From Patescibacteria group bacterium (GTDB lineage Bacteria > Patescibacteriota > UBA1384 > GWA2-35-9 > JBASTP01): 64,000 bases of DNA. Numbering within the stretch: position 1 is the first letter of the stretch; every line of letters starts with the position of its first letter. The position numbers were made by a program, and so were the translations under genes. The notes under the pieces were generated by a model. That model had not been told where the DNA came from and made no database searches. It was given only the letters and a program-made list of their open reading frames with translations. The stretch spans positions 3,178-67,177 of the forward strand of contig JBASTP010000005.1 of NCBI GenBank assembly GCA_049274945.1. Reading direction: 5' to 3'. Positions 1 to 64,000 of the stretch are shown here, piece after piece.

Positions 1-459
1 TTCCAAGCTGCCAGTCCCTGGCCCAACCAAATCCACCAGGAAACTGGCGAGCCTGCTGCCCTTGAGTGCCACCGCTTTGCCGGGCTTGAAGATAGCGGTA
101 AGGAGCCCGCTCGTAAAATCAAATGTCACTGCCGCCCCGCCCGCAGCGCCACCCTCGCTATTGACCTCGGTTACCGTCACGAGTTTTGGATCAAACTGGA
201 AAACGAGGGTGGCGCCAAGCACTGGGGCAGAAGAATCACCAATCACATCTACCACCACATTACTCTCGGGGACCGTGCCACTCACCGTCTCTGGTGAAAA
301 GCTTAGCTCAACAACGCGGCTATCCGATTCCGCCGTAGTGGTTATTACCCCGCTTCTGCCGGTAATACTGGTAAAACTAAACACCCCCAGGCCGAATATG
401 GCCATCACAAACACCGCTACCGTTCCGAGCGCCACTTGGGTGCGTTTCGCGATTGCCAT
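1..459 (-). CDS. Membrane-anchored hypothetical protein, 3' end beyond window (partial)
   Basis: Reverse strand from ATG at 459 translates MAIAKRTQVALGTVAVFVMAIFGLGVF... with an N-terminal TM helix and open frame to position 1. Not in the ORF track because no stop lies in the window. Confidence 0.4.
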   Translation of the reverse strand, partial: MAIAKRTQVALGTVAVFVMAIFGLGVFSFTSITGRSGVITTTAESDSRVVELSFSPETVSGTVPESNVVVDVIGDSSAPVLGATLVFQFDPKLVTVTEVNSEGGAAGGAAVTFDFTSGLLTAIFKPGKAVALKGSRLASFLVDLVGPGTGSLE

Positions 460-460
460 A

Positions 461-1201
461 CTATTGCCCCGGACCGGGGAAGGTTAGGGTCGCCGCCCCT
501 GATGCCTGGATCACAAATCCCTGATTAAGTTGGATGGTATCACCTTCCTTAATTTCCTTAAACGATCCAGAAATTGGATCAAAAAAGTGGAATGGCGAGA
601 CGTGTTTGCCATCAATCGCTTCTTGGGCCGTCTCTGTTTTGTCATCGAACTGGACCTCTACTTTTGCCAACTCAAGCTTAAACGATTTGGGGTATGGGTT
701 GCCGATCGCATTCCAGCCCGCTCTAAGTTTCATGGGGAATCGTTCGTTGGTTGCAACTGGCGTTGCCTGGGCAAGGACCTTAAGATTTTCACCACTCTTA
801 GACTTCACAAAGTAACCCTCTCCTGGCGTCACCGACCATTGGCTCTCGCTGCAGCTTACCCATTTACCCTGAAGCAACGCAAAAACTTCTTTAGTCGAAA
901 GATTGGCAAATACATTCTTACAGTCAGCAGGGGAAAGGCGGTGGCCGAATGAAACGAGATTGAAACCAGCCGACAACTGGAGGGTTACACTGTTTGATTG
1001 ATTAGCCTCGCCGCTCGTTGGCGCTGGGGTCGGTTCGCTGGTCGAGGCGGATGTACCGCTCGTGGTCGAGCTTGGCAGCAGCGGAAAATCTGCTTTCGTT
1101 ATCTGGCGGCGGGTAAGGTAGTAGGTAAGGTAAATAATGCCGGCGACAAAAACCAGCACTACGAGCGCAAATAAAATCTTAGTTCTGGTGGTCATGATCA
1201 A
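461..1201 (-). CDS. Hypothetical membrane-anchored protein with Ser/Thr/Pro-rich linker
   Basis: 246-aa ORF with an N-terminal TM helix followed by a TSGTSASTSEPTPAPTSGE low-complexity segment. Forms an apparent operon with the flanking minus-strand genes. Confidence 0.5.
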   Translation of the reverse strand: MIMTTRTKILFALVVLVFVAGIIYLTYYLTRRQITKADFPLLPSSTTSGTSASTSEPTPAPTSGEANQSNSVTLQLSAGFNLVSFGHRLSPADCKNVFANLSTKEVFALLQGKWVSCSESQWSVTPGEGYFVKSKSGENLKVLAQATPVATNERFPMKLRAGWNAIGNPYPKSFKLELAKVEVQFDDKTETAQEAIDGKHVSPFHFFDPISGSFKEIKEGDTIQLNQGFVIQASGAATLTFPGPGQ

Positions 1202-1511
1202 TTGCCGTTAATGAATGCCAGCGAATTATGCCAAGCACCAGTAGCCCAAGCAGCGTTGCGAGCGTTACCACCGCGAGCGAGCCCGGCCCGGTGGGGGTAT
1301 CGGCTAACTCCTTGGTTACAACTGCGGCAGTGGTTTTGGGTGTTGGAGTGGGAGAGGGCGAAGGAGAAGGCGTTGCTGATTTGGGATCAATCAAGGTAAA
1401 ATCAGAGGGAAAATCCGGAACGGTCGAAAAATCCTGCGCCGCAACCGAACACGGCGCAATCAGCGCAAAAGCAACAATGAATGCAATACGGCAAAACTTG
1501 GCGTACTTCAA
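1179..1511 (-). CDS. Small secreted PT-rich protein with C-terminal TM anchor
   Basis: Signal-peptide-like N-terminus (MKYAKFCRIAFIVAFALIAPCSVAA), a PSPSPSPTPTPK linker, and a C-terminal hydrophobic helix with a short charged tail. Confidence 0.45.
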   Translation of the reverse strand: MKYAKFCRIAFIVAFALIAPCSVAAQDFSTVPDFPSDFTLIDPKSATPSPSPSPTPTPKTTAAVVTKELADTPTGPGSLAVVTLATLLGLLVLGIIRWHSLTAIDHDHQN

Positions 1512-1537
1512 TTTATCCCCTTAGCTTTCAGCGTACC

Positions 1538-2095
1538 TCAGCTGCCCAGCACTTTCAAGGCGTGCTTAACGCGCTCATCAATGGTACCTTCGGGAACCTG
1601 GCGCACCACCTGGGAAACTTCTTGGCGCCGGTAGCCTAACTGGCTTAGCACCCTGATCAGTTCTTCATCGTCGCGGCTGAGGCCGGCGAGATCGGCTTGG
1701 CCCTTGGCGAGCTTGGGGCGGAGCTCGACGATAATTTTTGAGGCGAGCTTGCCGCCAACTCCGGCAATGGATTGAAGGTGGCTAGTGTCAGAGGCAATAA
1801 TGCTCGAGCGTATCTTTTCGATCGACTGGCCGGTAATAATGTTGAGGGCGAGTTTGGGCCCAATGCCGCTCACCGAAAGGAGCAGTTCGAAAAATGCCAG
1901 CTCGTTGAAATCGGCAAAACCATAGAGATCAGAAGCCCCCTCCGCGATTTGGTGGTAGGTAAAGAGCGACGTCTCTGCCTCGAGCATCCATTGTAAGGGC
2001 GCACCCACAAATATTTTATAGCCAACATTGTTGACCGCCACAATAATGTAATTCGTGCCCTGGAAAATAACCGTTCCCTTGAGTGCAGCGATCAT
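1538..2095 (-). CDS. ruvA: Holliday junction DNA helicase subunit RuvA
   Basis: 185-aa product with RuvA domain I/II helix-hairpin-helix motifs (LLSVSGIGPKLALNI, IAGVGGKLASKII) and a C-terminal domain III. Confidence 0.9.
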   Translation of the reverse strand: MIAALKGTVIFQGTNYIIVAVNNVGYKIFVGAPLQWMLEAETSLFTYHQIAEGASDLYGFADFNELAFFELLLSVSGIGPKLALNIITGQSIEKIRSSIIASDTSHLQSIAGVGGKLASKIIVELRPKLAKGQADLAGLSRDDEELIRVLSQLGYRRQEVSQVVRQVPEGTIDERVKHALKVLGS

Positions 2096-2919
2096 GCGTT
2101 AGCTCCTTCGAGCGCGAGGTGGGCTGCGCCAATGATGCCAGCCCTTGGGCCTGCTGTTGCAGCAACAACCGGCAACCCGGCAGCTTGGAGCTGGGGTAAA
2201 AACTTCGCTTGGTCTCGAATCACCCCGCCACCCAAAACAACAATCTCCGGGTCAAAGCGCGCAACTAATGCCTTAATTCCCTTTTCTAAATTATTACGCC
2301 ACTCCGTCAAAAAATTATTATCCTCGAATAAATCCTTGAGCCCTTTCCCGTATTTTTTTTCATTCACTGCGCCGCCGATCATTGATTCCAAGCAGCCTTG
2401 GTGGGCCTGCTCGCAACGGTCGGGATAGGTTGGGTCAATAACGGTATGGCCGAGTTCCGCGCCCGTGCCATCATCGCCGCGCCATAGTTTCCCGCCTTGC
2501 CACAGCGCGCCGCCTACGCCGGTGCCAAGGGTTAGCATGAGCACCGTTTTTTTTCCCCGGGCGGCCCCTTGCCACAACTCACCGGCGAGCGCGGCACTCG
2601 CATCGTTATCAAGCACAATATCGGTATTGAGTTTTGTCTCCAATTTTTCTTTAAGCGGGTAGTTTTTCCACTGCGGCAAATTGGGCGAGTCCAAAATAAT
2701 CCCCTTGGCGCTATCCATCTGGCCCGGCGCGCCAACGCCAATCACTTGGGCGCCGCGTTTCAAAAACCGCTCCACCATGAGGCGGATTGTCTCGACTGCC
2801 TGGTCTGGATCTTTGGGCGTGGGCCGCTCGGCCTGCTCTAGCATCCGACCGCTTTCTTGAACCAGCCCTGCGGCAATTTTGGTGGCCCCAATATCAACAC
2901 CAATGGCAATATCGTTCAT
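2092..2919 (-). CDS. ROK-family sugar kinase (glucokinase-like)
   Basis: N-terminal IGVDIGATKIAAGLV ATP-binding motif plus the ROK signature region with the GQMDSAKG/CxCG-like segment. 275 aa. Confidence 0.8.
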   Translation of the reverse strand: MNDIAIGVDIGATKIAAGLVQESGRMLEQAERPTPKDPDQAVETIRLMVERFLKRGAQVIGVGAPGQMDSAKGIILDSPNLPQWKNYPLKEKLETKLNTDIVLDNDASAALAGELWQGAARGKKTVLMLTLGTGVGGALWQGGKLWRGDDGTGAELGHTVIDPTYPDRCEQAHQGCLESMIGGAVNEKKYGKGLKDLFEDNNFLTEWRNNLEKGIKALVARFDPEIVVLGGGVIRDQAKFLPQLQAAGLPVVAATAGPRAGIIGAAHLALEGANA

Positions 2920-2984
2920 GATTTATATTATATTTCAATTCCGCTGCAAGGGGTATTCTTTCACCGTTTGAGTTAATTCAAAAC

Positions 2985-3038
2985 ATTAAAAAAAGGGTTT
3001 TGGCCACGACCGCCTGACGGCGGTAAAGACCAAAACCC
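2985..3038 (-). terminator. Intrinsic terminator of the minus-strand 3066-3866 gene
   Basis: Hairpin GGGTTTTGG...CCGCCTGACGGCGG...CCAAAACCC; on the minus strand it is followed by a T-run (the complement of AAAAAAA at 2985-2994). Confidence 0.5.
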
Positions 3039-3065
3039 AAAAGAACCAACCTGCCTTACGGCAGA

Positions 3066-3866
3066 TCAAAGAGCAAGTTCCAGATACTTCCTGGGGAGCG
3101 CCCCCAGAGAACAGTACTGCCCCGAACGGCGGGAGCTGTCGACGTCCAAGCCATCGTCGGCATCGAAGCGGACGTGGAGCGAGCGCTCGGAACCGTAGGC
3201 GTTGCGACAGCGGAGTGAACCGCCCATGTAGGGCAGGTAGCCCAGTTCCATCTGCGGCCGGATTACCGCCATATAGATGGTTTTCTCAGTGCTTGAGAGG
3301 CCATCCCCGCCCAGCTCGCACGCATGTGCGTGCTGCTCGTCGTAGGTGAGCATGAAGGGGCGATGCGGCGCACCGGTCCGTGCGAAAATGGACGCAATGT
3401 CCAAATTGAACACGCCGGCTTTCGTGGGGATCTCCTCCCCGTCGCAGTCGGCCGCTTTGGGATCGTTGTTGTACAGCTTGATCCCGAATTTACGGCTGAC
3501 GTCGAGCAGCTGGCGGCGGTGCAGGTCACCGGGGAGAAACCGATCGAATGCGGAAATAGAACCGGCTTTCGCCTGTTTCTGGCGCAACGCCTTTTCGATC
3601 AGGTCGTCGCCCGGGTAGGTAACGCCGGCCGTTTCGCAGAACATGCCGGTGAAGTTGATTTCACGCTCCAGAACGTCTTCGAACCGCACTTCCGGAACGG
3701 CGCCTTCGCCGCGGTAGGCCGATGCCACCAGGATACGACGAATCGGATTGTCAATGGTCTGCTGAACGTGGGCAGGTAAAACGCCCAGTCCGGTAAGCAG
3801 ATCCATCGAACGAGCTGCCTGTCCTAACAAAATCGACGAGTTTACAACCGAGGATTTCACAGCCAT
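3066..3866 (-). CDS. Hypothetical protein, high-GC compositional outlier
   Basis: ORF 3066-3980 trimmed to the internal ATG at 3866 (MAVKSSVVNSS...), which has an AGAGG RBS. Local GC is about 60% with a strong GC3 bias, unlike its neighbours. No recognisable family; it interrupts yebC-ruvC ... ruvA. Confidence 0.5.
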   Translation of the reverse strand: MAVKSSVVNSSILLGQAARSMDLLTGLGVLPAHVQQTIDNPIRRILVASAYRGEGAVPEVRFEDVLEREINFTGMFCETAGVTYPGDDLIEKALRQKQAKAGSISAFDRFLPGDLHRRQLLDVSRKFGIKLYNNDPKAADCDGEEIPTKAGVFNLDIASIFARTGAPHRPFMLTYDEQHAHACELGGDGLSSTEKTIYMAVIRPQMELGYLPYMGGSLRCRNAYGSERSLHVRFDADDGLDVDSSRRSGQYCSLGALPRKYLELAL

Positions 3867-4057
3867 AGCTGAACACCTCTTTCGCGCACCTGCTTGTTTA
3901 AGGTCAGGATATTGAGCGCAGCCCTTTGGGCCTAGCTGTCTGCCTTTTTCAAGGTAAACAAGTAGGCCCAAAGGATGCAATTTTCAAGCAGCAAATACGC
4001 CAATATTATATACTATTGTACCACTGGAGTCAAGTAGATAGATGCCAAATTTTAAAA

Positions 4058-4522
4058 TTATCCTCTTATACCGCACGTAATCGCCACTGCCAGGGCATCG
4101 GCCGCGTCATCGGGCTTGGGGATGTGGTCGAGTTTCAAAAGCATCTTTACCATAGCTTGCACCTGCTCTTTATTGGCGCTCCCCGAGCTTGTTACCGTCT
4201 GTTTTACCTGGAGCGGGGTATATTCAAAAATAAGGGTGTGTGCCTGCGCTGCAGCTAACAGCGCCACACCCATGGCTTGCGATACGCGCATGGCGGTTTT
4301 TTGGTTGTTGTAAAAAAAGAGCTGTTCAAACCCAACACGATCGGGCTTTACTTTTTTGAGCAGCTTAGTAAGTTCTCGGTGGATTTCCTGGAGCCGCTCA
4401 GTGGCGCTACCGGCCTCAAGGCCAATGATGCCATAATCGAGCATGGTCATTGTACTGGCCTGAGTCTCGATTACCCCATAGCCTAAGCGCGTTGTACCAG
4501 GATCAATGCCTAATATCTTCAT
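4058..4522 (-). CDS. ruvC: Crossover junction endodeoxyribonuclease RuvC
   Basis: MKILGIDPGTTRLGYGVIE N-terminus carrying the RNase H-fold catalytic Asp. 154 aa. Confidence 0.9.
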   Translation of the reverse strand: MKILGIDPGTTRLGYGVIETQASTMTMLDYGIIGLEAGSATERLQEIHRELTKLLKKVKPDRVGFEQLFFYNNQKTAMRVSQAMGVALLAAAQAHTLIFEYTPLQVKQTVTSSGSANKEQVQAMVKMLLKLDHIPKPDDAADALAVAITCGIRG

Positions 4523-5218
4523 TTATCCAAGATTTGTGTACACTGCCGTCACATCATCCAGCTCATCAAGTATCTCAAGGAGTTGCGTTGCCTTTGGGTC
4601 GTTTGTTGAAACAGTACTTTTAGGCTCATATGAAACCTCGGCCGATTCAATGGTCGCCCCTGCCGCCTCGAGGGATTTTTTTACAGACTCAAGTTGCGTA
4701 GGCAAAGTGTACGCCATAACCTTCCCATCATGTTCTTCAACATCCAGCGCACCGGCATCGATTGCCGCAAGGCTCAAGGCCTCAGTATCGCCTTTTGCAC
4801 TAATCACCCCTTGCTCTTCGAAGAGATACCCCACCGAGCCAAATTCAGTAACCTTGCCGCCAAATTTGGTAACGGTTGAGCGCACTTCGTTCACCGTACG
4901 GTTTTTGTTATCGGTCACTGCCTCAATCACCATAGCAATCCCGCCCGGGCCAATGGCGCCGTAGCGCACTTCCTCAAGGCTGGCGCCGCCCAGTTCGCCC
5001 GTGCCCCGTTTAATCGCTCGTTCAATACTGTCTTTGGCCATGCCGGCGGCCCGCGCTTTATCAATCGAGAGCCGCAAGTTTGGATTCATGGCCGGATCGC
5101 CGCCACTCTTGGCGACAATCGAAATTTGGGCGGAAAGCTTAGTAAACGCTTTTGCCTTGCGGCCGTCGGTAATCGCCTTTTTATGCTTGATGGTCGACCA
5201 CTTGGAATGTCCTGACAT
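4523..5218 (-). CDS. yebC: YebC/PmpR-family DNA-binding regulator
   Basis: MSGHSKWSTIKHKKAITDGRKAKAFTKL... is the canonical YebC N-terminus. 231 aa, immediately upstream of ruvC as in many bacteria. Confidence 0.9.
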   Translation of the reverse strand: MSGHSKWSTIKHKKAITDGRKAKAFTKLSAQISIVAKSGGDPAMNPNLRLSIDKARAAGMAKDSIERAIKRGTGELGGASLEEVRYGAIGPGGIAMVIEAVTDNKNRTVNEVRSTVTKFGGKVTEFGSVGYLFEEQGVISAKGDTEALSLAAIDAGALDVEEHDGKVMAYTLPTQLESVKKSLEAAGATIESAEVSYEPKSTVSTNDPKATQLLEILDELDDVTAVYTNLG

Positions 5219-5259
5219 ATCTCAAGTATTTTATCACATAATTTGCTAGGATAGATCTT

Positions 5260-7107
5260 ATGAAACGCTACGCTATTGCAGCCGTCCTCATGGCCCTACT
5301 CTTAACCAACATAACGCACGCGGCAGACTTTGGGGTTGGCTCCTACATCAACTCGGCCGGATCAGATGTAAACCAACAGAAAGCCGCGGATTTACTGGGT
5401 GAAACCAACTCGGAATGGACACGCATGGAAGTAGTCTATGATCCGAACTATGACTTTTCATCAATTCAAAGTGCCACCTCCCGCGCCAAGGCCAAAGGTT
5501 CCAATGTGCTACTGCTTTTCGGCCATAAGAGCGGGTTAACGGCCGAGCAATTTGAATCGTTTGTTGATACCGCGGCCAACAAGCTCAAAGATAATGTGGA
5601 CGCCTACGAAATCTTCAACGAAATTGATAACACCCTGTCCGCCGGCGACTACAAACCGTTTTTGGAAAAAGCGCACGGCAAGATTAAGGCAATCGATGGT
5701 TCCGCGAGCGTCGTCACTTCCGGCTTGACCGCCCGCAAGGAAGCAATCAATTATTGGAACTCGCTCTACGATGCCGGTGGCGGCAGCTTCTTTGATAGCC
5801 TGGGTATTCACCCCTACCGAACCTCCTCGCCGGAAACCAAAGAATTCAATATTGGTACGCTGGTGGACTCACTCAATCAAGCAGCTGGGGCGATCAGCAA
5901 TCATGGCGGCGGTAAGAAAATTTGGATCACCGAGTTCGGCTGGAAATCGTCCGAGGTAGGGGACGGCACCCAGGGTAACTACTTGGCCCGTTCATTGATA
6001 CTCGCCGCGAGCGTGCCGAGCGTTGATAAAATTATCCAATACAAACTCTACGACAACGATGGCGGGTCCTACGGCATCGCCAAATCGGATTTTTCGAAAA
6101 AAGAATCGTTTAATACCGTTGCAACCGCAATCAGCAAACTTAAAGGCAAGGGCTTTTCTGAAACGGTGCGGGTGTCCTCTGCCAAAGTGATCGACAATTT
6201 TGATTCGGTGAGCGGCTGGAAGGATGACGGCTCGTCGAATGGCTCGGTAGCCCTCTCGGGCGCGTCGGGCCGAAGCGGCGGCGGTATGAAGTATGCCTGG
6301 AAGTTTAACGGTTCCGATACCTACGTGGTAGGGAGAAAACAAGTTGCCCTGGAAGGGGAACCAAAGGGACTGTCAGTGTGGTTAAACGGTGGCAGCGGTT
6401 CGAGCGTTTGGAAATTGAGGATGGTCGATAAAAACAACGAAACGTTCCAGTTTGATTTAGGCCAAGCTTCGAGCGGTTGGAAGCAGTACACGTTCGATTT
6501 TGCTAAGGACAAAGCTAAAACCAGCTGGAGCGGCAACGGCAACGTTGACTACCCGGTCAAATTTGATTCGATCGTGCTCGATAACCAAGGTGGTTCGAGC
6601 TCGGGTGAAATGCTGATCGACGATCTTGAGGCGCTCCACGGCGAAACGGACTTTTACGCGCTGCGGTTCGGCTCGCTCCTCGCCTACTGGAAACCTTCGG
6701 GGGGCGGGACGGCCACGGTGTGCGGCAAGTCACTCAACTTCGAGGTTTACCCGCAGTACACCGAGGTAAGTTCGTGCGAGCAGGTGGCAGCGAGTAACCA
6801 AGCGGCGGCCCCGGCCACAACCGCTAAACCAAAAGCCGCCCCCAAACCGCCCGAGCAAACTCCGACGCCTTCAGCGAGCCCCACCCCAACCCCCGAGCCG
6901 GAAAAACCCACCGCCGCACCAACCGAGACTCCAACGCCCGTGGTGACTGAGCAACCGATTGCCGCCCCACCGTTTTGGACTACGCAAAAAATTGGCGGTG
7001 CGGCGGCCGCTGCCGGACTCCTAGCTGCGCTCATTGCCTGGCTCTACAAACGTGGATGGTTTGCCCTGATGCTACGGCGTCTCAAAAAATCCAAGCCACG
7101 GCCTTGA
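5260..7107 (+). CDS. Secreted GH-A-clan glycoside hydrolase (GH5-like) with CBM-like domain, PT linker and C-terminal membrane anchor
   Basis: Signal peptide present. FNEIDN (acid/base Glu) and KIWITEFGW (nucleophile Glu) motifs of TIM-barrel GH-A hydrolases, then a beta-rich domain, a PT-rich linker and a hydrophobic C-terminal helix with a KRGW...RRLKKSKPRP tail. Confidence 0.7.
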   Translation: MKRYAIAAVLMALLLTNITHAADFGVGSYINSAGSDVNQQKAADLLGETNSEWTRMEVVYDPNYDFSSIQSATSRAKAKGSNVLLLFGHKSGLTAEQFESFVDTAANKLKDNVDAYEIFNEIDNTLSAGDYKPFLEKAHGKIKAIDGSASVVTSGLTARKEAINYWNSLYDAGGGSFFDSLGIHPYRTSSPETKEFNIGTLVDSLNQAAGAISNHGGGKKIWITEFGWKSSEVGDGTQGNYLARSLILAASVPSVDKIIQYKLYDNDGGSYGIAKSDFSKKESFNTVATAISKLKGKGFSETVRVSSAKVIDNFDSVSGWKDDGSSNGSVALSGASGRSGGGMKYAWKFNGSDTYVVGRKQVALEGEPKGLSVWLNGGSGSSVWKLRMVDKNNETFQFDLGQASSGWKQYTFDFAKDKAKTSWSGNGNVDYPVKFDSIVLDNQGGSSSGEMLIDDLEALHGETDFYALRFGSLLAYWKPSGGGTATVCGKSLNFEVYPQYTEVSSCEQVAASNQAAAPATTAKPKAAPKPPEQTPTPSASPTPTPEPEKPTAAPTETPTPVVTEQPIAAPPFWTTQKIGGAAAAAGLLAALIAWLYKRGWFALMLRRLKKSKPRP

Positions 7108-7132
7108 CTGGCCTGCCATTATTTGGTATAAT
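7104..7132 (+). promoter_or_regulatory. Sigma70-type promoter (TTGACT-17-TATAAT) for the proB leader
   Basis: TTGACT at 7104-7109 and TATAAT at 7127-7132 with a 17-nt spacer. The -35 overlaps the stop codon of the upstream gene. Confidence 0.55.
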
Positions 7133-7138
7133 AGTTGT

Positions 7139-7375
7139 ACAATTCGAAACATAGCAGGGGAAACCCGCCCCTGCATCCCGCGGAGCCCGAAAGGGCAAAG
7201 TGGGAATTGGCTGGTCGCAATTCCTTTAGACTTGTCCTGAGCGAAGTCGAAGGATAGTAAGACCAGACGGAGCTATCCGTAAAATAGCCAAACGAAGCCA
7301 TCCCGCCTACGGCGGGCAAGAAGTTGGGTGGTACCATCGCCTTAGGCGATCCCAACACGAGAGGGCTTTTTTTGA
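7139..7375 (+). promoter_or_regulatory. T-box-type riboswitch leader upstream of proB (candidate tRNA-Pro sensing)
   Basis: A highly structured ~235-nt leader. Contains AAGUUGGGUGGUACCAUCGCC, whose core GGGUGGUACC matches my recollection of the T-box consensus GGGUGGNACC. This sits as a 7-nt bulge (UGGUACC) between helices GUUGGG/CCCAAC and AUCGCC/GGCGAU, giving antiterminator-like geometry, and is followed by a GAGGGCUUUUUUU run. proBA operons are T-box regulated in Bacilli. Confidence 0.5.
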
Positions 7376-7422
7376 TGTCCTTGAACAATCCGGGGCATGG
7401 CAACACATGAAAGGAACACGGA

Positions 7423-8208
7423 ATGATCCAGACAGTTGGTCATAAACTTCGGATACTCGATCTTGCTCAGCACGATTGGATTGTAGTAAAAATCGGCACA
7501 TCAACCCTGGCGCCGGACGGTAAGATAGATACCGCATACCTCGATAATCTTGCTGGCCAAATTGCTAACATTAACCACGAACGGTGGCTCAAAACCATTC
7601 TCGTTACCTCAGGCGCAATACTGGCCGGACGGGACTTCATGCGGCTTAGTCAACTTTATCGGGTTGATGAGAAGCAAGCCGCTGCGGCGATAGGGCAGCC
7701 ATTACTCATGAAACTATACAGGGAAGCCTTTGCCTCCCACAATCATCACGTCGCGCAGGTGCTGTTAACTAAGGAAGATTGTCTTGACTCAATCCGAACC
7801 GATAATGTCCGGCAGATGTTCTTCCGACTCTTCTCATGGAACACTGTTCCGATTGTCAATGAGAATGATTCAGTGGCAACGGAAGAAATCGTCTTCGGCG
7901 ATAACGACTTGCTTGCCGCCCATGTGGCGGTAATGGCAAACTGCAAAGCCGTTTTCCTACTTACCGATGTTGACGGCTATCTTGATGGCCAAGGAGCGGT
8001 GGTGCCCTACCTGTTAAACATCACCGACGATATGATCAACCAAGCGAAGTTATTGCAATCAAACGGAACCGGTGGCATTGCCTCAAAACTTGCGGCAGGT
8101 CAAATTACCAGCCGTAACGAAATCCCCTTGATCATCGCCAACGGGCGAGAGCCTGATGTGCTCAATCGTATTGTTCAAGGAGCATCGATTGGCACACTCT
8201 GTTCCTAA
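7423..8208 (+). CDS. proB: Glutamate 5-kinase (no PUA domain)
   Basis: 261-aa product with an amino-acid-kinase fold (VVKIGTSTL, VTSGAI, ENDSVATEEIVFGDNDLLAA). RBS AAAGGAA upstream. Confidence 0.85.
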   Translation: MIQTVGHKLRILDLAQHDWIVVKIGTSTLAPDGKIDTAYLDNLAGQIANINHERWLKTILVTSGAILAGRDFMRLSQLYRVDEKQAAAAIGQPLLMKLYREAFASHNHHVAQVLLTKEDCLDSIRTDNVRQMFFRLFSWNTVPIVNENDSVATEEIVFGDNDLLAAHVAVMANCKAVFLLTDVDGYLDGQGAVVPYLLNITDDMINQAKLLQSNGTGGIASKLAAGQITSRNEIPLIIANGREPDVLNRIVQGASIGTLCS

Positions 8209-8221
8209 CCAACAGTCCAAA

Positions 8222-8246
8222 CCCGCCGAATTCTCGGCGGGTTTTT
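8222..8246 (+). terminator. Rho-independent terminator after proB
   Basis: CCCGCCGA-ATTC-TCGGCGGG hairpin followed by TTTTT. Confidence 0.7.
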
Positions 8247-8339
8247 GCTTGTTCTACCCAGCCATAAACACCTAACCCTAAGGGTTGTCTCCTCCTTGAA
8301 CCCTTAGGGTTAACTTATTGAAAGTGTGGTTGGATAATG

Positions 8340-9251
8340 TTATCGCTCACTGTTCGTCCAGAACGTTTTCCCATCACTCACCACCTCCACGCGACCATCT
8401 TCATCAGTGCGGTAGATTTGGGCCTGCCATTGCCTCAGCCGTTTTAGCGTGCTAGGTACCGGGTGGCCGAACTGGTTGCCTTTGCCGACTGAGATGATTG
8501 CGAGCTTTGGGGTGGTGGCCTCAAGAAATGCTTCGGTGGTGGAAGTGTTCGAGCCGTGGTGGCCAACTTTGAGCACCTCGACATCAAGTTCGGGTGCATA
8601 GCGTTCCATGATCGCTTGCTCGTGGCGGGCTTCGGCATCGCCGGTAAGGAGGACATCGAACTCGTCGTAACTTGCTTTAGTAACCACCATCGCGTCGTGC
8701 TGCTCTTTCGGTGTTACCCCGTGGAACGATTCAGGAGGATAGTAAACCTTCAACTTCACATCGCCAAATTGCTTCTCGATGCCGGCATGCACCTCTACCA
8801 CCGCTGCGCCTTCCTTTTGCTCTTGCTCGATTGCCGCGCGCCACTTATCGAACGTATTCGTCGTATGAACTGCGCCGCTTACCCAAATTTCTTTAACGCG
8901 GTAGTTCGCCAACACATCGTCCAGCCCGCCAAGGTGATCCGAATGGTTGTGGGTGGCGATCACAAGGTCAATCTCTCGGTCTCTCAGCGGCATCACTTTA
9001 CCAAGTTCGCTCAATACTTGTTCGTTTGGCCCGCCGTCGATTAGCACATCGTGGCCCGACGGCAGCCGCATATAAATCGCATCACCCTGGCCAATGTCGA
9101 GCGCCCAGACATGGAGCAGCTGGTCAGGTGCCTGGACTGCTGAGGTCCAAATAACTATGCCAACGAGCGAAATAATCGCAAGGTAGGCCTGCCAGAGTTT
9201 ACGTTTGATGTGAGGCGGGATGTACATGGCGTTTCCAAAAATGCGAAACAA
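8340..9251 (-). CDS. comEC: ComEC C-terminal part (TM helix + metallo-beta-lactamase domain)
   Basis: LDIGQGDAIYMRL...IATHNHSDHLGGL MBL motifs typical of the ComEC/Rec2 C-terminus. Begins with TTG at 9251 immediately after an in-frame stop and overlaps the upstream ORF by 53 nt in another frame. Confidence 0.75.
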   Translation of the reverse strand: MFRIFGNAMYIPPHIKRKLWQAYLAIISLVGIVIWTSAVQAPDQLLHVWALDIGQGDAIYMRLPSGHDVLIDGGPNEQVLSELGKVMPLRDREIDLVIATHNHSDHLGGLDDVLANYRVKEIWVSGAVHTTNTFDKWRAAIEQEQKEGAAVVEVHAGIEKQFGDVKLKVYYPPESFHGVTPKEQHDAMVVTKASYDEFDVLLTGDAEARHEQAIMERYAPELDVEVLKVGHHGSNTSTTEAFLEATTPKLAIISVGKGNQFGHPVPSTLKRLRQWQAQIYRTDEDGRVEVVSDGKTFWTNSER

Positions 9252-10395
9252 TTAAATAGATAGCTAGATACGCGATCACCGTAAGCCACCACGGCCAGTG
9301 CTCGATGGTTGTTCCGCTGCCCGGCAGCTTCGCCAACCACCTAGTCACTGCCACAATATACCAAGCAATTGGATACAGCGGATAGGCGAGTGGCAGGAGG
9401 GTTGGCCCGGCAAGGCTGCCAAGGATTCCAATAGTAAGTGCGGCAATAGTGAGGATCGGCACAATCGGCAAAATTAAAAAATTGGCGATAGGGGACAGGG
9501 GAGTGAGTTGGCCAAAATGAAAAAGCAGTATCGGCAATACCGCCAGCTGTGCGCCGAGGGTCTCACTAAGAATTGCAACTGTTGCGGATGAACGGCCAAT
9601 GATTGGCAATCGTCCTATCGCCTGCTTTAATAATGGTGCAATATATACCAAACCAAGAAATGCCATAAACGAAAGTTGAAACCCGATATCGTGCAACAAA
9701 ATTGAGGGCTTATGGATCACCATTACCGTAGCAGCAAAAACCAACATGGGCAGCACACTCCCCTGCCGCCCGGTGAGTTGCGCCACAAGAAGGAGCCACG
9801 CCAAAATTGCCGCGCGCACCACCGAAGCCTGGCCGCCCACCAATGCCGCAAACGCAACAATCACAAAACTTCCCACCAAAAATCGGAGCCACGGCGAAAG
9901 TAACTTAAGCCAATCCACAAAAATCTTTAGGACAATCGTCACGTTGTAGCCGCTCACTGCCACAATATGGAGCGTTCCGGTGGCGATAAAGCTTTGTCGA
10001 AGCTCGTTTGAAATCAGTCCCTTACCTCCTAGCACAATCGAGGCAACCAAATTGCCATACGGCACCGGCAGGCTTGTGGCAAAAAATCGCACAAACTCGC
10101 TACGCGCGGTAGCCAGGAGCTCGAATATTTTGAGGTTAGGCAGCTGCCAGGCCGTGCCATCACCTACCAGATTGTGCCAAGCAATACCGGCAAACAACGC
10201 TAAACTCCCAAGGGCTAACCACATCACTACCCGCCGATCGTTGAAATGGAAGGCGAGCGCAACGAGACTAATGCCAATCCACTGGAGCGTAGTATTGCGC
10301 AGCGGCTCGGCTACCGGCACCACCTGCCCCAGCGCAACCCCTACCAGGAATATGAGTTCCATTGCCACAAGGTAGGTTGCACGGTGGACGATCAT
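9199..10395 (-). CDS. comEC: ComEC N-terminal part (polytopic competence/DUF4131 channel domain)
   Basis: 398-aa ORF, highly hydrophobic and multi-TM, with ComEC competence-domain architecture. Confidence 0.75.
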   Translation of the reverse strand: MIVHRATYLVAMELIFLVGVALGQVVPVAEPLRNTTLQWIGISLVALAFHFNDRRVVMWLALGSLALFAGIAWHNLVGDGTAWQLPNLKIFELLATARSEFVRFFATSLPVPYGNLVASIVLGGKGLISNELRQSFIATGTLHIVAVSGYNVTIVLKIFVDWLKLLSPWLRFLVGSFVIVAFAALVGGQASVVRAAILAWLLLVAQLTGRQGSVLPMLVFAATVMVIHKPSILLHDIGFQLSFMAFLGLVYIAPLLKQAIGRLPIIGRSSATVAILSETLGAQLAVLPILLFHFGQLTPLSPIANFLILPIVPILTIAALTIGILGSLAGPTLLPLAYPLYPIAWYIVAVTRWLAKLPGSGTTIEHWPWWLTVIAYLAIYLIVSHFWKRHVHPASHQT

Positions 10396-10412
10396 TGGTT
10401 AAAATTAACCCG

Positions 10413-10919
10413 ATGACCACCAAAAAACAACCTGCCCCGACTAGCGCGTCGGGGCCGGCCCCGACTGAGCTAGAAAACCTGCTTAAACGCCTGCAGGCGG
10501 ATTTTGATAACTACCGTAAGCGCATGGAACAGGAAAAGGTTCACACTATACAATCTGCGAACGCAAAATTACTATTGGATATTTTGCCAGTAGTTGATAA
10601 CTTCCGACGGGCAATTACCCACCGACCTGTCCCTCGAAGCCCCGGAGGCGAAGTGGAAAACTCTAGCGAAGGTGGGGGCCAGGACAATTGGTCGCAAGGA
10701 ATTCAGGCAATTGAACGGCAACTCGAAGATATCCTACAAAAGCATGGTCTCCAAGCGATCGAAGTTACTGTCGGCGACGAATTCAACCCCACCCTCCACG
10801 AAGCAATTGCCCACCAACCCTCGGGTGATCACCAACCCAACTCGATCATCAAAATTGTAGAAAACGGCTACCAGCTTAGCGGCAAAGTGTTGCGCCCCGC
10901 CAAAGTAGTAGTCAGCTAA
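10413..10919 (+). CDS. grpE: Nucleotide exchange factor GrpE
   Basis: ORF 10362-10919 trimmed to the ATG at 10413 (MTTKKQPAPTS...) so it does not overlap the comEC start. Carries the GrpE coiled-coil and C-terminal beta-domain (LQADFDNYRKRMEQE...VENGYQLSGKVLRPAKVVV). Confidence 0.85.
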   Translation: MTTKKQPAPTSASGPAPTELENLLKRLQADFDNYRKRMEQEKVHTIQSANAKLLLDILPVVDNFRRAITHRPVPRSPGGEVENSSEGGGQDNWSQGIQAIERQLEDILQKHGLQAIEVTVGDEFNPTLHEAIAHQPSGDHQPNSIIKIVENGYQLSGKVLRPAKVVVS

Positions 10920-12061
10920 CCGACTAGTTTTTTAAATACGTGCACATACTGGGCCGCTACCCGATCCCAAGAATACCGTTTTAGAGCGTATTGGTAACTG
11001 GCCTGGCCCATCCTGGATGCAAGCCGATCGTTTTTCAGGATGATTGAAATGCGCTCAGCCAATTGTTTTGGGTCGGCTGGAGGCACTACATAACCAAATT
11101 TGCCATCAAACCCGCGGGCATCGGGAAATACGGTAGTAATGACGGCCGGCTTACTAAACCCTTGGGCAAGTTTCAAGATACCTGATTGAGAAACAAACAA
11201 ATACGGTAACGCTACTACATCAGACGCTTTCATAATCGGTTCGATGTGTTTGGTTGGCACGTAACGTAATATCACTTTGAGATGGCCTCTCAACTGCTGT
11301 ACCTTTGATGAATTAAGATAGCGTGGGAGCGATTCAGCATACTTGGTTGAGGAAACAACCAATAAATATGCTTCCGGCACTTGCTCGAGAATCATAGGAA
11401 AAGCACGCACGAGATGCTGGAGACCCTTGTAATGCCGCAGGAATCCGAAAAACAGCACAATTTTAGCTTGTTTGGGTAACCGCAAAAGCCGGCGTGCTTT
11501 TGTCTGATCGTACCGTTTGAAATTAAACAAATTATAGATACCGTGCTCGGATACCGTAATCTTCGATCTGGGATAGTCAAAAAAACGTTGGAGACGGGCT
11601 GCTTCTTTCTCATTACCAACGAAAATACCTGAAGCGAGCCGGTACATTGACCGGAGGACTTCGCTGCCGCCAGCGAATTGTTCCTGAGAGATGACATCAT
11701 GTACGGTGAGCACCACTGGGATACCAAGGTCTTTTAACACTGATAAAAGCGACAAGAAAAACAGTGCGCCCGAGCGGGCAGTTGTGCCAAGGTGAATATT
11801 CACAAGATCAAATCGCCCCCGTCGTAGAAAATGTATTAGGTCACGCAAACTGCTAAGTGATTCGGGATCCATCAAAAATCGGGCAGTCGTGATCTCACGT
11901 TCCATCAAAATATCTTTTTCTGCAAAGACAATTCCTTCGGGAGTACGCTTCTTTCTATAGCTGATGTACTGCAAGGTAACTTGCTTGGCGAGCGGCCCAA
12001 AGAGGTGGGCGGCGTAGTGCCCAAGACCACCACCGGACGAAGAAATAATTGCGACTTTCAT
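10916..12061 (-). CDS. Glycosyltransferase family 4 (GT-B fold)
   Basis: 381 aa. Has the C-terminal GT1/GT4 donor-binding region (FFGFLRHYKGLQHLV...EAYLLVVS..., the EX7E-like segment). Confidence 0.8.
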   Translation of the reverse strand: MKVAIISSSGGGLGHYAAHLFGPLAKQVTLQYISYRKKRTPEGIVFAEKDILMEREITTARFLMDPESLSSLRDLIHFLRRGRFDLVNIHLGTTARSGALFFLSLLSVLKDLGIPVVLTVHDVISQEQFAGGSEVLRSMYRLASGIFVGNEKEAARLQRFFDYPRSKITVSEHGIYNLFNFKRYDQTKARRLLRLPKQAKIVLFFGFLRHYKGLQHLVRAFPMILEQVPEAYLLVVSSTKYAESLPRYLNSSKVQQLRGHLKVILRYVPTKHIEPIMKASDVVALPYLFVSQSGILKLAQGFSKPAVITTVFPDARGFDGKFGYVVPPADPKQLAERISIILKNDRLASRMGQASYQYALKRYSWDRVAAQYVHVFKKLVG

Positions 12062-12063
12062 AA

Positions 12064-13125
12064 TTATCTTTTTACCATTCTATGATACAAGCGTTCATAA
12101 CTGTCCACCATCACGGCTACAGAAAAACGGTCGGCGATACGGCGGCAATGAGTTCGATTGAGACCAGTCACATTCGGCACTGATGCGATCATTTCATCCA
12201 ATGTGTCAACCACAAAGCCGGAATTATTATGATCAACAAGCTCGCTCGCCGCACCCTTGCGGAAGGTAATAACCGGCGTTCCGGCAGCCATTGCCTCAAC
12301 CATCACGAGTCCGAACGCCTCGGGTAGATTAATCGGATGAATCATTGCCCGGTAGTGGCCAAGTTTCGCCACTTTGTCGGTATACTGCCAGTCGCCAAGA
12401 TATCGAATGGTTTTGTTATCGAGATGCGGCTTGATTGTTTCGTTGAAATAATCCTGCTCAAGGGGATGGATGTAGCCAGCAATATCCAATTTAATGTTGG
12501 CTGCTTTGGCCACCTCAATCGCGAGGTGAGGCCCCTTATCTTTGGCAATTCGGGAAAAAAACAGGTAGCGATCAGTCGGCGTATTGTTAAATATAAAATC
12601 ATTCACATAAATACCATTGTATACGACCCCCAGAAATGTGGCGGTAGCAGGTAAAAGATCGGCCATATACTGCGAGATGGCATTGAAGTATACCTTCGGA
12701 CCCAGTAGCGTTTGCCACGCTGGTATTTTTGATAGCTGCCGGGCAAAGTGAAAAGTGTGAAGATTTGGCGTTAGACAATCCCTTGCGCCAACCAAACCCA
12801 GCTCGCCAATATGACTATGGATAATATCAAATTGATCAGTTGAGCGGTATGCTTGCTTGATGAGCGCCAGTGTTTTAGCCTCGTCGTAGCGCTTGAGTGA
12901 TTTTGGAACAATTGATATCAGTCGTGCTTTAGTTTGACTGTCACCCGAGCTAAAGAGTGTGACATCGTGTCCCCGATCAACCAGCTCGTCAGCAAGCGCC
13001 CCGGTAATAAAACTTCTGCCCCACAGACCATGCCGGTCTACCGGATTCCACAAATCAGCTAGGAGCGCAATTCTCATAGCGGTATCATACGCTCTCCATT
13101 CCTTATAATCAATCCAAGTAGGCAC
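12064..13125 (-). CDS. Glycosyltransferase family 4 (GT-B fold)
   Basis: 353 aa. INLPEAFGLVMVEAMAAGTPVITFRKGAASELVDHNNSGFVV is a typical GT4 C-terminal motif. Confidence 0.8.
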   Translation of the reverse strand: MPTWIDYKEWRAYDTAMRIALLADLWNPVDRHGLWGRSFITGALADELVDRGHDVTLFSSGDSQTKARLISIVPKSLKRYDEAKTLALIKQAYRSTDQFDIIHSHIGELGLVGARDCLTPNLHTFHFARQLSKIPAWQTLLGPKVYFNAISQYMADLLPATATFLGVVYNGIYVNDFIFNNTPTDRYLFFSRIAKDKGPHLAIEVAKAANIKLDIAGYIHPLEQDYFNETIKPHLDNKTIRYLGDWQYTDKVAKLGHYRAMIHPINLPEAFGLVMVEAMAAGTPVITFRKGAASELVDHNNSGFVVDTLDEMIASVPNVTGLNRTHCRRIADRFSVAVMVDSYERLYHRMVKR

Positions 13126-13144
13126 TCCTGCCGCAGTTCAGGGC

Positions 13145-13173
13145 TTGACAGTATGTAAAGTTTACTTTACACT
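13145..13173 (+). promoter_or_regulatory. dnaK promoter (TTGACA-17-TACACT) with an embedded palindrome TGTAAAGT-TT-ACTTTACA
   Basis: -35 at 13145-13150 and -10 at 13168-13173. A perfect 8-bp inverted repeat at 13153-13170 lies in the spacer. The ATG at 13180 falls at the expected TSS, so a leaderless mRNA is possible. Confidence 0.5.
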
Positions 13174-13179
13174 AACGCT

Positions 13180-15054
13180 ATGGGAAAAATTATTGGTATT
13201 GATTTAGGTACCACCAACTCGGTGGTTGCCGTGATGGAGGGAGGTAAGAGTAAGGTTATCGCCTCGGCCGAAGGCTCGGCGATCGTCCCCTCTATGGTGG
13301 CAATCAACAAAAATAGCGAGCGACTGGTTGGCCAGCTTGCTAAACGCCAGGCGGTAATGAATCCGGAAAACACGATCTACTCGGTCAAGCGGCTGATCGG
13401 CCGGCGTTTCGAAGACAAGCAGGTGCAGGAAGCGATGAAACACTTGCCCTACAAAATCGTGAAAGGCAAAGAAGACGCGCCCCACGTTCTGATGCAGGGC
13501 AAAGATTACTCACCCCAGGAAATCTCCGCATTTATTTTAACCAAACTTAAAAGCGATGCTGAATCGTTCCTTGGTGAAAAGGTAACCGAAGCGGTCATCA
13601 CCGTGCCGGCTTACTTCGACGATTCACAACGCCAAGCCACTAAAGATGCTGGCACGATTGCCGGGCTGGAAGTCAAACGTATTATCAACGAGCCGACTGC
13701 CTCGGCGCTCGCCTACGGCCTGGACAAAGAAAAATCCGGCCACATTTTGGTGTTCGATTTGGGCGGCGGCACGTTCGACGTAACGGTGCTCGACATCGGC
13801 GAAGGCACCTTTGAGGTCAAATCAACCCACGGCGATACCTACTTGGGCGGTGATGATTTCGACAAAAAAATCATTGATTGGATCGTCGAAGAGTTTAAAA
13901 AAGATGAAGGCATTGATCTTACCAAGGATTCAGCGGCAATCCAGCGCGTCAAAGAAGCCGCCGAAAAAGCCAAAATCGAACTTTCCACGGTGCAAGAAAC
14001 CGAAATCAATTTGCCCTTTATTACGGCCGATGCCGATGGGCCAAAGCACTTGGTGAAAAAACTCACCCGCGCCAAGCTTGAACAACTGGTGGAGGATTTG
14101 CTCGAGCGCACCAAAGAGCCGGTTACCCAGGCGCTCAAAGATGCCAAGCTCTCGGCCAGCGACATCAAGCACATTGTGCTGGTGGGTGGCATGACTCGCA
14201 TGCCCGCAGTCCAAGAAGTGGTCAAAAAAATCTTCGGCAAAGACCCTGACAAAAGCGTCAACCCCGATGAAGTGGTGGCCTTGGGGGCTGCGGTGCAAGG
14301 CGGCGTGTTAGGTGGCGAAGTGAAAGACATTCTGCTTTTGGACGTCACCCCGCTCACCCTCGGCATCGAAACGCTTGGTGGAGTAATGACGCCACTCATT
14401 GAACGCAACACCACTATTCCATCGAGCAAATCACAAATTTTCTCAACCGCCGCCGATAACCAAACTCAAGTGGAAATCCACGTGCTCCAGGGTGAACGAT
14501 CCTTGGCAGCGGATAGCAAAACGCTGGGGCGGTTTATTCTCGATGGCATTCCCCCGGCGCCCCGCGGCGTACCCCAAGTTGAGGTAAGTTTTGACATTGA
14601 CGCCAACGGCATTTTGAACGTTTCGGCTAAAGATAAGGCAACCAGCAAAGAACAAAAAATCACTATCACCGGCTCGAGCGGCCTAAACAAAGAAGAGATC
14701 GAACGAATGCAAAAAGACGCGCAAGCCCACGCCACCGAGGATGCTAAAAAGAAAGAATTGATCGAAGCCAAAAACTTGGCCGAGCAGCTCATGTACACCG
14801 CCGAAAAAGCGATGAAAGACGCCGGCGATAAAGCTAAACCCGACGACAAGCGCACCGTGGAAGATGCGGTGATGGCCCTAAAAGCGGTGAAGGACAAAGA
14901 CGACAAAACCGAGATCGAAGCGAAATCTAAAGCCCTCTCCGAAGTGCTCCAAAAAATGGGCGCGGATATGTACCAACAAAACGAACCGCCTAAAGAAGAA
15001 TCCAAATCCGACGAGAACGAGAGTAACGATAACAAAGACGACAAAAAGGGCTAA
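13180..15054 (+). CDS. dnaK: Molecular chaperone DnaK (Hsp70)
   Basis: 624-aa product with canonical Hsp70 motifs ([28 protein letters not shown]). Confidence 0.95.
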
Positions 15055-15057
15055 AAA

Positions 15058-15100
15058 CCAGGAACGCCACCTGTAACCGTTCCGGGAACGGCCAGGTTTC
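15058..15100. terminator. Bidirectional terminator between convergent dnaK and the GT-C gene
   Basis: Imperfect hairpin CCAGGAACG...CGTTCCGGG. On the minus strand it is followed by TTTTT (the complement of CTAAAAACC); on the plus strand by a weaker GTTTCGGTTT. Confidence 0.45.
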
Positions 15101-15103
15101 GGT

Positions 15104-16783
15104 TTATAGTTTATATATAAAAACCGAGGGGGTAATTTTATCGATCGGCTGGTAATTTTTAAGCCAGCTGTAGCGTTCGGTTTGAAGCGCACTCGCTCCA
15201 ATAATGATGTAACCGCTATCACCGGATCGAAAATCCGAAAGAAATTTGCTGTTGATGCCGTAATAGTTGACCGACGATAAACCGTCCCAATAGTACTCGA
15301 GGTATGGCTTGTCGAGATTGTGGGAATCAATATATGACTTGATCCGTTTGAGATCTTGCCCCCATTCGATATTTGAGTCGGTTGCTATAGCATATCCGTT
15401 CTCTGTCCCGCCATAGAGTTGATTAAAATACGAGAGATAGTATGGATAACTACGCACAAACTCTATAACCAGAAAAACACTCAAAATAATCGGAATAGTG
15501 ATTTTCAACCATTGATTTTTTGCGATCGCAAGTGTGCCGCTCAGCACAAAAAGCAGCGGGTAGATAGGCAGAATGTGGCGTAGGCCAATATTCGCTCGCG
15601 AGAACATCGCAAATCCTAAATAGCCCACGGTTGCCAGCAACAGAAAAACTACTTTTGGATCTTTCCTCTTGGCGGATAAAGCCACCGCTATACCCATTGC
15701 CACCACAATCAATGTTGGGATAGGAGTTTTTGCTGAAAACAAAACCGGGAAATAGTACCACCATCCTTCCAGAGATCGCTTGCCAAGCAAAAATGATGCG
15801 TCGCCATATTTGGCGTGAGTCAACACCAAAGCCAAACCTTTAAAATAATCTCGGGGAATAAGTAAGAATCGTGCGGCGTTATATACAGTGGTCTGAAATG
15901 GCTTATCAGGCTTGGGATTGATAATCTCTTTTTGTAAAGGATTTACCGCTTCGATAGTTCTTTGTAGCGACTGCACTGCCGGTGGCGGTTGAATCTTGAA
16001 AAAATAGCCAGCCAGAACAGTGAACCACGCGATTATCGCAACGGCAATGAACTTGGGAATGTACCCTTTGAAGCGTTTCAAACTGCCTTTGCGAAACAAC
16101 CAAAACCAGATCACAAGTAGCGCAATCATCGGTAAAAGGATAATGGTGGTGAACTTCGTGAGTAGGGCAAACCCGAGTGCAATGCCTAGAATAATAGTTG
16201 TATTCCTCGAGGGTTTTTGGAGAAAACGCCACAACGCAACAATAGTTACAAGATACCCCAGCGAAGCCCCGATATCAGTGGTAATAAGGTGACCGTGCGC
16301 GGCAATCGTGGGATCAAAAACATACAAAACGAGCGGCAATAGCCCACCCCGCCAGCCCCAAAAGTAAACTGAAATACTATAAATTGCGAAGCCAAGCAGA
16401 AGGGTAAGCAAAACCATAGCAAGCCTTCCGAAAAAGAGCAGTTGATCCGGGTTATTACCCACTCCGTAAAAAAATTGCTCGCCTATGCTGCGGTGGTCTT
16501 TGGGCCCGTGGTAAAAATAGTTTTGGGCTTTCTGCCAATAATCGGTGGCGGTAACATCGTGAGGATGTAGTGCAAGGAGCGGCAACGCCGCCAATAGTTT
16601 AACGAGTGGCGGGTGCTCGGAATTAAAATCAAATTGGTGGCGGGTTAGGTACGTGTACCCGGCGTAGAGATGAATTGCTTCATCAGTTGTTTGCGCATCG
16701 GTTTTGGCTAAATGCACTTGGAAAAGAAGTTGAAAAAGCAGTAATAACCCCGCACAAACCAAGGAAACGTATTTAGTCATCAC
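15104..16783 (-). CDS. GT-C-fold glycosyltransferase (ArnT/PMT/GT39-like polyprenyl-phosphate sugar transferase)
   Basis: 559 aa with about 11 TM helices. N-terminal DE-containing loop (DEAIHLYAGY) and overall PMT_2 architecture. Confidence 0.7.
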   Translation of the reverse strand: MMTKYVSLVCAGLLLLFQLLFQVHLAKTDAQTTDEAIHLYAGYTYLTRHQFDFNSEHPPLVKLLAALPLLALHPHDVTATDYWQKAQNYFYHGPKDHRSIGEQFFYGVGNNPDQLLFFGRLAMVLLTLLLGFAIYSISVYFWGWRGGLLPLVLYVFDPTIAAHGHLITTDIGASLGYLVTIVALWRFLQKPSRNTTIILGIALGFALLTKFTTIILLPMIALLVIWFWLFRKGSLKRFKGYIPKFIAVAIIAWFTVLAGYFFKIQPPPAVQSLQRTIEAVNPLQKEIINPKPDKPFQTTVYNAARFLLIPRDYFKGLALVLTHAKYGDASFLLGKRSLEGWWYYFPVLFSAKTPIPTLIVVAMGIAVALSAKRKDPKVVFLLLATVGYLGFAMFSRANIGLRHILPIYPLLFVLSGTLAIAKNQWLKITIPIILSVFLVIEFVRSYPYYLSYFNQLYGGTENGYAIATDSNIEWGQDLKRIKSYIDSHNLDKPYLEYYWDGLSSVNYYGINSKFLSDFRSGDSGYIIIGASALQTERYSWLKNYQPIDKITPSVFIYKL

Positions 16784-16862
16784 TTGTTATTATACTCGCT
16801 GGCAAAAAGAAGAGGTGGTCCCGATGTATCGGGATCACCTCTTTGGTTGCGGCTGAATAAGA

Positions 16863-18104
16863 TCAGTACTTTGCGATGATTTCCTGAGTCGCCTTCCACC
16901 AAGCATCGTTGCCCTGGTGTTTGCAGGCGATCTGGAACTCGAGGCCCCACAGGAAAATCTTCTCGGGTTTCAGGGCAATCGCCCGCGGGAACGTTTCGAG
17001 GTAGCGTGTGGGATTGAATGAAACATTGCCGTTGGGATTTTTGAAATCCATCTTTTGGGCTCCCTCCCACGGCTCGGCCTGCCACTCGGTAATCCACACT
17101 CGCTTGCCCTGCCCACGGGCGTGATCCATCCAGCGGCTAATCAACCGCCAGTGCTCCGGCTGCGTTTCCCACTTGTTACTTTTAACGTAGCAGTCGAAAC
17201 CAAGAATGTCGCCAAGTGGTACCATTTGCCGCGTAACGACTGGCGACCACCCTTGGGCAAGATCTGGCGATACATCTACCGCCGTCCAAGTCGTCGCAAG
17301 GATCGGGCGCTTCTTGAGATCAAGGCTTCTCGCTAGCGCAATCTCGCGCCGAACCTGGCTTAGGGCCATGGGTCTCGTGAAGGTCAGCGGCTCGTTCTCA
17401 ATCTGCCAAGCCACCACCACAGTGCGATCGCGATAGCGCTTGATTCCTTCGGTTAGGTAGTGGGCAATTGCCGCGCGAGCTTTCGGAGTTGCGGCCATCA
17501 CAGTTTTTGATTGCTCGATCGTGGCGTTAACAGTTTTCAATATTGCCGCTGCAGCCGGATCCTTATTGGCTTGTTCCTTGAGTTTAGCAAGTTCCTGTTT
17601 GGCCTTGTCGGGAACTTGGATTTGAAGTGCATCGCTCGGGACCGGCGGTTTGATCCGTTTTTCAACCTCTGCCTTGATCCACGTCGGTGGATGGTATTCT
17701 GGGTAGCGCGGACTCTTCGCCCCAAAGCACAATACCACCTCAACCGCCGCTTGCTCGCAAATCTGCAAAGCCTCGTCGAGCTCGCGCCAGTTGAACTTAC
17801 CTTGCGCCGGCTCAACCAAATCCCAGGGCATTGACAGCCGAATAGTCGAGACGCCCGAGTTGGCAATCTCTTTGAGTGAATCCTGCCAGGGCGGACCAAT
17901 GGCCTGATTATTGCCAAGCGGCCCGCCCCAGCTGCCATTAAGCCACATGGCGTGGCTGATGGTAAAACTCGCGCCGATACGTATGTGTTGCAGAGCCGAC
18001 ACCCGTATTTGTAAGTTCTCTGCCTTGGCTCTGTTGACCGATTCCTGACCATTGGGCAGTAATAACGAACCGCCGCTGGCGATCAAAAATTCTCGTCGTG
18101 TCAA
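16863..18104 (-). CDS. Tat-signal glycoside hydrolase, GH-A clan (GH5/GH42-like TIM barrel)
   Basis: MTRREFLIASGG twin-arginine signal. VVAWQIENEP (acid/base) and RVWITEWQAEP (nucleophile) motifs. Confidence 0.65.
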   Translation of the reverse strand: MTRREFLIASGGSLLLPNGQESVNRAKAENLQIRVSALQHIRIGASFTISHAMWLNGSWGGPLGNNQAIGPPWQDSLKEIANSGVSTIRLSMPWDLVEPAQGKFNWRELDEALQICEQAAVEVVLCFGAKSPRYPEYHPPTWIKAEVEKRIKPPVPSDALQIQVPDKAKQELAKLKEQANKDPAAAAILKTVNATIEQSKTVMAATPKARAAIAHYLTEGIKRYRDRTVVVAWQIENEPLTFTRPMALSQVRREIALARSLDLKKRPILATTWTAVDVSPDLAQGWSPVVTRQMVPLGDILGFDCYVKSNKWETQPEHWRLISRWMDHARGQGKRVWITEWQAEPWEGAQKMDFKNPNGNVSFNPTRYLETFPRAIALKPEKIFLWGLEFQIACKHQGNDAWWKATQEIIAKY

Positions 18105-18296
18105 AGAGTATCACCTCTTCAGGAGAGATAACGCAAAAAATGCGCAAGTAAATACTAGCACAAGGTAACCGAAGAGTCAATGAACATCCCTTGACTTTTC
18201 AGAAAAAATCTGGCAAAATACACTCTATCTGGCTCAGGTGGCTTTTTTGTTTTTAGGGCCATTTGGGCTCGAAATCTTAACAACAGGAGTTGGTTC

Positions 18297-18884
18297 ATGA
18301 CCCATGCCGTTGCTGTACCTACCAGCCACAGGATCGACCAGAACGGAGGTGTGAACGGGATCGACCCCGGCGAGTTCGTTCTGGAGAGTGCCTTCCCACC
18401 CGAGATCTTCCGGTGGGAGCCCATCACCAAGGATGTGCTTTCGCGCGACCAGGTGGTTTCGCAAAGGGTTGCGGTCCATTGCGGATCGCTCGGCCAGAAC
18501 GTGATCAACCAGCTCGGCGTGGTTGTGGACTTGCTGAACGGTCACGAACACCCGGTCGGTCGGATCTACTGGTGCCCCATGGCACCGCTCGATCCGCTCG
18601 CGAGCTATCGGGCATGCTGCTTCGCCCACCACATGGCGTTGCTCAGCAAAGAAGCGCTGGGGCACTGCTATGGCGCGGGCCGCGGCATCGGAAGATCGAA
18701 CGGCAGCGCCGACGAGATGGACCTCATCCACGCGCGCTGGGTCGCGACGGCCATCGGCTACCTCAAGTACCGCGCGGTGATGGACCTCGAGGTCCCCAAC
18801 TTGCCAATCATCGCCAAACGGTACGCGGAGGGAGGGCTCGTGCTCGATCTTTCCAGCGCCGAGCGCCAGGCCCTGCATCAGTAA
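18297..18884 (+). CDS. Hypothetical Cys/His-rich protein, high-GC island (probable HGT)
   Basis: 195-aa ORF with an AGGAG RBS 9 nt upstream and a downstream terminator. GC is about 62% and GC3 about 85%, against a ~50% background. The overlapping antisense and out-of-frame ORFs have R/A/V-rich artefact composition. Confidence 0.5.
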   Translation: MTHAVAVPTSHRIDQNGGVNGIDPGEFVLESAFPPEIFRWEPITKDVLSRDQVVSQRVAVHCGSLGQNVINQLGVVVDLLNGHEHPVGRIYWCPMAPLDPLASYRACCFAHHMALLSKEALGHCYGAGRGIGRSNGSADEMDLIHARWVATAIGYLKYRAVMDLEVPNLPIIAKRYAEGGLVLDLSSAERQALHQ

Positions 18885-18912
18885 GAACACGCCCCATCAG
18901 AAATCCACACAC

Positions 18913-18950
18913 GGGAGCCCCGAGCAAAGTCGAGGGGCTCCCTCTTTTTT
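18913..18950 (+). terminator. Rho-independent terminator
   Basis: GGGAGCCCC...GGGGCTCCC 9-bp stem followed by TCTTTTTT. Confidence 0.7.
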
Positions 18951-19030
18951 ACCCAAAATCCATTGACCCGCCGCCAACTTTTTGGTATCGTTATAGGTTG
19001 CACATCACAACCGGAAAGGCAGGAAATGTC

Positions 19031-19570
19031 ATGCGATCACAGCCACACCCAATCGACAGTGTATTACTGCTCGGACTTCTCGTTGTTGTTAGCATATCCA
19101 CTTGGTCGGTTTCCAAACAGAATAACCCCGAGAACGCAACCCTTTCACACCTGCGCGAGGCAGGATCGATCAAGATCGTCGTCTACGATCCCCACCAGGA
19201 ATACCACCGAAACCCATCTGCCGAGTGCCCAGACCGGCATTTCAGAGGCTACATCCCCAGGATCAGGGGAATCAAAGCGGTGCTCACCGTTTCTCAGATA
19301 GCTTCTCGAGGTGACGAAACCGTAGTACGGGAACAAGCTAAAAAGTGGGCATGGCGCCAAGAGACTGAGTTGCGTAACGAACATCTGATCATTCAACCTA
19401 TCGCCATCAAACAACTCACCCCAGGGACCTATCGCGCCCGGCTCACGGTGGAAAAAAACGGCGAGAAAATTAGCCTTTCGGGCAAAACCCTCCTCACCAT
19501 CCCCGATCAAGACAAAACACCCGCTCCCTTAAAACCTCCCCGCCGCACGCCCGTGCGGCGGTTTTTATGA
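19031..19570 (+). CDS. Hypothetical membrane-anchored protein
   Basis: C-terminal part of track ORF 18290-19570, restarted at the ATG at 19031 with an AGGAAA RBS. N-terminal TM helix (VLLLGLLVVVSISTW). The upstream part of the long ORF is Arg-rich out-of-frame noise. Confidence 0.5.
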   Translation: MRSQPHPIDSVLLLGLLVVVSISTWSVSKQNNPENATLSHLREAGSIKIVVYDPHQEYHRNPSAECPDRHFRGYIPRIRGIKAVLTVSQIASRGDETVVREQAKKWAWRQETELRNEHLIIQPIAIKQLTPGTYRARLTVEKNGEKISLSGKTLLTIPDQDKTPAPLKPPRRTPVRRFL

Positions 19571-19656
19571 GCATGTTTTACCTCCTAATCTACTCTCCCA
19601 TATACAGCGATCGCTTGTAGAGGGAGAGTAAAAAGGCCTTTGAGACCAGCCATAAT

Positions 19657-19685
19657 TTGACTTTGGTATATATTTGTGGTATAAT
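19657..19685 (+). promoter_or_regulatory. Consensus sigma70 promoter TTGACT-17-TATAAT upstream of the dnaJ-like gene
   Basis: TTGACT at 19657-19662 and TATAAT at 19680-19685 with a 17-nt spacer. Confidence 0.55.
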
Positions 19686-19741
19686 AAAAGGTTACGGTAC
19701 CGTTGTGTTAACAGGTAGCCATTGATCTCATCGGTGGAATA

Positions 19742-19761
19742 GTGTAAAGTATACTGTACAC
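19742..19761 (+). promoter_or_regulatory. Palindrome GTGTAAAGTA|TACTGTACAC in the dnaJ leader, same motif as in the dnaK promoter
   Basis: 20-bp inverted repeat with one mismatch, lying 28 nt upstream of the dnaJ-like ATG. Shares the half-site TGTAAAGT with the dnaK palindrome. Confidence 0.4.
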
Positions 19762-19788
19762 CCTTCGACAGGCTCAGGGTAAAACACC

Positions 19789-20391
19789 ATGGCAAGAGAT
19801 TATTACGATATTCTAGGTGCAAACCGCTCCGCGTCGGCGGACGAAATTAAGCGTGCCTACCGCAAGCTCGCCCACGAACACCACCCCGACAAAGGCGGCG
19901 ACCACGAAAAGTTTAAGGAAATCAACGAAGCCTACCAAGTGCTCGGTGATCCACAAAAGCGGGCCCAATACGACCAGTTCGGGGCGTCCTTCGACTCTCG
20001 CTCAGGACCTTCGGGAGCTCGGGGATTTGAGGGGTTTGATTTTGGCCAAGACGATGGGGGATTTTCGTTCTCATTCGGCGGCGGGCTGGGCGATATTTTT
20101 GGCGATGTGTTTAGCCAAGCATTCTCGCAAGTCCAATCAGAACTCCCGATCACCCTTACCCAGGCCATGCTGGGCGATCAATTTGACGTGCGCACCAATG
20201 CTCATGAAACGCTCACCATCAAAATCCCGCCCGGCACCCAAGACGGCACTACCTTGCGCTTTCGCGGCAAGGGCAACGCTCACCGGCGCGGCCGCGGCGA
20301 CCTCCTGCTGACCCTTCGCATCAAGCTGCCCACACGCCTCTCGCGCGAACAAAAACGGCTCTTTGAAGAACTTAAGCAATCAGGTTTGTAA
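19789..20391 (+). CDS. DnaJ-like co-chaperone (J-domain + G/F region + single C-terminal beta domain, no zinc finger)
   Basis: [35 protein letters not shown] carries the HPD motif. A Gly/Phe-rich segment follows; there are no CxxCxGxG repeats. 200 aa. Confidence 0.8.
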
Positions 20392-20457
20392 TATATACAA
20401 CCTGGAACGATCGTTTCTATTCGTATATATAAACACGATCCGCTGTTTAATCGGTAA

Positions 20458-21402
20458 CTACTTCAGCAGCTCGTTGCGCAGAAACTCGCGCTTCAGGCGG
20501 TGTTCGTAACGAAGATCGGTTTGATGCACGCGCTCCGCGTGCCAAAATGTTGAAATAATTCGAGATGCCAAAATGAATCTCGTAAGCCATTGGAACTGGC
20601 GCCGCTCTCTTTTGATAAGTTGTGCAAAAAACCTTTTCAAAAATTGCTTTGCCAACTCCGGCGATTCAGCATTGACATACATTCGCTGGAAACAAAAAAC
20701 CACATCATAGTATGCCGGCATGGTCGACGAGGCATATTCACCATCTACAAGCACAAACCCATCACCTTGCTTGATCATATGCCAAGGCACGAAATCACCA
20801 TGGTTAACCGCAGTTGGCACATCCCGGCTCAAAAAACTACCGAACTCCTTCATTAATGGTTCCAAGCGATATTCCCTGCCAATCTGATCAAACCGTTTTT
20901 GTGTTGCAACAATAAATTCACTAGTCAGATTCGGGTGTGGCTCATCCCTTGGGAATCGCAACCCATTGAGGCCCAAAAAAAATAAACTCGTTACGACCAT
21001 CCGGTCGATCCAGCGATCGAGTTCGCCGCTTCCGGGCGGCGACTGGCTCGCAAGCCCACCACCAGAGTAGTAAGGAGCAATGTAATACTTTTTGTCTCCC
21101 AATTTACCAGAAAGGACGTTAACCGGCACACTACACCAGCTAAAATCGGCGCGCTTGAGAAGCTTACCGATCGCTTGATTCCAAACCAGCTCGTTTCCGA
21201 TTCGATCACCATACTCAGCAGTTTGGGCGATTTTAAAAAAATACGAAATGCCACCTCGGCGAAGCTTGCCAAACAGGTGATGCCAGAGCCCCTCGCGAGT
21301 GTCGAATGCATCAAGTAATTCAAACCCAACCGAGCGGAAATGTTTTTCGAGATCCCGGCGGGTTTCTGGACTTGATCGATATGGAGTATGCCATTTGCGC
21401 AA
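20458..21402 (-). CDS. Phosphotransferase-family kinase (APH/choline-kinase-like fold)
   Basis: VNHGDFVPWHMI matches the Brenner HGDxxxxN catalytic motif, with DGEY as the Mg-binding D. 314 aa. Confidence 0.65.
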   Translation of the reverse strand: MRKWHTPYRSSPETRRDLEKHFRSVGFELLDAFDTREGLWHHLFGKLRRGGISYFFKIAQTAEYGDRIGNELVWNQAIGKLLKRADFSWCSVPVNVLSGKLGDKKYYIAPYYSGGGLASQSPPGSGELDRWIDRMVVTSLFFLGLNGLRFPRDEPHPNLTSEFIVATQKRFDQIGREYRLEPLMKEFGSFLSRDVPTAVNHGDFVPWHMIKQGDGFVLVDGEYASSTMPAYYDVVFCFQRMYVNAESPELAKQFLKRFFAQLIKRERRQFQWLTRFILASRIISTFWHAERVHQTDLRYEHRLKREFLRNELLK

Positions 21403-21471
21403 AGCAGTGCCTCATCCAGTTGTACTGTCAGGCCTTGAAAAAGTCAACAGCATAAGCTAGCATGGAAGCTT

Positions 21472-22143
21472 ATGGCATCAAGCGCGGTGACTAACGCAAT
21501 CGTTGAATCGGGCAGCTACAAAATCGGCCCGCTTACCTCGTCGTGGTATGCCCAAATCCCCATTTATCCCGAGCTGCGTAACGTGTTTACTAATCCTGCG
21601 CACCTCCGGGTTGTTGCCCGGGCGCTCGGGCGGAAGCTTAAGGGCGAGGGTATAGAACTCGTGGCAGGCGCCGAGACTGGCGGTATTCCCCTTGCGACCG
21701 CAATCTCACTAGAAACCGGCCTGCCGTTTGTATACGTTCGTAAAGTCTCTAAAACCTATGGGCCGGGCGGCGCAGTGTTTGGCAATTTTACCCCCGGCCA
21801 GAAAGTGGCGCTCATTGATGACGCCATCAGTTTTGGCAAGCAAAAACTGATTTTTATTGATCGGCTACGCGAGGCTGGACTGAAACCTACGGTAATTGCG
21901 GTGATCCTGGATATTGTGCGGCTGGGCAAAGAACGCAAGCAGCTCTTTGGCAAACAGGGCCTCAAACTTATTGCGCTCACCAACCAACTCCAGATGATCC
22001 GGGCGTACGAACGCGCCGGTATCTGGCCAACTGAGTTCGCCGAGCTGCTGCGCGATTTTGAGAACAATCCCTTTGCCTGGCAAGGCAACAAAGAAAAATG
22101 GCGGCAATTTGAGGAACTAAAGAAAACCCTGCCAAACATTTGA
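21472..22143 (+). CDS. Phosphoribosyltransferase (orotate PRTase-like)
   Basis: PRPP-binding motif KVALIDDAISFG with preceding ELVAGAETGGIPLA. 223 aa. Confidence 0.65.
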   Translation: MASSAVTNAIVESGSYKIGPLTSSWYAQIPIYPELRNVFTNPAHLRVVARALGRKLKGEGIELVAGAETGGIPLATAISLETGLPFVYVRKVSKTYGPGGAVFGNFTPGQKVALIDDAISFGKQKLIFIDRLREAGLKPTVIAVILDIVRLGKERKQLFGKQGLKLIALTNQLQMIRAYERAGIWPTEFAELLRDFENNPFAWQGNKEKWRQFEELKKTLPNI

Positions 22144-22174
22144 CAGGCAATGGGCTACCGGGTAAGATCACCCC

Positions 22175-22840
22175 ATGTTCAAGATACATAAATTCGACTT
22201 TCTGGTTTCTATCTACATTTTTTGCATTGCCGTTGCGGAACTCATGGGGGCCAAAACATTTCCCTTGGTCAATTCCGGAGCGCTAAAACTTAACGCAAGC
22301 GTGGCTATTTTTGTGATCCCGTTACTTTTTAGCATTAACGATATTATTACCGAGGTGTACGGCAAGGAGCGGGCGCGCAGTGTGATCCGTTCCGGTTTGC
22401 TGGTGATCTTTTTGATTTTGATGTTTTCGCTCCTCGCAATCCACCTACCGCCATCGAGCCGGTTCGCCGCGTCCGAGAAGGCGTATGACGATATTTTTGG
22501 TAAATCGGCGCGCATTGCCGCTGCCAGCCTTACTGCGTTTGGCATCGCCGATTTTCTCGACGTTTTTATTTTCAGCAAGATTCGTGAAAAATTTGGAACA
22601 AAAGCGTTGTGGTTTCGCAATAACGCTTCCAACTTCGTTTCGCAATTGGTCGACACTACTCTCTTTATGTTCTTAGCGTTTTACGCTTTTCAAAAACCGC
22701 TTGGCGATAACGTGACATTTTTATGGAGTCTCATTTTACCCTACTGGCTCCTTAAGTGTTTCATGTCGGTAATCGAGACGCCTTTTGTGTACCTAGGAGT
22801 TAGGTGGCTCGGCAATGAACCTAACCGAAGTAAAAAATAG
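22175..22840 (+). CDS. yhhQ: Queuosine precursor transporter, YhhQ/DUF165 family
   Basis: 221 aa, 6 TM helices. The conserved DxxxE-containing loop (INDIITEVYGKERAR) is typical of the VUT/YhhQ family. Confidence 0.65.
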   Translation: MFKIHKFDFLVSIYIFCIAVAELMGAKTFPLVNSGALKLNASVAIFVIPLLFSINDIITEVYGKERARSVIRSGLLVIFLILMFSLLAIHLPPSSRFAASEKAYDDIFGKSARIAAASLTAFGIADFLDVFIFSKIREKFGTKALWFRNNASNFVSQLVDTTLFMFLAFYAFQKPLGDNVTFLWSLILPYWLLKCFMSVIETPFVYLGVRWLGNEPNRSKK

Positions 22841-22950
22841 CGGGTCCTGGCTTGGGTACCGCCTCGGGCGTGCGCTCTATAGGAGCGCGTCGGCCGTAAC
22901 AGGCTTCCTATGGCGCTAGCAACCCGCCCTCCCCTCGCACCCTTCGCCAC
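22841..22950 (+). repeat. GC-rich MITE-like intergenic repeat, copy A (internally deleted)
   Basis: The element is about 68% GC. Its 3' 34 nt are the exact reverse complement of the 5' end of copy B (45751-45784). Its 5' ~45 nt are about 90% identical to the reverse complement of the copy B 3' end. Confidence 0.55.
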
Positions 22951-22961
22951 CCGCTTATCTA

Positions 22962-23693
22962 ATGACGATCAAGCCAATCAAAACACACAAGATCGATGGT
23001 AAGCAAACCATCCTCGATGTGTTAGAACACTATCTGCCTTCGCTTACGGAACAATCTATCGTCGCCATTACCTCGAAAATTGTTGCGATCTGCGAAGGAC
23101 GAGTCGTAAAGATGGGCACCATCGACAAAGCAGCGCTGATTCAAAAAGAGGCGGATTACTATATCCGTTCAAAAAGCAGCAATGACTACGCCATTTTAAC
23201 CATCAAAAACAATATGTTTATTCCGAGTGCCGGAATCGATGAATCAAACGGTAATGGCTACTATATCCTGTGGCCTAACAATCCGCAGAAAACCGCGGTA
23301 GCAACGAGGAAGTGGTTGGCAAAGCGTTTTAAGCTCAACAATGTTGGCGTAATTATTACCGACAGCAAAACAACGCCCCTGCGCTGGGGGACCACCGGGG
23401 TGGCGCTGGGATACAGTGGCTTTGAAGGCATTAAAAACTATGTTGGCAAAAAAGATATTTTTGGTCGCGCCCTCGAAGTTACCAAAGCCAATGTGGTTGA
23501 TCCGCTTGCGGCGATGGCGGTGTTAGCGATGGGCGAAGGGGCAGAACAAACCCCGATTGCCATTTTGGAGGATCCTGGATTTGTCAGTTTTAAGAAAAAT
23601 TATCCCTCGAAAAAAGAATTGGCGCTCCTTAATATTGGCCTAAAAGATCCGATGTACCAACCGCTACTGGCCGGAGCTCCGTGGAGATCGTAA
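22962..23693 (+). CDS. CofE-like (F420-0:gamma-glutamyl ligase family) protein
   Basis: IITDSKTTPLRWGTTGVALGYSGF and the surrounding fold resemble CofE/Nitroreductase-associated ligases. 243 aa. Confidence 0.5.
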   Translation: MTIKPIKTHKIDGKQTILDVLEHYLPSLTEQSIVAITSKIVAICEGRVVKMGTIDKAALIQKEADYYIRSKSSNDYAILTIKNNMFIPSAGIDESNGNGYYILWPNNPQKTAVATRKWLAKRFKLNNVGVIITDSKTTPLRWGTTGVALGYSGFEGIKNYVGKKDIFGRALEVTKANVVDPLAAMAVLAMGEGAEQTPIAILEDPGFVSFKKNYPSKKELALLNIGLKDPMYQPLLAGAPWRS

Positions 23694-24221
23694 CTGTTTG
23701 AGCCCCTCGGCCAAAAAGATCAGTTCGTCGAGCATTTTGTTGATACGATCATCAAACTCAGCCAACTTGAGATCCTTAACATTGGAAAAATAGACCGCTT
23801 GGCGAATGGGCACCATTTTGAGTTCGATCGCCACGAGGCGCAATTGTTCCACCACTCTCACTCCCCCGAGCACGCCAGCTGAAACGCCGCAGATCGCCAC
23901 CGGCTTGTAGTTATACTCTTCGTAAAGCTCGTCAAGCAGGATTTTCAAAACACCCGGGTAGCCGTGGTTATATTCGGGCGCCACGATCACAAACGCGTCC
24001 GCTGCTTGGGCAATCTTTTGCCAATCGTGAAACTCTTTGGGCATAGCATCGCTGTCATGGGAAGACAGTTTTGGATCGCAGTTGTAGTCGCGGGGATCAA
24101 CAAGCTGGGTTTTAATTGCTCGCTTTTTAAGTACATCCACCAAGTAACGCGCCGGCGCCTCCGAGCGCCGCCCTTCGCGAGAAGTTCCTAAAATTACGGG
24201 GATATTGAATTGGGAAGCCAT
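23664..24221 (-). CDS. NADPH-dependent FMN reductase family protein
   Basis: VIVAPEYNHGYPGVLK and an N-terminal flavodoxin-like fold. 185 aa. Overlaps the 3' end of the convergent CofE-like gene by 30 nt. Confidence 0.7.
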   Translation of the reverse strand: MASQFNIPVILGTSREGRRSEAPARYLVDVLKKRAIKTQLVDPRDYNCDPKLSSHDSDAMPKEFHDWQKIAQAADAFVIVAPEYNHGYPGVLKILLDELYEEYNYKPVAICGVSAGVLGGVRVVEQLRLVAIELKMVPIRQAVYFSNVKDLKLAEFDDRINKMLDELIFLAEGLKQLRSPRSSGQ

Positions 24222-24386
24222 TATATAACAACCTTTTTCTTTAATAAAGATGGGTGCATACGCTTCACCATTATTCCATTATAATATAAAATAAGTAAGA
24301 CAATTGGGCCTGTAGCCCCGACGCAAGGTCGGGGTCCCGACTTCAAAGAACGTCGGGACTCAGTGTCCCTTTGTTATGAAAATTAT

Positions 24387-24681
24387 GGGCCTGTAGCTCA
24401 GTGGTAGAGCAATTGCCTTCAACTTAGGAGCCTCAAGAAGGAAACGAACTTTTTGAGTGGATATCGCTATATGCTGGAACACCCCGCACCTTTTCATGAA
24501 AAGGTGCGGGACAATCAGCAGGGAAGTGCTTCGACTTCGCTCAGCACCCCTCAGAGACTATACGCGGTACACCTGCGATGGTGAAGAGATAGTCCAGCCT
24601 ACAACCACTTTTAGTGAGGCCACGGTAACGTGGAGTAGGATGTTAAGCAATGTGTCGCGGGTTCGATCCCCGCCAGGCCCT
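24387..24681 (+). tRNA. tRNA-Lys(UUU) interrupted by a group I intron in the anticodon loop (exons 24387-24419 and 24643-24681)
   Basis: Acceptor GGGCCTG/CAGGCCC, D-arm GCTCAGTGGTAGAGC, anticodon stem ATTGC/GCAAT, T-arm GCGGGTTCGATCCCCGC. The 5' anticodon-stem strand is followed by CTT and the 3' strand is preceded by TTAA. The only junction with a 5'-exon U and an intron-terminal G gives loop CTTTTAA (anticodon UUU), with the intron between positions 34 and 35. Confidence 0.7.
24420..24642 (+). ncRNA. Group I self-splicing intron (223 nt, no ORF) within tRNA-Lys
   Basis: CAGAGACTATA at 24551-24561 and GAAGAGATAGTCC at 24583-24595 match, from memory, the group I intron R and S core elements (Tetrahymena GUUCACAGACUAAA and AAGAUAUAGUCGG). 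A long P5/P6-like hairpin CCCGCACCTTTTC-ATG-AAAAGGTGCGGG, a P9-like hairpin with GTAA tetraloop, and a 3'-terminal G are also present. Confidence 0.7.
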
Positions 24682-24693
24682 CATTTCAGAAAG

Positions 24694-24717
24694 ACTCGCC
24701 TCGTGCGAGTTTTTTTT
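24694..24717 (+). terminator. Intrinsic terminator after tRNA-Lys
   Basis: ACTCGC-CTCGT-GCGAGT hairpin followed by TTTTTTTT. Confidence 0.6.
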
Positions 24718-24730
24718 GAAACTGGCAAGT

Positions 24731-24887
24731 GGGGATCGAACAGGAAAAAGGGTCGGAAAAAACACTTTGTTTTTTCCGTTTGCGGAAGCACATGAAACCG
24801 CAGGGTTTCATGCAGCAAATCTGCCGTAGCGATGCAGCTATAGCTTAGGCAGATTTGCTGGTGAGATTCCCCGCCAGGCCCTCATAC
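24731..24887 (+). repeat. tRNA-linked structured element, Lys copy
   Basis: Begins with GGGGATCGAAC, the reverse complement of the tRNA-Lys T-arm. The core CGAACAGGAAAAAGGGTCGGAAAAAACACTTTGTTTTTTCCGTTTGCGGAAGCACATGAAACCGCAGGGTTTCATG is homologous to the element after tRNA-Met (46334-46471). Ends GGTGAGATTCC plus an 18-nt copy of the tRNA-Lys 3' end (CCCCGCCAGGCCCTCAT). Confidence 0.5.
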
Positions 24888-25014
24888 CCTTCGATAAAGC
24901 TTCCGACTCCGCCCTCACTGCGTTGGACAAGTCGTGTGGCGAGCCACCCTTTCTGGGTGCGAACCATACGAACCGGTTGATTTTTTAGATTATTGAGATA
25001 ATACTTAAGATACT

Positions 25015-26091
25015 ATGGTGGGTAACATCTCACATAGAGTATTAGTGCTCGCAACTGTGTTATGGTCAGTACTGCTCGTTACATCGGTCATGGCTCAACC
25101 GATCAAGTTTGACGAACCGGTACAAACGATTCCCGGAAGAGGACTTGGCCGTATCGTATCGCTCTACTACCGAATCGCGGTCCAACTTACGCCCTCACCG
25201 CAAGAAAAGTTCACAATTCTGAATCGGCAGAGCGACTGGACGATTAAGGCATACCACCAGACGATCGATAATGATCCAGAGTTGGCACAAAAAATCCTGC
25301 AGATCTACCTGACCGATATCACCAGAAAACGAGAAAATCTTGCGGAGATGACAGAGGAACTACGAATGCAATCGATCACACGAATTGCGACCGAACAGGA
25401 TGCACTAGCTAAAACTATCACGAGTCGGCAAGACCAAGGGATACTGCAAAGATCAGACGAAACACAGTCCAATAAACCACCATCCCCTACCAGACCAGGA
25501 GCCAAACAACCAACAACCTCTACTGCTAGAGTTGCATCGAACAATCCACCGCCAGAAAACGGCCCAGTACCGAGCCAATCGCCGACAATCACTCAACCCG
25601 ACCCGTCAACGCAACCATCGGAAACCTCATCACCGCAGACGCCGATCTGCCCTTCAGGATCGTTCCCAATCCAACAGTTCAATGGCACCTGGAGTTGCGT
25701 CGAAACATTCAAAACAAGTCCGACCACCCCCACTGCAGAGCCAGTTGACCGACTTTGTGCAACTGAGAAGGTACCATACCCTGCTGACCCTAAAAAGAAA
25801 ATCACCCTTGACACGAGTTCATACACCTGCCGAGAACCAGGCTGGATCACCACTACACAAGGATCAAATCCATTTCCAACCGCCCTCCCATACTGCAGTA
25901 CTCAACGAGATACTGGTCTGCCACCGTCAGGGTACTATTTCCCATATTACAATTCGAGCACCAAAATAGGTTTGCTCTGTGCGTTCGATGTCGGTTCGCT
26001 CACGATCGTGTGTCCCGAGCCAAGGGTTGCAGAAGAACTGAAATCATACTACGGTTCCCGCTACAAAAAAGAGTACTTTTGTTTGTATTAA
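25015..26091 (+). CDS. Secreted hypothetical protein with PST-rich linker and Cys-rich C-terminal domain
   Basis: 358 aa. Signal peptide, helical N-domain, a P/S/T/Q low-complexity region, and a C-terminal region with 10 Cys. AT-richer than its surroundings and bracketed by partial copies of the tRNA-Lys 3' end. Confidence 0.55.
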   Translation: MVGNISHRVLVLATVLWSVLLVTSVMAQPIKFDEPVQTIPGRGLGRIVSLYYRIAVQLTPSPQEKFTILNRQSDWTIKAYHQTIDNDPELAQKILQIYLTDITRKRENLAEMTEELRMQSITRIATEQDALAKTITSRQDQGILQRSDETQSNKPPSPTRPGAKQPTTSTARVASNNPPPENGPVPSQSPTITQPDPSTQPSETSSPQTPICPSGSFPIQQFNGTWSCVETFKTSPTTPTAEPVDRLCATEKVPYPADPKKKITLDTSSYTCREPGWITTTQGSNPFPTALPYCSTQRDTGLPPSGYYFPYYNSSTKIGLLCAFDVGSLTIVCPEPRVAEELKSYYGSRYKKEYFCLY

Positions 26092-26104
26092 AAAATCGAG
26101 TCTT

Positions 26105-26125
26105 ATCCCCGCCGGGCCCTCATAC
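26105..26125 (+). repeat. Third partial copy of the tRNA-Lys 3' end (TATCCCCGCCGGGCCCTCATAC)
   Basis: Matches tRNA-Lys 3'-end positions and the copy at 24866-24887, including the shared trailing CATAC. One substitution (A to G). Confidence 0.4.
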
Positions 26126-26152
26126 AAAAAAGCCCTGTCGTTGAGACAGGAC
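26125..26152 (-). terminator. Terminator of the minus-strand isomerase gene
   Basis: CCTGTC-GTTGA-GACAGG hairpin. On the minus strand it is followed by TTTTTT (the complement of AAAAAA at 26125-26130). Confidence 0.5.
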
Positions 26153-26173
26153 TTGGATCTGAAATCGATTAGA

Positions 26174-27028
26174 TCAACGGTTTATAACACTCTCATAGCA
26201 ATCTACCAGGTGTTGGTAGCTGCGAGTAGCAATGACATCGGCACCCGGTGAAAAATCAAACGCCTCAACCGAGACGCACCCTCGATAGCCGATCTCGATC
26301 AGCGCGGCGAAGACTTCGGTAAAGTCAATGCCGTTTTCTGCCATGCCGGGGCCCTGCATATTGAGATCGTTCAGGTGGACGTGGTGGAGTATCGGTGCAT
26401 GCCTGCGAATCAGCCAACCCCGTGAACATTGCTCGCTGCGCATACTATAGCAGTCGAGGATAATCCTCACGGGATGCCCGGCGAGTTCCTCGAGATTATC
26501 GGCAAATGCCGCTGCCTCCTCAGCCGTCGTTAGAAAATTGGTCTGATCGGGACTGAGCGGCTCAATGCACAACATAACACCAAGGTCAGCACCAACGCGG
26601 ACCGCCTGTTTCAAGGTGTGGAGCGAAAGCGTCCGCGCCCGGTCGGGCTCAACATCTGGCTTGATTGAGCGCTGCTGGGGCGATCCAAACACCATAGTAT
26701 CGCCTCCGATATCGTGGCAAAACCGGACAAGCTCCACCAGATATCCACTCGTCCTGTCTCTCACAGCCTTATCAGGATCGGAGATGTGCATCCCCTCTGT
26801 GTCCTTGAGCAGCCAGTGGAGGCCGACTATCTTAAGCTTGCTAACCTCCGCAGCAAGCCTGATCTGATTGCGCCGAGCATCAGAGATTTCAGTGACATCC
26901 TTCGAGATGATAAATGGCGCGATCTCTATGGCATCGTAGCCAAACATTTTGGCTTCAACGAATACATCTTCGATTGGGCGATTGCCCCAGAGTTCGTTGC
27001 AGATAGCAAACCTGAACGATCGTGGCAT
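26174..27028 (-). CDS. Sugar phosphate isomerase/epimerase (xylose-isomerase-like TIM barrel)
   Basis: 284 aa. AP-endonuclease-2/xylose-isomerase-like TIM-barrel motifs (GYDAIEI, HVHLND, LCIEPL). Confidence 0.7.
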   Translation of the reverse strand: MPRSFRFAICNELWGNRPIEDVFVEAKMFGYDAIEIAPFIISKDVTEISDARRNQIRLAAEVSKLKIVGLHWLLKDTEGMHISDPDKAVRDRTSGYLVELVRFCHDIGGDTMVFGSPQQRSIKPDVEPDRARTLSLHTLKQAVRVGADLGVMLCIEPLSPDQTNFLTTAEEAAAFADNLEELAGHPVRIILDCYSMRSEQCSRGWLIRRHAPILHHVHLNDLNMQGPGMAENGIDFTEVFAALIEIGYRGCVSVEAFDFSPGADVIATRSYQHLVDCYESVINR

Positions 27029-27063
27029 TTTGCCACCCCCAATTGTGAATGTCCAGCCAACTT

Positions 27064-27092
27064 ATTGTAGCATAAAAAAATATACTTTGCAA
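27064..27092 (-). promoter_or_regulatory. Promoter TTGCAA-17-TACAAT for the isomerase gene (minus strand)
   Basis: Minus-strand -35 at 27087-27092 and -10 at 27064-27069 with a 17-nt spacer, about 35 nt upstream of the start at 27028. Confidence 0.45.
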
Positions 27093-27095
27093 TTT

Positions 27096-27686
27096 CTATT
27101 TCTGGTTGGCGAGGAAGTGCTTAATCTCGGCCCAATTCATCCGACGAACATTTTTGACTTGTTTATTCCACGGTTGCTTAAAACAAATTGGGATAACATG
27201 GTCGTGTTCCCAGCCGTCGAACTCGTAGGGATTATCCTCGATAAAGTACCGAGCGCCGAGTTCTTTAGCGATTTCCAGTTTGGTTTTCCGGCCCTTGCCG
27301 CCGGCGTAGGGGTTGTTGGCGCCGTGGGAAAAATAAATCTTGATGCCGGGCAAGTGTTTGCCAAACCAAGTGAAGGTTGCCTCGCGGTAGGTTTCGGAAC
27401 GGCTGGTGATAATCACAAAATCAAAGGTTTTGCTCAGCTCGTTAATGGTATCGATTGCTGCTTTGAGCGCGGGGAGGTGCTCGACGGGGTGAAGAATATA
27501 GAACTCGGTAACCATTTCAAACATTTGTTCGAGCGGAATGCCCCAAACTGTTTCAAAATTATGATCGGTAATTTCGCTGACCTGAATCTTAGTGCCTAAT
27601 TTTGTATTAACGTAGCGAACAAATAAATTGTACCAATCAACAATCACCCCGTCGGCATCGCAAGCAATGATCGGTTTCGCTAACAT
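27096..27686 (-). CDS. HAD-superfamily 5'(3')-deoxyribonucleotidase-like phosphatase
   Basis: ORF trimmed to MLAKPIIACDADGVIVDW (HAD motif I DxDGV). A later ...IEDNP... segment is motif-IV-like. Confidence 0.65.
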   Translation of the reverse strand: MLAKPIIACDADGVIVDWYNLFVRYVNTKLGTKIQVSEITDHNFETVWGIPLEQMFEMVTEFYILHPVEHLPALKAAIDTINELSKTFDFVIITSRSETYREATFTWFGKHLPGIKIYFSHGANNPYAGGKGRKTKLEIAKELGARYFIEDNPYEFDGWEHDHVIPICFKQPWNKQVKNVRRMNWAEIKHFLANQK

Positions 27687-27788
27687 ATATAATGAATTTA
27701 CTACAACCACTGATCTTGTCCACTGATAATCACTGATCTTAATTGTCTTATCTGTGTTGATCTGTGGAATAAATCTGTGGTTGTTGTC

Positions 27789-29645
27789 CTACCTTATTAC
27801 GGCTGTTCCGGCGATTTTCTTACTCTGGCGAGTGCGGGCCGTGGTGTCCAATATTTTTTTGCGCAATCGTAAACTTTTTGGCGTTACCTCAAGGAATTCA
27901 TCGTCTTCCAAAAAATCGAGGCCCTGCTCGAGGCTCATCAAAACCGGCGGGGCCAGAATAACACTAATGTCCGAGGTTGACGCGCGAACATTGGTCATCT
28001 TCTTTTCTTTGGTAACGTTAATCTCAATGTCTTCTTCACGGCTATTGAGGCCAATAATCATGCCTTTATACACTTGGGTTTGCGGCTCAATGAATGTGGT
28101 ACCGCGGCCCTGGGCAATGTTGAGCCCGTAGGTTACCGCTTTGCCGTTTTCTGACGCAATCAACACGCCGTTGCGCAGTTTGGAAATTGGCGCACCAAGT
28201 GGCGCAAACTTAATAAAGAGCGAATTCATAACCGCGGTGCCACGGGAAATGGTGAGCAGTTGGTTGCGCAGCCCTAACAGCCCGCGGGTGGCAATTTCAA
28301 ATACTAACCGGATGGTGCCGTCTGAATTATCGGACTGTGCGAGCAACATGCCGCGGCGGCGCCCCACCTCGGCTGTAATCGCGCCGGCGTAGGCTGCGCC
28401 AACATCCACCGTGAGCTCTTCAATCGGCTCAACTATTTTACCATCTTGGATTTGTGTAATAACCGTTGGTTTTCCCACTTGCAACTCGTAGCCTTCGCGC
28501 CGCAGCGTTTCGATCAACACCGAGAGGTGCAACTCGCCACGGCCCGAGAGCAGAAATTCACCGCGAGCGGCACGAGCGGCTTGGTCAGATACCTCAAGCT
28601 TTAACGATACATTTGTTTCGAGTTCGCGTTCAATCCGCTCAAGAATTTGTCGGCTCGTCACAAATTTTCCTTCTCTGCCGACAAACGGCGAAGTGTTGGC
28701 GGAAACGGCCATTTTGAGGGTGGGAGGCGCAATGATAATGCGGGGCAAGGCCTCGGGTGTTAGGGCATCGGCAATGGTGTCGCCAATTTTGGCGTTCTTA
28801 AAACCGGTGAGTGCCACAATATCGCCGGCCACGGCCTCGCCCACCTGCACTCGCTTGAGCCCTTGGCTTACGTACACACTATCGATCACGCCCGACTCGC
28901 TTGCGCCGTGTTCGCCGAGCACCCTAACTTTTAATCCAGGGCGGGCAGCGCCGCGGGCAATCCTGCCAATGGCATACTTGCCTTGGTAGCTGTCCCAATC
29001 AAGGGTGGTTACTACCATTTGGAATGCCCCAACTTGGTCGCCAACTGGCGCGGGAATGTGCTGCAGAATACCTTCAAATAGCGGCGAAAGGTCAGCTTGC
29101 TCGCTGAAATCACCGGGCTGCTGCGCCCATGCCTTGCCGTCTCTGCCGATTGCAACATACACCGGAAAATCGAGCTCGGATTCGTGCCGGGCCAGCTCCA
29201 AAAAAAGATCGTGGGTTTTGCGAATCACCTCGTCAACCCGGGCGTCTTTTTTATCGATTTTGTTGATCACCACAATGATTTTAAGGCCGAGTTCAAGCGC
29301 TTTTTTGAGCACAAATTTGGTTTGCGGCATCGGGCCTTCTTGCGCGTCAATGAGCAACAGGGCGCCGTCGGCCATGGCAAGGGTGCGTTCCACCTCGCCG
29401 CCAAAATCAGCGTGGCCCGGGGTATCGATAATGTTAATTTTTACGTCCTTATACGTAATCGCTGTATTCTTGGCCAAAATGGTAATGCCGCGCTCGCGCT
29501 CTTGGTCGCTCCAATCCATAATAAGCGCCTGAGCCATTTCCGGCTCGTTTTCCCTAAACGTTTTGGACTGCTTTAACAGGCCATCTACTAAGGTGGTCTT
29601 GCCGTGGTCAACGTGGGCAATAATAGCAACGTTGCGTAATTCCAT
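27789..29645 (-). CDS. typA: Translational GTPase TypA/BipA
   Basis: NVAIIAHVDHGKTTLVD, DTPGHADF and NKIDK G-motifs plus TypA-specific C-terminal domains. 618 aa. Confidence 0.9.
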   Translation of the reverse strand: MELRNVAIIAHVDHGKTTLVDGLLKQSKTFRENEPEMAQALIMDWSDQERERGITILAKNTAITYKDVKINIIDTPGHADFGGEVERTLAMADGALLLIDAQEGPMPQTKFVLKKALELGLKIIVVINKIDKKDARVDEVIRKTHDLFLELARHESELDFPVYVAIGRDGKAWAQQPGDFSEQADLSPLFEGILQHIPAPVGDQVGAFQMVVTTLDWDSYQGKYAIGRIARGAARPGLKVRVLGEHGASESGVIDSVYVSQGLKRVQVGEAVAGDIVALTGFKNAKIGDTIADALTPEALPRIIIAPPTLKMAVSANTSPFVGREGKFVTSRQILERIERELETNVSLKLEVSDQAARAARGEFLLSGRGELHLSVLIETLRREGYELQVGKPTVITQIQDGKIVEPIEELTVDVGAAYAGAITAEVGRRRGMLLAQSDNSDGTIRLVFEIATRGLLGLRNQLLTISRGTAVMNSLFIKFAPLGAPISKLRNGVLIASENGKAVTYGLNIAQGRGTTFIEPQTQVYKGMIIGLNSREEDIEINVTKEKKMTNVRASTSDISVILAPPVLMSLEQGLDFLEDDEFLEVTPKSLRLRKKILDTTARTRQSKKIAGTAVIR

Positions 29646-29710
29646 AAAAAATAAAAAATCCCTCTTGGGAACCTACTGACTATACCATATTTTCAGGAGA
29701 ACGTCAATGA

Positions 29711-29821
29711 TTAAGACCGCTTCTTACGTGAATGATCAAGCAATGTAGGAAGACTGATCAATACCACAATCAAAATAATAACTGCAACAATAAGATAAAA
29801 TAATAGTAAATCGGTGGTCAT
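29711..29821 (-). CDS. Putative 36-aa single-TM micropeptide (MTTDLLLFYLIVAVIILIVVLISLPTLLDHSRKKRS)
   Basis: Not in the ORF track because it is under 60 aa. Its ATG overlaps the stop of the upstream 65-aa gene in an ATGA arrangement (translational coupling). Hydrophobic core plus a basic tail. Confidence 0.25.
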   Translation of the reverse strand: MTTDLLLFYLIVAVIILIVVLISLPTLLDHSRKKRS

Positions 29822-30015
29822 TGCTCGTTTATCTCTAATATGAGACTAACTAATAAGGAGATTAAAGTCAACACGGTGCCAACTCCAACCAAGTGAATAT
29901 CAATTGCCGTTTTATTCAATAAACTAGGAATAACGATTGAGGCCAAGATTACCAAACTCAAATTTGCCAAAAATTCTGAAAGTCGTTCCCGTTGAGGAGT
30001 ATTGAGCTGGATCAC
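29818..30015 (-). CDS. Small two-TM membrane protein
   Basis: 65 aa, two hydrophobic helices. 4-nt overlap with the upstream 174-aa gene. Confidence 0.4.
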   Translation of the reverse strand: MIQLNTPQRERLSEFLANLSLVILASIVIPSLLNKTAIDIHLVGVGTVLTLISLLVSLILEINEQ

Positions 30016-30536
30016 TCGTAGTAGTCATCGTTCCGGCTGTGGCGGAAACCGAGCACAATGAGGGCGAGCACCGGCGCGATCGTCCAGATGTCGTGCCGTT
30101 CAATAATGATCTTGGCAAGGCGCGATTGGTTGGCCAGCGCGCCGCGCACCTCGTCCGGCAGGAAGTAGAGCACCGTGGTTAAAATGAGCGCGGAATTGAG
30201 CAGTGAAAAAATCGCTACCTCAAACGGCGAGAGCAACCCCCTGCCCGAACGGCCCACCAGCCCCGAACGCACGGTGAGCAAGATAATGGTCAGGCCAAAC
30301 ACCGCGGTTTGCACGGTGAACGGCGAAACATTCGCCTTCACAAAAATCGATCCCACGGTTTTATCGCCGTCAAAAAACCCGAGCATTAACGGCGTGATCA
30401 CCTGGGTTACCACCAGCGCGGCGTAGATCGAAATTAAGGTGATCACCACCTTTTCGCGCTGCAAAATGAAGCCATAGCTCACGCCAATGATAAAAAAGAG
30501 ACCAATGAATAAATCCCAGGTTGGCGCGTGAATCAA
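30012..30536 (-). CDS. Integral membrane protein (CvpA-like topology, uncertain)
   Basis: 174 aa with 4-5 TM helices. First gene of a three-gene small-membrane-protein operon. Confidence 0.45.
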   Translation of the reverse strand: MIHAPTWDLFIGLFFIIGVSYGFILQREKVVITLISIYAALVVTQVITPLMLGFFDGDKTVGSIFVKANVSPFTVQTAVFGLTIILLTVRSGLVGRSGRGLLSPFEVAIFSLLNSALILTTVLYFLPDEVRGALANQSRLAKIIIERHDIWTIAPVLALIVLGFRHSRNDDYYE

Positions 30537-30578
30537 GAACTCCCTCCCGGAGACCGCTTTTGGCGGTTTTACTCTCTA

Positions 30579-30658
30579 TCCATTGTATTGTCCTTATGGC
30601 AGGGGTGTCAACTCGTTCGACCAGCTCAGAGTTGACACTGAGCAATGTCGAAGTGTCA
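30579..30658. promoter_or_regulatory. Divergent control region: minus-strand promoter TTGACA-18-TACAAT plus three GTGTCAAC/GTTGACAC repeats
   Basis: GTGTCAACTC (30602-30611) and GAGTTGACAC (30626-30635) form a 10-bp inverted repeat with a 14-nt spacer. A third GTGTCAAC lies at 30651-30658. The first repeat overlaps the -35 of the minus-strand promoter. An RBS AAAAGGAGAG precedes the plus-strand PRTase gene. Confidence 0.4.
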
Positions 30659-30702
30659 ACATATATGCTAGGATTGGACCGAACGCACGTGAAAAGGAGA
30701 GA

Positions 30703-31479
30703 CCAATGGCACGGGAGATTTTGATTGCCGGCACCGATCACCTTGAAACGATCAGACGCTGCGATGGCTACTATGAAGCAACCCAAAATGGGGATGGCAC
30801 CTTCCTTGGACCACTGGTGATTACCGGTAGTTACGAGGTCAGTCTAGGCACTGGGATACGCCGGGCATTGCTATCGCCGATCCTTTATAATATTGCCAGA
30901 GTAGAACAGAAAGTATCGGTGCTTAGCCATTTCTCAAGACTACTAAGGGCACGGGTCATTGAGCAGCTCGGAACTCGAGACATTCCTGGTGATGAAGTGA
31001 TTGAATCACTAATAGTGATTCCCCGAACTAACTTTGGGACTTTACTGGCCTTTCATCTTGGTTGTCAGCTAGTGGAGGCAGAAAAAAGAATTACCCGCCC
31101 TGCAGGCGAATTACAACCTCCTCAGTACGAGTTGGTATTTGAACGGCATCGGTTGGAAAAAGGCCAGAGGGTAGCGATCTTCGACGATGTCGGCAATAAC
31201 TTCACCGGAGTAACTAAACTCATCACCGAACTGGGCCGGCTCAATAGCAAGATCGTTGCCGTGATCTGCGTGGTTAACCGCTCTGGAAAAACCATACAAT
31301 CATTGCCTTGCCACGGTGATATTCCCATCATTTCACTACTCGATTTGCCGACACCACAATATCACCAGGATGATCCTCTTGTTGCCGCGGCACTAGAACA
31401 ACGCAATATCTTCGGCGACCCAAAGAAACACTGGGATCAGCTGCTCGCCATTATGAAGCGGTTAAACAATCCTCACTGA
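30703..31479 (+). CDS. Phosphoribosyltransferase-domain protein (N-terminal unknown domain + type I PRTase)
   Basis: ORF trimmed to MAREILIAG with an AAGGAGAG RBS. PRPP motif VAIFDDVGNNFTG in the C-terminal half. Confidence 0.6.
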   Translation, partial: PMAREILIAGTDHLETIRRCDGYYEATQNGDGTFLGPLVITGSYEVSLGTGIRRALLSPILYNIARVEQKVSVLSHFSRLLRARVIEQLGTRDIPGDEVIESLIVIPRTNFGTLLAFHLGCQLVEAEKRITRPAGELQPPQYELVFERHRLEKGQRVAIFDDVGNNFTGVTKLITELGRLNSKIVAVICVVNRSGKTIQSLPCHGDIPIISLLDLPTPQYHQDDPLVAAALEQRNIFGDPKKHWDQLLAIMKRLNNPH

Positions 31480-31492
31480 AAGACCGAAAACC

Positions 31493-32323
31493 ATGCGACT
31501 GATAAGCGCCCTTGCGCTACTGAGTGTAGTCTCTCTCGGTGCGCGCCAATCGCCCAAGGCTCCCGTTCCTAAAACCAAGCGCCCAGTGGCGGTAATCGCT
31601 CACCGCGGCGGCATGGGAGAAGCCCCGGAAAATACCAAAGCAGCCATCGAAAACGCCATCAAGCGTAGGGTGGACTGGGCAGAAGTTGATGTGCGCTATG
31701 CCAGTGACGGCACGCTCATCCTCCTCCACGATAACAATTTACAAAGAACAACCGGGGAGATAGGGACGGTCAGTGAAATGCCCTATCAAGAATTGCGCAA
31801 GTTTAACATTCCCACCTTCCGCGAAATCCTTGAGCTCTGCCGCGGCAAGTGCAATGTCTATATCCATTACAAAGATGGTGATGCGCGGGCCATTTGGCAG
31901 GAAATACGCGATACCAAGATGACCAAGCAGGTTATGGTCTATATTCCGTTGAAAGACGTTGCTTACTGGCGCAAAATCGCCCCATTACTGCCCCTTATGG
32001 TGCGGCTGCCCGAGGCATTCCGCGCTCCGGAAAAAATCAAAGAATTTGCCAGGCAGTACCCGATTTCAGCCATCGAAGGCCCAACCTGCAATAGCTACTC
32101 AAAGGAGCTGATCGACGCGGCGCATGGCTGCGGACTCAAGGTATTTCTCGATTGCCTGGGGTCGGCCGAACTGCCTCCATTCCTGAAAAGACTCAACGAT
32201 GCCCTGGATTCACCAGAGACCTACCAGCAGGCAATCGAACGCGGCGCCGACGCCATCCAGACCGACTACCCCCAGCGCCTGCTCGATTACCTCAAAACCC
32301 ATAATCCCTCGGCGGTGAAATAA
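31493..32323 (+). CDS. Glycerophosphodiester phosphodiesterase (GDPD family), secreted
   Basis: Signal peptide, then VAVIAHRGGMGEAPENT (the HRGG motif of GDPD) and EVDVRYASDGTLILLHD. Confidence 0.8.
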   Translation: MRLISALALLSVVSLGARQSPKAPVPKTKRPVAVIAHRGGMGEAPENTKAAIENAIKRRVDWAEVDVRYASDGTLILLHDNNLQRTTGEIGTVSEMPYQELRKFNIPTFREILELCRGKCNVYIHYKDGDARAIWQEIRDTKMTKQVMVYIPLKDVAYWRKIAPLLPLMVRLPEAFRAPEKIKEFARQYPISAIEGPTCNSYSKELIDAAHGCGLKVFLDCLGSAELPPFLKRLNDALDSPETYQQAIERGADAIQTDYPQRLLDYLKTHNPSAVK

Positions 32324-32378
32324 CCCCCGGGGATTTTTTGTTGCGCTAACGCACAATATATGCCATACTTTTGCCAGG

Positions 32379-33263
32379 TTGCGCAGTTTGACAACCGAAT
32401 CTACTGGAACGGAGAGTGTCATGGAAAGAAACTTCTTACAGCTGTTGAAAGGACGATGGCCCGATTCCTGCGCCTGCGTGGGGCTCGACAGTGACTACAG
32501 AAAGCTACCGGCCTCCCTGAAAGAAAAAGGATTGTCGGTCCACGATACCTTGTTGGCATTCAATGGGGCGATCGTGAACCGTACGCACGACCTTGTTTGC
32601 GCCTACAAATTACAGTCATCATTCTACGAGGCAGAGGGTCCGGAAGGCATCGCTGCAATGGTCGAAACAGTCAAGTTCATCAACGACAACTTTCCCGATA
32701 TCGCGGTCATCAGTGATGCAAAACGCGCCGACATCGGCAACACGAATGATGGCTATGTCTCTGCAACGTTCGACCGCTACAATTTCGATGCCATGACCCT
32801 GCATCCGTACCTGGGAATCGGCGCCTTGAAGCCATTCCTCTCCCGCATTGAAAAAGGATGTATCATCTTGTGCCGAACGTCGAATGATGAAGCACGAGAA
32901 TTCCAGGACCTCATCGTTCAACGCGGCGAAACCGAGATGCCCTTGTGGCAATATGTTGCCCATCAAGTCACGGAAGAGTGGAATACTAACGACAACTGCT
33001 GCATGGTCGCGGGCGCGACATATCCGGGAGAATTGGCGAAAATCCGCGAGATCGCCGGCGACATGCCCTTGCTTATTCCCGGTATCGGCGCCCAAGGCGG
33101 CGACATCGAGGCAACGGTGAAAGCCGGCAAAAACAGCCAGGGCGCGGGGATGATCATCAACAACTCCCGCGGGATCACATTCGCATCCGATGGTCCGGAT
33201 TTTGCCGAAGTCGCTCGCGCGAAGACGATCGAGTTCCGCGACGCGATCAACCTATATCGTTAG
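32379..33263 (+). CDS. pyrF: Orotidine 5'-phosphate decarboxylase (type 2, about 290 aa)
   Basis: Length and motifs (VGLDSD..., DAKRADIGNT, GIGAQGG) fit the long-form ODCase. Confidence 0.8.
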   Translation: MRSLTTESTGTESVMERNFLQLLKGRWPDSCACVGLDSDYRKLPASLKEKGLSVHDTLLAFNGAIVNRTHDLVCAYKLQSSFYEAEGPEGIAAMVETVKFINDNFPDIAVISDAKRADIGNTNDGYVSATFDRYNFDAMTLHPYLGIGALKPFLSRIEKGCIILCRTSNDEAREFQDLIVQRGETEMPLWQYVAHQVTEEWNTNDNCCMVAGATYPGELAKIREIAGDMPLLIPGIGAQGGDIEATVKAGKNSQGAGMIINNSRGITFASDGPDFAEVARAKTIEFRDAINLYR

Positions 33264-33314
33264 ACCGCGTAAATCTCGACAATCTGCAAACGCTAGAACG
33301 AAAGAAGGTGAGAA

Positions 33315-33999
33315 AATGGAGTTTACAGGAATTCAACGAGAGATTGCACTGCTCATCTTCGCAGGCGGTGGCATTGAATTTGGTGATTTCAAACTCAAAA
33401 TGCACGAAGAGCATCCCGATGCTCCCCTGTCACCGATTTACATCAACCTGCGGGGGAAACCGAAGGGCAATTTCAGCGCCAAAACCTTGGCAGCGCTCGG
33501 ACACTATCTGGCTGATCACGCGGTGCCCCACGGCATCACTGATTTCAGGTGTGTCGTCGGATTGCCTAAGGCCGGAGAACCCTTAGCCGACGGGTTTGCA
33601 GAATCGTTCACAACCGAATATAAGAAACTGCGACTCGAAAAGGAGGAGGGCAACAACAAGCGTAAAATCGCACCAGTCGTACGCGGCGACTTCAAGCAAG
33701 ACGAAAATGTCCTGATGATCGATGACTTGATCACCAAGGCAGATACAAAACTCGAAGGTGCGCAGGCGCTCCGTGATAACGGTTTGGTCGTCACGGATTG
33801 TCTGGTCTTGGTTGACCGCGAGAAGGGGGGGGAGACCGAACTCGCGAAAGCAGGAATCAATCTCCACGCCGTGATTACGTTGACGCAGCTTCTCGACTTT
33901 TACGTCGGAGTTGGTCTGATCGACGAAGCAACCAAGGAATGTGTCGTGAACTACCGTCAAGCCGTCGAGGACTACTTCGCGAACCAGAAAGGACAATAA
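33315..33999 (+). CDS. pyrE: Orotate phosphoribosyltransferase
   Basis: Trimmed to MEFTGIQREIAL with a GAAGGTGAG RBS. PRPP motif VLMIDDLITKADTK. Follows pyrF. Confidence 0.8.
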
Positions 34000-34110
34000 T
34001 CCAGCTCAACGCCCGCCCGTCTTTGGACCACTGTCCCAAGCCGGGCTTTTTTGTTGCTAAAGTTCACGGCGTAGCATATATTGTAACTGCACTACGAAAA
34101 GGGTGACTGC

Positions 34111-35181
34111 ATGTTGCATCTTGACAACTTAGGCACCGCTACATACCGAAAGATCATTCGACCGATCATTTTTAGAAAAACGAGGCACGACCCCGAAGAC
34201 GCCCACGATTGGGTGCTCAATACCTTGAGAGATTGGGGTAATTCACCTCGACGCTTGCAGCTTATCAGAAACGTCTTTAGACCAGTTAACGCGCCGGTTG
34301 ACGTATTCAATATCCGGTTTCCCAACCGCGTCGGCCTAGCAGCAGGCTACGACAAGAACGCGGTTGCGCTGGCCGCATGGCCAGCGCTTGGCTTTGGCTT
34401 CTGCGTAGTCGGCACGGTAACCAAAAATCAGCAAACCGGCAACCCTCGGCCCAGGCAGTTTCGCCTAGATAAAGACGATGCTGTCATCAACCGAATGGGC
34501 TTCAACAACGACGGGGTGAGTGCCATTGCCGCGCGACTCGCAGGCTACCCCCAGCACCCAATTCCTATCTGGGTGAGCATCGGCAAATCAGCGGCGACCA
34601 AATTGGAAGACGCGCCGATTGAATACTACGAGCTCGCGAGGGAGCTTTGGCCATTCGCCGATGTGATCGAGGTCAACGTTACCTCACCAAACACGCCCGG
34701 GCTGCGAAACCTGCTCGAGCAAAAACCACTTAGCGATATCCTCCAAGCTGTCCAATCGGCTAATTGTGAGAGAGCAGGCCAAGGCATGGGCAAACCGATT
34801 GTTCTGAAACTATCGCCTGATTCGAGCGAGTCCGCTTTGTATCAGCAGATTGAAGTGGCGTTGGGAAACGGCATCAACGGCTTTACTGCCACAAACACCA
34901 CGGTGCGCCGCGGCCCGTTTTCGCTTGCAAGTGGCAACGCGTTGACATCTGAAGCCGGCGGTCTGAGCGGTAGACCGCTCTATAATTTTGCGCTGGATGC
35001 GGTCCGCTTCGTGCATCGCGCCACAAACGGCCTAACGCCGATCGTGGCGGCTGGTGGCATCGGGAGCGCTGATGACGCCAAACGGATGGTGGACAGCGGC
35101 GCCGCACTGATTCAAATCTTTACCGGACTTGTTTACAACGGGCCCTACTTAATCCGAACCTTGGCACGAAAGCTCAAGTAA
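34111..35181 (+). CDS. pyrD: Dihydroorotate dehydrogenase (quinone), class 2
   Basis: 356 aa. N-terminal membrane-association helix, FMN-binding GxGxxT motifs (GLAAGYDKN, IVAAGGIGSADDA). Confidence 0.85.
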   Translation: MLHLDNLGTATYRKIIRPIIFRKTRHDPEDAHDWVLNTLRDWGNSPRRLQLIRNVFRPVNAPVDVFNIRFPNRVGLAAGYDKNAVALAAWPALGFGFCVVGTVTKNQQTGNPRPRQFRLDKDDAVINRMGFNNDGVSAIAARLAGYPQHPIPIWVSIGKSAATKLEDAPIEYYELARELWPFADVIEVNVTSPNTPGLRNLLEQKPLSDILQAVQSANCERAGQGMGKPIVLKLSPDSSESALYQQIEVALGNGINGFTATNTTVRRGPFSLASGNALTSEAGGLSGRPLYNFALDAVRFVHRATNGLTPIVAAGGIGSADDAKRMVDSGAALIQIFTGLVYNGPYLIRTLARKLK

Positions 35182-35246
35182 AGTCGTCCCGTTCAAGGCG
35201 GTAGGAACCCTCAAGTGGCAACTCGCCCCAAAGTAATTTGGGGCCT

Positions 35247-35278
35247 GCCCAGCACCCAATGTGGTGCTGGGCTTTTTT
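35247..35278 (+). terminator. Rho-independent terminator after pyrD, between convergent pyrD and lepA
   Basis: GCCCAGCACC-CAATGT-GGTGCTGGGC 10-bp stem followed by TTTTTT. Confidence 0.75.
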
Positions 35279-35331
35279 GTATTTGCAATGCCGCACTTCT
35301 ATTCTCAAATTCTCGAGAATTCAAGAATAGA

Positions 35332-37056
35332 TTATGATCGCTTAAGTACGTTCAAAAATACATCGGTTGGAATTTCAACGCGGCCGAATTGCCGCATTCG
35401 TTTTTTGCCTTTTTTCTGTTTATCGAGTAATTTATTTTTTCGCGTAACATCGCCGCCATACAATTTAGCCGTCACATCTTTGCGCAGCGGCGAAATCCTT
35501 TCGCTGGCAATGATTTTACTGCCGACTGCCGCCTGGATTTTAATCTCAAAGTTCTGGCGGGGAATCAATTCTTTGAGCCGGGTAACGAGTCTGCGGGCAA
35601 TGCTGTTCACCTTGCTGCCATGAATCAACTGTGAGAACGGCTCCATTTTTTCCTCGGCCACAAGCACATCGAGCGGCACTAAATCCGATTCGCGGTAGTC
35701 GATCAGCTCGTAATCCATGGTGGCGTAGCCGCTAGAAACGCTTTTGAGCTCGTCATAAAAATCAATAATGATCTCGCCCAGCGGCGCCTCGCCTTCAATC
35801 ACCAGAGACTCGGAAATTGTATTGTTTGTTAATACCATCCCGCGGTGGCGGTTGATGAGTTCTAAAATCGAGCCGAGATAATCTGGTGGTGTGACAATTT
35901 CCAGTCGGACAAAAGGTTCTTCCCAATCATTTTGAGATTTGAGATTTGAGATTTGAGATTTTTTACGGTAGGCAACCTGTGGCGTGGTAACTACAAGCTC
36001 AAGTCCAAACTCCCGTTCGAGCCGCTGCTTCACGATATCGAGGTGGAGCAGGCCCAAGCAGCCGAGCTTGAACCCCGGGCCGAACGCCTTAGACTCCGCG
36101 GGCTCAAACTGAAACGCGGCGTCGTTCAAGCGAAGTTTGTCGAGCGCTTTGCGCAGGAGTGGGGTGTCGGCGGATGAGACCGGGAAAACGCTTGCGTACA
36201 CCATTGGTTTCGGTTCTCGAAACCCCGCGATTGGTTCGGTGTTTTGAATTTCTGCCACCGTGTCTCCCACCCGGGCCTCGGTCAGCGATTTGAGATCAGT
36301 CACCACGTAGCCGATCTCGCCCTGAGCCAGGGCAAGGGCTCCCCGACGTTCCGGATGGAAGTAACCAACCTCGAGCACGCGCGCGGTGGCGCCGGTGGCC
36401 ATGAAGTTAAGGGTGGCACCTTTGGCAAGTCCGCCATCGAACACCCGCACATAAACAATTACGCCGCGGTGTTCGTCGTATAACGAATCGAACACCAGCG
36501 CCTTGAATGCGTTGTGTTCGTCGTCGGTTGGCGCGGGGATATCATGAATAATCCGGTCTATGAGCTCGGTAACACCTTCGCCGGTTTTGGCAGAAATTTT
36601 GAGCGGCACTCGGCCGGTGAGGGCTTGGAGGGCGGCTTGTGCTGAGGCAATATCGGCCGAAGGGAGATCAATCTTGTTGATTGCGGGAATGATGGTAAGG
36701 CCAGCGGCTTGCGCTAACCGAAAATTGGAAAGGGTTTGGGCTTGGATGCCTTTGGTGGCATCGACCAGGAGCACTGCGCCTTCGACACAGGAAAGCGCGC
36801 GGGAAACTTCGTAGGTAAAATCAACGTGGCCGGGAGTATCAATCAGATTCAGGATGTAGCCATGCCACAGCATCCGCACTGGCGCCATTTTGATAGTGAT
36901 GCCGCGCTCGCGCTCGAGCTCCATTGAATCGAGCATCTGTGGTTTTATCTTTTCTTTAGGGACCGTGCCAGTGAGCTCAATTAACCGATCGGCCAGGGTG
37001 GACTTGCCGTGGTCGATGTGGGAAATGATCACAAAGTTGCGAATTTGATTTAGCAT
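35332..37056 (-). CDS. lepA: Elongation factor 4 (LepA)
   Basis: NFVIISHIDHGKSTLADR, DTPGHVDF and a LepA-specific C-terminal domain. 574 aa. Confidence 0.95.
   Translation of the reverse strand: MLNQIRNFVIISHIDHGKSTLADRLIELTGTVPKEKIKPQMLDSMELERERGITIKMAPVRMLWHGYILNLIDTPGHVDFTYEVSRALSCVEGAVLLVDATKGIQAQTLSNFRLAQAAGLTIIPAINKIDLPSADIASAQAALQALTGRVPLKISAKTGEGVTELIDRIIHDIPAPTDDEHNAFKALVFDSLYDEHRGVIVYVRVFDGGLAKGATLNFMATGATARVLEVGYFHPERRGALALAQGEIGYVVTDLKSLTEARVGDTVAEIQNTEPIAGFREPKPMVYASVFPVSSADTPLLRKALDKLRLNDAAFQFEPAESKAFGPGFKLGCLGLLHLDIVKQRLEREFGLELVVTTPQVAYRKKSQISNLKSQNDWEEPFVRLEIVTPPDYLGSILELINRHRGMVLTNNTISESLVIEGEAPLGEIIIDFYDELKSVSSGYATMDYELIDYRESDLVPLDVLVAEEKMEPFSQLIHGSKVNSIARRLVTRLKELIPRQNFEIKIQAAVGSKIIASERISPLRKDVTAKLYGGDVTRKNKLLDKQKKGKKRMRQFGRVEIPTDVFLNVLKRS
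35931..35958 (+). repeat. Tandem heptamer (TTTGAGA)x4 inside the lepA coding sequence
   Basis: Four perfect 7-bp units followed by TTTTTT. Encodes ...KKSQISNLKSQND... in LepA. The unit length is not a multiple of 3. Confidence 0.6.
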
Positions 37057-37131
37057 TGATATGTACTACAATAGTACTGAATATCGGTCTTGAACGACAG
37101 TGCAGCTTGAAAACCGAACGGAGCAACCACT

Positions 37132-37983
37132 ATGCCAATCGAGCAATTAGAGCAGTGCTTGGGACTCGCATTTGCGACGAAAAACCAGCTGTATGGCATG
37201 CCAATCTGGTGCCACCTTGTAATCGTTGATAAACTCAAACAATCCAAGCGGTGGCAGCAACTCTATTTTACGGTTATTTTCTACCGCTCCAAACTAGGTA
37301 AGAATGGCGAGGTCTCGCTTTTCATACCTTGTCAGGTAAGAAATCTCTCGTCGCTCGATGGATCGCTGATCCAAAAAGATCACTGGCTTAACCGGATTAC
37401 CAACGAGCTGCTCGATGATCAGGGAATACCGGATAATCCTCTTACGATCGACGCTACAGGAAAGACCGTATCGTTCTATCACTTTATTTCGCGTCAACCA
37501 ACTGCTTTCAACCTCTGGGGCGATTTACCTCTCCGGTTCGAAAAAATAGAAGTTGTGCCCCGTATTCCTGAACTCGAGCGTGCTCATAACGGGACGTTCG
37601 TGAACTTCTGCCTATCTGAACAGCGACTGAGCATCTGGCGATTCTCACTGGCTACCACCGAAGACTTGTTCGAAATCCATAACGTAAAAGATTTACTCAC
37701 CATCAATGGTCCGAACCGGCTGTTTCATCAGTTGAGAGAATTGAGCTTACCGGAGTTCACAACCATCCAAAAATACGGATTTTTTGGGGAAGTAACCGTT
37801 GATATCACATTTGTTGGTGGTGACGGCCAATCGCATTACTCGCTCATGAGTCACGCCGACTACAAATTGAGAAAGCGACCACAAGTGATTGATTACCTTC
37901 CCGGCCTTCCAAAAATCGGGGTAGAGTCGTTTTGCTTTCCACCAACAAGAGAACCGTGGCTTATCCAGCTGTCGCGCTCATGA
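37132..37983 (+). CDS. Hypothetical protein (no recognisable family)
   Basis: 283-aa soluble ORF, divergent from lepA, followed by a clean terminator. AT-richer than its neighbours. Confidence 0.5.
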   Translation: MPIEQLEQCLGLAFATKNQLYGMPIWCHLVIVDKLKQSKRWQQLYFTVIFYRSKLGKNGEVSLFIPCQVRNLSSLDGSLIQKDHWLNRITNELLDDQGIPDNPLTIDATGKTVSFYHFISRQPTAFNLWGDLPLRFEKIEVVPRIPELERAHNGTFVNFCLSEQRLSIWRFSLATTEDLFEIHNVKDLLTINGPNRLFHQLRELSLPEFTTIQKYGFFGEVTVDITFVGGDGQSHYSLMSHADYKLRKRPQVIDYLPGLPKIGVESFCFPPTREPWLIQLSRS

Positions 37984-38000
37984 TTTAGGGAAACCAGTTC

Positions 38001-38032
38001 AGCTGAGTCTCGATGGAGTACTCAGCTTTTTT
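38001..38032 (+). terminator. Rho-independent terminator
   Basis: AGCTGAGT...ACTCAGCT stem followed by TTTTTT. Confidence 0.65.
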
Positions 38033-38053
38033 ATTTAATTTGCTAAAAACCTA

Positions 38054-38082
38054 TTGAGACTGCGCTATCGACAATGTATTAT
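38054..38082 (+). promoter_or_regulatory. Promoter TTGAGA-17-TATTAT for the PRC-barrel operon
   Basis: -35 at 38054-38059 and -10 at 38077-38082. RBS AAGAGGGG before the ATG at 38107. Confidence 0.5.
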
Positions 38083-38106
38083 TGAATTAAAGTAAAGAGG
38101 GGTTTA

Positions 38107-38613
38107 ATGCCATCGCTTGTGCTTGCTTCTTCGATCCTGCGGCTGCCGGTGGGCACGCTCGAGCCGCCGGTTAGAATCGGTAAAGTTAAGGATGTGGTGA
38201 TCGATCCTAAGGGTGGGGCGTTTTTGGGCGTGACGGTTTCCATTTCCCTCCTTAAACCGGCGCTCTTTGCGACAGCCGCCGACATTATTGCGGTGGATCG
38301 CGGCGGCCTCGTGATTAAATCCGAGGAAGCGCTTGTTGAGATTAACGAAATTGTTCGGGCGAAAGAAGCGTTGGGGCAGGGCATCCGGGTGATTGGCCTG
38401 CCGGTTACCACCCAATCGCGCAAGAGAGTTGGCCGGGTATCGGACCTCGCGATTGATTTGGAGGGCGAGCGGGTGGCTAAGTATTATGTGCGATCGTGGT
38501 TTTCCGAACGAATCATCCCTTCAACCGCGGTGGTCAAAATCACCAGAAAAGAGTTAGTGATCGAATCCGACGAGGCAATCGGCGGCGCTGCCGCGCCGGA
38601 AATCAGCGTATAA
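38107..38613 (+). CDS. PRC-barrel domain protein (tandem PRC barrels, YlmC/YmxH-like)
   Basis: VGTLEPPVRIGKVKDVVIDPKGGAFLGVTV and a second GRVSDLAIDLEGERV repeat are typical PRC-barrel strands. Confidence 0.55.
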   Translation: MPSLVLASSILRLPVGTLEPPVRIGKVKDVVIDPKGGAFLGVTVSISLLKPALFATAADIIAVDRGGLVIKSEEALVEINEIVRAKEALGQGIRVIGLPVTTQSRKRVGRVSDLAIDLEGERVAKYYVRSWFSERIIPSTAVVKITRKELVIESDEAIGGAAAPEISV

Positions 38614-38622
38614 TCATGAGTT

Positions 38623-38940
38623 ATGGCACGAGATCTTGAGGAACAGATTGAAAAACTCACCAAGGCGGTCGAGCAATCGAATCGGCGTACTACCCTATGG
38701 TATTCATTTTGGCACGGTATCTTTGTGGGGCTCGGTTCGACGGTTGGCGTGCTGATTATCGTGACGCTGATGCTTTATGTCGTGAGAAACCTCCTCCAGC
38801 TAGGGCCCCTGAAAAATTTTAACCAGTTTGGCAGCACGCTAGAACAAACCCTTAAACAGGCAACCGGCAGCGGCGAATCTAGCGTGCCAGCCGTCGTGCC
38901 GGGGCCGTCGTCTGAGCCAAGTGCAGTTAAACCACAATAA
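38623..38940 (+). CDS. Small membrane protein
   Basis: 105 aa. One or two TM helices (LWYSFWHGIFVGLGSTVGVLIIVTLMLYVV). Co-oriented with and 9 nt after the PRC-barrel gene. Confidence 0.5.
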   Translation: MARDLEEQIEKLTKAVEQSNRRTTLWYSFWHGIFVGLGSTVGVLIIVTLMLYVVRNLLQLGPLKNFNQFGSTLEQTLKQATGSGESSVPAVVPGPSSEPSAVKPQ

Positions 38941-38965
38941 AAAAAAGCGGCCTAGGTTGGCCGCT
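38938..38965 (-). terminator. Terminator shared by convergent genes (stronger on the minus strand)
   Basis: AGCGGCC-TAGGTT-GGCCGCT hairpin preceded by A9 (T-run on the minus strand). The stop codon of the minus gene lies in the loop. Confidence 0.55.
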
Positions 38966-39401
38966 GGGCTTTGAGCTCTCTGAGTAATAATTGCTTGCGC
39001 ACGTCAAGCCTGCCGTAGAAACCGGCTTTTTTGATTAAACCGGCCTCGTCAGCCTGGAGATGCCGGACCATGGCCAGAATGTGGTCACTTCTCGGCAAAT
39101 TTTGGCGGGGCGTAATACAAAGGCCGATACACATTCCATCGGGAGCGAAGAGATAGACACTACCCTCACAGCCCACATGGTAGCTGAATCCCGAAACCCG
39201 AGAAGGTACGCAGATGTGACCCAAAGCGAGTTGGCTGAGCTGCTCAACGGAGAGCGTTTCATTGAGTAGTTGGGCGGCACGTTTTTCTGCTTGATTGGAA
39301 TCAACAAACCGCCGCTCCTGTGCCCTTTGTGCCCTTAATACAAAAATATAGATGATTAACAGATAAACCATTAACCACAGAACGACCACTACAATCTCCA
39401 T
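38952..39401 (-). CDS. Hypothetical membrane-anchored protein
   Basis: 149 aa. N-terminal TM helix, then a soluble Cys-containing domain. Last gene of the groES-groEL strand block. Confidence 0.45.
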   Translation of the reverse strand: MEIVVVVLWLMVYLLIIYIFVLRAQRAQERRFVDSNQAEKRAAQLLNETLSVEQLSQLALGHICVPSRVSGFSYHVGCEGSVYLFAPDGMCIGLCITPRQNLPRSDHILAMVRHLQADEAGLIKKAGFYGRLDVRKQLLLRELKAQRPT

Positions 39402-39404
39402 TGA

Positions 39405-39674
39405 TCAGCCACCGACAAGTGGTGAATGCGACTCGTACTGGAAAGTATCCAGACTCGGATTGTCACCTTTGTGGACTTGTACGCCATCCGCACCCTGTTT
39501 TTGTACTGCGACCACCAGCCGGCCTTTGTCGATTTCGCCGTCCGCCCACTTGCGAATTTTCTTAATCTCGGCTTCCCGCTGCTCAGCGGTCATTGACTCG
39601 ATTTGCTCTCGGGTGAGCTCGCTAACCTTCGTGTGTCCTGTGTGATTCAACTGAAGCACTCTCATAACCAACAC
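39405..39674 (-). CDS. Hypothetical small protein
   Basis: 89-aa hydrophilic ORF between groEL and the 149-aa gene. Confidence 0.4.
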   Translation of the reverse strand: MLVMRVLQLNHTGHTKVSELTREQIESMTAEQREAEIKKIRKWADGEIDKGRLVVAVQKQGADGVQVHKGDNPSLDTFQYESHSPLVGG

Positions 39675-39752
39675 TCCTTAGATTTGAAATGAACGACGCT
39701 CCCATAGTAATCCATAAGCGTCGTTCAGTCAATACCGATAAGATGGTCAACC

Positions 39753-41375
<1,623 letters not shown>

Positions 41376-41407
41376 TCATTTATGTTACTTGTAGTGAGCT
41401 TGTCGAA

Positions 41408-41698
41408 CTATTTTTCGAGGATGGCGAGGACATCTGATTCCGAAATAATCTTGAGTTCTTCGCCATTCAATTTAATTTCATCCCCCCCATATTTTGCAAA
41501 AATAACGCGATCGCCCTTTTTAACTTCGAGGGGAATGCGCTTGCCGTCCTCAAACTTGCCCGAACCGACTGCCAGTACCTCGCCTTCCTGAGGTTTCTCT
41601 TTGGCAGTATCGGGTAGCACGATGCCGGATTTGGTTAACCCCTCCGAATCGATTGGTCTAACGAGAATCTTGTCTCCAATTGGTTTTAGATTTGCCAT
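41408..41698 (-). CDS. groS: Co-chaperonin GroES
   Basis: 96 aa. [15 protein letters not shown]...GIVLPD mobile-loop region. Confidence 0.95.
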
Positions 41699-41738
41699 AA
41701 ATAATCCTTCCTTAATTAACTTTGACTGCCAACCAGTG

Positions 41739-41768
41739 ATTGTAGTACAAAATAGTTACTAATGTCAA
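41739..41768 (-). promoter_or_regulatory. groES promoter TTGACA-18-TACAAT (minus strand)
   Basis: Minus-strand -35 at 41763-41768 and -10 at 41739-41744. RBS AAGGAAGG. No CIRCE element found. Confidence 0.5.
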
Positions 41769-41785
41769 GAGCTTCAAAGTAAGCT

Positions 41786-41970
41786 TTGGCGAAGCGGAGC
41801 CAACCCGAGGCAGTTGCGAGCGCCATTGGAAGCGAAGCGCTCCAATCCCGGCGAGCTGCCTGGACGACGGGACCCCGAGCTTTGTCGAGGGGCAGGAGCT
41901 ACCAAGCAGCGAGCCGAAGGACGAGCCGGAGGCGAGTAGAGCGCTGCCGAGGGTGGCTACGCGAGCCAGC
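41786..41970 (+). repeat. Divergent third copy of the GC-rich MITE-like repeat (copy C)
   Basis: Begins TGGCGAAGCGGAGCC..., compared with TGGCGAAGGGTGCG in copy B. Its 3' end GAGTAGAGCGCTGCCGAGGGTGGCTACGCGAGCCAG parallels copy B ATGTAGAGCGCACGCCCCGAGGCGGTACCCGAGCCAG. About 62% GC. Confidence 0.4.
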
Positions 41971-42450
41971 TTAAGATTTTGGCGGGTGAAAACCGAGTTC
42001 TTGGTCTGAAAAGCGCACTTGCGAGCCCAGTTGGTTAGTGCGGGGATCTCGGCGAAAGCGAGCTTGCTGGAAGCGCTTCGCTAGTTGCTCGAGTAGTTGC
42101 CCAAAAGACCCTGAGAGCAGCCGCTCGAAAAGATTTAATTCAGAGCTCGTTCGTTGCCAGAGTACCTGATGGACACGACCCTGACGAGCCGGGCCATCAA
42201 ATGTTGCAAACCAGTTTAAACAAATCCTGCCGGCAACTGCCTGACCATGCCGCCGCACACCGAGCAGTTGAATAACGGTGGTAACAAAAAACCGCGTAAA
42301 ATAGAGTCTGCCCGGCCTGACTTGGATAAAAAAATCGATGTCCGATCCTTTATGTTGCCGGCCTTCGGCAAGCGATCCAGTCAAACTCACCCGTTCGACG
42401 AATGGCAACTTTCCGATAATCCGCGCGTAGTGTTTGGCTTTTTCGATCAT
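41971..42450 (-). CDS. Nucleotidyltransferase-domain protein (minimal NTase fold)
   Basis: GSLAEGRQHKGSDIDFFI matches GSx9-13Dx(D/E). The C-terminal half is of doubtful coding quality and runs into the GC-rich repeat. Confidence 0.45.
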   Translation of the reverse strand: MIEKAKHYARIIGKLPFVERVSLTGSLAEGRQHKGSDIDFFIQVRPGRLYFTRFFVTTVIQLLGVRRHGQAVAGRICLNWFATFDGPARQGRVHQVLWQRTSSELNLFERLLSGSFGQLLEQLAKRFQQARFRRDPRTNQLGSQVRFSDQELGFHPPKS

Positions 42451-42471
42451 CGTGTACTACAATGGTACAAC

Positions 42472-43440
42472 ATGGCGAAAGTATTTTCTGCTATTAGACC
42501 CTCGGGCGAGCTCCATCTTGGTAATTACCTCGGAGCCATTAAGCAATGGGTGGAGCTCCAGCAAAAGCACACCTGTTTTTTTGCGGTCGCCGACTACCAC
42601 GCGATTACGACACCATTTGATCCAAAAAAACTGCCGATATTTACCGAAGACTTAGTTGCGTGGTTTTTGGCAGCCGGACTCGACCCTAAAAAAGTCACCC
42701 TCTTCCGCCAATCAGATGTTCCCGAACACACCGAGCTTTCATGGCTGCTCACTGCCATTACCTCGTTGAGTGAGCTCGAACGAATGACTCAATTCAAGGA
42801 AAAAACAGCGCAACAAAAGGGTTCTGTAGCAGCTGGTTTGCTTAGCTATCCCACTCTTATGGCAGCCGATATTCTCCTCTACCAGGCGGAGCTTGTGCCG
42901 GTTGGGGAAGATCAAGTGCAGCACATTGAATTCACCCGGGAACTTGTGCGCCGGTTTACCAGCCGCTTTGGTAAATTGTTTGTCGAACCCAGGCCGCTCC
43001 TGACTACGCTTCCCAGAATTATGTCTTTAACCAATCCTAACGAAAAAATGAGCAAAACCGGCGCTTCGGGCATTGCCCTGGCTGACTCAGCCAAAACCAT
43101 TGAACACAAAATTATGACGGCAGTAACCGACACCAAAGCAACCCCGGGCGCTGTATCGGCTGGCGTTGCTAATCTTTTTGGTATTCTCGAACTCTTCGAT
43201 AAACTACTTGCAACCAAGCTCAGGGGAGAATATGACCAAGGTAACTTTAAGTACGTCACCCTTAAACAAGCACTTTCGAATGCGGTAATTAAGGAACTCA
43301 CGCCCCTTCAGAAAAAGCACGATAAAATCATTAACGAGCAAGGCATGGTTAAAACCGTGCTAGCCGAAGGGGCACTCAAAGCCCGGCCGGTAGCGCAAAA
43401 AACACTGAGTCATGCCAAAAAATTGATGGGTCTCGCTTAA
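42472..43440 (+). CDS. trpS: Tryptophanyl-tRNA synthetase
   Basis: Trimmed to MAKVFSAIRPSGELHLGNYLGAI (class I HIGH-like motif) with KMSKTG (KMSKS) present. A TACAAT -10 ends 8 nt before the ATG, so the mRNA is probably leaderless. Confidence 0.9.
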   Translation: MAKVFSAIRPSGELHLGNYLGAIKQWVELQQKHTCFFAVADYHAITTPFDPKKLPIFTEDLVAWFLAAGLDPKKVTLFRQSDVPEHTELSWLLTAITSLSELERMTQFKEKTAQQKGSVAAGLLSYPTLMAADILLYQAELVPVGEDQVQHIEFTRELVRRFTSRFGKLFVEPRPLLTTLPRIMSLTNPNEKMSKTGASGIALADSAKTIEHKIMTAVTDTKATPGAVSAGVANLFGILELFDKLLATKLRGEYDQGNFKYVTLKQALSNAVIKELTPLQKKHDKIINEQGMVKTVLAEGALKARPVAQKTLSHAKKLMGLA

Positions 43441-43653
43441 TACATATTGCGTACGCAAGAGTATATAGGGCTTGACAAGTCTTTTTTTAATGCTAGTGTA
43501 GATAAACTTTATGGCGGTATAGACCGAGGTTAGGAAAATTCTTAGCCTCAAGCGGTCGATTGCTATGAGGGAACTCACATACTGCATGGTAAGGGAGGGG
43601 TCGATTTGTGATGTTTTTTAGTAACTAATTGGAAATAACAGGAGAAATTATTA

Positions 43654-45720
43654 ATGACAAAAATCAATAAAATTTTTCAGCTCGTGCTTGCTCTCCTTGT
43701 TGGAATGGCGACATTTATGCCAAGCCAACAAGTACTGGCAAACCCAGCTGCACCGGCCGAGCCTTCGGCACTTATCCAGCTAACAAACGACGGCAAAACA
43801 CAATTGCAAGTAGGAGATACCATTGTTCAACACGAACTTATTGTTCGCTCGACGCTCTCTGACCCCGACCCAGCCGATACCCTAACCCTCGAGGTCGAGG
43901 TGAGAGAACTCGGTGTCGCATTTACCGGCATACCAACCCACCAAGCAATCGGGCAACCAACCGTAGCTAACTCACCGATTAGCGTGAACCTTTCGGCAAG
44001 CGTTCCTGCCGATGGCAGCTACCACTGGCAAGCTCGGAGCCGTGACGGCTCGGGCGGCCTCTCGGCATGGCGTTCATTCCCATTCCCCTCGTCGAATGCC
44101 GAGGCAACGGCTGATTTTAGCGTTGACACTACCCCACCGAAAGCACCAGGGAGCGTAACGGCAAAAGCTGATTTTGCCCGAGCCATAGTGAATTGGTCAA
44201 ACTCTGCCGATGTTAATCGGGTCGAAGTCTATCGCTCGAACACGGCCGGTTCCCTCGGTGAGCTTATCGGTACGGTAACCGGAACAAGCTTTACCGCAAC
44301 TGGGCTCGACGAAGGAAAAAGCTATTACTTTTCGCTTATCGCGCTTGATACGATTGGTCACCGATCGGCCCAATCGCAGCAAGTGCTTGCGGTAACCGAA
44401 CTGCGGCCAGACGATGGCGCAACAAGTGGCTATTCACAGAGTGGCAGCTGGAATACCGTTAGCTCTGCGGCAGGACAGGAATCAGACTACCGCTGGGCAA
44501 CCGGGGATTCTGGCGCTACCGCAACCTTCCGACCGAATGTTTCGGTCACCGGCGACTATGAAGTGTATGTTTCATGGGTTGTCGATCCAACTGGTGTGCC
44601 TGGCCCACAAGCAAAAGATGCTCCCTATAAAGTAGTTACCCCTTCCCGGGACGCATCGGTTAGTATCGACCAGTCACTTAAAGCCAACGGCACCTACGAG
44701 GAAAATGCCTGGTCCGGCTGGAAGATGCTCGGTACGTTTTCACTCGAATCCGGCACCTCAAGTTCGATTACCTTGACGGCGCGGGGAAACGGCTTTGTCG
44801 TGGCTGATGCCAGTAGGTTTGTCTACCTACGCCCGGCTGAGCCGAAGAACCTTACCATCAGCGACCGTGCCAATGATCGTGGTAACGCGCTCATTTTGAG
44901 CTGGAGTGCCTCAGCATCACCAACTACCTTGAAATACCGCGTCTACCGCAGCCAGATGGCTGGTCAGTATGACCGGAATACCAAACTTACTGAGCTCACG
45001 ACAACGAGCTACACCGACGAAATGGTTGTGCCAGGCGCCACCTACTACTACATTGTTACGGCTACTGATGGCACCAACGAATCAGCCCCTTCACTGGAGG
45101 TATCGGCGACTTCGGTCACTGAAATCTTCCCGACCGCTCCTGCTAATCTCGCAACTGCTGTCTCGGACAAGCAGGCTACCCTCTCTTGGTCAAAGGTCGA
45201 AGGAGCTGCCGACTACGTTGTCCGATTCCGCAAAACAACCGACGCCAGCTTCTCAACGGTCGTGATTTCTGGAACCGATGTAACTACTACCACGGTAAGT
45301 GGCTTGGACCCAGAATCTGACTACGAGTTTGGGATTGCTACCCGCGACAGCTCGGGTAACAACTCGGCATTCACTTCTGAATCGAAGAAAACTCTCTCGA
45401 GCAAGATTGCTGCCGAGGTTTCTAAGGGCAAAACCGTAGAGCAAGCCGAAGCAGCGGTGAAATCGCAGGAAACTCGTGAGGCTACTGCTGCCACCCCTAA
45501 ACAAGAAAAGGAAGAAGCTCAAGTTAAACCAGAAGAATCAAAGCAGGAAGCTAAGCCCGCTAAGCAGCGGATTCCCCGCCGGGCGGCCGTCGCGATTGTG
45601 ATTATTCTTGTCGCAATCGGCGCAGGACTCGTTGGGTACTACGGACTTGATTGGCTCTCGAAAGAGAAACCTAATGAGCCCGGACCAAAACCACCGACCA
45701 AACGCAACGGTCGCTGGTAA
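43654..45720 (+). CDS. Large secreted surface protein with fibronectin type III repeats and C-terminal membrane anchor
   Basis: Signal peptide. At least three FN3-like modules (...LTISDRANDRGNALILSWSA..., ...ANLATAVSDKQATLSWSKVEGAADYVVRF...). A K/E-rich linker, a C-terminal TM helix and a basic tail. Confidence 0.7.
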   Translation: MTKINKIFQLVLALLVGMATFMPSQQVLANPAAPAEPSALIQLTNDGKTQLQVGDTIVQHELIVRSTLSDPDPADTLTLEVEVRELGVAFTGIPTHQAIGQPTVANSPISVNLSASVPADGSYHWQARSRDGSGGLSAWRSFPFPSSNAEATADFSVDTTPPKAPGSVTAKADFARAIVNWSNSADVNRVEVYRSNTAGSLGELIGTVTGTSFTATGLDEGKSYYFSLIALDTIGHRSAQSQQVLAVTELRPDDGATSGYSQSGSWNTVSSAAGQESDYRWATGDSGATATFRPNVSVTGDYEVYVSWVVDPTGVPGPQAKDAPYKVVTPSRDASVSIDQSLKANGTYEENAWSGWKMLGTFSLESGTSSSITLTARGNGFVVADASRFVYLRPAEPKNLTISDRANDRGNALILSWSASASPTTLKYRVYRSQMAGQYDRNTKLTELTTTSYTDEMVVPGATYYYIVTATDGTNESAPSLEVSATSVTEIFPTAPANLATAVSDKQATLSWSKVEGAADYVVRFRKTTDASFSTVVISGTDVTTTTVSGLDPESDYEFGIATRDSSGNNSAFTSESKKTLSSKIAAEVSKGKTVEQAEAAVKSQETREATAATPKQEKEEAQVKPEESKQEAKPAKQRIPRRAAVAIVIILVAIGAGLVGYYGLDWLSKEKPNEPGPKPPTKRNGRW

Positions 45721-45739
45721 TTTATAGGTTAGTGTATAT

Positions 45740-45900
45740 GTGTCCTGGCGAAGGGTGCGAGGGGAGGGCGGGTTGCTAGCCTGCCTGCCGGTAGGCAGGC
45801 GCCACAGGAAGGGAGCATCCAGCAGCGAACGAAGTGAGCTCTCTAGGAGCGACCGCTCATGTAGAGCGCACGCCCCGAGGCGGTACCCGAGCCAGGACAC
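45740..45900 (+). repeat. GC-rich MITE-like intergenic repeat, copy B (full length, inverted relative to copy A)
   Basis: 161 bp, about 68% GC. Terminal inverted repeat GTGTCCTGGC...GCCAGGACAC and an internal hairpin GCCTGCC-GGTA-GGCAGGC. Confidence 0.55.
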
Positions 45901-45945
45901 TCGCTAGGAAACAGTTTTGATCATTCGCAATGGTATAATGGGATT

Positions 45946-46323
45946 GTGGAACGGCTCAAACAAATTATTACGCGGCTCCTTGTGCTCGTTACTATCCTCT
46001 ACACCGGTTATTCGCTTGGGCAGGCGGTGTGGCGTAATATTGCGGTAAACAAACGGATCACCGAACTCAAAAATGAAATTGCCCGGATCAAACAAGAAAA
46101 CACCAGGCTTGCCGGCCTCACCATCTACTATCAAACCGACCAGTTTAAAGAGATCGAGCTGCGCCGGAGACTTGGCTACAAGCGACCGGACGAACAGGTG
46201 GTGGTGTTGCCTCAAAACTTTTACCAGGACCAAGTTGATCCCCAAACACGGAAGAAACCAAATCATGAGGAGATACCCTATTACGTTAAGTGGCTTGAAA
46301 CTGTTACGGGATTAACGATCTAG
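45946..46323 (+). CDS. FtsB/DivIC/FtsL-family septum formation initiator-like protein
   Basis: 125 aa. N-terminal TM helix, then a coiled coil (RITELKNEIARIKQENTRLAGL). GTG start 6 nt after a TGGTATAAT extended -10. Confidence 0.55.
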   Translation: MERLKQIITRLLVLVTILYTGYSLGQAVWRNIAVNKRITELKNEIARIKQENTRLAGLTIYYQTDQFKEIELRRRLGYKRPDEQVVVLPQNFYQDQVDPQTRKKPNHEEIPYYVKWLETVTGLTI

Positions 46324-46333
46324 TGAGAAATAG

Positions 46334-46471
46334 TGTGGCTGCGGTAGGGAATCTCACCACCTCGACTACGCTGCGCTTCGCTCGGTGCACAAAACCCCTC
46401 GGTTTCGTGTGCTTCCGCAAACGGTGAAAACAAGTGTTTTCCCCGACCCCCTTTCCTGTTCGATCCCTACC
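46334..46471 (-). repeat. tRNA-linked structured element, Met copy
   Basis: On the minus strand it begins GGTAGGGATCGAAC, the reverse complement of the tRNA-Met T-arm. Its core is homologous to the Lys copy with compensatory changes in the CACGAAACC/GGTTTTGTG stem. It ends GGTGAGATTCC plus a copy of the tRNA-Met 3' end (CTACCGCAGCCACA). Confidence 0.5.
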
Positions 46472-46519
46472 GGTGAATCACACAACGAAAATAGCCCGCA
46501 CAAGGCAGGACTGTTTCGT

Positions 46520-46595
46520 TGGTGGCTGCGGTAGGGATCGAACCTACGACCTAACGCTTATGAAGCGCTCGCTCTAACCACTGAGCTACGCAGCC
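46520..46595 (-). tRNA. tRNA-Met(CAU), elongator type (could be tRNA-Ile2 if lysidinylated), CCA encoded
   Basis: Complete 76-nt cloverleaf: GGCTGCG-TA-GCTC-AGTGGTTA-GAGC-G-AGCGC-TTCATAA-GCGTT-AGGTC-GTAGG-TTCGATC-CCTAC-CGCAGCC-A-CCA. Confidence 0.85.
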
Positions 46596-46692
46596 ATCAC
46601 ATACAAAGTAGCACAGGTTTGACGCCTGCGCTACTTTGTATCTGCTGTTATGTTGCGGGGGTGGGATTTGAACCCACGACCTCCAGGTTATG

Positions 46693-47323
46693 CATACCAC
46701 TGCGGCTTTCGCCGTCCCAAAAAAGGTTTGTGGTCTGGACTATACCTTATCCCGATACAACGTTGTCGGGATCCCGCCATCTAGTCTCTACACCTTACCC
46801 GATGTATATCGGGTCTTGGCTCGGTATTACCATATCTACAGAGATAAGGCTTCACCGAATTTGACGGGTATTGCCCCGCTCGTTACCGAGCGGGCGGCCC
46901 ACGATGACAACAAATCCCAACGTTCCCTGTAAGCAGCTGCGATCGGTTTTCGCTGCCTTTTTTCGACTTCTACGAGCGCGATTGTACTGCCATAACGTAC
47001 AAAAATTTCAACTGGAATCACGTAGAAGACAGGGCCTTGATCAATGTAGACGATTGCAAGGTCAAAATCTTCATTGTTGTAACGCTCTCTTCGCATCACC
47101 CGCCGGTTGGTTTTGGTCCTGCGCACATCTACGGCAAAGTAATTATTGGCAGGAACAAACCACGCGTGCTTGATCTGGATACGAATGAGCTTTCCGTTGA
47201 GGTCAACTGCTATGTCATAAGGTAATCGATCACCAACTGGTTTGAGTACCTTAAAGCCTCGACGAAGAAGTTCTGTTACAACAGCTGACTCCGCAATGTC
47301 TGCCTTGAGTTTTGTGTCCATTG
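46693..47323 (-). mobile_element. Group I intron carrying an internal homing-endonuclease-like ORF
   Basis: Core elements on the minus strand are GTAGAGACTAGATGG (R-like) and AAGGTATAGTCCAG (S-like), plus P9-like CGGC-GAAA-GCCG and a terminal G before CATAA. The ORF starts 2 nt after the 5' splice site and occupies the 5' part of the intron. Confidence 0.7.
46836..47321 (-). CDS. Intron-encoded PD-(D/E)XK-type putative homing endonuclease
   Basis: 161 aa, MDTKLKADIAESAVVTELLRRGFKV.... PYDIAVDLNGKLIRIQIK has D...D/E-x-K restriction-endonuclease-fold spacing. The track ORF 46836-47351 begins with an upstream GTG that is actually tRNA exon 1. Confidence 0.55.
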   Translation of the reverse strand: MDTKLKADIAESAVVTELLRRGFKVLKPVGDRLPYDIAVDLNGKLIRIQIKHAWFVPANNYFAVDVRRTKTNRRVMRRERYNNEDFDLAIVYIDQGPVFYVIPVEIFVRYGSTIALVEVEKRQRKPIAAAYRERWDLLSSWAARSVTSGAIPVKFGEALSL

Positions 47324-47457
47324 AGCCTGGCGAGCTACCGGACTGCTCCACCCCGCGATGTTATTAGTGTTCGCTGTCGCACAAAATAATCTGCGACAGT
47401 ATCCGTATTATACACATATTTACATTCTCGTGTAAAGATCGTAAGCTAAAGTTCGCA

Positions 47458-49275
47458 ATGGACCGACGCATCAAAAATATTCTCTATTTCATTATCGCGC
47501 TACTTGTGGTGTGGGCGCTGTTTGAATTTTCGGTCCCGCGACAGACCGGCGTCAAACGAACCACCATCTCAGAAATCTCCCAGGCAGTCGAAAAAGGCGA
47601 AGTTGAATCAGTCAAGGTTGAAGGCAACCGAGTAAAAGCAACCTTGCGTGACAACCAGGTACTCGAAACGTTTAAAGAACCGCAAGCAACCTTGAAAGAC
47701 TATGGCATTGTCCCCGAGAAAGTAACCATCGAGATTGCTAATCCCGAGCGAGGAACGCTCCTTCCCAACCTCCTGTCGTTCCTGTTGCCATTTGCGATCG
47801 TTGGAGTATTTCTCTACTTCATGATTCGGTCGGCACAGGGCACTAATATTAGAGCTCTCTCGTTTGGAAAATCTCAGGCGCGACTCTTTGAACCGGGTCA
47901 AAAACGGATTACCTTTGCCGACGTCGCCGGCGCCGAAGAACCCAAGCGTGAGCTGGTAGAGGTAGTTGAGTTCCTGCGCTACCCAGAAAAATTTCAGCGG
48001 CTGGGCGCCGAGATTCCTAAAGGAGTGCTCCTTATTGGCCCGGCTGGAACCGGTAAAACGTTGATGGCGCGAGCAGTCGCCGGTGAAGCAAATGTACCGT
48101 TCTTTTCGATCTCCGCCTCGGAGTTTGTGGAAATGTTTGTCGGGGTTGGCGCGGCTCGCGTACGTGACCTCTTTGCCAAAGCTAAACGCAATGCCCCGGC
48201 AATTCTGTTTGTTGACGAGCTTGATGCGGTTGGCCGCCAGCGCGGCGCGGGGCTCGGTGGATCGCATGACGAACGCGAACAAACCCTCAATCAAATCTTG
48301 GTCGAAATGGATGGCTTTGAAACAGAAACTCGCGTCGTGGTTATGGCGGCAACAAATCGTCCTGACATCCTCGACCCGGCCTTAGTGCGGCCGGGCCGTT
48401 TTGATCGTCGAGTGGTACTCGACCTGCCAGACAAGCGAGACCGCGAATCGATCCTCAAAATTCATGTGCGCGGCAAGCCGCTTGGCAAGGATATCGATCT
48501 TGAAAAGGTTGCCGGAGGTACTCCGGGATTTTCAGGCGCTGATCTTAAAAATGCGGTGAATGAGGCAGCAATTTTTGCGGCGCGCCACGACAAGAAAGAA
48601 ATCGCAATGAGCGATTTTAACGAAGCGGTGGAGAAAGTAATGCTTGGTCCGGAACGGCGTTCCCGGATCTTGAGCAAAAAAGAAAAAGAGATCATCGCCT
48701 ATCATGAAGCAGGGCACGCCATCGCCGCGCGATCATTGAAACACTGTGATCCGGTTCATAAAGTATCTGTCATTTCTCGGGGCATGGCGCTCGGCTTTAC
48801 CTGGACCCGACCTACAGAAGACCGGCACTTGATCAGCCGATCTAAATTCGAAGACGACCTCGCACAGCTCCTCGCAGGCAGAGTTGCCGAACGTCTCATC
48901 TTTAATGAGACTACCACTGGCGCGGCTAACGACCTCAAGCGGGCCACCAAAATCGCTCGCGATATGGTTACTCAGTATGGCATGTCAGATCGCCTGGGTC
49001 CGGTGACATTAAGTGAAGGCGATGAGCTTGTTTTCCTAGGTAAAGAACTGGGTGAACGCAAAACATATTCTGAAAAGATTGCCGAAACAATCGATGGAGA
49101 AATTTCAGCAATGGTTATTAAAGCCGAGACCCGGGCACGCGAAGTGCTCGAAAAACGAAAAGTAATCCTTCATAAATTAGCTGAACTGCTCATCAACGAA
49201 GAGACCGTGGAAGGTGATAGATTCGAACAATTTTTCCAGGGGGCGCCAAGCCCTAAGCGTGCTAAAAGGAAATGA
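47458..49275 (+). CDS. ftsH: ATP-dependent zinc metalloprotease FtsH
   Basis: 605 aa. N-terminal TM helices, AAA+ Walker A GPAGTGKT and SRH, and zinc motif HEAGHAI. Confidence 0.95.
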
Positions 49276-49868
49276 AAATCTTGCTCCTAAGCGATCTCCA
49301 TTCCTCGCAGTCGACACTCAAGGGGCTCGATACATTATTGGGCAGCGAGCGATTCGATCTAGTATTATCGCCGGGAGACATAACCGATCGACACGACGGC
49401 CATCCCTTAGAGTATCTTGATCAATTCATCAACCTTGTTACTCAAAAACACCACCTGCCCCTCAAGATGGTCTATGGTAATAACGACTCAAAAGAAGTTA
49501 TCGAACATGCTCGCCAGGCAGGAGTACTCCTGCACTTCGATGATGAAAAAATCGAGGGTTACCGGATCGCCGGGATTGGGGATGTTGAATCACAACCCGA
49601 AATCCCCGGGGGCTCGCTCAACAATCTTACCGGGGCGATCGCAGTGAGCCACCGGCCGACCCCGCAATTTAAAGAACTCAAGGCTTCGGGAACCCCACTC
49701 GCTAATGCGCCCATGATCCAAATCTTTGGCCACCTCCATACCCGGGCCGAAACCAATCAACTTGGTCAAACGCTCGTGATTAATGTGCCAGCCGGTGCTT
49801 TAGGCCGCTACGCCGTACTCGATCTACCAAGTAAGATGGTTCAATTCAAATGGTTCAAAGACTCATAA
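49272..49868 (+). CDS. Metallophosphoesterase (calcineurin-like)
   Basis: LLLSDLHS, GDITDR, GNND and GHLH motifs. 198 aa. 4-nt overlap with ftsH. Confidence 0.7.
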   Translation: MKILLLSDLHSSQSTLKGLDTLLGSERFDLVLSPGDITDRHDGHPLEYLDQFINLVTQKHHLPLKMVYGNNDSKEVIEHARQAGVLLHFDDEKIEGYRIAGIGDVESQPEIPGGSLNNLTGAIAVSHRPTPQFKELKASGTPLANAPMIQIFGHLHTRAETNQLGQTLVINVPAGALGRYAVLDLPSKMVQFKWFKDS

Positions 49869-51445
49869 AATTTTTTGTTGGCACCTCGAGCATTTCCGGC
49901 GCCACTGCAATTCTTGCGGTAACGCTCCTTGTTTCTAATATGCTCGGGGTAATCCGGGATCACTATCTTGCTCAAAAAATCCCGGCTACTATCCTCGACA
50001 CCTACTTCGCGGCATTCCGACTACCCGATCTGATATTCAATACGCTGGTCCTTGGCGCGGTTTCTGCAGCATTCATTCCAGTATTTGCCGAGCTCGTTGC
50101 CAAAGGCAAACGTGCTGAGGCTAACCACATTGGTAGTACTCTTATCACCACCGCGCTGATCGGAACAATGGTACTTGCCGCAATCTTTTTTGTGGCTATG
50201 CCCGGTCTCATGGGGTATCTCGTTCCAGACTTTCCACCAGATAAACTAGCGCTCACCGTCACCAATGCCCGCAATCTGCTAGCCTCGCCGGTGCTCTTTG
50301 GTGTCTCATTCATTATCTCGGGGATGCTGACCGCGACCAATCGGTTCGTAGCGACTGCGCTCGCACCGATCTTCTATAACGGCTCGATTATTCTGGGCAC
50401 GCTCCTTGCGGCTGATCACTATTCGGTTAGTGGCGTGGTATGGGCGGTAATCATTGGATCATTCCTCCACCTTATTGTCCAGCTACCGTCCCTGGCAACG
50501 ATTGGATTCCGTTTTAGGCCGCTCATTGATTGGCGCAACGAGCAAGTTCGTAAGATTGTAAAACTTATGATTCCTCGAACGATTGGGCTTGGCGCAAACC
50601 AGCTAATGCTCTTAGCATTCACCTTTATGGCCGCCAAAATTGGGGGCGGCTCAATCGCCATTTATACCTTTGCGGACAACATCCAAACCACCCCTGTGGT
50701 GATCTTCGCCACTTCGATTGCTCAGGCGCTTTTCCCTACTCTAGCCCGACATCACGCACTCTCCCGTGGCAGTGAATTCCGCCGCCACATCGAGCGGGCA
50801 ATCAGTACTATTATTTTTTTCCTCACGCCGATGGCGGTTGGTATGGTGCTGCTTCGCGCTCAGATCGTTCGGTTGGTGCTGGGATCTGGCTACTTCGGTT
50901 GGGAGGAAACCATTATCGCCGCACGCACGCTGGGTTGGTTTGCGCCGGGACTCGTTGCCGGCGGTCTGCTGCCACTGCTGTACCGAGCTTTTTTTGCGCG
51001 CCACAATACTATTATCCCCACGATCGGTGGAATTGTGGCGGTCGCTATTTCGATTATTACCGCCTCGGCGCTCGTTTCCAGTAACGGGGTGGTGGCACTC
51101 CCGATTGGGTTTTCGGTCGGAATGATTATTGAGGCAGTGATGCTCTACTACCTGCTCCGACGATCAGTTGAGCTGAATGATCGAAAACTTGCCCTGGACG
51201 GGGCCAGGGTACTAGTTGCGAGCGCAATTATGGCGGCTGCGGTCCAAGGTGGTAAAATGTTAGTTGGAACGCTTCTACCGCTTACCCATTCGATCGAAGT
51301 GCTGGCACAGCTTGCTCTAGCAACTGCCTTGGGTGTTATTGTCTACTTCCCGGCCACCAAGCTCCTCGGGCACCCGGGCTTGCAAGTTAATCTTACGCAA
51401 TCTTTTCTAGCAAAATTGAATGGAACAAGAAACGGAAACCTCTAA
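49850..51445 (+). CDS. murJ: Lipid II flippase MurJ (MviN)
   Basis: 531 aa with about 14 TM helices and a MurJ/MOP-superfamily N-terminal region (SRVLGVIRD-like: SNMLGVIRDHYLA). Confidence 0.8.
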   Translation: MVQRLIKFFVGTSSISGATAILAVTLLVSNMLGVIRDHYLAQKIPATILDTYFAAFRLPDLIFNTLVLGAVSAAFIPVFAELVAKGKRAEANHIGSTLITTALIGTMVLAAIFFVAMPGLMGYLVPDFPPDKLALTVTNARNLLASPVLFGVSFIISGMLTATNRFVATALAPIFYNGSIILGTLLAADHYSVSGVVWAVIIGSFLHLIVQLPSLATIGFRFRPLIDWRNEQVRKIVKLMIPRTIGLGANQLMLLAFTFMAAKIGGGSIAIYTFADNIQTTPVVIFATSIAQALFPTLARHHALSRGSEFRRHIERAISTIIFFLTPMAVGMVLLRAQIVRLVLGSGYFGWEETIIAARTLGWFAPGLVAGGLLPLLYRAFFARHNTIIPTIGGIVAVAISIITASALVSSNGVVALPIGFSVGMIIEAVMLYYLLRRSVELNDRKLALDGARVLVASAIMAAAVQGGKMLVGTLLPLTHSIEVLAQLALATALGVIVYFPATKLLGHPGLQVNLTQSFLAKLNGTRNGNL

Positions 51446-52064
51446 AAAAGAATCGTTCTATGGAGAACTAGATCGACGCTCTGGTCGCTCCTGTTTCAGT
51501 TTTACCACTTTGGTAATTTTTCTTATGATCCTACTCCTGCTTGGCTCGGGAGGCGCTATTTGGCTCATTAAAAAGGCCCGTGAACTCCCAACTGCCAAAA
51601 ACCGGGTATTTCCTTCTCAACAAGCCAAAGAAGCGATCGCTAAAAAGATTGAAGAACTAATTAAGCATTCCGCCGATAAGAGCAAGGTAACATTTGAGTT
51701 GAGCGAAGAAGAGCTTACTACCTTGCTTGTAGAAAATTTAGGCAGGAGTGCTTTAGGTAAGCGGTTTAAGGAACCTCAAGTCGAGCTTGATCCCCCGCTC
51801 ATCGTTATCCGCGCAACCTTAGTTGACCCCTTGCGTTCGCAAACCACGTGGTACATAGAACCTAAGACAATAGATGGCGAACTAAAAGCTAGGATTGTAA
51901 GGATTGAGGCAGGTAAGTTGATTCTTCCTGAAACCATCACTGGTCAGTTCAGTACAAATATTAATGAACTGGTCGCCGGATTCCTTCCGCTAACCGGGAG
52001 ATTTAAGGCAAGTTCAGTAGAAGTGAGAACCGATATGTTAGTAATCAAGGGTACGATCGACTAA
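51420..52064 (+). CDS. Hypothetical membrane-anchored protein
   Basis: 214 aa, one TM helix (FTTLVIFLMILLLLGSGGAIWLI) then a soluble domain. Overlaps the murJ 3' end by 26 nt. Confidence 0.45.
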   Translation: MEQETETSKKESFYGELDRRSGRSCFSFTTLVIFLMILLLLGSGGAIWLIKKARELPTAKNRVFPSQQAKEAIAKKIEELIKHSADKSKVTFELSEEELTTLLVENLGRSALGKRFKEPQVELDPPLIVIRATLVDPLRSQTTWYIEPKTIDGELKARIVRIEAGKLILPETITGQFSTNINELVAGFLPLTGRFKASSVEVRTDMLVIKGTID

Positions 52065-52624
52065 CTTTTTGCCCGCTCAACATACGAGCTGTCTCGGGTG
52101 TCAACCACAATCATATCGCCGATTTTGATATGGAGTGGTACTTGGACAATACAACCGGTTTCAAGTTTGGCTGGTTTAGTACCAGCGCTTGCTCGATCAC
52201 CACGGAGCCCCGGATCAGTTTGGGCAACCGCAAGGGCAAGCTTAATCGGTAGATCAACGCCAATTGGTCGGTTTTCGAAATATTTAAGGGTGTAGTGCTC
52301 GCCTTCTTTAAGGAACTGCCCTTTGGTGCCTATGAGCTTCACGGGAACCGGGAATTGTTCAAAATCAGAGCCCATAAAATATGCGTTTACCGGATCGCTA
52401 TAGAGATACTGGGCCTGGCGGTTTTCTACGTCACCTTGCTCGATCAATTCATTGCCACGGAAGGTTTCTTCTCTAAGTGAACCATCGGTAATTGATTTAA
52501 TTCTTACTCGCTGAATCCCTCGCCCGCGCCCAAGTTTACTATGTGCTGAACTCAACACAAAAAATGGACTGCCATTTAGGACAATCACCATTCCGGATTT
52601 GATTTGAGCGATTGGCAGCGACAT
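52061..52624 (-). CDS. efp: Elongation factor P
   Basis: 187 aa. SKLGRGRG loop region (KPGKGxA equivalent) and C-terminal OB domains (LETGCIVQVPL). Confidence 0.85.
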   Translation of the reverse strand: MSLPIAQIKSGMVIVLNGSPFFVLSSAHSKLGRGRGIQRVRIKSITDGSLREETFRGNELIEQGDVENRQAQYLYSDPVNAYFMGSDFEQFPVPVKLIGTKGQFLKEGEHYTLKYFENRPIGVDLPIKLALAVAQTDPGLRGDRASAGTKPAKLETGCIVQVPLHIKIGDMIVVDTRDSSYVERAKS

Positions 52625-52629
52625 AGCCG

Positions 52630-52839
52630 TCAGCGTCTGACGTACGGCAGTAATGCTAGATAGCGCGCATTTTTGATTGCCCGCGCCAATTTTCGCTGAT
52701 GTTTAGCGCAAACACCGGTTTCTCGAGCCGGCTTGATCTTACCCCAATTAGTGAGGTAGTGGTCGAGCAGTACCGGATCGCTGTAGTCGATCGCCTGAAC
52801 CCCTTTTTTACAAAAAAAACACGACTTTGCGGCTGGCAT
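52630..52839 (-). CDS. rpsR: 30S ribosomal protein bS18
   Basis: [59 protein letters not shown] matches the bS18 signature. Confidence 0.9.
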
Positions 52840-52850
52840 GATGTAATTAT

Positions 52851-53330
52851 TTAAAAGGGAATTTCGTCTAAATTAATTTCTCCCTCCGGAGCTGCTGGGG
52901 CGGATTCCTTTGCTTGCTTAGGTTTGCTCTTTTCTATTTTGGGTTCAGCAGTCGGCTCAGGGCTGTGAGCAGCAGCGATTTCGCCTTCGGGAGCAGTCGT
53001 TTTAGGAGTAAGCGGAATAAAACTTTCCATCACTACCTCCGTGCGCTGACGCTTGCTGCCGTCTTGCGCTTCCCAGCTGCGCGTTTGGAGCCTGCCTTCA
53101 ACGTAGATTTTGCTGCCTTTGTGGAAAATCTGGTTGATAATTTCAGCGAGTTTTCCCCACGCAACCACCTCATGAAACTGGGTGTCTTCGACTAACTCGC
53201 CTTGAGCATTTTTGTAGCGCCGGTTGGTCGCTACTCCAAAATTCGTAACCGATTGGCCGGACGGAATGGTCCGAAGTTCCGGGTCTCGAGTCATGTTGCC
53301 GATTAAATGGACCTTATTGAGTGATATCAT
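52851..53330 (-). CDS. ssb: Single-stranded DNA-binding protein
   Basis: Trimmed to [22 protein letters not shown] fold plus an acidic C-terminal tail DEIPF. Confidence 0.9.
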
Positions 53331-53331
53331 A

Positions 53332-53820
53332 TTACTCCTGCAAGAGTTTGCGAAGTTGCTCATCGAGCAACTTCAGACGTTCTTTTTCCGATACTTCGGT
53401 AGTTTTTTTAGCAGTTTTCACGACTTTTTTAGGTTCAAGCTTTTTGGGCACCACTGCCTTAGCTGGCTCTTCGGGTTTTAGTTCAATGGTCTTAGGCGCT
53501 TGGGCAACTGGCTCCGGCACACTCAACTCTTCCTGGGGTTGCTCTCGCCCAAGTTGTTTTACTTCCTGGTGGCGGCTAAGGAGCGATCGAGTTATCTCTT
53601 CGTCGACATTGATGGCTCGGTGGAGGCCCACCATCTTTGCTCGATCAATTTCCACCACAAACGTCGCGTAGCTGCCCGCGCTAAGCTGCCCGATCCGATA
53701 TTTGAACGGTCGCTCCGGCAATTCGCGCTGCGAAACAATCGTGCTGTGTCCACTAATAAGTTCGCTTGCCTTGGCAAGACTCGCCTTGTCCTTGGTTATG
53801 ACCGTGATATCGTAACGCAT
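53332..53820 (-). CDS. rpsF: 30S ribosomal protein bS6 (with C-terminal K/E-rich extension)
   Basis: Trimmed to MRYDITVITKDKA...; the bS6 fold is followed by a low-complexity tail. Classic rpsF-ssb-rpsR order. Confidence 0.85.
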   Translation of the reverse strand: MRYDITVITKDKASLAKASELISGHSTIVSQRELPERPFKYRIGQLSAGSYATFVVEIDRAKMVGLHRAINVDEEITRSLLSRHQEVKQLGREQPQEELSVPEPVAQAPKTIELKPEEPAKAVVPKKLEPKKVVKTAKKTTEVSEKERLKLLDEQLRKLLQE

Positions 53821-53862
53821 CGCAGTTATTGTAGTGCGGCGAAGTAAAAAGTGCAAGTATTG

Positions 53863-54765
53863 CTATACCGCAAATCGGAAGTGCACCACATCGCCATCTT
53901 GGACTATATAATCTTTTCCTTCAATCCTGAGCTTTCCCGCAGCTTTAGCTCCCTGCTCTCCGTTATATTCAAGATAATCCGTAAAGCTAATCACTTCAGC
54001 CTTAATGAATCCTTTCTGAAAATCAGTGTGAATTACGCCAGCTGCCTCGGGCGCTGTTGCATCTTGTTTTACCGTCCAGGCGCGCACCTCTTCCGGGCCG
54101 GCCGTAAAAAATGTTTGTAATCCGAGCAGTTTGTAGCTTTCACGAATCACCCGATTAAGCGGCGGCTCTGTAACTCCCAGCTCATCGAGGAGGGTTTTTT
54201 GATCATCGGCCGGCAGCTGCGCAAGCTCTGCCTCAAGCCGGGCGGCGATGCGCAGCCACCCCTGCGGCGGGTGATTCTTAAGCTCTTGGTCTGACACGTT
54301 TTCCACGATAAGATGCGGTTTTTCCATAAGGGGGAGAGCATCGGGATGCTCCTCGTCGGCAAGGCCGAGTTCGGTTTCCAAAATTTTCAAATCATCTGCC
54401 GAATCAACCCGGCCTTCGGTGTGAATAATGTCGGGATCAGAAAATGAACGCAACAGAATAATAATCGCATCAACCTCGCGGATATGCGCTAAAAACTTGT
54501 TGCCCAATCCCTCACCTTGAGCGGCACCTTTTACGAGTCCTGCGATATCAACGAACTCAATCGTTGCGGGAATAATTTTCTTCGGCTTGGCAATGGCAGC
54601 GAGCTCGTGTAATCGTGGATCGGGCACGTCGACTACACCCACATTCGGCTCTATGGTGGTAAATGGCCGGTTGGCGGCCTGGGCTTGCTCGCGCTTAAGT
54701 AGCGCATTAAACAAGGTCGACTTGCCCGCGTTGGGGAGTCCCACAATTCCGATTCGTAACGACAT
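53863..54765 (-). CDS. ychF: Ribosome-binding ATPase YchF (Obg-family)
   Basis: GIVGLPNAGKSTLFNAL and NPFTTIEPNVG G-motifs plus a C-terminal TGS domain. 300 aa. Confidence 0.85.
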   Translation of the reverse strand: MSLRIGIVGLPNAGKSTLFNALLKREQAQAANRPFTTIEPNVGVVDVPDPRLHELAAIAKPKKIIPATIEFVDIAGLVKGAAQGEGLGNKFLAHIREVDAIIILLRSFSDPDIIHTEGRVDSADDLKILETELGLADEEHPDALPLMEKPHLIVENVSDQELKNHPPQGWLRIAARLEAELAQLPADDQKTLLDELGVTEPPLNRVIRESYKLLGLQTFFTAGPEEVRAWTVKQDATAPEAAGVIHTDFQKGFIKAEVISFTDYLEYNGEQGAKAAGKLRIEGKDYIVQDGDVVHFRFAV

Positions 54766-54785
54766 AGGGCAATTCTAGCAGAGAA

Positions 54786-55130
54786 CTAGCCAATCGGCAT
54801 GTCGTCGGGCAGGTTTTCTTTGAGCGGTTCGTTGGTGGCGCCGGAAGGGCCAGGAGTGCCTTGCGGCGGCGCGCTTTGGGTAAACGGGGTGCCCGGGGTT
54901 TGCACCGAGATCGTGCGCGCCACCTCGTGGGGTGGCGGCGCGGCTTTCACCTCTTGTTGGATCAATTTTTGGAGCTCTCCCACCGAGAGCACGGCCACCG
55001 AGGGCTTGCCATTTTTGGTGAGAATGTAGAGCGGCGTGCCGGTTTCCAAATCAGCCACAATCTTTGAGAACCTGTCGCGCATTTCGGTTAAGGGAATAAT
55101 TTTGTCCACGGGAACTTGAAGCATAACCAC
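54786..55130 (-). CDS. Phd/YefM-like antitoxin-fold protein with Pro-rich C-terminal extension (no adjacent toxin)
   Basis: The N-terminal ~70 aa (LYILTKNGKPSVAVLSVGELQKL) fits the YefM/Phd fold. The C-terminal 40 aa are P/T/G-rich. Confidence 0.4.
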   Translation of the reverse strand: MVMLQVPVDKIIPLTEMRDRFSKIVADLETGTPLYILTKNGKPSVAVLSVGELQKLIQQEVKAAPPPHEVARTISVQTPGTPFTQSAPPQGTPGPSGATNEPLKENLPDDMPIG

Positions 55131-55177
55131 CTCCTCTACCCCATTATTACCGCCTTAATTCTGGCTGTCAACTCTAT

Positions 55178-55216
55178 CGTATTATATACTATAGTATATA
55201 AGTATTATATAATACT
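55178..55216. other. AT-rich palindromic/direct-repeat site next to the xer gene (candidate dif-like recombination site)
   Basis: GTATTATATA-CTATAGTATATAA-GTATTATATA: a direct repeat flanking an 18-bp perfect palindrome TATATACTATAGTATATA, immediately 3' of the tyrosine recombinase stop. Confidence 0.3.
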
Positions 55217-56079
55217 CAAGTTTTCCGGCGTTTGCCGTGGAAGGCCTTGTGCACCTCTTTGAGCTGAACGTTGGTAACGTGGGTGTAGATTTGGGTGGTA
55301 GTAACTGAGGCATGGCCGAGCAAACTTTGCACTGATCGGAGGTCGCTGCCATTCTGGAGTAAATCTGTTGCATAGCTGTGACGGATCGTGTGGGGATGCA
55401 CCTTTTTCACAATTCCAGCTTTGCGGGCGTGGCTGTCTACCACGCGCTGAATTTGGCGAACGGTGATTGTGAAGACGCGCGGATTATCGTCGCCGCGGGT
55501 TTTAAGATACCGATCAAGCCACTGTTTTGCGGCGTCAGACAGAAACACCACGCGCACCTTGCCGCCCTTGCCGCGCACCGCAAACTCGCCGGAATCGAGA
55601 TTGATTTCGGTTTGCTTCAAGTTTGCCAATTCCGAAACCCGCAACCCGGTTGAAAAAAGTACTTCAAGAATCGCTTTGTCGCGGCTGCCGGTAGGCTTGC
55701 GCAGATCCGGCGCGGCAAGCAGCCGCTCGAGCTCGTTCTCGTCAAGGAAGGTTACTTGCCGTTCGGGCGTATCCGCCAGCTCAATTTTCTCCGCAGCCAG
55801 GGTTTGAATGTCGCGTTTAGTTAAATATTTCAAAAACGAGCGCAACGCAATCAGGTGGTAATTCTGGGTTGAACGAGACATTCTCTCCAGACGATTGAGT
55901 TCAAGGCGCCACTGGCGCACGAGTTCTAAATCAATTTTTTCCGCCCCGTCCACACCGGCTTTTTCGGCGAATTCTAAAAAACGGGAAAGGTAGTGATCAT
56001 AGTTGCGAATCGTCAGGTGCGAGTGCCCCCGCTCAATTTCGCAGTACTCCAAAAATTCACGGATCAATTTAGCGAGCAT
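55216..56079 (-). CDS. Tyrosine recombinase XerC/XerD family
   Basis: 287 aa. The C-terminal HPHTIRHSYATDLLQNGSDLRSVQSLLGHASVTTTQIYTHV carries the catalytic R-H-R-Y residues. N-terminal SAM-like core-binding domain. Confidence 0.85.
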   Translation of the reverse strand: MLAKLIREFLEYCEIERGHSHLTIRNYDHYLSRFLEFAEKAGVDGAEKIDLELVRQWRLELNRLERMSRSTQNYHLIALRSFLKYLTKRDIQTLAAEKIELADTPERQVTFLDENELERLLAAPDLRKPTGSRDKAILEVLFSTGLRVSELANLKQTEINLDSGEFAVRGKGGKVRVVFLSDAAKQWLDRYLKTRGDDNPRVFTITVRQIQRVVDSHARKAGIVKKVHPHTIRHSYATDLLQNGSDLRSVQSLLGHASVTTTQIYTHVTNVQLKEVHKAFHGKRRKT

Positions 56080-56174
56080 TTGATTTTATTATAGCAGATT
56101 GTACGACATTATATGCCCTTTCTCTGGGCACTTCCTAAGTGTCTCAACCGTTATAGGATTACTCAAGTGCAAGT

Positions 56175-56200
56175 AAAAAACCGACACCCGAAGGTGTCGG
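56175..56200 (-). terminator. Rho-independent terminator (minus strand)
   Basis: CCGACACC-CGAA-GGTGTCGG hairpin. On the minus strand it is followed by TTTTTT (the complement of AAAAAA at 56175-56180). Confidence 0.6.
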
Positions 56201-56206
56201 TACGAG

Positions 56207-56398
56207 CTACGATCGGTTGGGAAGCAGTTTCTGAAGATAAGCCTTGGCTGCGTTTCGTGTGTGCTGAGACAAAAGCGAATACACTTCTTGCATTGCTGCC
56301 GTGGCTTCGTCAGGTCTCCCTTCGAAGTCCAAGCAACCACGCAACCACCAAACTGGAGGAATTCGCCAAGGTTTTGTGCTTCTTCTGGTTCCAACCAA
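56207..56398 (-). CDS. Small hypothetical protein (possibly the 3' part of a frameshifted gene continuing from 56400-56550)
   Basis: 63-aa ORF ending 7 nt before the terminator. The longer overlapping ORF 56089-56550 reads through the terminator, so its 3' half is unlikely to be coding. Confidence 0.3.
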   Translation of the reverse strand: MVGTRRSTKPWRIPPVWWLRGCLDFEGRPDEATAAMQEVYSLLSQHTRNAAKAYLQKLLPNRS

Positions 56399-56622
56399 AA
56401 GTCAGCACAAACCTCTTTGAATACCTTTATATCCACTGTTTGCCAGTTTCCCCCGAAAGGCAATGGCAGACCGAGCGGCATGGGCTCCGTATCCTCCTTA
56501 AATCTCTCATTGTTAAGGTACTCCTTATCCGTTAGGATCCCTCCCGACAATGTTTATTTTATATGAAATATACTTAAATGTCAACTGCTCAAAGCAAAAA
56601 GTATGCCTGACGCCACCAAACC

Positions 56623-56651
56623 TTGAGTGCTTTCGCAAAATTCGTTACAAT
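56623..56651 (+). promoter_or_regulatory. Promoter TTGAGT-17-TACAAT for the PAP2-dedA-peptidase operon
   Basis: -35 at 56623-56628 and -10 at 56646-56651. Confidence 0.5.
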
Positions 56652-56673
56652 AATCAATTAGTAGCTATTACCA

Positions 56674-57249
56674 TTGGAAAAAATTTTCGCCCTGGATCAA
56701 AAAATTTCGGAGTTGCTGATTACTTTCACTCAAACGAGTGGCATTTTTTCGACCATAGCAAAGTTGGGGGCACGGTGGCTCGTTTACCTTGTGCCAATCG
56801 CACTCATGGTAGTTTGGTTTTTCAATGGCCCGCGCGAGAAAATCACTGCCGCGCGGGTAGTAGTTGCCGGACTTTTCGGCTGGCTCGTAGTGAATAGTAT
56901 TATTGGCCACTTTTTCTTTCGCACCAGGCCATCGATTAACGCCGCCAAAGAACTACTCTTCCACCTTCCCGACAAATCATTCCCATCCGACCATGCCACC
57001 CTCGGCTTTACCTTGGCGTTCGGTTTTTGGCTCGCTGGCTACCGCAAAATTGGTACGTTCTTTTTGATTCTAACGCTCACCTTTTCGACCCTCCGGGTAT
57101 TCACGGGTTTGCATTTCACTACCGACGTATTAGGAGGATTAGTTGTGGGATTTGTGATGGCCTGGGTGGGGCAATGGCTCAAACGCCCATTTGATAGCTA
57201 CATTGGGGAACCACTCATTAAAATAGCAAAAATTCTGAGATTGGCATGA
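56674..57249 (+). CDS. PAP2-family phosphatase (undecaprenyl-diphosphatase-like)
   Basis: KSFPSDHA (PSGH-type motif) and LRVFTGLHFTTDVLGG (SRx5Hx3D motif). 191 aa, 4-5 TM helices. Confidence 0.75.
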   Translation: MEKIFALDQKISELLITFTQTSGIFSTIAKLGARWLVYLVPIALMVVWFFNGPREKITAARVVVAGLFGWLVVNSIIGHFFFRTRPSINAAKELLFHLPDKSFPSDHATLGFTLAFGFWLAGYRKIGTFFLILTLTFSTLRVFTGLHFTTDVLGGLVVGFVMAWVGQWLKRPFDSYIGEPLIKIAKILRLA

Positions 57250-57851
57250 TCGAAAAATTATTAACTATTATTTCTGGCTGGATTGTTGGGTTCATTGGAA
57301 TGACTGGCTATACCGGCGTGGTACTCCTAATGGCGATCGAATCGGCCGGGATTCCTGCGCCATCCGAGGTGATCATGCCGTTTTCCGGATACTTGGTGGG
57401 TCAGGGGAACCTGAACCTCTACCTTGTGGCAGTGGCAGGCACGCTCGGCAACTTGATCGGCTCGCTCATCGCCTACGCCATTGGCTACTGGGGAGGCCGG
57501 CCACTCATAGAACGCTACGGCCGCTACATATTGCTGCGACACCACGAGCTGGATTTAGCGGATCACTTCTTTGCTAAATACGGCAAACTCACGGTGTTCG
57601 TTGGGCGCCTCCTGCCGGTGGTTAGAACCTACATCTCCTTTCCGGCAGGCATCGCTAAAATGGATATTAAAGAGTTTGCCCTCTACACCGTCTTGGGCGC
57701 GTTCCCCTGGAGCCTTGGCCTTGCCTATATTGGCCTGCGGCTGGGGGCGCATTGGGAAACCATAAAGCACTACACGCGGGGGTTAGACGTAGTGGTTGTG
57801 GTTGCCATTGGGCTTGTATTGGCATGGTGGATTTGGCGAAAACGACGATGA
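57246..57851 (+). CDS. DedA-family membrane protein
   Basis: The GxxxM/VxxFxxxxGxxxG re-entrant-loop motif region (PFSGYLVGQG...FFAKYGKLTVFVGRLLPVVRTYISFPAGI) is typical of DedA/Tvp38. Confidence 0.8.
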   Translation: MIEKLLTIISGWIVGFIGMTGYTGVVLLMAIESAGIPAPSEVIMPFSGYLVGQGNLNLYLVAVAGTLGNLIGSLIAYAIGYWGGRPLIERYGRYILLRHHELDLADHFFAKYGKLTVFVGRLLPVVRTYISFPAGIAKMDIKEFALYTVLGAFPWSLGLAYIGLRLGAHWETIKHYTRGLDVVVVVAIGLVLAWWIWRKRR

Positions 57852-59119
57852 GCCTTCACTACTCAAAAACTCAACTTAAAAACGGTTTGCGGATTATCAC
57901 CGCGCCTAAGCACGATACCAATGCCGTGGCCGTGCTGATTTTAGTGAAAGTCGGCAGCCGCTACGAAACCGAAGCTCAGGCCGGCTTGTCGCACTTCCTT
58001 GAACACATGTTTTTCAAAGGCACCAGGAAACGGCCCACCTACCTCCACGTTTCCAAAGAACTCGATGGCCTGGGCGCCAACTTTAACGCCTTTACCTCCG
58101 AAGAGTACACCGGATTTTATGTCCAAACCTCGGGCGATCACTTTGACCAAGCGCTCGATGTGTTGGCCGACATGCTCTTAAACGGAACACTGCCTGAAGC
58201 CGAGGTACTTAAGGAACGCGACGTGATTACTGAAGAGCTCAACATGTACCTGGATATGCCCCAATCACACGTAGCGGATTTGGCCAAGCGAACGCTCTTT
58301 GGCCAAAATCCGCTGGGCCGGCCGATTATCGGCTACCGCGAAACGATCACTGCAACCACCCGTGAGGAGTTAATTAACTACAAAGAAACATTCTACCAAC
58401 CGCCGGCAATGCTCGTGGCCGTGGCCGGCAGCGGGAAGCCCGAGCACTGGCGCGCTATGGTTGAGGGCTACTTTGGCAAATTACCCACCGCTACGTCCCC
58501 CGGCTATGAACAATTTAGGAGCGGGCAAGCTCCTCGCACCATGATTGGCAACAAAAAAACCGACCAAGCCCACTTTGTACTCGGCCTGCCCTCGCTTGCC
58601 CGCTCCGATTCCCGCCGCTACACGCTACGCGTGTTAAACAACGCCCTGGGCGGCATGATGTCCTCGCGACTCTTTACCGAAATCCGAGAAAAACGCGGCC
58701 TAGCATATTATGTGGGCTCCGGCAGTGATGAGTACGAGGAAACGGGCGCGTTTTTTATTCGTGCCGGAGTTCCGACTACCAAGGTAGAGGAGGCAATCAA
58801 GATAGCGCGTAAGGAGCTGGAAAAAATAACCAAAACTAAACTTCGAGCAGAAGAATTAAGCCGGGCCAAGGAAAATATCAAAGGGCGCACCTACCTGGAA
58901 CTCGAAGATTCATTCGCCGTGGCAAACTTCTTGGCCGAGCAAGAACTTTTCCTTGATACCATTGAACAACCAGAAGAGCTGATTGCCAGGGTTGAAGCGG
59001 TAACTGCTTCTGATATAATCGAGCTAGCCCGGGAACTTGTATCGCCGGAGCTAATGCGGCTAGCGGTCGTTGGTCCGTACGAAGATAAAGCCAAGTTTGA
59101 AAAGTTGCTCAACCCCTGA
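57848..59119 (+). CDS. M16-family zinc peptidase (insulinase-like)
   Basis: Trimmed to the ATG overlapping the dedA stop (ATGA). Inverted zinc motif HFLEHMFFKG (HxxEH) with downstream E. Confidence 0.8.
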   Translation: MSLHYSKTQLKNGLRIITAPKHDTNAVAVLILVKVGSRYETEAQAGLSHFLEHMFFKGTRKRPTYLHVSKELDGLGANFNAFTSEEYTGFYVQTSGDHFDQALDVLADMLLNGTLPEAEVLKERDVITEELNMYLDMPQSHVADLAKRTLFGQNPLGRPIIGYRETITATTREELINYKETFYQPPAMLVAVAGSGKPEHWRAMVEGYFGKLPTATSPGYEQFRSGQAPRTMIGNKKTDQAHFVLGLPSLARSDSRRYTLRVLNNALGGMMSSRLFTEIREKRGLAYYVGSGSDEYEETGAFFIRAGVPTTKVEEAIKIARKELEKITKTKLRAEELSRAKENIKGRTYLELEDSFAVANFLAEQELFLDTIEQPEELIARVEAVTASDIIELARELVSPELMRLAVVGPYEDKAKFEKLLNP

Positions 59120-59157
59120 CTCCTAGCTACTGGCTACTAGTAACTAGCTACTACATC

Positions 59158-59625
59158 ATGATGGAACGAACCCTCATCATCTTAAAACCCGACGCAATTA
59201 ATCGATCAATCATTGGCGAGGCAATCCATCGCTTTGAACGCAAGGGCTTGAAGATTACCGGGTTAAAGCTGGTTCACCTCGACGACAAAATGCTCGACAT
59301 CCACTATGCCCACCACAAAGGTAAGACATTTTTTGAATCCTACAAGAAGTTTATGAAATCAGCACCCTCCACGTTGATTGTACTGGAAGGCAAAAATGCC
59401 ATTGAGGTAGCGCGGATGATGGTGGGCCCGACCTACGGCCATGAGGCGCCGCCGGGTACGATCCGCGGCGACTATTCACTCTCCGCTGCCCAAAACATTA
59501 TCCATGCCTCCGATTCGGCTCAGACCGCCGAAGAAGAAATTACCCGATTCTTTAAACCAATAGAACTCTTCGATTGGCAGCGCGTTGACCTTGAGTACCT
59601 CTACGCCGAAGACGAACGGACCTAA
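59158..59625 (+). CDS. ndk: Nucleoside diphosphate kinase
   Basis: ERTLIILKPDA, NIIHASDS (active-site His) and GTIRGD motifs. 155 aa. Confidence 0.9.
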   Translation: MMERTLIILKPDAINRSIIGEAIHRFERKGLKITGLKLVHLDDKMLDIHYAHHKGKTFFESYKKFMKSAPSTLIVLEGKNAIEVARMMVGPTYGHEAPPGTIRGDYSLSAAQNIIHASDSAQTAEEEITRFFKPIELFDWQRVDLEYLYAEDERT

Positions 59626-59631
59626 CGCCAC

Positions 59632-60123
59632 TCAATCGCTCTTTCCGCTCGCGGTTAAAATTTTCTGCTGCAAGGAATACGGATCGGCAACAGCTCGGAG
59701 CATGATCTCATCTTCGGATGTGCCGGATACTTTGATATTAACGTTGCCAAAATTGAGAAATGTTTGAAACGGCCCCTTGACCGAATGGTTAACGGTTAAG
59801 ATATTGCGCGCTACCACCTCGGAGATATCACGGGAAAAAAATCCGCTCTGAGTCACTGCGATCAATCGCTGGTTGGTAAGGACGTAGGTTGAATTTGACC
59901 AAATAAACCATTCCCGAAAACCCACTGCTAGCACAATCGGTACAATAATAAAGGTTGCCCATGCGCTCACGCTTGATGCACTAAAGAAGGCAAAAACCAC
60001 CACCAGTAGAATTAACAATCCAACAATTAAAAGACCCGTCCTCAAAAAGGTAAAAGGGTGGCCACGCACGAGAAATAGTACTTGCTCACCGGGATTTTTG
60101 CCCTTGAAATAAATATCAGCCAT
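59632..60123 (-). CDS. Membrane protein with bacterial PH (bPH_2/YdbT-like) domain
   Basis: 163 aa. Two N-terminal TM helices, then a beta-rich domain (YVLTNQRLIAV...) typical of DUF304/bPH. Confidence 0.5.
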   Translation of the reverse strand: MADIYFKGKNPGEQVLFLVRGHPFTFLRTGLLIVGLLILLVVVFAFFSASSVSAWATFIIVPIVLAVGFREWFIWSNSTYVLTNQRLIAVTQSGFFSRDISEVVARNILTVNHSVKGPFQTFLNFGNVNIKVSGTSEDEIMLRAVADPYSLQQKILTASGKSD

Positions 60124-61174
60124 TTTTCCCCCTCCGTGATTGTACTTTATTGCCTAACACCAGACTCATCGCGATTACCGCCATAAGTCCAACAAGCCAA
60201 ACACCGGCCACGAACTTGCCGTACGTCTTCGTTCCTAATGCAATCATACCAAAGAGTAGCGCAATCAAATAATAAACGAGTACGGTCTGCCGCTGGGTTA
60301 GTCCAATGTCCAAAAACCGGTGATGGAGGTGCCGCCGATCGGCCTTAAACGGCGATTGGCGGTAGGCAATTCTGCGAGCAATCACCCAGATTGCGTCAAG
60401 GATTGGGATACCAAGAACAAGGGAAGCCGTGGCCACCTTGCCGCCAGAGATAATAGCAAAAATACCGATCATGTAGCCTAAAAATTGAGAACCAGAATCC
60501 CCCAAAAAAATCTTGGCTGGGTGAAAATTATAGGGCAAAAACCCAAACGTTGCTCCAGCCAAGGCCACCGCCATGAACGCGGTAGCAGGCTGCGCGACAA
60601 ATGGTGTTAATGAGAGTGCAAATAAAATCGCTGATGCAATACCAGCAATCCCGGTGGCCAGACCATCAATCCCGTCGAGCCAGTTCATCACGTTGATCAT
60701 TAACACAAGCCAGAGTGGCACCAAAAGATACGTCCAGTTACCTAACACAATATTCGGGCCGCCGAAGGGATGCGAAAACCACCAAATCCTGATGCCAAAC
60801 AATACCGGCATCACCGCTGCGACAAAATGCCAAACGAGTTTTACCCCGGGCTGCAGTGGCCGGTAGTCATCCCAAAGCCCAACGCCAAGCAGGATTGCTC
60901 CACCCAAAAAAACACCAATGAGGTTTTGGTCGATCCCGAAAACCTGGCGCTCAATGAACCGCAACTGATCGGGGGCAATCAAAAGCGTAGTGCCAAGCAC
61001 CAACCAAAAACCAAAAAATATTGCCAGTCCGCCGCCTCGGGCAGTCGGTTTGGTATGAACACGTCGTGGTCCTGGTTTGTCCATCAACCCCACTGAGTTA
61101 GCAAACCGGCGGACGAACGGAGTAATGATTAGCGTTGCCCCAAGCGCGGAGAGAAACGTTGTGAGGTAAACCAT
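60116..61174 (-). CDS. Polyprenyl-phosphate N-acetylhexosamine-1-phosphate transferase (MraY/WecA superfamily; WecA/TagO-like)
   Basis: 352 aa with 10-11 TM helices. NVMNWLDGIDGLATG (DDxxD/NxxNxxDGIDGL) and the DRRHLHHRF motif resemble WecA more than MraY. Confidence 0.75.
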   Translation of the reverse strand: MVYLTTFLSALGATLIITPFVRRFANSVGLMDKPGPRRVHTKPTARGGGLAIFFGFWLVLGTTLLIAPDQLRFIERQVFGIDQNLIGVFLGGAILLGVGLWDDYRPLQPGVKLVWHFVAAVMPVLFGIRIWWFSHPFGGPNIVLGNWTYLLVPLWLVLMINVMNWLDGIDGLATGIAGIASAILFALSLTPFVAQPATAFMAVALAGATFGFLPYNFHPAKIFLGDSGSQFLGYMIGIFAIISGGKVATASLVLGIPILDAIWVIARRIAYRQSPFKADRRHLHHRFLDIGLTQRQTVLVYYLIALLFGMIALGTKTYGKFVAGVWLVGLMAVIAMSLVLGNKVQSRRGKNG

Positions 61175-61227
61175 CTGAAGTGTAGTCTACCGTAAAAAGT
61201 ATTGGACTAGAAGCTCCAGGCTCAGCC

Positions 61228-64000
61228 CTAGCGATCTAGCACGACATTATCTTCACCCAGGAGTAACTGGAGTTGGCTAAGGAGATCATCACTTACGGCA
61301 ACGCGCTCCTTAATCGTAAGGTTTTTAACACCACTTACCGATTTGATTTCAAGCGCTACCGACACGTCGCCAGGACTTGCTGCAAGCAGCTCTTTTAGTT
61401 TAACCAGGTGATCTTTGGCGAAACCATTGGTGATAATAATTTTGAGATGAGCGGGCTCGGCTGTAGAAGGTTCTAAAATATCTTCGGCAAGCAACTTAGG
61501 TTGGCCGTCCTTTTGATCAAACCGACCACGCGCCTGTACAATTTTACCCGACTCAAGAAGTCCTGCTCGCTCTTGCCAAAGCCGAGGGAAAACTACAACT
61601 TCTATAGCGTGGGTTTCGTCCTCGAGGGTAACAAACCCCATCGGCGCCCCAGAACGCGTGGTGATTGGCTTAATCCCCGAAATTATACCGGTAACGGTAA
61701 TATCATCGCCAACTGCGGCTCCGGCAATCTTACTAATATTTGAACCGTCGTTCCGATTTTTTTGGATTGAACTAGCCGAGAAATAATAGCCAAGATATTC
61801 TTTCTCCCAAGAAAGTTTTTGTTCATTAGTTGCGGGTGCAACCTCCGCGAGTCTAAGTTGCATTTTGCCGCCCTCCGCGCCAAAAAGACTCTCTTGGCCT
61901 CGGAGATAGGACTTCTTACCGGCAAACTGGAGGATCGTATCGATCGAACTCAATACCTGGTTCCGCTCTGCCAGCGAATCAAGCGCACCAGCACACGCAA
62001 GGGATTCGACTACCTTTTTATTAACAACATCCTGGGGCAAACGGGTGATGAGATCAGCCAAACTATCGAACCGCCCATTTTCGGACCGCTGCGCCACGAT
62101 TGCCTCCGCAGCCTTGCCGCCGACATTCTTAATAGCACTGAGGCCATAGCGAATTTGCCCTTTAGTTTCGACCGTGAAATCCGATGCTGAAGCATTAACA
62201 TCGGGCAGGAGTACCTTGAGTCCCAGGCGCTGTCCTTCAGCAACTATTGAGCCGAGTTTCTCGACCTTCTGCTTGCTTGCTTCGGAGGTTAAGAGCGAGG
62301 CCATAAATGCATCAGGATAGTGGGCTTTAAAATACGCGGTCCAGTACGCGATTAGGGCATAGCCTGCACCGTGGCTCCGGTTAAAGCCATAGCGCGCGAA
62401 TGGCTCGGTAAAGTCAAAGAGTTTCTCGGCGATCGCCTTAGCGACCCCTTGACTCATGGCGCCATCAATGAACTTTTTGCGCTGTTCGAGCAACAATTTT
62501 TTAATCTTTTTTCCGATTGCTTTACGCAACACGTCAGCCTCGCCAAGCGAGAACCCAGCAATGTCGCGAGCAATTTGGAGCACCTGTTCCTGATACACGG
62601 CAATACCATAGGTATCCTTAAGAATCGGCTCGAGTTTAGGGTGAAGATAGGTAGGCTTGCGCTTACCGTGCTTGCCGGCAATGTAGTCGGGGATAAACTC
62701 CATTGGCCCTGGTCGGTAGAGTGAAATCATTGCCATAATATCTTCGATGTTGGTAGGTTTGAGTTCTTTAATGTACCGGCGCATGCCGTCAGACTCCAAC
62801 TGGAACACGCCAATGGTTTCGGCGGAAGATAGCAACCGATACGTTTCTTTATCATCGAGCGGGATATTTTTTAGCTCGAGGGTAACGCCATAGTAACGTT
62901 CAACAAAATCGCGGCAGCGCTTAAGAATGGTGAGATTGGTAAGGCCAAGAATATCCATCTTAAGGAGCCCAATCGCCTCTACGTCATACATTGAATACTG
63001 GGTGGTAATACCCTCACCGGTGGTGGAACGCTGCAACGGCGTGTAGTTAACCAGCGGTTCTTTAGAAATCACCACGCCGGCGGCGTGGGTTGAGGCATGG
63101 CGCACCACCCCCTCGAGCTGGAAGGACATATCAATAACTTTTTTGGCAGATGGATCTTGGTTGTAGAGGGCCATCAACTCTGGTACCTGCTTGATGCCTT
63201 GCTCGAGGTCTGATCCAAACGGCACGAGTTTGGCAATCCGATCGCCAAGGGCGTACGGGTAGCCGAGCGCTCTCGTAACGTCTCGCGTTGCCAGGCGAGC
63301 TTTCATAACCCCAAAGGTAATAATCTGACCCACTCGGTCGTGGCCGTATTTTTTTACGATGTATGCTATTACTTCGTCTCGCCGATCGTCGGCAAAATCA
63401 AGGTCAATATCGGGCGGGGCAATGCGCTCGGGGTTTAAAAATCGTTCGAAAAGCAGTCGGTAATGGATCGGGTCAAGATCAGTAATATTCAGGCAATATG
63501 AAACAATCGAACCCGCCGCCGAGCCGCGGCCAGGGCCAACCCAGATGTCGCGGCCCTTGGCCCAGTTCACGATATCGGCAACAATTAGGAAATATTCGGC
63601 AAAACCGGTTTTGCCAATCACCTCGAGCTCATATTCAAGCCGCTCGCGTATCGCCGACGTGCCCTTGCCGTAACGGATTGCAAATCCTTTTTCTACTTGC
63701 GTACGCAAGTAGTCTAAAGCGTTCTGTTTGGTCGGGACTTCAAAATGCGGCAGGATCAGTTGGCCGAACGGTAGAGTAAGGTTGCACAGCTCAGCCACCT
63801 TCACGGTATTCTCGATTGCTTGGGGTAGATCAGGGAGTTTCCCTCTCATCTCCTGCTCCGAGGCAAGGTGAAGATCGGTGGCTTGCATCGTCAGGCGCGT
63901 TTGATCATCAATATCCCTACCGGTTTGGATTGCGAGCAGCACTTCATGAGCCTGCTTGTCCTTGAGATTGATGTAGTGGGTGTCGTTCGTTGCAACCAGT
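61228..64000 (-). CDS. dnaE: DNA polymerase III alpha subunit DnaE (N-terminus beyond window)
   Basis: 904 aa within the window match the DnaE palm/fingers/beta-binding/OB regions. The frame stays open upstream of the annotated Met to the window edge (...VATNDTHYINLKDKQAHEVLLAIQTG is the PHP-domain end). Confidence 0.9.
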   Translation of the reverse strand, partial: LVATNDTHYINLKDKQAHEVLLAIQTGRDIDDQTRLTMQATDLHLASEQEMRGKLPDLPQAIENTVKVAELCNLTLPFGQLILPHFEVPTKQNALDYLRTQVEKGFAIRYGKGTSAIRERLEYELEVIGKTGFAEYFLIVADIVNWAKGRDIWVGPGRGSAAGSIVSYCLNITDLDPIHYRLLFERFLNPERIAPPDIDLDFADDRRDEVIAYIVKKYGHDRVGQIITFGVMKARLATRDVTRALGYPYALGDRIAKLVPFGSDLEQGIKQVPELMALYNQDPSAKKVIDMSFQLEGVVRHASTHAAGVVISKEPLVNYTPLQRSTTGEGITTQYSMYDVEAIGLLKMDILGLTNLTILKRCRDFVERYYGVTLELKNIPLDDKETYRLLSSAETIGVFQLESDGMRRYIKELKPTNIEDIMAMISLYRPGPMEFIPDYIAGKHGKRKPTYLHPKLEPILKDTYGIAVYQEQVLQIARDIAGFSLGEADVLRKAIGKKIKKLLLEQRKKFIDGAMSQGVAKAIAEKLFDFTEPFARYGFNRSHGAGYALIAYWTAYFKAHYPDAFMASLLTSEASKQKVEKLGSIVAEGQRLGLKVLLPDVNASASDFTVETKGQIRYGLSAIKNVGGKAAEAIVAQRSENGRFDSLADLITRLPQDVVNKKVVESLACAGALDSLAERNQVLSSIDTILQFAGKKSYLRGQESLFGAEGGKMQLRLAEVAPATNEQKLSWEKEYLGYYFSASSIQKNRNDGSNISKIAGAAVGDDITVTGIISGIKPITTRSGAPMGFVTLEDETHAIEVVVFPRLWQERAGLLESGKIVQARGRFDQKDGQPKLLAEDILEPSTAEPAHLKIIITNGFAKDHLVKLKELLAASPGDVSVALEIKSVSGVKNLTIKERVAVSDDLLSQLQLLLGEDNVVLDR

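Follow-up and report, generated by a model that had tools for sequence, protein, structure and literature searches.

A gene-less unit behind two tRNA genes of a Patescibacteria genome: a possible miniature mobile element that targets tRNAs and has no relatives in the collections searched

The 64-kb stretch of DNA analysed here (the window), from an ultra-small bacterium of the Patescibacteria (CPR), carries two homologous non-coding units, one 3′ of a tRNA-Lys(UUU) gene (copy A) and one 3′ of a tRNA-Met gene (copy B). The tRNA-Lys gene is on the plus strand at positions 24387–24683. It has two exons (24387–24419 and 24643–24683) that are separated at 34/35 by a group I intron of 223 nt (24420–24642), which matches Rfam RF00028 with 40.6 bits and E = 4e-9, under the gathering score. 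Because the intron splits the gene, ARAGORN did not call the unspliced tRNA-Lys in the window. When the exons were joined in silico the program returned tRNA-Lys(UUU) (ttt), and an intron-less orthologue at a related locus, L050, is called tRNA-Lys(TTT). The segment from tRNA position 59 to the 3′ end, TCCCCGCCAGGCCCTCAT (24667–24684, plus strand), is the working tRNA 3′ end and at the same time the inner, attL-like member of a pair of direct repeats. It is followed on the same strand by a trailer, an intrinsic terminator and a spacer (24685–24728). The terminator, with its stem at 24693–24709 and its U-run at 24710–24717, gives a terminator-like match and resembles that of copy B. Next come an inverted arm, GTGGGGATCGAAC (24729–24741, plus strand), that is complementary to tRNA positions 53–65, and a conserved core (24742–24867, plus strand). 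The core consists of the junction AGGAAAAAGGGT, hairpin 1 (24754–24778), TTTGCGGAAGCA, hairpin 2 (24791–24812) and a 3′ part (24813–24867) with a long, variable hairpin 3 (24813–24860) and the conserved end motif GTGAGAT (24861–24867). The outer, attR-like direct repeat (24868–24885, plus strand) repeats the last 18 nt of the tRNA-Lys end and is followed by TAC.

Copy B lies on the minus strand. Its target gene is tRNA-Met(CAU) (46520–46595), of which the final 16 nt (46537–46522) form the inner repeat. The trailer, terminator and spacer occupy 46474–46521 with a stem-loop at 46509–46495, and the spacer TTTCGTTG repeats the trailer CAACGAAA in inverted orientation. In the inverted arm CCGGTAGGGATCGAAC (46458–46473), 15 bases are perfectly complementary to tRNA-Met positions 53–67. 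The conserved core (46351–46457) has junctions and hairpins like those of copy A, except that the third hairpin is shorter, and ends with the motif GGTGAGAT. The outer direct repeat TCCCTACCGCAGCCAC (46335–46350) is 11 nt from the stop codon of a convergent DivIC gene. The other genes neighbouring the element encode an orphan secreted protein and an FMN reductase. Upstream of the tRNAs there is also a separate 43-nt hairpin pair that follows GTAG and is present in one copy in the window.

The homology of the two elements that the original prediction described was confirmed in two ways. The core 24-mer CCGTTTGCGGAAGCACAYGAAACC occurs exactly twice, at 24776–24799 on the plus strand and at 46401–46424 on the minus strand, where none is expected by chance, so that the predicted shared core is indeed present in both copies. 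A two-sequence HMM searched with nhmmer matched only these two copies within the window (E = 6e-67 and 1.5e-61). Seen directly in the DNA, the unit fills the whole interval between two directly repeated copies of the end of its tRNA, with a repeat of 18 bp and a period of 201 bp at tRNA-Lys and a repeat of 16 bp and a period of 187 bp at tRNA-Met. Homology between the copies covers the entire segment from the tRNA end to the outer repeat, and none was found past the outer repeat, where the comparison of the flanks scored below the shuffled mean. For the terminator part, the observed score between copies was reached by 26 of 5000 shuffles. The size of about 140–160 bp proposed earlier was too small, since the trailer and terminator belong to the homologous unit. 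Each unit comprises a trailer and an intrinsic terminator of its own, the 3′ part of the tRNA in inverted form, three conserved hairpins and GGTGAGAT abutting the outer repeat, with no ORF inside. The tRNA end, the terminator and the inverted copy make up a palindrome of about 90 nt, in which the tRNA 3′ end is the left arm and the antisense arm is the right arm. The element had been thought to start with the antisense arm; the arm is present, but the unit starts at the tRNA end.

Both arms match their own tRNA. The Lys arm forms 11 perfect pairs and one G.U pair with tRNA positions 53–65, and the Met arm CGGTAGGGATCGAAC (46472–46458, minus strand) is a perfect 15-nt complement. Both copies and both T-loops contain ten of the arm bases, GGGATCGAAC, so that the tRNA-specific part is only 1–3 nt for Lys and 5 nt for Met. 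The description of the arm as an antisense copy of the neighbour's T-arm holds for the complementarity, but its specificity for one tRNA is limited to those few bases. The arm of copy A has two possible partners, namely the tRNA end, with which it forms the long palindrome, and the outer repeat, with which it forms a closing stem. After GGTGAGAT come 18 nt at the Lys site (24868–24885 = 24667–24684) and 16 nt at the Met site (46350–46335 = 46537–46522). At both sites these match the tRNA exactly, beginning at position 59 in the T-loop and running to its 3′ end, in agreement with the predicted terminal copy of 14–18 nt. Each insertion is bounded by repeats and reconstitutes the tRNA, as an att-flanked integrative element does, and the inner copy completes a normal tRNA. 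Fragments of tRNA genes beside tRNA genes are a known footprint of integrating elements (PMC9897764).

The original prediction suggested looking for empty sites in related strains, and one was found. In a related MAG (GCA_964342885.1), a locus (L050) with flanks about 95% identical to the window has an intron-less tRNA-Lys to which TACACTTCG is directly joined, as it is to the outer repeat in the window. The TAC after the outer repeat of copy A is the flank that directly follows the tRNA at this empty site. Relative to the window, the segment missing from L050 is exactly the 201-bp period, terminator included, and because the trailer and terminator of copy A are absent from the empty site they are part of the insertion. 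L050 has the form expected for the empty site of an att-flanked element, with the caveat that the tRNA allele (8 of 73 nt differ) and the intron differ as well. Because of this, the polymorphism may be a replacement of a whole block made up of the tRNA interior, the intron and the element, and not a move by the element on its own. The 99 nt upstream of the Lys locus are identical between L050 and the window.

The Met copy is kept in the same MAG (L052) without a single difference in 141 positions, its core being 100% identical. The adjoining DNA differs by 3–4%, the DivIC gene beside the copy differs at 12 of 378 positions, and changes are seen in the terminator and in the spacer that separates the two tRNAs. 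Such conservation would be expected equally of a host function and of a mobile element under constraint. No element was found at the tRNA-Met of the next relatives (L047/L048). The element and the intron are found together at both sites of the window and at L052; both are absent from the Lys site of L050 and from the Met site of L047/L048.

This last result bears on the idea that the element is a passive relic or passenger, either a remnant of larger integrated elements or tRNA-operon DNA spread by homologous recombination or by co-conversion during intron homing, for which the outer repeat would provide the downstream homology. The presence of the element coincides with that of a group I intron in the same tRNA operon at five of five loci. 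At the Lys site the tRNA allele, intron and element differ together next to the identical upstream DNA, and a ComEC competence channel is encoded in the window. However, only the Lys locus counts as an independent event for the intron correlation, and the Met copy is perfectly conserved while the inter-tRNA spacer and terminator changed. Two separate decays would not leave the same ordered architecture at two tRNAs, and the same core with matching arms behind both would be left unexplained. We consider passive origin quite improbable.

The Lys site appears to have a longer history. At a distance of 1.2 kb beyond it there is a third copy of the tRNA-Lys end (26106–26125), which is decaying, with one mismatch in the window and more decay in L050. 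Between it and the outer repeat is an orphan ORF, and the gene after this region has its best homologues in Planctomycetes, at about 50% identity. Judged from sequence, the older repeat, the orphan ORF and the foreign-like gene present the pattern of repeated integration at one tRNA. The empty site, the limits of homology and this older repeat now give better support to the mobile-element alternative that was among the original proposals. We give an even chance to the reading that the element is a gene-less insertion module of about 190–200 bp in tRNA 3′ ends, that is, a miniature, non-autonomous, att-flanked integrative element.

The same repeats could also be produced by transposition with a long target duplication. 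Staggered cuts 16–18 bp apart, at the boundary of T-loop and T-stem and at the tRNA 3′ end, would act in a casposon-like manner on any tRNA with the T-loop GGTTCGATC, and the arm would be matched later by palindrome correction. Such cuts would duplicate the tRNA end automatically and leave the tRNA intact, and no prior match between element and target would be needed. The duplications are similar, not equal, in length (18 and 16 bp) and have the same start (tRNA position 59), both target tRNAs share GGTTCGATCCC, and casposons, with their 14–15 bp duplication at tRNA 3′ ends, are a precedent. By contrast, ends that are defined by the duplication and lack terminal inverted repeats do not favour this explanation, nor does the older repeat at 26106–26125, which bounds a different, unrelated insert. 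Neither a transposase nor Cas1 was found in the window. This route seems very unlikely to us.

Structure was compared between the copies on both strands. On the tRNA-sense strand the folds have energies of −70.9 and −50.5 kcal/mol (z = −5.6 and −2.1), which is 6–8 kcal/mol better than on the opposite strand, and only the sense strand has G.U pairs. In both copies the closing stem contains an identical bulged T and G.A/G.A internal loop. The hairpin CATGAAACC/GGTTTCATG of the Lys copy corresponds to CACGAAACC/GGTTTTGTG in the Met copy, with U-A changed to C-G and, in addition, G-C to G.U. There is one double change in each of four helices. The 4 double changes are accompanied by 2 single changes and by 2 pairs that are broken, a pattern that was reached in 32 of 500 shuffle trials. 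The compensatory changes are as first described, but the conclusion that RNA structure is under selection was too strong. Because there are just two distinct sequences, these changes are only suggestive of selection on structure. Template-switch correction of quasi-palindromes is a mechanical route by which paired changes may likewise appear in palindromic DNA.

Another reading is that the element is a functional RNA tied to its tRNA, made by terminator read-through or from its own start, with the functional tRNA 3′ external transcribed spacer as its nearest analogue. Its 5′ arm would be antisense to the T-arm/3′ part of the tRNA and its 3′ end a decoy of that part, giving a three-segment switch that acts on tRNA folding, processing or 3′-fragment binding. 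The stable multi-hairpin fold of the sense strand with its strand-specific G.U pairs, the double change in every one of the four helices, the 0 of 141 differences compared with 12 of 378 in DivIC, and the ability of the antisense arm to pair with the tRNA end or the outer copy are consistent with this. However, the covariation is statistically weak, as the shuffles show, and the element lies 3′ of an intrinsic terminator that is strong at the Lys copy (8 U), with no promoter-like site preceding it. It is also missing from a close relative at the same tRNA-Lys and from the next relatives at tRNA-Met, and was not found in any other genome searched. Moreover, an exact 16–18-nt copy of a tRNA end is impossible by point mutation, so that copying at the DNA level would be needed anyway. 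For these reasons the co-transcribed RNA that was the other original proposal is not favoured, and we consider a functional RNA unlikely.

Searches for further copies beyond the two paralogues, which had been proposed as a check, yielded none in the collections used, although the Met copy does recur in L052. The core pattern gave no copy among GTDB species genomes, where a single match inside a coding region of Pseudohongiella is due to chance. It gave 42 loci in JGI metagenomes, none with the other motifs, and two patterns gave 0 matches in IMG/VR. No match was obtained with blastn of each copy against phage and plasmid collections, or with the concatenated six-frame translation of both copies, which was used as a protein query for spurious ORFs. 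Rfam, including its small ribozymes, tRNA-like elements, Y-RNA-like RNAs and CRISPR repeats, gave no covariance-model match at gathering score, and matches with E up to 10 were noise plus the terminator in both copies. This agrees with the first impression that the element does not belong to a described family.

Several known types of element were considered and rejected. A MITE would have conserved terminal inverted repeats, and the ends here (TTTCAG... / CAACGA... versus ...GGTGAGAT) are not of this kind; the duplications are 16–18 bp of specific tRNA sequence. A REP/RAYT palindromic element, with GTAG and a short palindrome in many intergenic copies, does not describe the element. A tmRNA or tRNA-like 3′ domain was negative in both ARAGORN and Rfam. 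A hammerhead-like core is suggested by CUGGUGAG...CGAAC, which resembles CUGAUGAG...CGAAAC. Against it, neither of the invariant bases A6 and A15.1 is preserved, the deviation is larger in the Met copy, and Rfam gave no match. An internal guide of group I type, by which trans-splicing would replace the end of the tRNA, would need a larger core and a U.G at the would-be splice site, which is absent. A retron ncRNA lacks its reverse transcriptase here, and for a homing crRNA of a type V-K CAST the transposon genes are missing and the lineage does not fit. The likeness to a single-strand origin of a rolling-circle replicon is merely a 6-mer. Finally, the two inverted copies do not bound a large island, as the intervening 21.5 kb is housekeeping DNA that is syntenic with relatives.

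No recombinase is encoded in or adjoining the element. The sole one in the 64 kb is a housekeeping-type Xer 9 kb away (55216–56079), an Xer/XerA-type recombinase that scores 231 bits against the XerA model (cut-off 220). Under our preferred reading of a miniature att-flanked element, the inner copy would be the working tRNA end (attL-like), the outer copy a leftover fragment (attR-like), and GGTGAGAT would imitate the T-loop side of the target. The circularised module would approximate a complete phage-type attP, with an arm of about 140 bp on one side of the shared block and about 45–60 bp on the other. A recombinase encoded elsewhere would exchange strands within the 16–18-bp block common to the element and the tRNA gene, which would leave the tRNA undamaged. 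The hairpins and the palindromic arm would represent recombination-site architecture, either as protein-binding palindromes or as a folded strand, and the complementarity of the arm to the tRNA may be kept by selection or by template-switch correction in the palindrome. After insertion, the module could also be carried along passively when its tRNA allele spreads by homologous recombination or by homing of the group I intron. In this scheme we infer the recombinase, an intermediate (circular or other) and the way in which one family came to match two tRNAs. Against an att-type mechanism, the shared blocks of the two tRNAs differ at about 9 positions, and a single sequence-specific integrase would not be expected to act on both. 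The scheme also does not explain how a gene-less element gained a matching block and arm for a second tRNA.

A more novel reading is an element whose specificity resides in its own nucleic acid. Such a gene-less, retargetable element would have sense and antisense copies of the T-arm/3′ end of its target tRNA. Folded as single strands of DNA or RNA, they would mimic the target site, and a host enzyme such as the Xer-type recombinase, or a guide-dependent protein, would insert the element; a family at the tRNA 5′ end would be its mirror image. We consider this unlikely. In one form of a programmable, nucleic-acid-guided mini-element, the inverted arm would pair with the element's own copy of the tRNA end. 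The resulting single-strand stem, with its conserved bulged T and tandem G.A mismatch, would mimic the duplex of the tRNA gene for an Xer/integron-type recombinase, in the manner of integron attC sites and the attP of phage CTX; in another, a guide like the omega-RNA of TnpB would use a 16–18-nt 3′ segment together with a protein encoded elsewhere. The arms track the target tRNA in both orientations, the bulged T and G.A/G.A loop are identical in both closing stems, one strand is favoured in folding, and the Xer/XerA-type recombinase and ComEC are encoded in the window. The sizes also fit, with a scaffold of about 120–140 nt before a 16–18-nt 3′ segment that in the target is preceded by TTCGA/TCGAT. 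However, there is no adjoining effector gene, the junctions are not at the integron G|TT and the core-site matches are imperfect. The arms are mutually complementary, unlike the guide halves of bridge RNAs or TIGR, part of the "guide" is sequestered in a stem, and an element of 200 nt lacks the means to produce a circle of single-stranded DNA. A guided mini-element of this type is thus rather improbable. If retargeting of this sort were true, both families would make the tRNA genes of reduced genomes hot spots of programmable insertion.

The host lineage has genomes of about 1 Mb with few recognised mobile elements. If it is a mobile element, hardly any smaller self-contained integrative module would be known. 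It would be roughly as large as an attachment site alone and would bring a spare tRNA end and a terminator with it. It raises the question of how a gene-less element matches two different tRNAs in both orientations. The answer could reveal a T-loop-directed, block-tolerant recombinase or a mechanism based on a folded strand or a guide. The modules mark recombination hot spots that break synteny between strains 99.7% identical in adjacent DNA. Together, 3′ modules, 5′-side units and introns cause tRNA genes and "fragments" of Patescibacteria to be mis-annotated.

As a comparison with known systems, the element resembles tRNA 3′ external transcribed spacers such as 3′ETS-leuZ of E. coli in being non-coding, conserved in structure and directly 3′ of the last tRNA of an operon. 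Unlike 3′ETS-leuZ, it has its conserved core 3′ of the terminator hairpin and U-run, which speaks against a trailer of this type, carries tRNA 3′-end copies in both orientations and is missing from a close relative. Casposons are Cas1-dependent, make duplications of 14–15 bp and are often found at tRNA 3′ ends. The element shares the tRNA 3′-end preference and the long target duplication; unlike casposons it has no terminal inverted repeats and no Cas1 or polymerase gene, and is only about 200 bp long.

The scaffold of about 120–140 nt followed by 16–18 nt equal to the flanking target is like that of TnpB omega-RNA, IS110 bridge RNA or TIGR tigRNA, as is a second segment that matches the opposite strand. 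Unlike these systems, the element has no adjoining protein gene and no array arrangement. For TnpB/IscB, the guide-like 3′ segment is present and the nuclease gene absent. The guide halves of bridge RNAs and TIGR bind adjacent, non-overlapping target segments, whereas the two target-matching segments of the element overlap and pair together. An IS110 bridge RNA or tigRNA was rejected on this ground, the arms being complementary to each other over 9–11 bp, and on the lack of an adjoining recombinase or Nop-domain gene.

Integron attC sites and the attP of phage CTX, used by IntI and XerCD, are similar to the element in size (57–141 nt for attC). They are also similar in their imperfect hairpin with a conserved extrahelical base, unpaired central patch and variable terminal stem-loop, in strand-specific folding and in a host that encodes an Xer-type recombinase. 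ATCGAAC and GTGAGAT are each one base off the attC core consensus (RYYYAAC / GTTRRRY). Unlike attC, the target junction falls after GAT and not at G|TT, and the window has no integron integrase, attI or cassette array, so that an integron attC or gene cassette was rejected. The stem of the element also carries target-specific sequence, and a 16–18-bp target duplication such as it shows is no feature of attC or CTX integration.

Integrative elements of tRNA genes and their non-autonomous derivatives, such as att-flanked islands and cis-mobilizable elements (CIMEs), are kilobases long in the known examples. Unlike them, the element is about 200 bp and gene-less, with no integrase in or next to it, its left part is palindromic with the tRNA end, and one family occupies two tRNAs with matching blocks. 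It is like them in its insertion at the 3′ part of a tRNA gene, in the element-borne copy that restores the tRNA, in the outer tRNA fragment that forms a direct repeat and in a presence that differs between close relatives. The older repeat and foreign genes further downstream are like tandem accretion at one tRNA.

Two different tRNA genes, tRNA-Lys(UUU) on the plus strand and tRNA-Met on the minus strand, are each followed by a copy of the same gene-less element (copies A and B, respectively). The 24-mer CCGTTTGCGGAAGCACAYGAAACC occurs exactly twice in the window, at 24776 (+) and 46424 (–), where chance would give none, and a profile built from the two copies matches just these two in the window (E 6e-67 and 1.5e-61). 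The homology claimed in the original prediction is therefore real, but its limits of 24731-24887 and 46334-46471 were too narrow, since the unit includes a terminator and spans everything between two direct repeats of the tRNA 3' end. At copy A, the last 18 nt of tRNA-Lys, TCCCCGCCAGGCCCTCAT, recur exactly 201 bp downstream; at copy B, the last 16 nt of tRNA-Met, TCCCTACCGCAGCCAC, recur exactly 187 bp downstream. The repeated block begins at T-loop position 59 and extends slightly beyond the discriminator. The two copies are homologous across the entire segment between the repeats, and a search for similarity past the outer repeat gave none. From the tRNA outward, the unit consists of a short trailer with an intrinsic terminator (A/B similarity equalled in 26 of 5000 shuffles), a spacer, an inverted copy of the tRNA 3' part, the junction AGGAAARRGGGT, a hairpin CGGRRAAAAC.../...GTTTTYNCCG, TTTGCGGAAGCA, a hairpin CAYGAAACC/GGTTTYRTG, a third hairpin of variable length, and GGTGAGAT, which lies directly against the outer repeat.

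Comparison of the element with Rfam gave nothing at gathering score and, up to E 10, only a terminator, in agreement with the claim that this is not a described family. No further copies were found in 185,579 species genomes, JGI metagenome contigs, IMG/VR, or phage and plasmid records, nor with a six-frame protein query, so the family is either narrow or diverging too fast for exact 19-20-mer seeds. Three known classes were considered and rejected. The terminal inverted repeats of a MITE are absent, the junction rule and context differ from those of an integron attC site, and the adjoining nuclease or recombinase gene needed by an omega-RNA or bridge RNA is lacking.

The window comes from the chromosome of a Patescibacteria (CPR) bacterium. 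Its FtsH and a sugar-phosphate isomerase match proteins of a Patescibacteria MAG in NCBI at 100% identity, and the next relatives of the FtsH, at 87% and 80% identity, include Candidatus Berkelbacteria. Housekeeping genes surround both copies: F420 ligase, FMN reductase, and TypA near copy A, and TrpRS/TyrRS, DivIC, FtsH, and an fn3 surface protein near copy B. ARAGORN makes no call on the unspliced tRNA gene upstream of copy A because a 223-nt group I intron splits it. This intron (24420-24642) is ORF-less, lies at position 34/35, and reaches 40.6 bits in Rfam (E 4e-9), below the gathering score. The joined exons give tRNA-Lys(UUU), and an intron-less orthologue in the related MAG GCA_964342885.1 is called as tRNA-Lys. 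The target of copy B, tRNA-Met (46520-46595, minus strand), is preceded by a second CAU tRNA that is itself split by a group I intron (about 46650-47400, minus strand) with a PD-(D/E)XK endonuclease ORF at 46836-47351. Group I introns have already been described in tRNA genes of Patescibacteria (PMC13011429). Both element-bearing tRNA operons contain one, and element and intron are present together or absent together at all five loci seen. At two loci of Berkelbacteria-level relatives (L047 and L048), the two CAU tRNAs are flanked by DivIC and FtsH and have neither intron nor element. The orientation of the pair in the window (46334-47457) is opposite to that in L047 (9789-10000) and L048, so the pair was inverted or replaced as a cassette.

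Flanking sequence in the related MAG is about 95-97% identical to that of the window. At its tRNA-Lys locus, the intron-less tRNA is followed directly by TACACTTCGATAAAGC..., the sequence found after the outer repeat in the window, and the stretch absent is exactly the 201-bp period, terminator included. The locus is an empty site, of the type that the original prediction proposed looking for, with the caveat that the tRNA allele and the intron differ too. Eight of 73 nt in the tRNA differ (anticodon stem and T-arm) and the 99 nt upstream are identical, so tRNA interior, intron, and element may have been replaced as a single block. The difference could thus reflect a block swap, via recombination or intron-homing co-conversion, and not insertion of the element only. 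That the element is a passive relic or a passenger of intron homing seems quite improbable to us, although its presence coincides with that of the intron at every locus seen. At the tRNA-Met locus of the same MAG, the element is present with 0/141 nt differences; DivIC has 12/378, the 10-nt spacer 3, and the terminator region 2/46, and the inter-tRNA spacer is heavily changed. At about 4% divergence the chance of finding no difference over 141 nt is about 0.004, and the element is under constraint equal to that of the tRNA.

The tRNA-Lys locus has a longer history. The tRNA-Lys end occurs a third time at 26106-26125, as TCCCCGCCgGGCCCTCATAC. This repeat has one mismatch, shares its TAC flank with the second, and is present in a more decayed state in the related MAG. 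The 1.2-kb segment between the second and third repeats (24886-26125) contains only a secreted 358-aa orphan ORF (25015-26091) with no Pfam or NCBIfam match, and looks like an older insertion at this tRNA. Beside the third repeat is a sugar-phosphate isomerase/epimerase gene (26174-27028, minus strand), whose closest homologues, at ~50% identity, are from Planctomycetes (Pirellulales, Thermogutta); it was probably gained horizontally, downstream of the tRNA-Lys hot spot. Fragments of a tRNA end repeated with foreign DNA between them are what elements integrating one after another at a single tRNA are known to leave behind (PMC9897764). Separately, a Logan locus (L044, SRR28002555; compared with window 23597-24365) from a strain 99.7% identical over FMN reductase diverges exactly 21 nt upstream of tRNA-Lys and continues with tRNA-Thr(CGU) and different genes, which marks a strain-level rearrangement breakpoint at the tRNA.

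Other repeats were seen in passing. A mirror-image family of units occupies the tRNA 5' end (window 24305-24386; related MAG, L050 2992-3133 at tRNA-Lys and L052 7709-7854 at tRNA-Met; L044 747-807). In each, the initial 11 nt of the tRNA (Lys, GGGCCTGTAGC; Met, GGCTGCGTAGC) are followed by a near-identical, REP-like 43-nt hairpin pair (CCCGACGCAAGGTCGGGG TCCCGACTTC...GTCGGGAC) inserted right after GTAGC, then by TCAGTRG, the next tRNA bases, a ~20-nt spacer, and the real tRNA. Copy number differs between close strains (1 versus 2 before tRNA-Lys, 0 versus 2 before tRNA-Met), and one Lys-type unit precedes tRNA-Thr. A second intergenic family, at 22843-22950 (+) and 45746-45900 (–), shares a 35-nt block, GCTAGCAACCCGCCCTCCCCTCGCACCCTTCGCCA, at 100% identity and two more blocks at 91-96%; it had no Rfam match to E 1, and its 45.8 kb copy is strongly diverged in the related MAG.

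The element had been described as carrying an antisense T-arm. The complementary arm is present, but it is better seen as the right half of a long imperfect palindrome, in which the tRNA 3' end, trailer, terminator, spacer, and inverted arm form a single ~90-nt hairpin (–45.4 and –48.6 kcal/mol in the two copies; z –5.3 and –8.2). The palindrome arms match over 15 nt of tRNA and 8 nt of trailer in copy B and over 13 nt, with one G.U, in copy A. Ten arm bases, GGGATCGAAC, are common to both copies and both T-loops, so what is specific to the tRNA amounts to little at Lys (1-3 nt) and is evident at Met (5 nt). Folded without the tRNA end, the element has four helices, closed by a stem between the inverted arm and the outer repeat that contains a conserved bulged T along with a tandem G.A patch; with the tRNA end included, the arm pairs preferentially with it.

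Structure statistics were calculated from two distinct sequences, a third being identical to copy B. Pairing holds in 97% of alignment cells, and the four main helices carry one double compensatory change apiece; the other pair changes are two one-sided (to G.U) and two broken. Shifting the pairing partners by 1-3 columns gave 0-1 double changes, and shuffling reached the observed values in 32 of 500 trials. The predicted compensatory changes thus exist, but as a sign of selected structure they are suggestive, not decisive. Template-switch correction of DNA palindromes can also yield paired changes, which are therefore no proof that RNA has been under selection. Folding of the sense strand is 6-8 kcal/mol more favourable than that of the antisense strand, and it is on the former that the wobble pairs read as G.U; this points weakly to a tRNA-sense strand that folds, either as RNA or as DNA. 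A functional RNA acting on the tRNA as a switch or decoy is unlikely in our judgment; the element starts past a terminator, and no promoter-like site was found ahead of it. Similarly doubtful is a programmable element, folded-strand or guide-based, possibly acting via a Xer-type recombinase. The two target-matching arms of the element overlap and pair together, whereas those of bridge and TIGR guides do not. The sole recombinase within the window is a 287-aa Xer-type tyrosine recombinase (55216-56079, minus strand), above the XerA model cut-off and under those for XerC and XerD. The window also encodes a ComEC competence channel (9199-10395, minus strand). Both genes bear only on the speculative folded-strand and transformation scenarios. 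A nucleic-acid-programmed element, doubtful as it is, would be of high interest.

Together, two paralogues, one orthologue, and one empty site form a thin evidence base, from which the best-supported reading, which we hold at about an even chance, is a miniature, non-autonomous integrative module. Its order would be inner repeat (attL-like), element, and outer repeat (attR-like), and it is roughly as long as a full phage-type attachment site. Strand exchange would occur inside the common 16-18-bp block through a putative enzyme encoded elsewhere; the module would supply a substitute tRNA end and terminator and could then spread together with the tRNA allele. A casposon-like insertion targeting the T-loop, with the block as its long duplication, has little probability in our estimate. 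The integrative module accounts for the repeats, for the homology limits, for the empty site, and for the Lys site's history. It leaves three points unexplained: which enzyme acts, why conservation is perfect, and by what route an element with no gene acquired a match to a second tRNA in both orientations. The variant seen here is undescribed: it has no genes, measures about 200 bp, forms a palindrome with its target, and occurs at two tRNAs; insertion at a tRNA 3' end with a duplicated tRNA end is of a kind already well known.

Follow-up and report, generated by a model that had tools for sequence, protein, structure and literature searches.

Genomic neighbourhood of the three elements

The window (the whole 64-kb stretch of DNA that was analysed) comes from a CPR bacterium whose closest GroEL matches are Berkelbacteria-like CPR MAGs, with identity of at most about 71% to any GTDB species representative. 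Genomes of CPR bacteria (Patescibacteria) are about 1 Mb in size, tightly packed and generally thought to be poor in mobile DNA. The window carries three copies of a GC-rich element, here called A, B and C, flanked by the genes that an initial sequence-only reading had named for them, as checked by Pfam and NCBI names. Copy A (22841..22953, sense strand −; short subtype, 113 nt) lies between a YhhQ/Vut_1 gene and a gene for a CofE-like ligase, beginning directly past the Vut_1/YhhQ stop codon and ending 8 nt before the ATG of the cofE-like gene. Copy B (45740..45900, +; medium subtype, 161 nt) is located between the gene for an FN3 protein and a DivIC/FtsB-like gene, 19 nt past the FN3 stop codon and upstream of the divIC-like promoter. 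Copy C (41784..41975, +; long subtype, about 190 nt) is found between an ORF with an NTase domain and the groES promoter (41739-41768); it abuts the stop codon of the NTase-domain ORF, encoded on the minus strand, and lies about 16 nt upstream of the groES −35 box. The interval from stop codon to copy start is 0–19 nt in each of the three cases. A and C are antisense to both flanking genes and B is sense, and the orientations (one minus, two plus) reveal no bias within the apparent single replichore. A scan for promoter-like or terminator-like sites belonging to the copies found none.

For comparison we used the relative GCA_964342885.1, the origin of loci L104 and L108, which is 92-96% identical to the window genome over longer stretches, and two further relatives, L106 and L107, with 81-86% nucleotide identity to the window. 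The NTase-domain ORF beside C (41971-42450, −) overlaps the annotated start of a Tyr/Trp-tRNA synthetase ORF (42247-43440, +) by about 200 nt, and its C-terminal end differs from that in L104, which has about 25 extra nucleotides beside element C; the element appears to have reshaped the end of this ORF.

Homology of the copies

The three copies are homologous, as had been proposed from the letters of the window. A pattern built on their 3' motifs matches exactly these three places, compared with zero matches expected (100 shuffles), and two covariance models run over the 64 kb (R1, derived from the window copies only, and R2) identified no fourth copy. The R1 scores are 112.6 bits for A (76.9 bits with R2), 130 bits for B and 93.7 bits for C. 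Copy B is bounded by the perfect 10-nt terminal inverted repeat originally described (GTGTCCTGGC, 45740-45749, and GCCAGGACAC, 45891-45900). The exact reverse-complement match of A to B is likewise real, its length being 35 nt and not the 34 nt first given; it comprises the 5' arm at 45746..45780 (+) and positions 22915-22949. The other end of A, estimated earlier to be about 90% like B, exhibits 91-96% identity (22844-22887 against 45854-45898). A is indeed inverted relative to B, with its hairpin extending to 22953, and C is a true, more divergent member of the family in the orientation of B. It shares with the other copies TGGCGAAG, GTTGCnAGCGCCAYWGGAAG and TAGAGCGC..CCGAGG..TAC.C.AGCCAG. 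All three copies contain the conserved motifs M1 (GCGCCAYWGGAAG; B 45799..45811 (+), C 41820-41832 (+), A 22904-22916 (−)) and M2 (TAGAGCGC; B 45862..45869 (+), C 41937-41944 (+), A 22872-22879 (−)). Relative to A, copy B has an extra 20-nt hairpin (GCCTGCCTGCCGGTAGGCAG), and the interior of C is occupied by the module GAGCTGCCTGGACGACGGGACC..CAGGAGCTACCAAGCAGC. The GC-richness pointed out initially is evident (0.66-0.70 GC in the copies versus 0.51 in the window), but many of the window's coding stretches match these values, and the copies stand out in composition only as intergenic DNA.

The copies are small (113-192 nt, against the limit of roughly 500 bp set for a MITE), dispersed and devoid of a transposase ORF, with related or orthologous copies in L104, L108, L014 and L110. 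One may ask whether they are similar by chance or are the decayed remnants of a protein-coding gene, the outcome that the sequence-only reading had named as its own refutation. A and C do each have one open frame across the element, with the peptide VASAIGS common to both. Nevertheless, the exact 35-nt match and the ordered motifs have an expectation of zero, the frames differ between copies and from that of the ychF member described below, the insertions are not multiples of three (the 20-nt insertion inside B among them), and the ORF spanning C has no protein homologue, which also means that the copies have not been recorded as spurious genes elsewhere. Frame-breaking indels and unconserved frames exclude a coding origin, and the probability of this explanation as a whole is negligible.

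Fold, conserved motifs and strand asymmetry

Every copy folds as one long imperfect hairpin. Its base is an invariant GGC/GCC stem with 4-6 variable outer pairs (GTGTCC/GGACAC, GCGGGT/ACCCGC or AAGC/GCTT); across copies only (T)GGC/GCC(A) is constant at the termini, while the outer pairs differ and co-vary. Further inwards, a GA(A)/GA internal loop leads to one or two GC-rich helices, and a second GA/GA loop to another helix; enclosed by the helices are the core, GUUGCnAGCGCCAYWGGAAG ... UAGAGCGCAC, and the optional internal hairpin modules. It is the core that holds M1 and M2, both conserved and apparently unpaired. The interval between them is 20-24 nt in the short subtype, to which B adds the further 20-nt hairpin and C a module of about 115 nt. 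Five of the seven copies have 32 nt from GGC to M1 and a sixth has 31 nt, B being exceptional owing to its extra hairpin. The GAA/GA loops do not fit the K-turn consensus upon inspection.

When the arms of seven copies were aligned, with the interiors removed by hand and the C subtype standing two pairs out of register, 86% of the cells were paired and 10 of the 18 pairs showed changes on both sides. None of 500 shuffles reached these values, and sliding the partner by 1-3 columns reduced the pairing to 30-44%. The covariation statistics are weak because there are only 7-8 alignable copies, representing about four independent lineages or subtypes, and because these sequences also served to derive the structure. 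The compensatory changes include GGGCG/CGCCC to GGGUG/CAUCC, GCG/CGC to CCGG/CCGG and GGGU/ACCC to GCUU/AAGC, and the GA-rich loops together with M1 and M2 are preserved despite the changes in the stems.

The two strands are not equivalent. The sense strand consists of 57-70% purines and carries G.U pairs, with no A.C mismatches. With RNA parameters it folds better than the antisense strand in nine of ten copies, by 4-9 kcal/mol in the copies of the window family, whereas with DNA energy parameters the asymmetry nearly disappears; the z-scores are modest (−0.2 to −2.8). In these predicted folds, the strand features point to one functional strand, whether acting as RNA or as single-stranded DNA.

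One candidate explanation is that the copies are structured small RNA genes or cis-regulatory RNAs (serving mRNA 3'-end protection, termination or protein binding) that are kept because they benefit the host. Co-varying stems with conserved unpaired motifs, G.U pairs confined to one strand, the asymmetry under RNA parameters and the position of all three window copies close behind a stop codon are all in keeping with this idea. It is harder to reconcile with the inconsistent orientation to the flanking genes (antisense to both in A and C, sense in B), with the lack of promoter-like or terminator-like sites of the copies' own in the scan, and with the behaviour of the family detailed in the following sections: site A is empty in relatives, the element at site B is flipped in a near-identical genome, and one member is translated in-frame inside ychF. 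The copies also match no Rfam 15 family at gathering thresholds, in agreement with the original view that this is not a known ncRNA; the best permissive match, obtained for B, is Cobalamin with 11.5 bits against a threshold of 31.5. We therefore regard an RNA function as quite improbable. An intrinsic terminator was considered separately and rejected, since no U-tract directly follows the B hairpin and the terminator scan was negative.

Orthologous sites in related genomes

The sequence-only reading recommended looking for presence or absence of the element in orthologous intergenic regions, and both states are seen at site A. The window and L108 carry the element at this site, L106 does not (its Vut_1 and cofE genes overlap by ATGA), and L107 has only a 19-nt remnant of an element end. 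The L108 copy (A2, 4105-4213) is orthologous to A, with flanks 99-99.7% identical, and differs from it by a cluster of changes, GAGGGGA to CAGCCGA, in which pairing is restored. Relative to L106, the block inserted in the window, as delimited by alignment and blastn HSP boundaries, spans about 132 nt (22825..22956); besides the hairpin it includes 16 nt to one side and 3 nt to the other.

Site C is also occupied in the relative: the orthologous copy C2 (L104:2846-3033) exhibits coordinated changes in both arms, GCG/CGC to CCGG/CCGG. Site B is occupied in L104 as well, in this case by a 197-nt copy of the long subtype (B2) in the opposite orientation; the flanks (300-600 nt) are 98.7-99.3% identical between the two genomes. 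The 8 nt immediately after B, TCGCTAGG (45901..45908), together with the preceding ACAC, can be aligned pairwise with the end CTCTCGCCAGG of the inverted L104 element at the same site, and may be what is left of an earlier copy that had the opposite orientation.

The situation at site B could suggest an inverton, i.e. a DNA switch flipped by a recombinase, with B and the L104 copy as its two states: opposite orientations occur at one intergenic site, with flanks about 99% identical and just upstream of the divIC-like promoter. Yet neither copy is the reverse complement of the other: modules of 20 nt and roughly 75 nt distinguish them, and the alignment of their arms (38-39 nt, 6-7 mismatches, two gap positions) rules out simple inversion in place. 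In addition, there is no promoter-like site within the element, and A and C have the same orientation in the window genome and in GCA_964342885.1. A switch of this kind is accordingly very hard to credit.

Further hints at the dynamics of the family come from variants shared by different copies of one genome. The variant GGTGCGAGGGGAGGG is common to A and B in the window genome, and GGTrCCAGCCGAGGG is common to A2 and B2 in the relative; this sharing within each genome indicates homogenisation or re-insertion. Three short-read contigs end in or beside copies: the Logan contig L105 ends at about 45775, inside the 35-nt exact repeat, L109 ends inside A, and L001 ends 23 nt before C. Such breaks in assemblies are accounted for by the copies being members of a hairpin repeat family. 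Orthologous sites have seen gains, losses, replacements and inversions of copies, and a hairpin family turning over between close genomes would be a handy marker of strain-level dynamics.

We then have to consider a classical MITE, that is, a deletion derivative of a DDE-type IS moved as double-stranded DNA via its terminal inverted repeats and duplicating the target site. The perfect 10-bp terminal inverted repeat of B and the small size of the elements, which have no ORF, are features of this kind, and a possible 5-bp duplication, CCTAA (22820-22824)/TCTAA (22957-22961), surrounds the site A block as defined against L106. This candidate is weak and restricted to site A, no duplication being recognisable at B, at C or at the ychF site. 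Moreover, the outermost 4-6 bp of the supposed repeat vary and co-vary between copies, as noted above, and the conserved parts are internal and unpaired, the reverse of what a transposase binding terminal repeats would conserve. A cognate IS with the same ends and an ORF, which the sequence-only reading suggested should be sought, was encountered neither in the window nor in about 0.8 Mb of CPR loci. A MITE in this strict sense is hence an unlikely identity for the element. The original proposal of a MITE or REP-like structured repeat survives as far as mobile or recombining hairpin DNA is concerned, given the filled and empty sites, the flipped subtype, the ychF insertion and the contig breaks; its classical MITE hallmarks are putative at most.

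A family member in the ychF gene and more distant matches

In 686 kb of CPR loci searched, R1 yielded one match, L014:9064-9168 (26 bits, E 0.016) in a distant CPR MAG, and it coincides exactly with a 99-nt (33-codon) in-frame insertion in the ychF gene. Orthologues with 72-75% identity lack the 33-aa insertion; those without it include L018, L003 and the majority of the orthologues. The L014 ychF copy has GGCGA, M1 (as GCGCCACAGAAAG), M2 and GAGCC in the same order and spacing as the other copies, with stems made of AT-richer complementary pairs, GCUU/AAGC and GUCAAAAG/CUUUUGAC. An orthologous YchF insertion of 30 aa is present in L110 (protein P0067; 40 bits with R2), in which the arms and M2 are kept and a simple GC hairpin replaces M1, and in the YchF orthologue P0068 the last few codons of the insertion remain. 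A family member can therefore sit in-frame in a conserved gene, and the initial description of the element as strictly intergenic applies to all three window copies and not to the whole family, which has members inside ychF in L014 and L110. As the family reaches in-frame into essential genes, it is a source of protein-length variation in the phylum.

L111 and L113 have other GC-rich hairpin insertions at the same ychF position and with the same architecture (GGC(C) stem, GA/GA loops, GCGAAG motifs), but these score only about 9 bits and were not counted as members. A second type of short GC-rich in-frame ychF insertion, gcctacgccaaggatacggcggcc, occurs in orthologues of the clade (L014 8850-8905; P0073, P0104 and P0109). 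It is read as SPAYAKDTAAGQ at one L014 site and, in a different frame, as LRQGYGGQA at a separate site in other lineages. Judging from this second type, hairpin insertions in coding genes seem common in these genomes. In the window itself, two other inverted repeats, at 54144-54277 in ychF and at 58518-58606 in a gene for an M16 peptidase, appear to be plain coding sequence.

The family was also sought on a broader scale. Neither 185,579 species genomes nor the JGI metagenomes gave a match to the exact 3'-motif pattern. A looser M1-M2-M3 pattern gave 22 matches in metagenomes, one of which is the L014 contig itself; 20 of the 22 were dismissed as chance matches inside conserved coding genes of unrelated organisms. 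A match in L101, corresponding to the C-terminal tail of a sigma-54 regulator beside flagellar genes, is also probably due to chance. The hairpin element is previously undescribed and has no sequence relative in Rfam or among phage records, plasmid records and viral contigs.

A candidate transposase and the proposed mechanism

The gene adjoining ychF in L110 encodes a 234-aa Y1 (HUH) transposase (Pfam Y1_Tnp, 43.6 bits); its best NCBIfam match, REP-associated tyrosine transposase, has 69.6 bits where the curated cut-off is 80. Homologues of this protein (about 221 aa) are abundant, with 3570 matches at E<=1e-15 and 57-71% identity among those listed, and the named ones come from Patescibacteria or Berkelbacteria. 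By tblastn, there was no homologue of a Y1 or other transposase in the window or in the examined sequence of the close relatives. Single-copy, vertically inherited RAYTs are known (PMC5581495), and the RAYT-like Y1 family of CPR bacteria resembles them. The L110 gene (739-1443, −) has a palindrome of about 45 nt on either side (690-735 and 1425-1470), TAACCAT..CCACCCC(T/A)GGGGTGG..GGTTTA, of which L014 has a single copy without the gene, at the corresponding position upstream of ychF (9650-9690). These bordering palindromes (CCACCCCWGGGGTGG) are unrelated in sequence to the hairpin element.

Considering all of the above, the hairpin copies are probably non-autonomous, structure-dependent palindromic mobile elements (99-197 nt) of Berkelbacteria-like Patescibacteria. 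The retention of unpaired motifs, the co-variation of stems, the strand-specific features and an orientation independent of transcription would all be expected if the element were recognised as a folded single strand and not via terminal repeats. The feature under selection would then be the fold of one strand, presumably the purine-rich sense strand, and the element may be handled as folded single-stranded DNA, which fits the apparent selection on that strand. Because conserved Y1 homologues resembling single-copy RAYTs are so abundant, we propose mobilisation in trans by such an enzyme, the likeliest candidate being the conserved RAYT-like Y1 (HUH) tyrosine transposase of the clade, in a manner similar to that proposed for REPINs. 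The window copies might persist only where they are tolerated, right past stop codons and upstream of promoters, any function for the host being putative at most.

A more far-reaching interpretation, which we put forward as speculative and rather doubtful, is that the element is the REPIN-like partner of the highly conserved, apparently single-copy RAYT-like Y1 transposase in Berkelbacteria-type CPR bacteria, whose genomes are among the smallest known. The two would be linked in a long-lived association in which M1 and M2, on the folded purine-rich strand, would constitute the functional core and essential proteins would be remodelled in-frame, the recurrent ychF insertion site being an example. 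In a still more daring variant, the conserved core would be a nucleic-acid motif of a new class that acts catalytically or recruits proteins. Should the RAYT-like enzyme indeed be linked to the element, REPIN-RAYT biology would be extended to another phylum, and the family would offer a compact model for structure-dependent single-strand transposition.

Comparison with known repeat systems

In the literature searched, CPR bacteria do not figure among the hosts of MITE, REPIN or RAYT systems, and the element is compared here with systems from other hosts. By analogy, it seems to work most like a REPIN. The REPIN/REP-RAYT systems (PMC3116915, PMC3337134, PMC3733652) likewise comprise non-autonomous, GC-rich imperfect palindromes that form one long hairpin, lie mostly outside genes near gene 3' ends and share variants within a genome, and a conserved, seemingly single-copy Y1 transposase homologue is present in the clade studied here. 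The palindromic hairpin with an inverted pair of arms that typifies REPs is apparent from the folds and from the covariation of the arms. On the other hand, REPs have a conserved GTAG or CGTC tetranucleotide at one end (PMC3733652), whereas the termini here are GGCGA... and ...GAGCC, and GTAG occurs only internally, within M2, in B, C and C2, with ATAG or GTAA in the other copies. The element is also of greater length and complexity, with its conserved unpaired core motifs and optional internal modules, it has a member inside a coding gene (ychF in L014/L110), and its host is a CPR bacterium. REP/REPIN systems are further defined by a location exclusively outside genes and by tens to hundreds of copies per genome; here the window copies, three in 64 kb, are extragenic and the L014 and L110 members intragenic. 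The one RAYT-like gene whose context was seen, that of L110, has another palindrome at its borders.

The in-frame ychF member resembles, by analogy only, the Rickettsia palindromic elements (PMC10969869), to which it is not known to be related in sequence. Those are palindromes of about 100-150 bp that occur in intergenic regions as well as in-frame in conserved genes, in a small reduced genome; the in-frame palindromic insertion missing from orthologues that characterises them has its counterpart in the YchF insertions of 33 aa (L014) and 30 aa (P0067/L110). The differences lie in the phylum, in the frame and peptide, which are unconserved among the present copies, and in the location of the window copies, all of which are intergenic.

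Bacterial MITEs of the Correia/NEMIS, ERIC and BOX kinds are similarly small and dispersed, with inverted termini, presence/absence polymorphism and positions near promoters and gene ends; in the present family neither a target duplication nor a parent IS is demonstrated, and conservation resides in the structure and the internal motifs instead of the termini. Lastly, palindrome-associated elements (PATEs), which derive from IS200/IS605 and are moved as single-stranded DNA by the Y1 TnpA, are comparable in the apparently strand-specific fold, the orientation independent of transcription, the lack of a clear duplication and the presence of a Y1 enzyme in related genomes. Unlike in PATEs, we recognised no subterminal pair of left and right hairpins and no conserved target tetranucleotide, and the three copies show no strand bias with respect to GC skew.

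Two other types of element were examined and set aside. An integron attC site is excluded by the missing GTTRRRY/RYYYAAC core, the housekeeping neighbours and the mixed orientations, and a DGR template/variable repeat by the non-coding nature of the copies and the lack of adenine-specific differences.

Introns and other repeats around tRNA genes

Two tRNA genes in the window are split in the anticodon loop by group I introns (47352-46655 (−) and 24390-24690 (+)). The intron of the first, a tRNA-fMet-like gene, matches Rfam RF00028 (53 bits, 46716-47004) and encodes a PD-(D/E)XK endonuclease (ORF 46836-47351, PF11645). The second split tRNA gene was missed by ARAGORN, and its intron (24409-24615) scores 40.6 bits, below the gathering score.

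A second repeat family is found 40-75 nt downstream of tRNA genes (24729-24890 (+) and 46472-46333 (−) in the window, and L104 7485-7569). Each member has at its 5' end an inverted copy of the T-arm of the neighbouring tRNA; a 90-nt core of about 85% identity leads into a variable hairpin, after which the 3' end of that tRNA is duplicated exactly. The inverted T-arm pairs with the duplicated T-arm/acceptor strand and so closes a four-hairpin fold with compensatory changes (z = −2.2 and −8.2), for which Rfam has no match. The family has the look of a miniature integrative element with att-like tRNA repeats at its borders, or alternatively of a structured RNA. Nearby, a 358-aa ORF (25015-26091, +) lies between the second copy of the tRNA 3' end, TCCCCGCCrGGCCCTCA, at 24868, and the third, at 26106 (26106-26125). 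Pfam, NCBIfam, PHROG and PDB sequences gave no match for this ORF, which a small element targeting tRNA genes might carry as cargo or use as its recombinase. A third small repeat family near tRNA genes, about 100 nt long (24312-24410), consists of a partial copy of a tRNA 5' end, GGGCCTGTAGC, followed by a GC hairpin, and is repeated twice beside tRNA-Met in the close relative (L104 7670-7854).

Follow-up and report, generated by a model that had tools for sequence, protein, structure and literature searches.

The window analysed here (the whole stretch of DNA, 64,000 nucleotides) contains an initiator tRNA gene interrupted by a group I intron with an endonuclease gene. With a probability of about 0.88, we read this as a mobile IC3-type intron inserted between positions 33 and 34 of tRNA-fMet, whose P1 loop contains a homing endonuclease gene of the I-Ssp6803I family, and as having the mechanism and the horizontal history proposed below. 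As far as sequence comparison goes, the element is real and was correctly read in the original prediction. It is not rare: first described in cyanobacteria, it is widespread in uncultivated bacteria, and the locus of the window, taken alone, is a regular and unremarkable example of a system that is already characterised.

The Split Initiator tRNA Gene

The two exons, of 34 and 40 nt on the minus strand, join into an initiator-type tRNA(CAU) (Table 1). In intron mode, ARAGORN calls a tRNA-Met(cat) with i(35,631), and the joined exons are also called tRNA-Met. The spliced cloverleaf is canonical, with a CAU anticodon and a C1xA72 mismatch, and the A11:U24 pair is present in a D stem made of GAGC/GCUC. 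Exon mapping and the intron-aware ARAGORN call agree on all these points with the original prediction, which had claimed the same exons, anticodon, C1xA72 mismatch and A11:U24 pair. The anticodon stem contains G30-C40 and G31-C39 but has A29-U41 in place of the third canonical G-C pair. The same A29-U41 pair occurs in the intron-less tRNA-fMet of a relative (L084; L numbers denote related loci) and in that of many Omnitrophota hosts, so that it looks characteristic of the lineage rather than degenerate.

A second tRNA(CAU), of the elongator type, starts 57 nt downstream of the split gene. The two genes also adjoin each other in the related loci L084 and L085, and they are probably co-transcribed. 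Upstream, the TATAAT of a candidate sigma-70-like promoter ends about 50 nt before exon 1.

Table 1. Features of the interrupted tRNA-fMet locus (positions in the window; a slash within P1 marks the splice site).
Feature	Position	Strand	Remarks
tRNA-fMet exon 1	47357..47324	(-)	CGCGGGGTGGAGCAGTCCGGTAGCTCGCCAGGCT; tRNA positions 1-33, U33 last
tRNA-fMet exon 2	46692..46653	(-)	CATAACCTGGAGGTCGTGGGTTCAAATCCCACCCCCGCAA; C34 to A73, without encoded CCA
Second tRNA(CAU), elongator-type (tRNA-Met or tRNA-Ile2)	46520..46595	(-)	G1-C72; CCA encoded; 72.1 bits
Sigma-70-like promoter candidate, TTTACA-18 nt-TATAAT	47407..47436	(-)	11/12 consensus matches; putative function
IC3-like group I intron (631 nt) at tRNA position 33/34	46693..47323	(-)	Rfam RF00028, ARAGORN, covariation
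Homing endonuclease ORF, 161 aa, I-Ssp6803I family (PF11645), in P1 loop	46836..47321	(-)	Profile match (PF11645) and sequence match to PDB 2OST
P1 5' strand, GGCU/CA	47322..47327	(-)	Across 5' splice site; U.G wobble at U33
P1 extension 5' strand, GGACACAAA	47311..47319	(-)	Region of ORF codons 1-4; 92.6% paired
P1 extension 3' strand, UUUGUUGUC	46906..46914	(-)	Codons for D-L-L-S, end of conserved domain
Internal guide sequence = P1 3' strand, UGGGCC	46896..46901	(-)	NGGGC motif in 78/78 cores
P2 hairpin, GUAA tetraloop	46875..46894	(-)	Compensatory changes at 8/8 pairs
P3 5' strand, CCCGUC	46863..46868	(-)	100% paired; compensatory changes at 3 pairs
P4-P5 domain	46820..46859	(-)	ORF stop UAG falls in P5 loop
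P6/P6a	46793..46819	(-)	Compensatory changes at 7/7 P6a pairs
R element with P7 5' strand, GTAGAGACTA / GUAGAGACUA	46791..46782	(-)	RF00028 and alignment of 42 introns
P3 3' strand, GGCGGG	46773..46778	(-)	Covariation and RNAalifold
P8 hairpin	46750..46771	(-)	Compensatory changes at 5/5 pairs
S element with P7 3' strand, AAGGTATAGTCC / AAGGUAUAGUCC	46748..46737	(-)	RF00028 and alignment of 42 introns
P9 domain, ACCAC...GUGGU	46696..46734	(-)	Compensatory changes in both P9 and P9b
P9b, GAAA-capped GGC-GAAA-GCC hairpin	46713..46704	(-)	Inside P9 domain
Terminal intron G (omega-G), 3' splice site	46693..46693	(-)	78/78 introns end in G before CATAAC

Ribozyme Core and Splice Sites

The intervening sequence, preceded by U and ending in G, is 631 nt long (47323..46693), as had been proposed. 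The Rfam group I model RF00028 (Intron_gpI) matches positions 47004..46716 of the minus strand with 53.0 bits, above the gathering score of 50 (E = 1.3e-10); the margin is only 3 bits, since the model cannot bridge the ORF that lies in P1. Compared with four introns classed as IC3, the core aligns over about 150 nt with 67-72% identity, and with IB2/IA1 introns over only 16-23 nt. The intron can thus be described as IC3-like.

Covariation was analysed in 42 introns. In this alignment, 95.9% of the cells are paired, as against 29-43% in slid controls, 34 pairs are changed on both sides, and the observed value was reached by none of 500 shuffles on any measure. Compensatory changes are seen in P2, P3, P5, P6a, P8, P9, and P9b. 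P7 is invariant in all 42 introns, so that covariation gives no evidence for it either way; most of P4 and P6 is likewise invariant, and covariation is silent there. RNAalifold recovers P1, the P1 extension described below, P2-P6a, P8, and P9/9a/9b, with 39 compensatory pairs, and the same helices appear in the unconstrained MFE fold of the 705-nt precursor (z = -3.25).

At the 5' splice site, the U.G pair is invariant (42/42 introns). Five contiguous P1 pairs are 99% paired and a separate sixth pair, A+2:U, 71%, in the same 42 introns; all 77 5' exons of the related loci end in T. Taken as a whole, the comparative data show a complete P1-P9 architecture, with a predicted P3/P7 pseudoknot and canonical junctions. 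The R-like and S-like elements and the GAAA-capped P9-like hairpin that had been noticed at the outset were all found, and so was the match to the group I model. The folding of P1 and P10, put forward as a further check of the splice sites, gave a divided answer: P1 is supported by covariation and RNAalifold, and a P10 pairing is not evident in the 42-intron covariation or in RNAalifold. A P10 drawn by eye, between AUAAC of exon 2 and a GUUGU that precedes the guide sequence, was abandoned, as these bases belong to the better-supported P1 extension.

It should also be noted that some automatic placements were discarded. The P1 and P2 that Rfam puts inside the ORF (47004..46960) are an artefact, the model being unable to span the 400-nt L1; the true P1 pairs 47327..47322 with 46901..46896. 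The Rfam registers of P3 and P4 are off by one with respect to the covariation-supported pairing, and a P6 pair, G131-U159 in mini-intron numbering, was removed on account of a clash with P4.

The Endonuclease and Its Place in the Ribozyme

The ATG of the ORF stands at 47321, separated from the 5' splice site by 2 nt, and the frame closes with a stop codon whose last base is 46836, in line with the 161-aa frame originally proposed. The longer frame at 46836..47351 indeed begins at a GTG that lies within exon 1 (translation MEQSGSSPGS-MDTK...). Chain A of PDB 2OST (I-Ssp6803I) is matched with E = 1.7e-42 (residues 2-147 against 3-149), and PF11645 with 137.2 bits for a cut-off of 26.1 (E = 4.9e-40, profile positions 1-137 of 138), which bears out the suggested affiliation to the PD-(D/E)XK enzymes of the I-Ssp6803I type. 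All 39 columns that are invariant in a set of 27 sequences (the window and 26 homologues including I-Ssp6803I) are kept by the ORF: D36, Q49, and K51, in P-Y-D...Q-I-K, as well as D8 and 35 others. D36, Q49, and K51 are the putative catalytic residues. The ORF is intact, and its product is homologous over its whole length to the crystallised homing endonuclease. The protein is identical to NCBI MFY9484358.1, named "group I intron-associated PD-(D/E)XK endonuclease". A search of NCBIfam gave no match for the ORF although PGAP names the protein, and the name must therefore come from another rule.

The final 66 nt of the ORF overlap the 3' strand of P1, P2, P3, and P4 and run into P5. Close to P1, codons from both ends of the reading frame pair with each other in an extension of this helix. 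The extension is supported by covariation in the 42 introns, by RNAalifold and by the unconstrained precursor fold. Its covariation concerns a single pair, which is C-G in 27 introns, U-A in 12 and U-G in 3, and unpaired in none; the 12 U-A sequences may stem from few events. The fold supported by these comparisons places the ORF in a loop closed by P1 and by the extension, both strands of which come from the ORF itself (its first codons and the last of its conserved ones).

Proposed Mechanism

From these features, the following sequence of events can be proposed. The TTTACA/TATAAT promoter would drive transcription of tRNA-fMet together with the downstream tRNA(CAU). The ribozyme would fold, bind guanosine at P7 and excise the intron by two transesterifications, and U33 would be joined to C34 to give a 74-nt tRNA. 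Since CCA is not encoded in the tRNA-fMet gene, it would be added after splicing. Either the unspliced precursor or the free intron would serve as messenger for the endonuclease. Since the start codon is flanked by P1 and its extension, an RNA folded as a ribozyme can probably not be translated at the same time, and vice versa. Cleavage by the enzyme would then fall in the pseudo-palindromic region of the anticodon stem of tRNA-fMet alleles that lack the intron, and the intron would spread as the break is repaired from a copy that has it.

Distribution of Related Loci

At least 1,450 relatives of the endonuclease are present in databases, and 405 species-representative genomes encode one. In 69 of the best 80 loci, which carry more than ten phylum-level labels, the endonuclease gene lies inside a split tRNA-fMet gene; the host labels are those of the submitters, and labels beginning with "Planctomycet" are doubtful. 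The same layout of exons, core and junctions is shared by 77 of the 80, namely the 69 complete loci with an endonuclease gene, 7 ORF-less introns, and L061, in which exon 1 is cut by the contig start. This recurrence argues that the arrangement of the window is not due to chance. For about 15 of the related loci, ARAGORN reported intron-containing tRNA-Leu(caa), tRNA-Pro, tRNA-Ser, or tRNA-Thr; these calls are due to misplaced junctions, and direct exon mapping leads to tRNA-fMet.

The endonuclease gene is also found outside the intron. Of the 80 loci, 7 have it as a free-standing gene, a short distance downstream of a tRNA-fMet gene with an ORF-less intron. Loss of the ORF in related loci leaves introns of 202-244 nt, and one free-standing copy, in L067, is disrupted.

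The original prediction, which took the I-Ssp6803I system for the only tRNA-fMet group I intron with a PD-(D/E)XK homing endonuclease, had presented the locus as an unusual second instance. Given the 405 genomes, the 69 of 80 loci in split tRNA-fMet genes and a protein already named at NCBI, this is not supported. The comparison with I-Ssp6803I holds for the anatomy of the intron and fails for its rarity; between the two origins that had been offered, independent or horizontally transferred, the latter is favoured by the endonuclease identities and the NJ tree described below. The patchy distribution of the endonuclease family, suggestive of horizontal transfer, was already noted in 2012 (PMC3424549).

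A broader interpretation of these loci can be advanced tentatively, at somewhat less than even odds: that of an intron spread widely by horizontal transfer in uncultivated phyla, with an endonuclease gene built into the ribozyme and moving in and out of the intron. Under this interpretation, few other bacterial group I introns may have been spread as widely by horizontal transfer. The hosts of the element would lie mainly in Omnitrophota, Margulisiibacteriota, Patescibacteria, Nitrospirota, and Chloroflexota, with at least two entries into Patescibacteria. The end codons of the ORF appear to pair so as to extend P1, with compensatory synonymous changes, folding and translation again appearing exclusive, and the endonuclease gene seems both to enter and to leave the intron.

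Origin of the Element and Alternative Explanations

The FtsH encoded in the window indicates that the host genome is that of a Berkelbacteria-like member of Patescibacteria: its nearest named relatives are from Berkelbacteria, Nealsonbacteria, and Patescibacteria, and the NCBI labels agree. Two relatives that share synteny with the window (L084 and L085; FtsH 80% identical) have an empty site. The intron-less tRNA-fMet of L084 (2807-2881) has an identical homing site, GGTAGCTCGCCAGGCT/CATAACCTGGAGGTCG, and the last 16 nt of exon 1 are identical to it; it is a natural candidate substrate for the endonuclease. In a closer relative, L088, the site is occupied, with the same junction with FtsH. 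Between the endonuclease gene of the window and the L088 copy there is no frameshift, and the identity is 84-86%; it is 72-78% with copies from Margulisiibacteriota, 62-73% with those from Omnitrophota, 54-59% with those from other Patescibacteria and 47-48% with I-Ssp6803I. In an NJ tree, which is rough (138 columns, no bootstrap), the copy of the window is nested in an Omnitrophota/Margulisiibacteriota clade; the other major clade contains the other Patescibacteria copies together with those from Nitrospirota, Chloroflexota, and cyanobacteria. In the window and in most loci of its clade, the ORF starts a few nt into the intron; in the other clade, it is preceded by a leader of about 18-26 nt.

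Because the copy of the window groups with those of Margulisiibacteriota and Omnitrophota and not with those of other Patescibacteria, horizontal acquisition is suggested. We infer a Margulisiibacteriota- or Omnitrophota-like donor, and an acquisition by this lineage separate from that of the other Patescibacteria copies. Endonuclease-bearing tRNA-fMet introns do occur in Uhrbacteria, Azambacteria, Doudnabacteria, and Saccharibacteria, as would be expected if the element descended vertically from an early Patescibacteria ancestor and was lost in relatives such as L084. This scenario is rather improbable: these other Patescibacteria copies are the more distant ones and belong to the other major clade, the Margulisiibacteriota copies are closer to the window, and a long leader precedes the ORF in each of the five complete copies from Patescibacteria (L048, L063, L076-L078), whereas the window has none. 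That the closest named endonuclease relatives belong to other phyla could also reflect an assembly or binning artefact, in which a piece derived from Omnitrophota or Margulisiibacteriota was joined to a Patescibacteria contig. Such an error is extremely improbable, the least likely of the explanations considered. The identical protein is found on independent NCBI, Logan, and ENA assemblies, in all three of which an ORF lies divergently upstream, at the place of the window's ftsH, and the downstream genes match the window where flanking sequence exists (L001, GCA_964342885.1). The adjacent FtsH and the synteny on either side resemble those of Patescibacteria, the junction to FtsH recurs in L088, the tRNA exons match the tRNA of a relative and there is no break in GC content.

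Horizontal acquisition leaves the present activity of the element to be considered. Splicing may have been kept and the tRNA be functional while the endonuclease no longer acts in homing, being inactive, decaying or in another role, so that the intron is now inherited only vertically. Endonuclease genes are absent from most bacterial tRNA introns (PMC13011429), ORF loss and a disrupted free-standing copy are seen among the related loci, and the intron is common to the window and its close relative L088, as vertical descent predicts. This loss of homing is unlikely, though it is the least improbable of the alternatives: the 161-aa ORF is unbroken and none of the residues invariant in the family is lost, the gene remains 84-86% identical to the L088 copy without a frameshift, and a related lineage (L084) offers an empty site that is competent for homing. 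A dead pseudogene, which would not splice and whose work would be done by a second, intact initiator tRNA gene, could be imagined, as the visible genome is limited to 64 kb and such a gene may lie elsewhere. However, core helices, U.G pair, terminal G, P7, and junctions all match the family consensus, the exons are undamaged, the surroundings of the junction are identical to the functional gene of L084, and a strong promoter match lies upstream, which makes this explanation very improbable. A mobile, splicing intron of horizontal origin is thus the preferred reading.

Comparison with Known Systems

The closest known system is the tRNA-fMet intron of Synechocystis sp. PCC 6803 with I-Ssp6803I, which has the same host gene, the same 33/34 site and the same intron type as the window. 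The two endonucleases both belong to PF11645 and are homologous over their full length, but share 47-48% of their amino acids and fall in different major clades. The I-Ssp6803I ORF is placed in P1 and overlaps P1/P2 by 61 nt (PMC3073962, Table 1); the overlap with the core is 66 nt in the window and extends into P5. The ORF of the window starts 2 nt into the intron, as against a leader of about 18-26 nt in loci of the I-Ssp6803I clade. The target has A29-U41 in the window and G29-C41 in Synechocystis, and the host of the window is a member of Patescibacteria.

ORF-less IC3 introns at tRNA-fMet 33/34 are described in cyanobacteria and Bacteroidota (PMC13011429, Table S5). Their P3-P9 core is 67-68% identical to that of the window over about 150 nt, at the same site; they are about 300 nt long and have no endonuclease, whereas the window intron is 631 nt long with an intact ORF in L1. 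The tRNA introns reported for Patescibacteria are IA-type introns at 35/36 of tRNA-Asn and tRNA-Asp, together with divergent tRNA-Thr introns; they lie in the anticodon loop, and HNH homing endonucleases are encoded by some of them (Nakagawa et al., 2026; PMC13011429). In that survey of complete genomes, none is of type IC in Patescibacteria and no tRNA-fMet intron is listed for the phylum. The intron of the window thus differs in being IC3-like, in its position at 33/34 of tRNA-fMet and in its PD-(D/E)XK enzyme.

IC3 introns that serve as ribozyme models offer a further comparison. Those of Azoarcus tRNA-Ile and Anabaena tRNA-Leu share with the window intron a compact P1-P9 structure with GNRA-capped P2 and P9, conserved R and S elements and the guanosine-initiated two-step splicing that is proposed for it here; they have no ORF and reside in other tRNA genes at other positions.

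Implications

What is new is, modestly, the host: the range of I-Ssp6803I-type introns is extended to Patescibacteria with respect to the complete-genome survey (PMC13011429). The initiator tRNA is essential, and it is probably single-copy in this reduced CPR genome. If so, translation initiation would depend on the correct self-excision of a ribozyme. Together with the 69 related loci, the window indicates that in many uncultivated lineages initiator tRNAs escape standard tRNA annotation, and that the element passes from one phylum to another. The family is also a source of hundreds of natural variants, with slightly different anticodon-stem targets, for endonuclease engineering. Finally, if the broader interpretation proposed above is true, the 7 of 80 loci with a free-standing endonuclease gene would be a natural series for the assembly and decay of mobile introns.

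The Split Initiator tRNA Gene

Two exons on the minus strand (Table), separated by 631 nt with U as the preceding and G as the last base, assemble into an initiator tRNA(CAU). Run with default settings, ARAGORN called only the neighboring tRNA-Met (46595..46520); with introns allowed, it returned tRNA-Met(cat) i(35,631), and the joined exons gave a clean cloverleaf with C1 opposite A72 and an A11:U24 pair, both marks of bacterial initiator tRNAs. The minus-strand sequence agrees fully with the original prediction.

The anticodon stem contains G30-C40, G31-C39 and A29-U41, hence two of the three canonical G-C pairs. Because the same stem is found in an intron-less relative and in many related hosts, we read A29-U41 as a lineage trait. 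Among the host exons (L004-L083), A29-U41 or another non-G-C pair tops the stem in many Omnitrophota and Margulisiibacteriota hosts and in this Patescibacteria lineage, and G29-C41 is mostly kept in clade-B hosts of the intron. As the anticodon stem is the endonuclease target, target and enzyme clade may co-vary.

Coordinates of the exons and paired strands in the window, and of related loci with a separate endonuclease
Feature	Sequence	Position	Strand	Remark
tRNA-fMet exon 1, 34 nt	CGCGGGGTGGAGCAGTCCGGTAGCTCGCCAGGCT	47357..47324	minus	read in 46500..47500
tRNA-fMet exon 2, 40 nt	CATAACCTGGAGGTCGTGGGTTCAAATCCCACCCCCGCAA	46692..46653	minus	read in 46500..47500
P1 5' strand	exon GGCU + intron CA	47327..47322	minus	pairs with UGGGCC 46901..46896
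P1 extension 5' strand, codons 1-4	GGACACAAA	47319..47311	minus	pairs with UUUGUUGUC
P1 extension 3' strand, last conserved codons	UUUGUUGUC	46914..46906	minus	pairs with GGACACAAA
ORF-less intron + separate endonuclease		L010 2017-2920		
ORF-less intron + separate endonuclease		L029 1938-2944		
ORF-less intron + separate endonuclease		L052 1068-2950		
ORF-less intron + separate endonuclease		L057 1920-2920		
ORF-less intron + separate endonuclease		L067 1939-2689		in-frame stop
ORF-less intron + separate endonuclease		L072 1489-2532		
ORF-less intron + separate endonuclease		L081 1944-2980		
Free-standing endonuclease		L041 2498-3046		no tRNA nearby

A Group I Ribozyme, Probably of the IC3 Type

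Inside the intervening sequence, the Rfam group I model scores 53.0 bits (E = 1.3e-10), above its gathering score of 50. Cores were extracted from 80 related loci, and 42 "mini-introns", in which a GAAA linker replaces the ORF, were aligned (alignment A2) and used to evaluate a hand-derived structure comprising P1, its extension, P2-P6a, the pseudoknotted P7, P8, P9 and P9b. Standard pairs occupy 95.9% of the cells, vs 29-43% when the partners are slid by 1-3 columns, and 34 of the 67 pairs show changes on both sides; none of 500 shuffles matched the observed value on any measure. RNAalifold, blind to this structure, retrieved the same helices except P7, with 39 compensatory pairs, and so did an unconstrained fold of the 705-nt precursor (z = -3.25). 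P1 spans the 5' junction, with an invariant U.G wobble at the splice site. It should be noted that P7, together with most of P4 and P6, does not vary among the 42 sequences and therefore carries no covariation evidence. The Rfam match and the covarying helices bear out the group I intron of the original prediction. As to its subgroup, identity to four introns classed as IC3 is 67-72% over ~150 nt of the core, vs alignments of only 16-23 nt with IB2 and IA1 examples (Nakagawa et al., PMC13011429), from which we infer IC3.

The Intron-Encoded Endonuclease

The ORF product, of 161 aa, gives an end-to-end match to Pfam PF11645 (PDDEXK_5; E = 4.9e-40) and matches the I-Ssp6803I structure 2OST over residues 2-147 (E = 1.7e-42), in agreement with the PD-(D/E)XK assignment made initially. 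When this protein is aligned with I-Ssp6803I and 25 homologues from the database, 39 columns prove invariant, including D8, D36, Q49 and K51; the last three lie inside the P-Y-D...Q-I-K stretch already flagged. The mechanically called ORF (46836..47351) does begin, as had been stated, at a GTG within exon 1; the real start is the ATG at 47321, consistent with the NCBI entry, likewise of 161 aa. In several deposited sequences of homologues, the N-terminus reads 'VEQPGSS...' or 'MEQ(P/S)GSS...', a translation of tRNA exon 1; gene callers thus routinely extend such ORFs too far, into the tRNA. At the other end, the C-terminal 23 residues lie beyond the conserved domain. Homologues carry either '...PVKFGE...' or '...NSVEP...' tails (window 46836-46905; alignment A1 columns ~170-200), and both represent one conserved ribozyme sequence, GUCAAAUUCGGUGAAGCC (P3, J3/4, P4), in two different frames. 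The RNA, not the protein, thus dictates the tail.

In ORF-less relatives such as L010, a 3-nt L1 loop connects GGCUCA to UGGGC. In the window, L1 contains the ORF, whose ATG directly follows P1 and which runs through the P1 3' strand, P2, P3 and P4 to a stop in the P5 loop, overlapping the core by 66 nt. This architecture is that of the Synechocystis prototype, where the ORF lies in P1 and the P1/P2 overlap is 61 nt (PMC3073962 Table 1). The P1 extension is paired at 92.6%. One of the pairs occurs as C-G (27 sequences), U-A (12) or U-G (3), and no sequence leaves it unpaired; the changes there are synonymous third positions (GAC/GAU and UUG/UUA). From this limited covariation, ribozyme folding would enclose the start codon, so that folding and ORF translation would compete.

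Host and Gene Neighborhood

At NCBI, both the identical protein and its neighbor FtsH are assigned to a 'Patescibacteria group bacterium' MAG, and the closest named relatives of this FtsH belong to Berkelbacteria (80%), Nealsonbacteria and other Patescibacteria. The window also carries the housekeeping genes dnaK, groEL, lepA, bipA, dnaE and murJ. The identical ORF recurs in independently assembled sequences from NCBI, Logan and ENA, with the downstream genes of the window where flank exists (L001).

A strong promoter match, TTTACA-18-TATAAT, has its second hexamer ~50 nt upstream of exon 1, and an elongator-type tRNA(CAU) lies 57 nt downstream of the split gene. The spacer between the two tRNAs is filled by a perfect 15-bp hairpin, ACAAAGUAGCGCAGG / CCUGUGCUACUUUGU, with a 7-nt loop (46603-46639, minus strand) and no U-tract on its 3' side, which could be a processing signal. 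The corresponding spacer of the intron-less relative L084 is merely 17 nt long and has no such hairpin.

Two Berkelbacteria-labelled MAGs (L084, L085) share with the window a Golvesin/fn3 protein, DivIC, two tRNA(CAU) genes and FtsH. In these MAGs no intron interrupts tRNA-fMet, which for 16 nt to either side of the junction is identical to the window exons and would thus represent a naturally empty homing site. The cassette of two tRNA genes (tRNA-fMet, followed by tRNA-CAU; window 46520-47357) lies on the strand opposite to the flanking DivIC and FtsH, whereas in L084 (2807-2971) and L085 it shares their strand; in the lineage with the intron, the cassette is thus inverted. L088, in which an endonuclease 84-86% identical to that of the window likewise adjoins an FtsH as long as P0122 (87% identical to the window FtsH), is a closer relative than L084 and L085.

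Distribution of the Intron and Its Endonuclease

The original prediction regarded the locus as an unusual second instance of the I-Ssp6803I system. This is wrong, since the family is widespread and such introns are already on record. Relatives of the endonuclease number at least 1,450 in the database, and a family member is present in 405 of 185,579 species-representative genomes. A split tRNA-fMet enclosing the endonuclease gene was found in full at 69 of the 80 best loci (introns of 621-777 nt); no such arrangement could be reconstructed in L061, L064 and L079, the first two being cut by contig ends, and L041 has a free-standing copy. Submitters' labels are most often Omnitrophota (26) and 'Planctomycet*' (10), followed by Nitrospirota, Chloroflexota, 'Deltaproteobacteria' and Patescibacteria (5 each), Gammaproteobacteria and Bacteroidota (2 each), and Margulisiibacteriota, Melainabacteria, Armatimonadota and Myxococcales (1 each).

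In 7 of the 80 loci, one of them from Nostoc, an ORF-less intron of 202-244 nt occupies position 33/34 of tRNA-fMet, and the PDDEXK_5 endonuclease is encoded separately, 59-1126 nt downstream in the same orientation; a terminator-like hairpin precedes it in most cases, and its ORF is intact in 6 of the 7. Loci with a free-standing endonuclease occupy at least four positions in the tree, Nostoc carneum included, and we take their combination with ORF-less introns to resemble 'collaborative homing'. In two of them, the spacer between tRNA-fMet and endonuclease holds a ~150-nt element (L057 ~2300-2440; L072 ~1840-1990) with complementary ends ACAGGATTTG...CAAATCCTGT; its terminus, ...CCCCGCAACCA, looks like a duplicated tRNA-fMet 3' end or a tRNA-like small RNA.

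In the literature, the distribution of PF11645 was described as patchy and HGT-like (PMC3424549). Position 33/34 of tRNA-fMet is a standard insertion site, with ORF-less IC3 examples in Bacteroidota, and two cyanobacterial complete genomes have tRNA-fMet introns bearing PF11645; neither an IC-type nor a tRNA-fMet intron was reported in 95 complete Patescibacteria genomes, and further cases were explicitly expected from draft genomes (PMC13011429). It is fair to consider this intron type as not yet described for the phylum.

Origin of the Intron

The window endonuclease is 78 and 72% identical to the Margulisiibacteriota copies L005 and L010, 62-73% to Omnitrophota copies, 54-59% to other Patescibacteria copies and 48% to I-Ssp6803I. 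A rough NJ tree without support values shows two clades. One, of Omnitrophota and Margulisiibacteriota, includes the window and L088; all other Patescibacteria copies are in the second, with Nitrospirota, Chloroflexota and cyanobacteria. ORF start position broadly tracks this split: in the clade of the window, the ORF mostly starts just a few nt into the intron; in the other, it starts after a leader of ~18-26 nt or at an unrecognised start. On these grounds, and with moderate confidence because of the unsupported tree, we favor a scenario in which this lineage gained the element by horizontal transfer and the window and L088 then inherited it vertically.

The anatomy originally read from the DNA, namely tRNA exons, group I core and endonuclease ORF, is real and was confirmed by sequence analysis. 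The locus is an I-Ssp6803I-type mobile IC3 intron in tRNA-fMet, probably horizontally acquired, for which we infer splicing, translation and homing, in a host phylum where it was previously undescribed.
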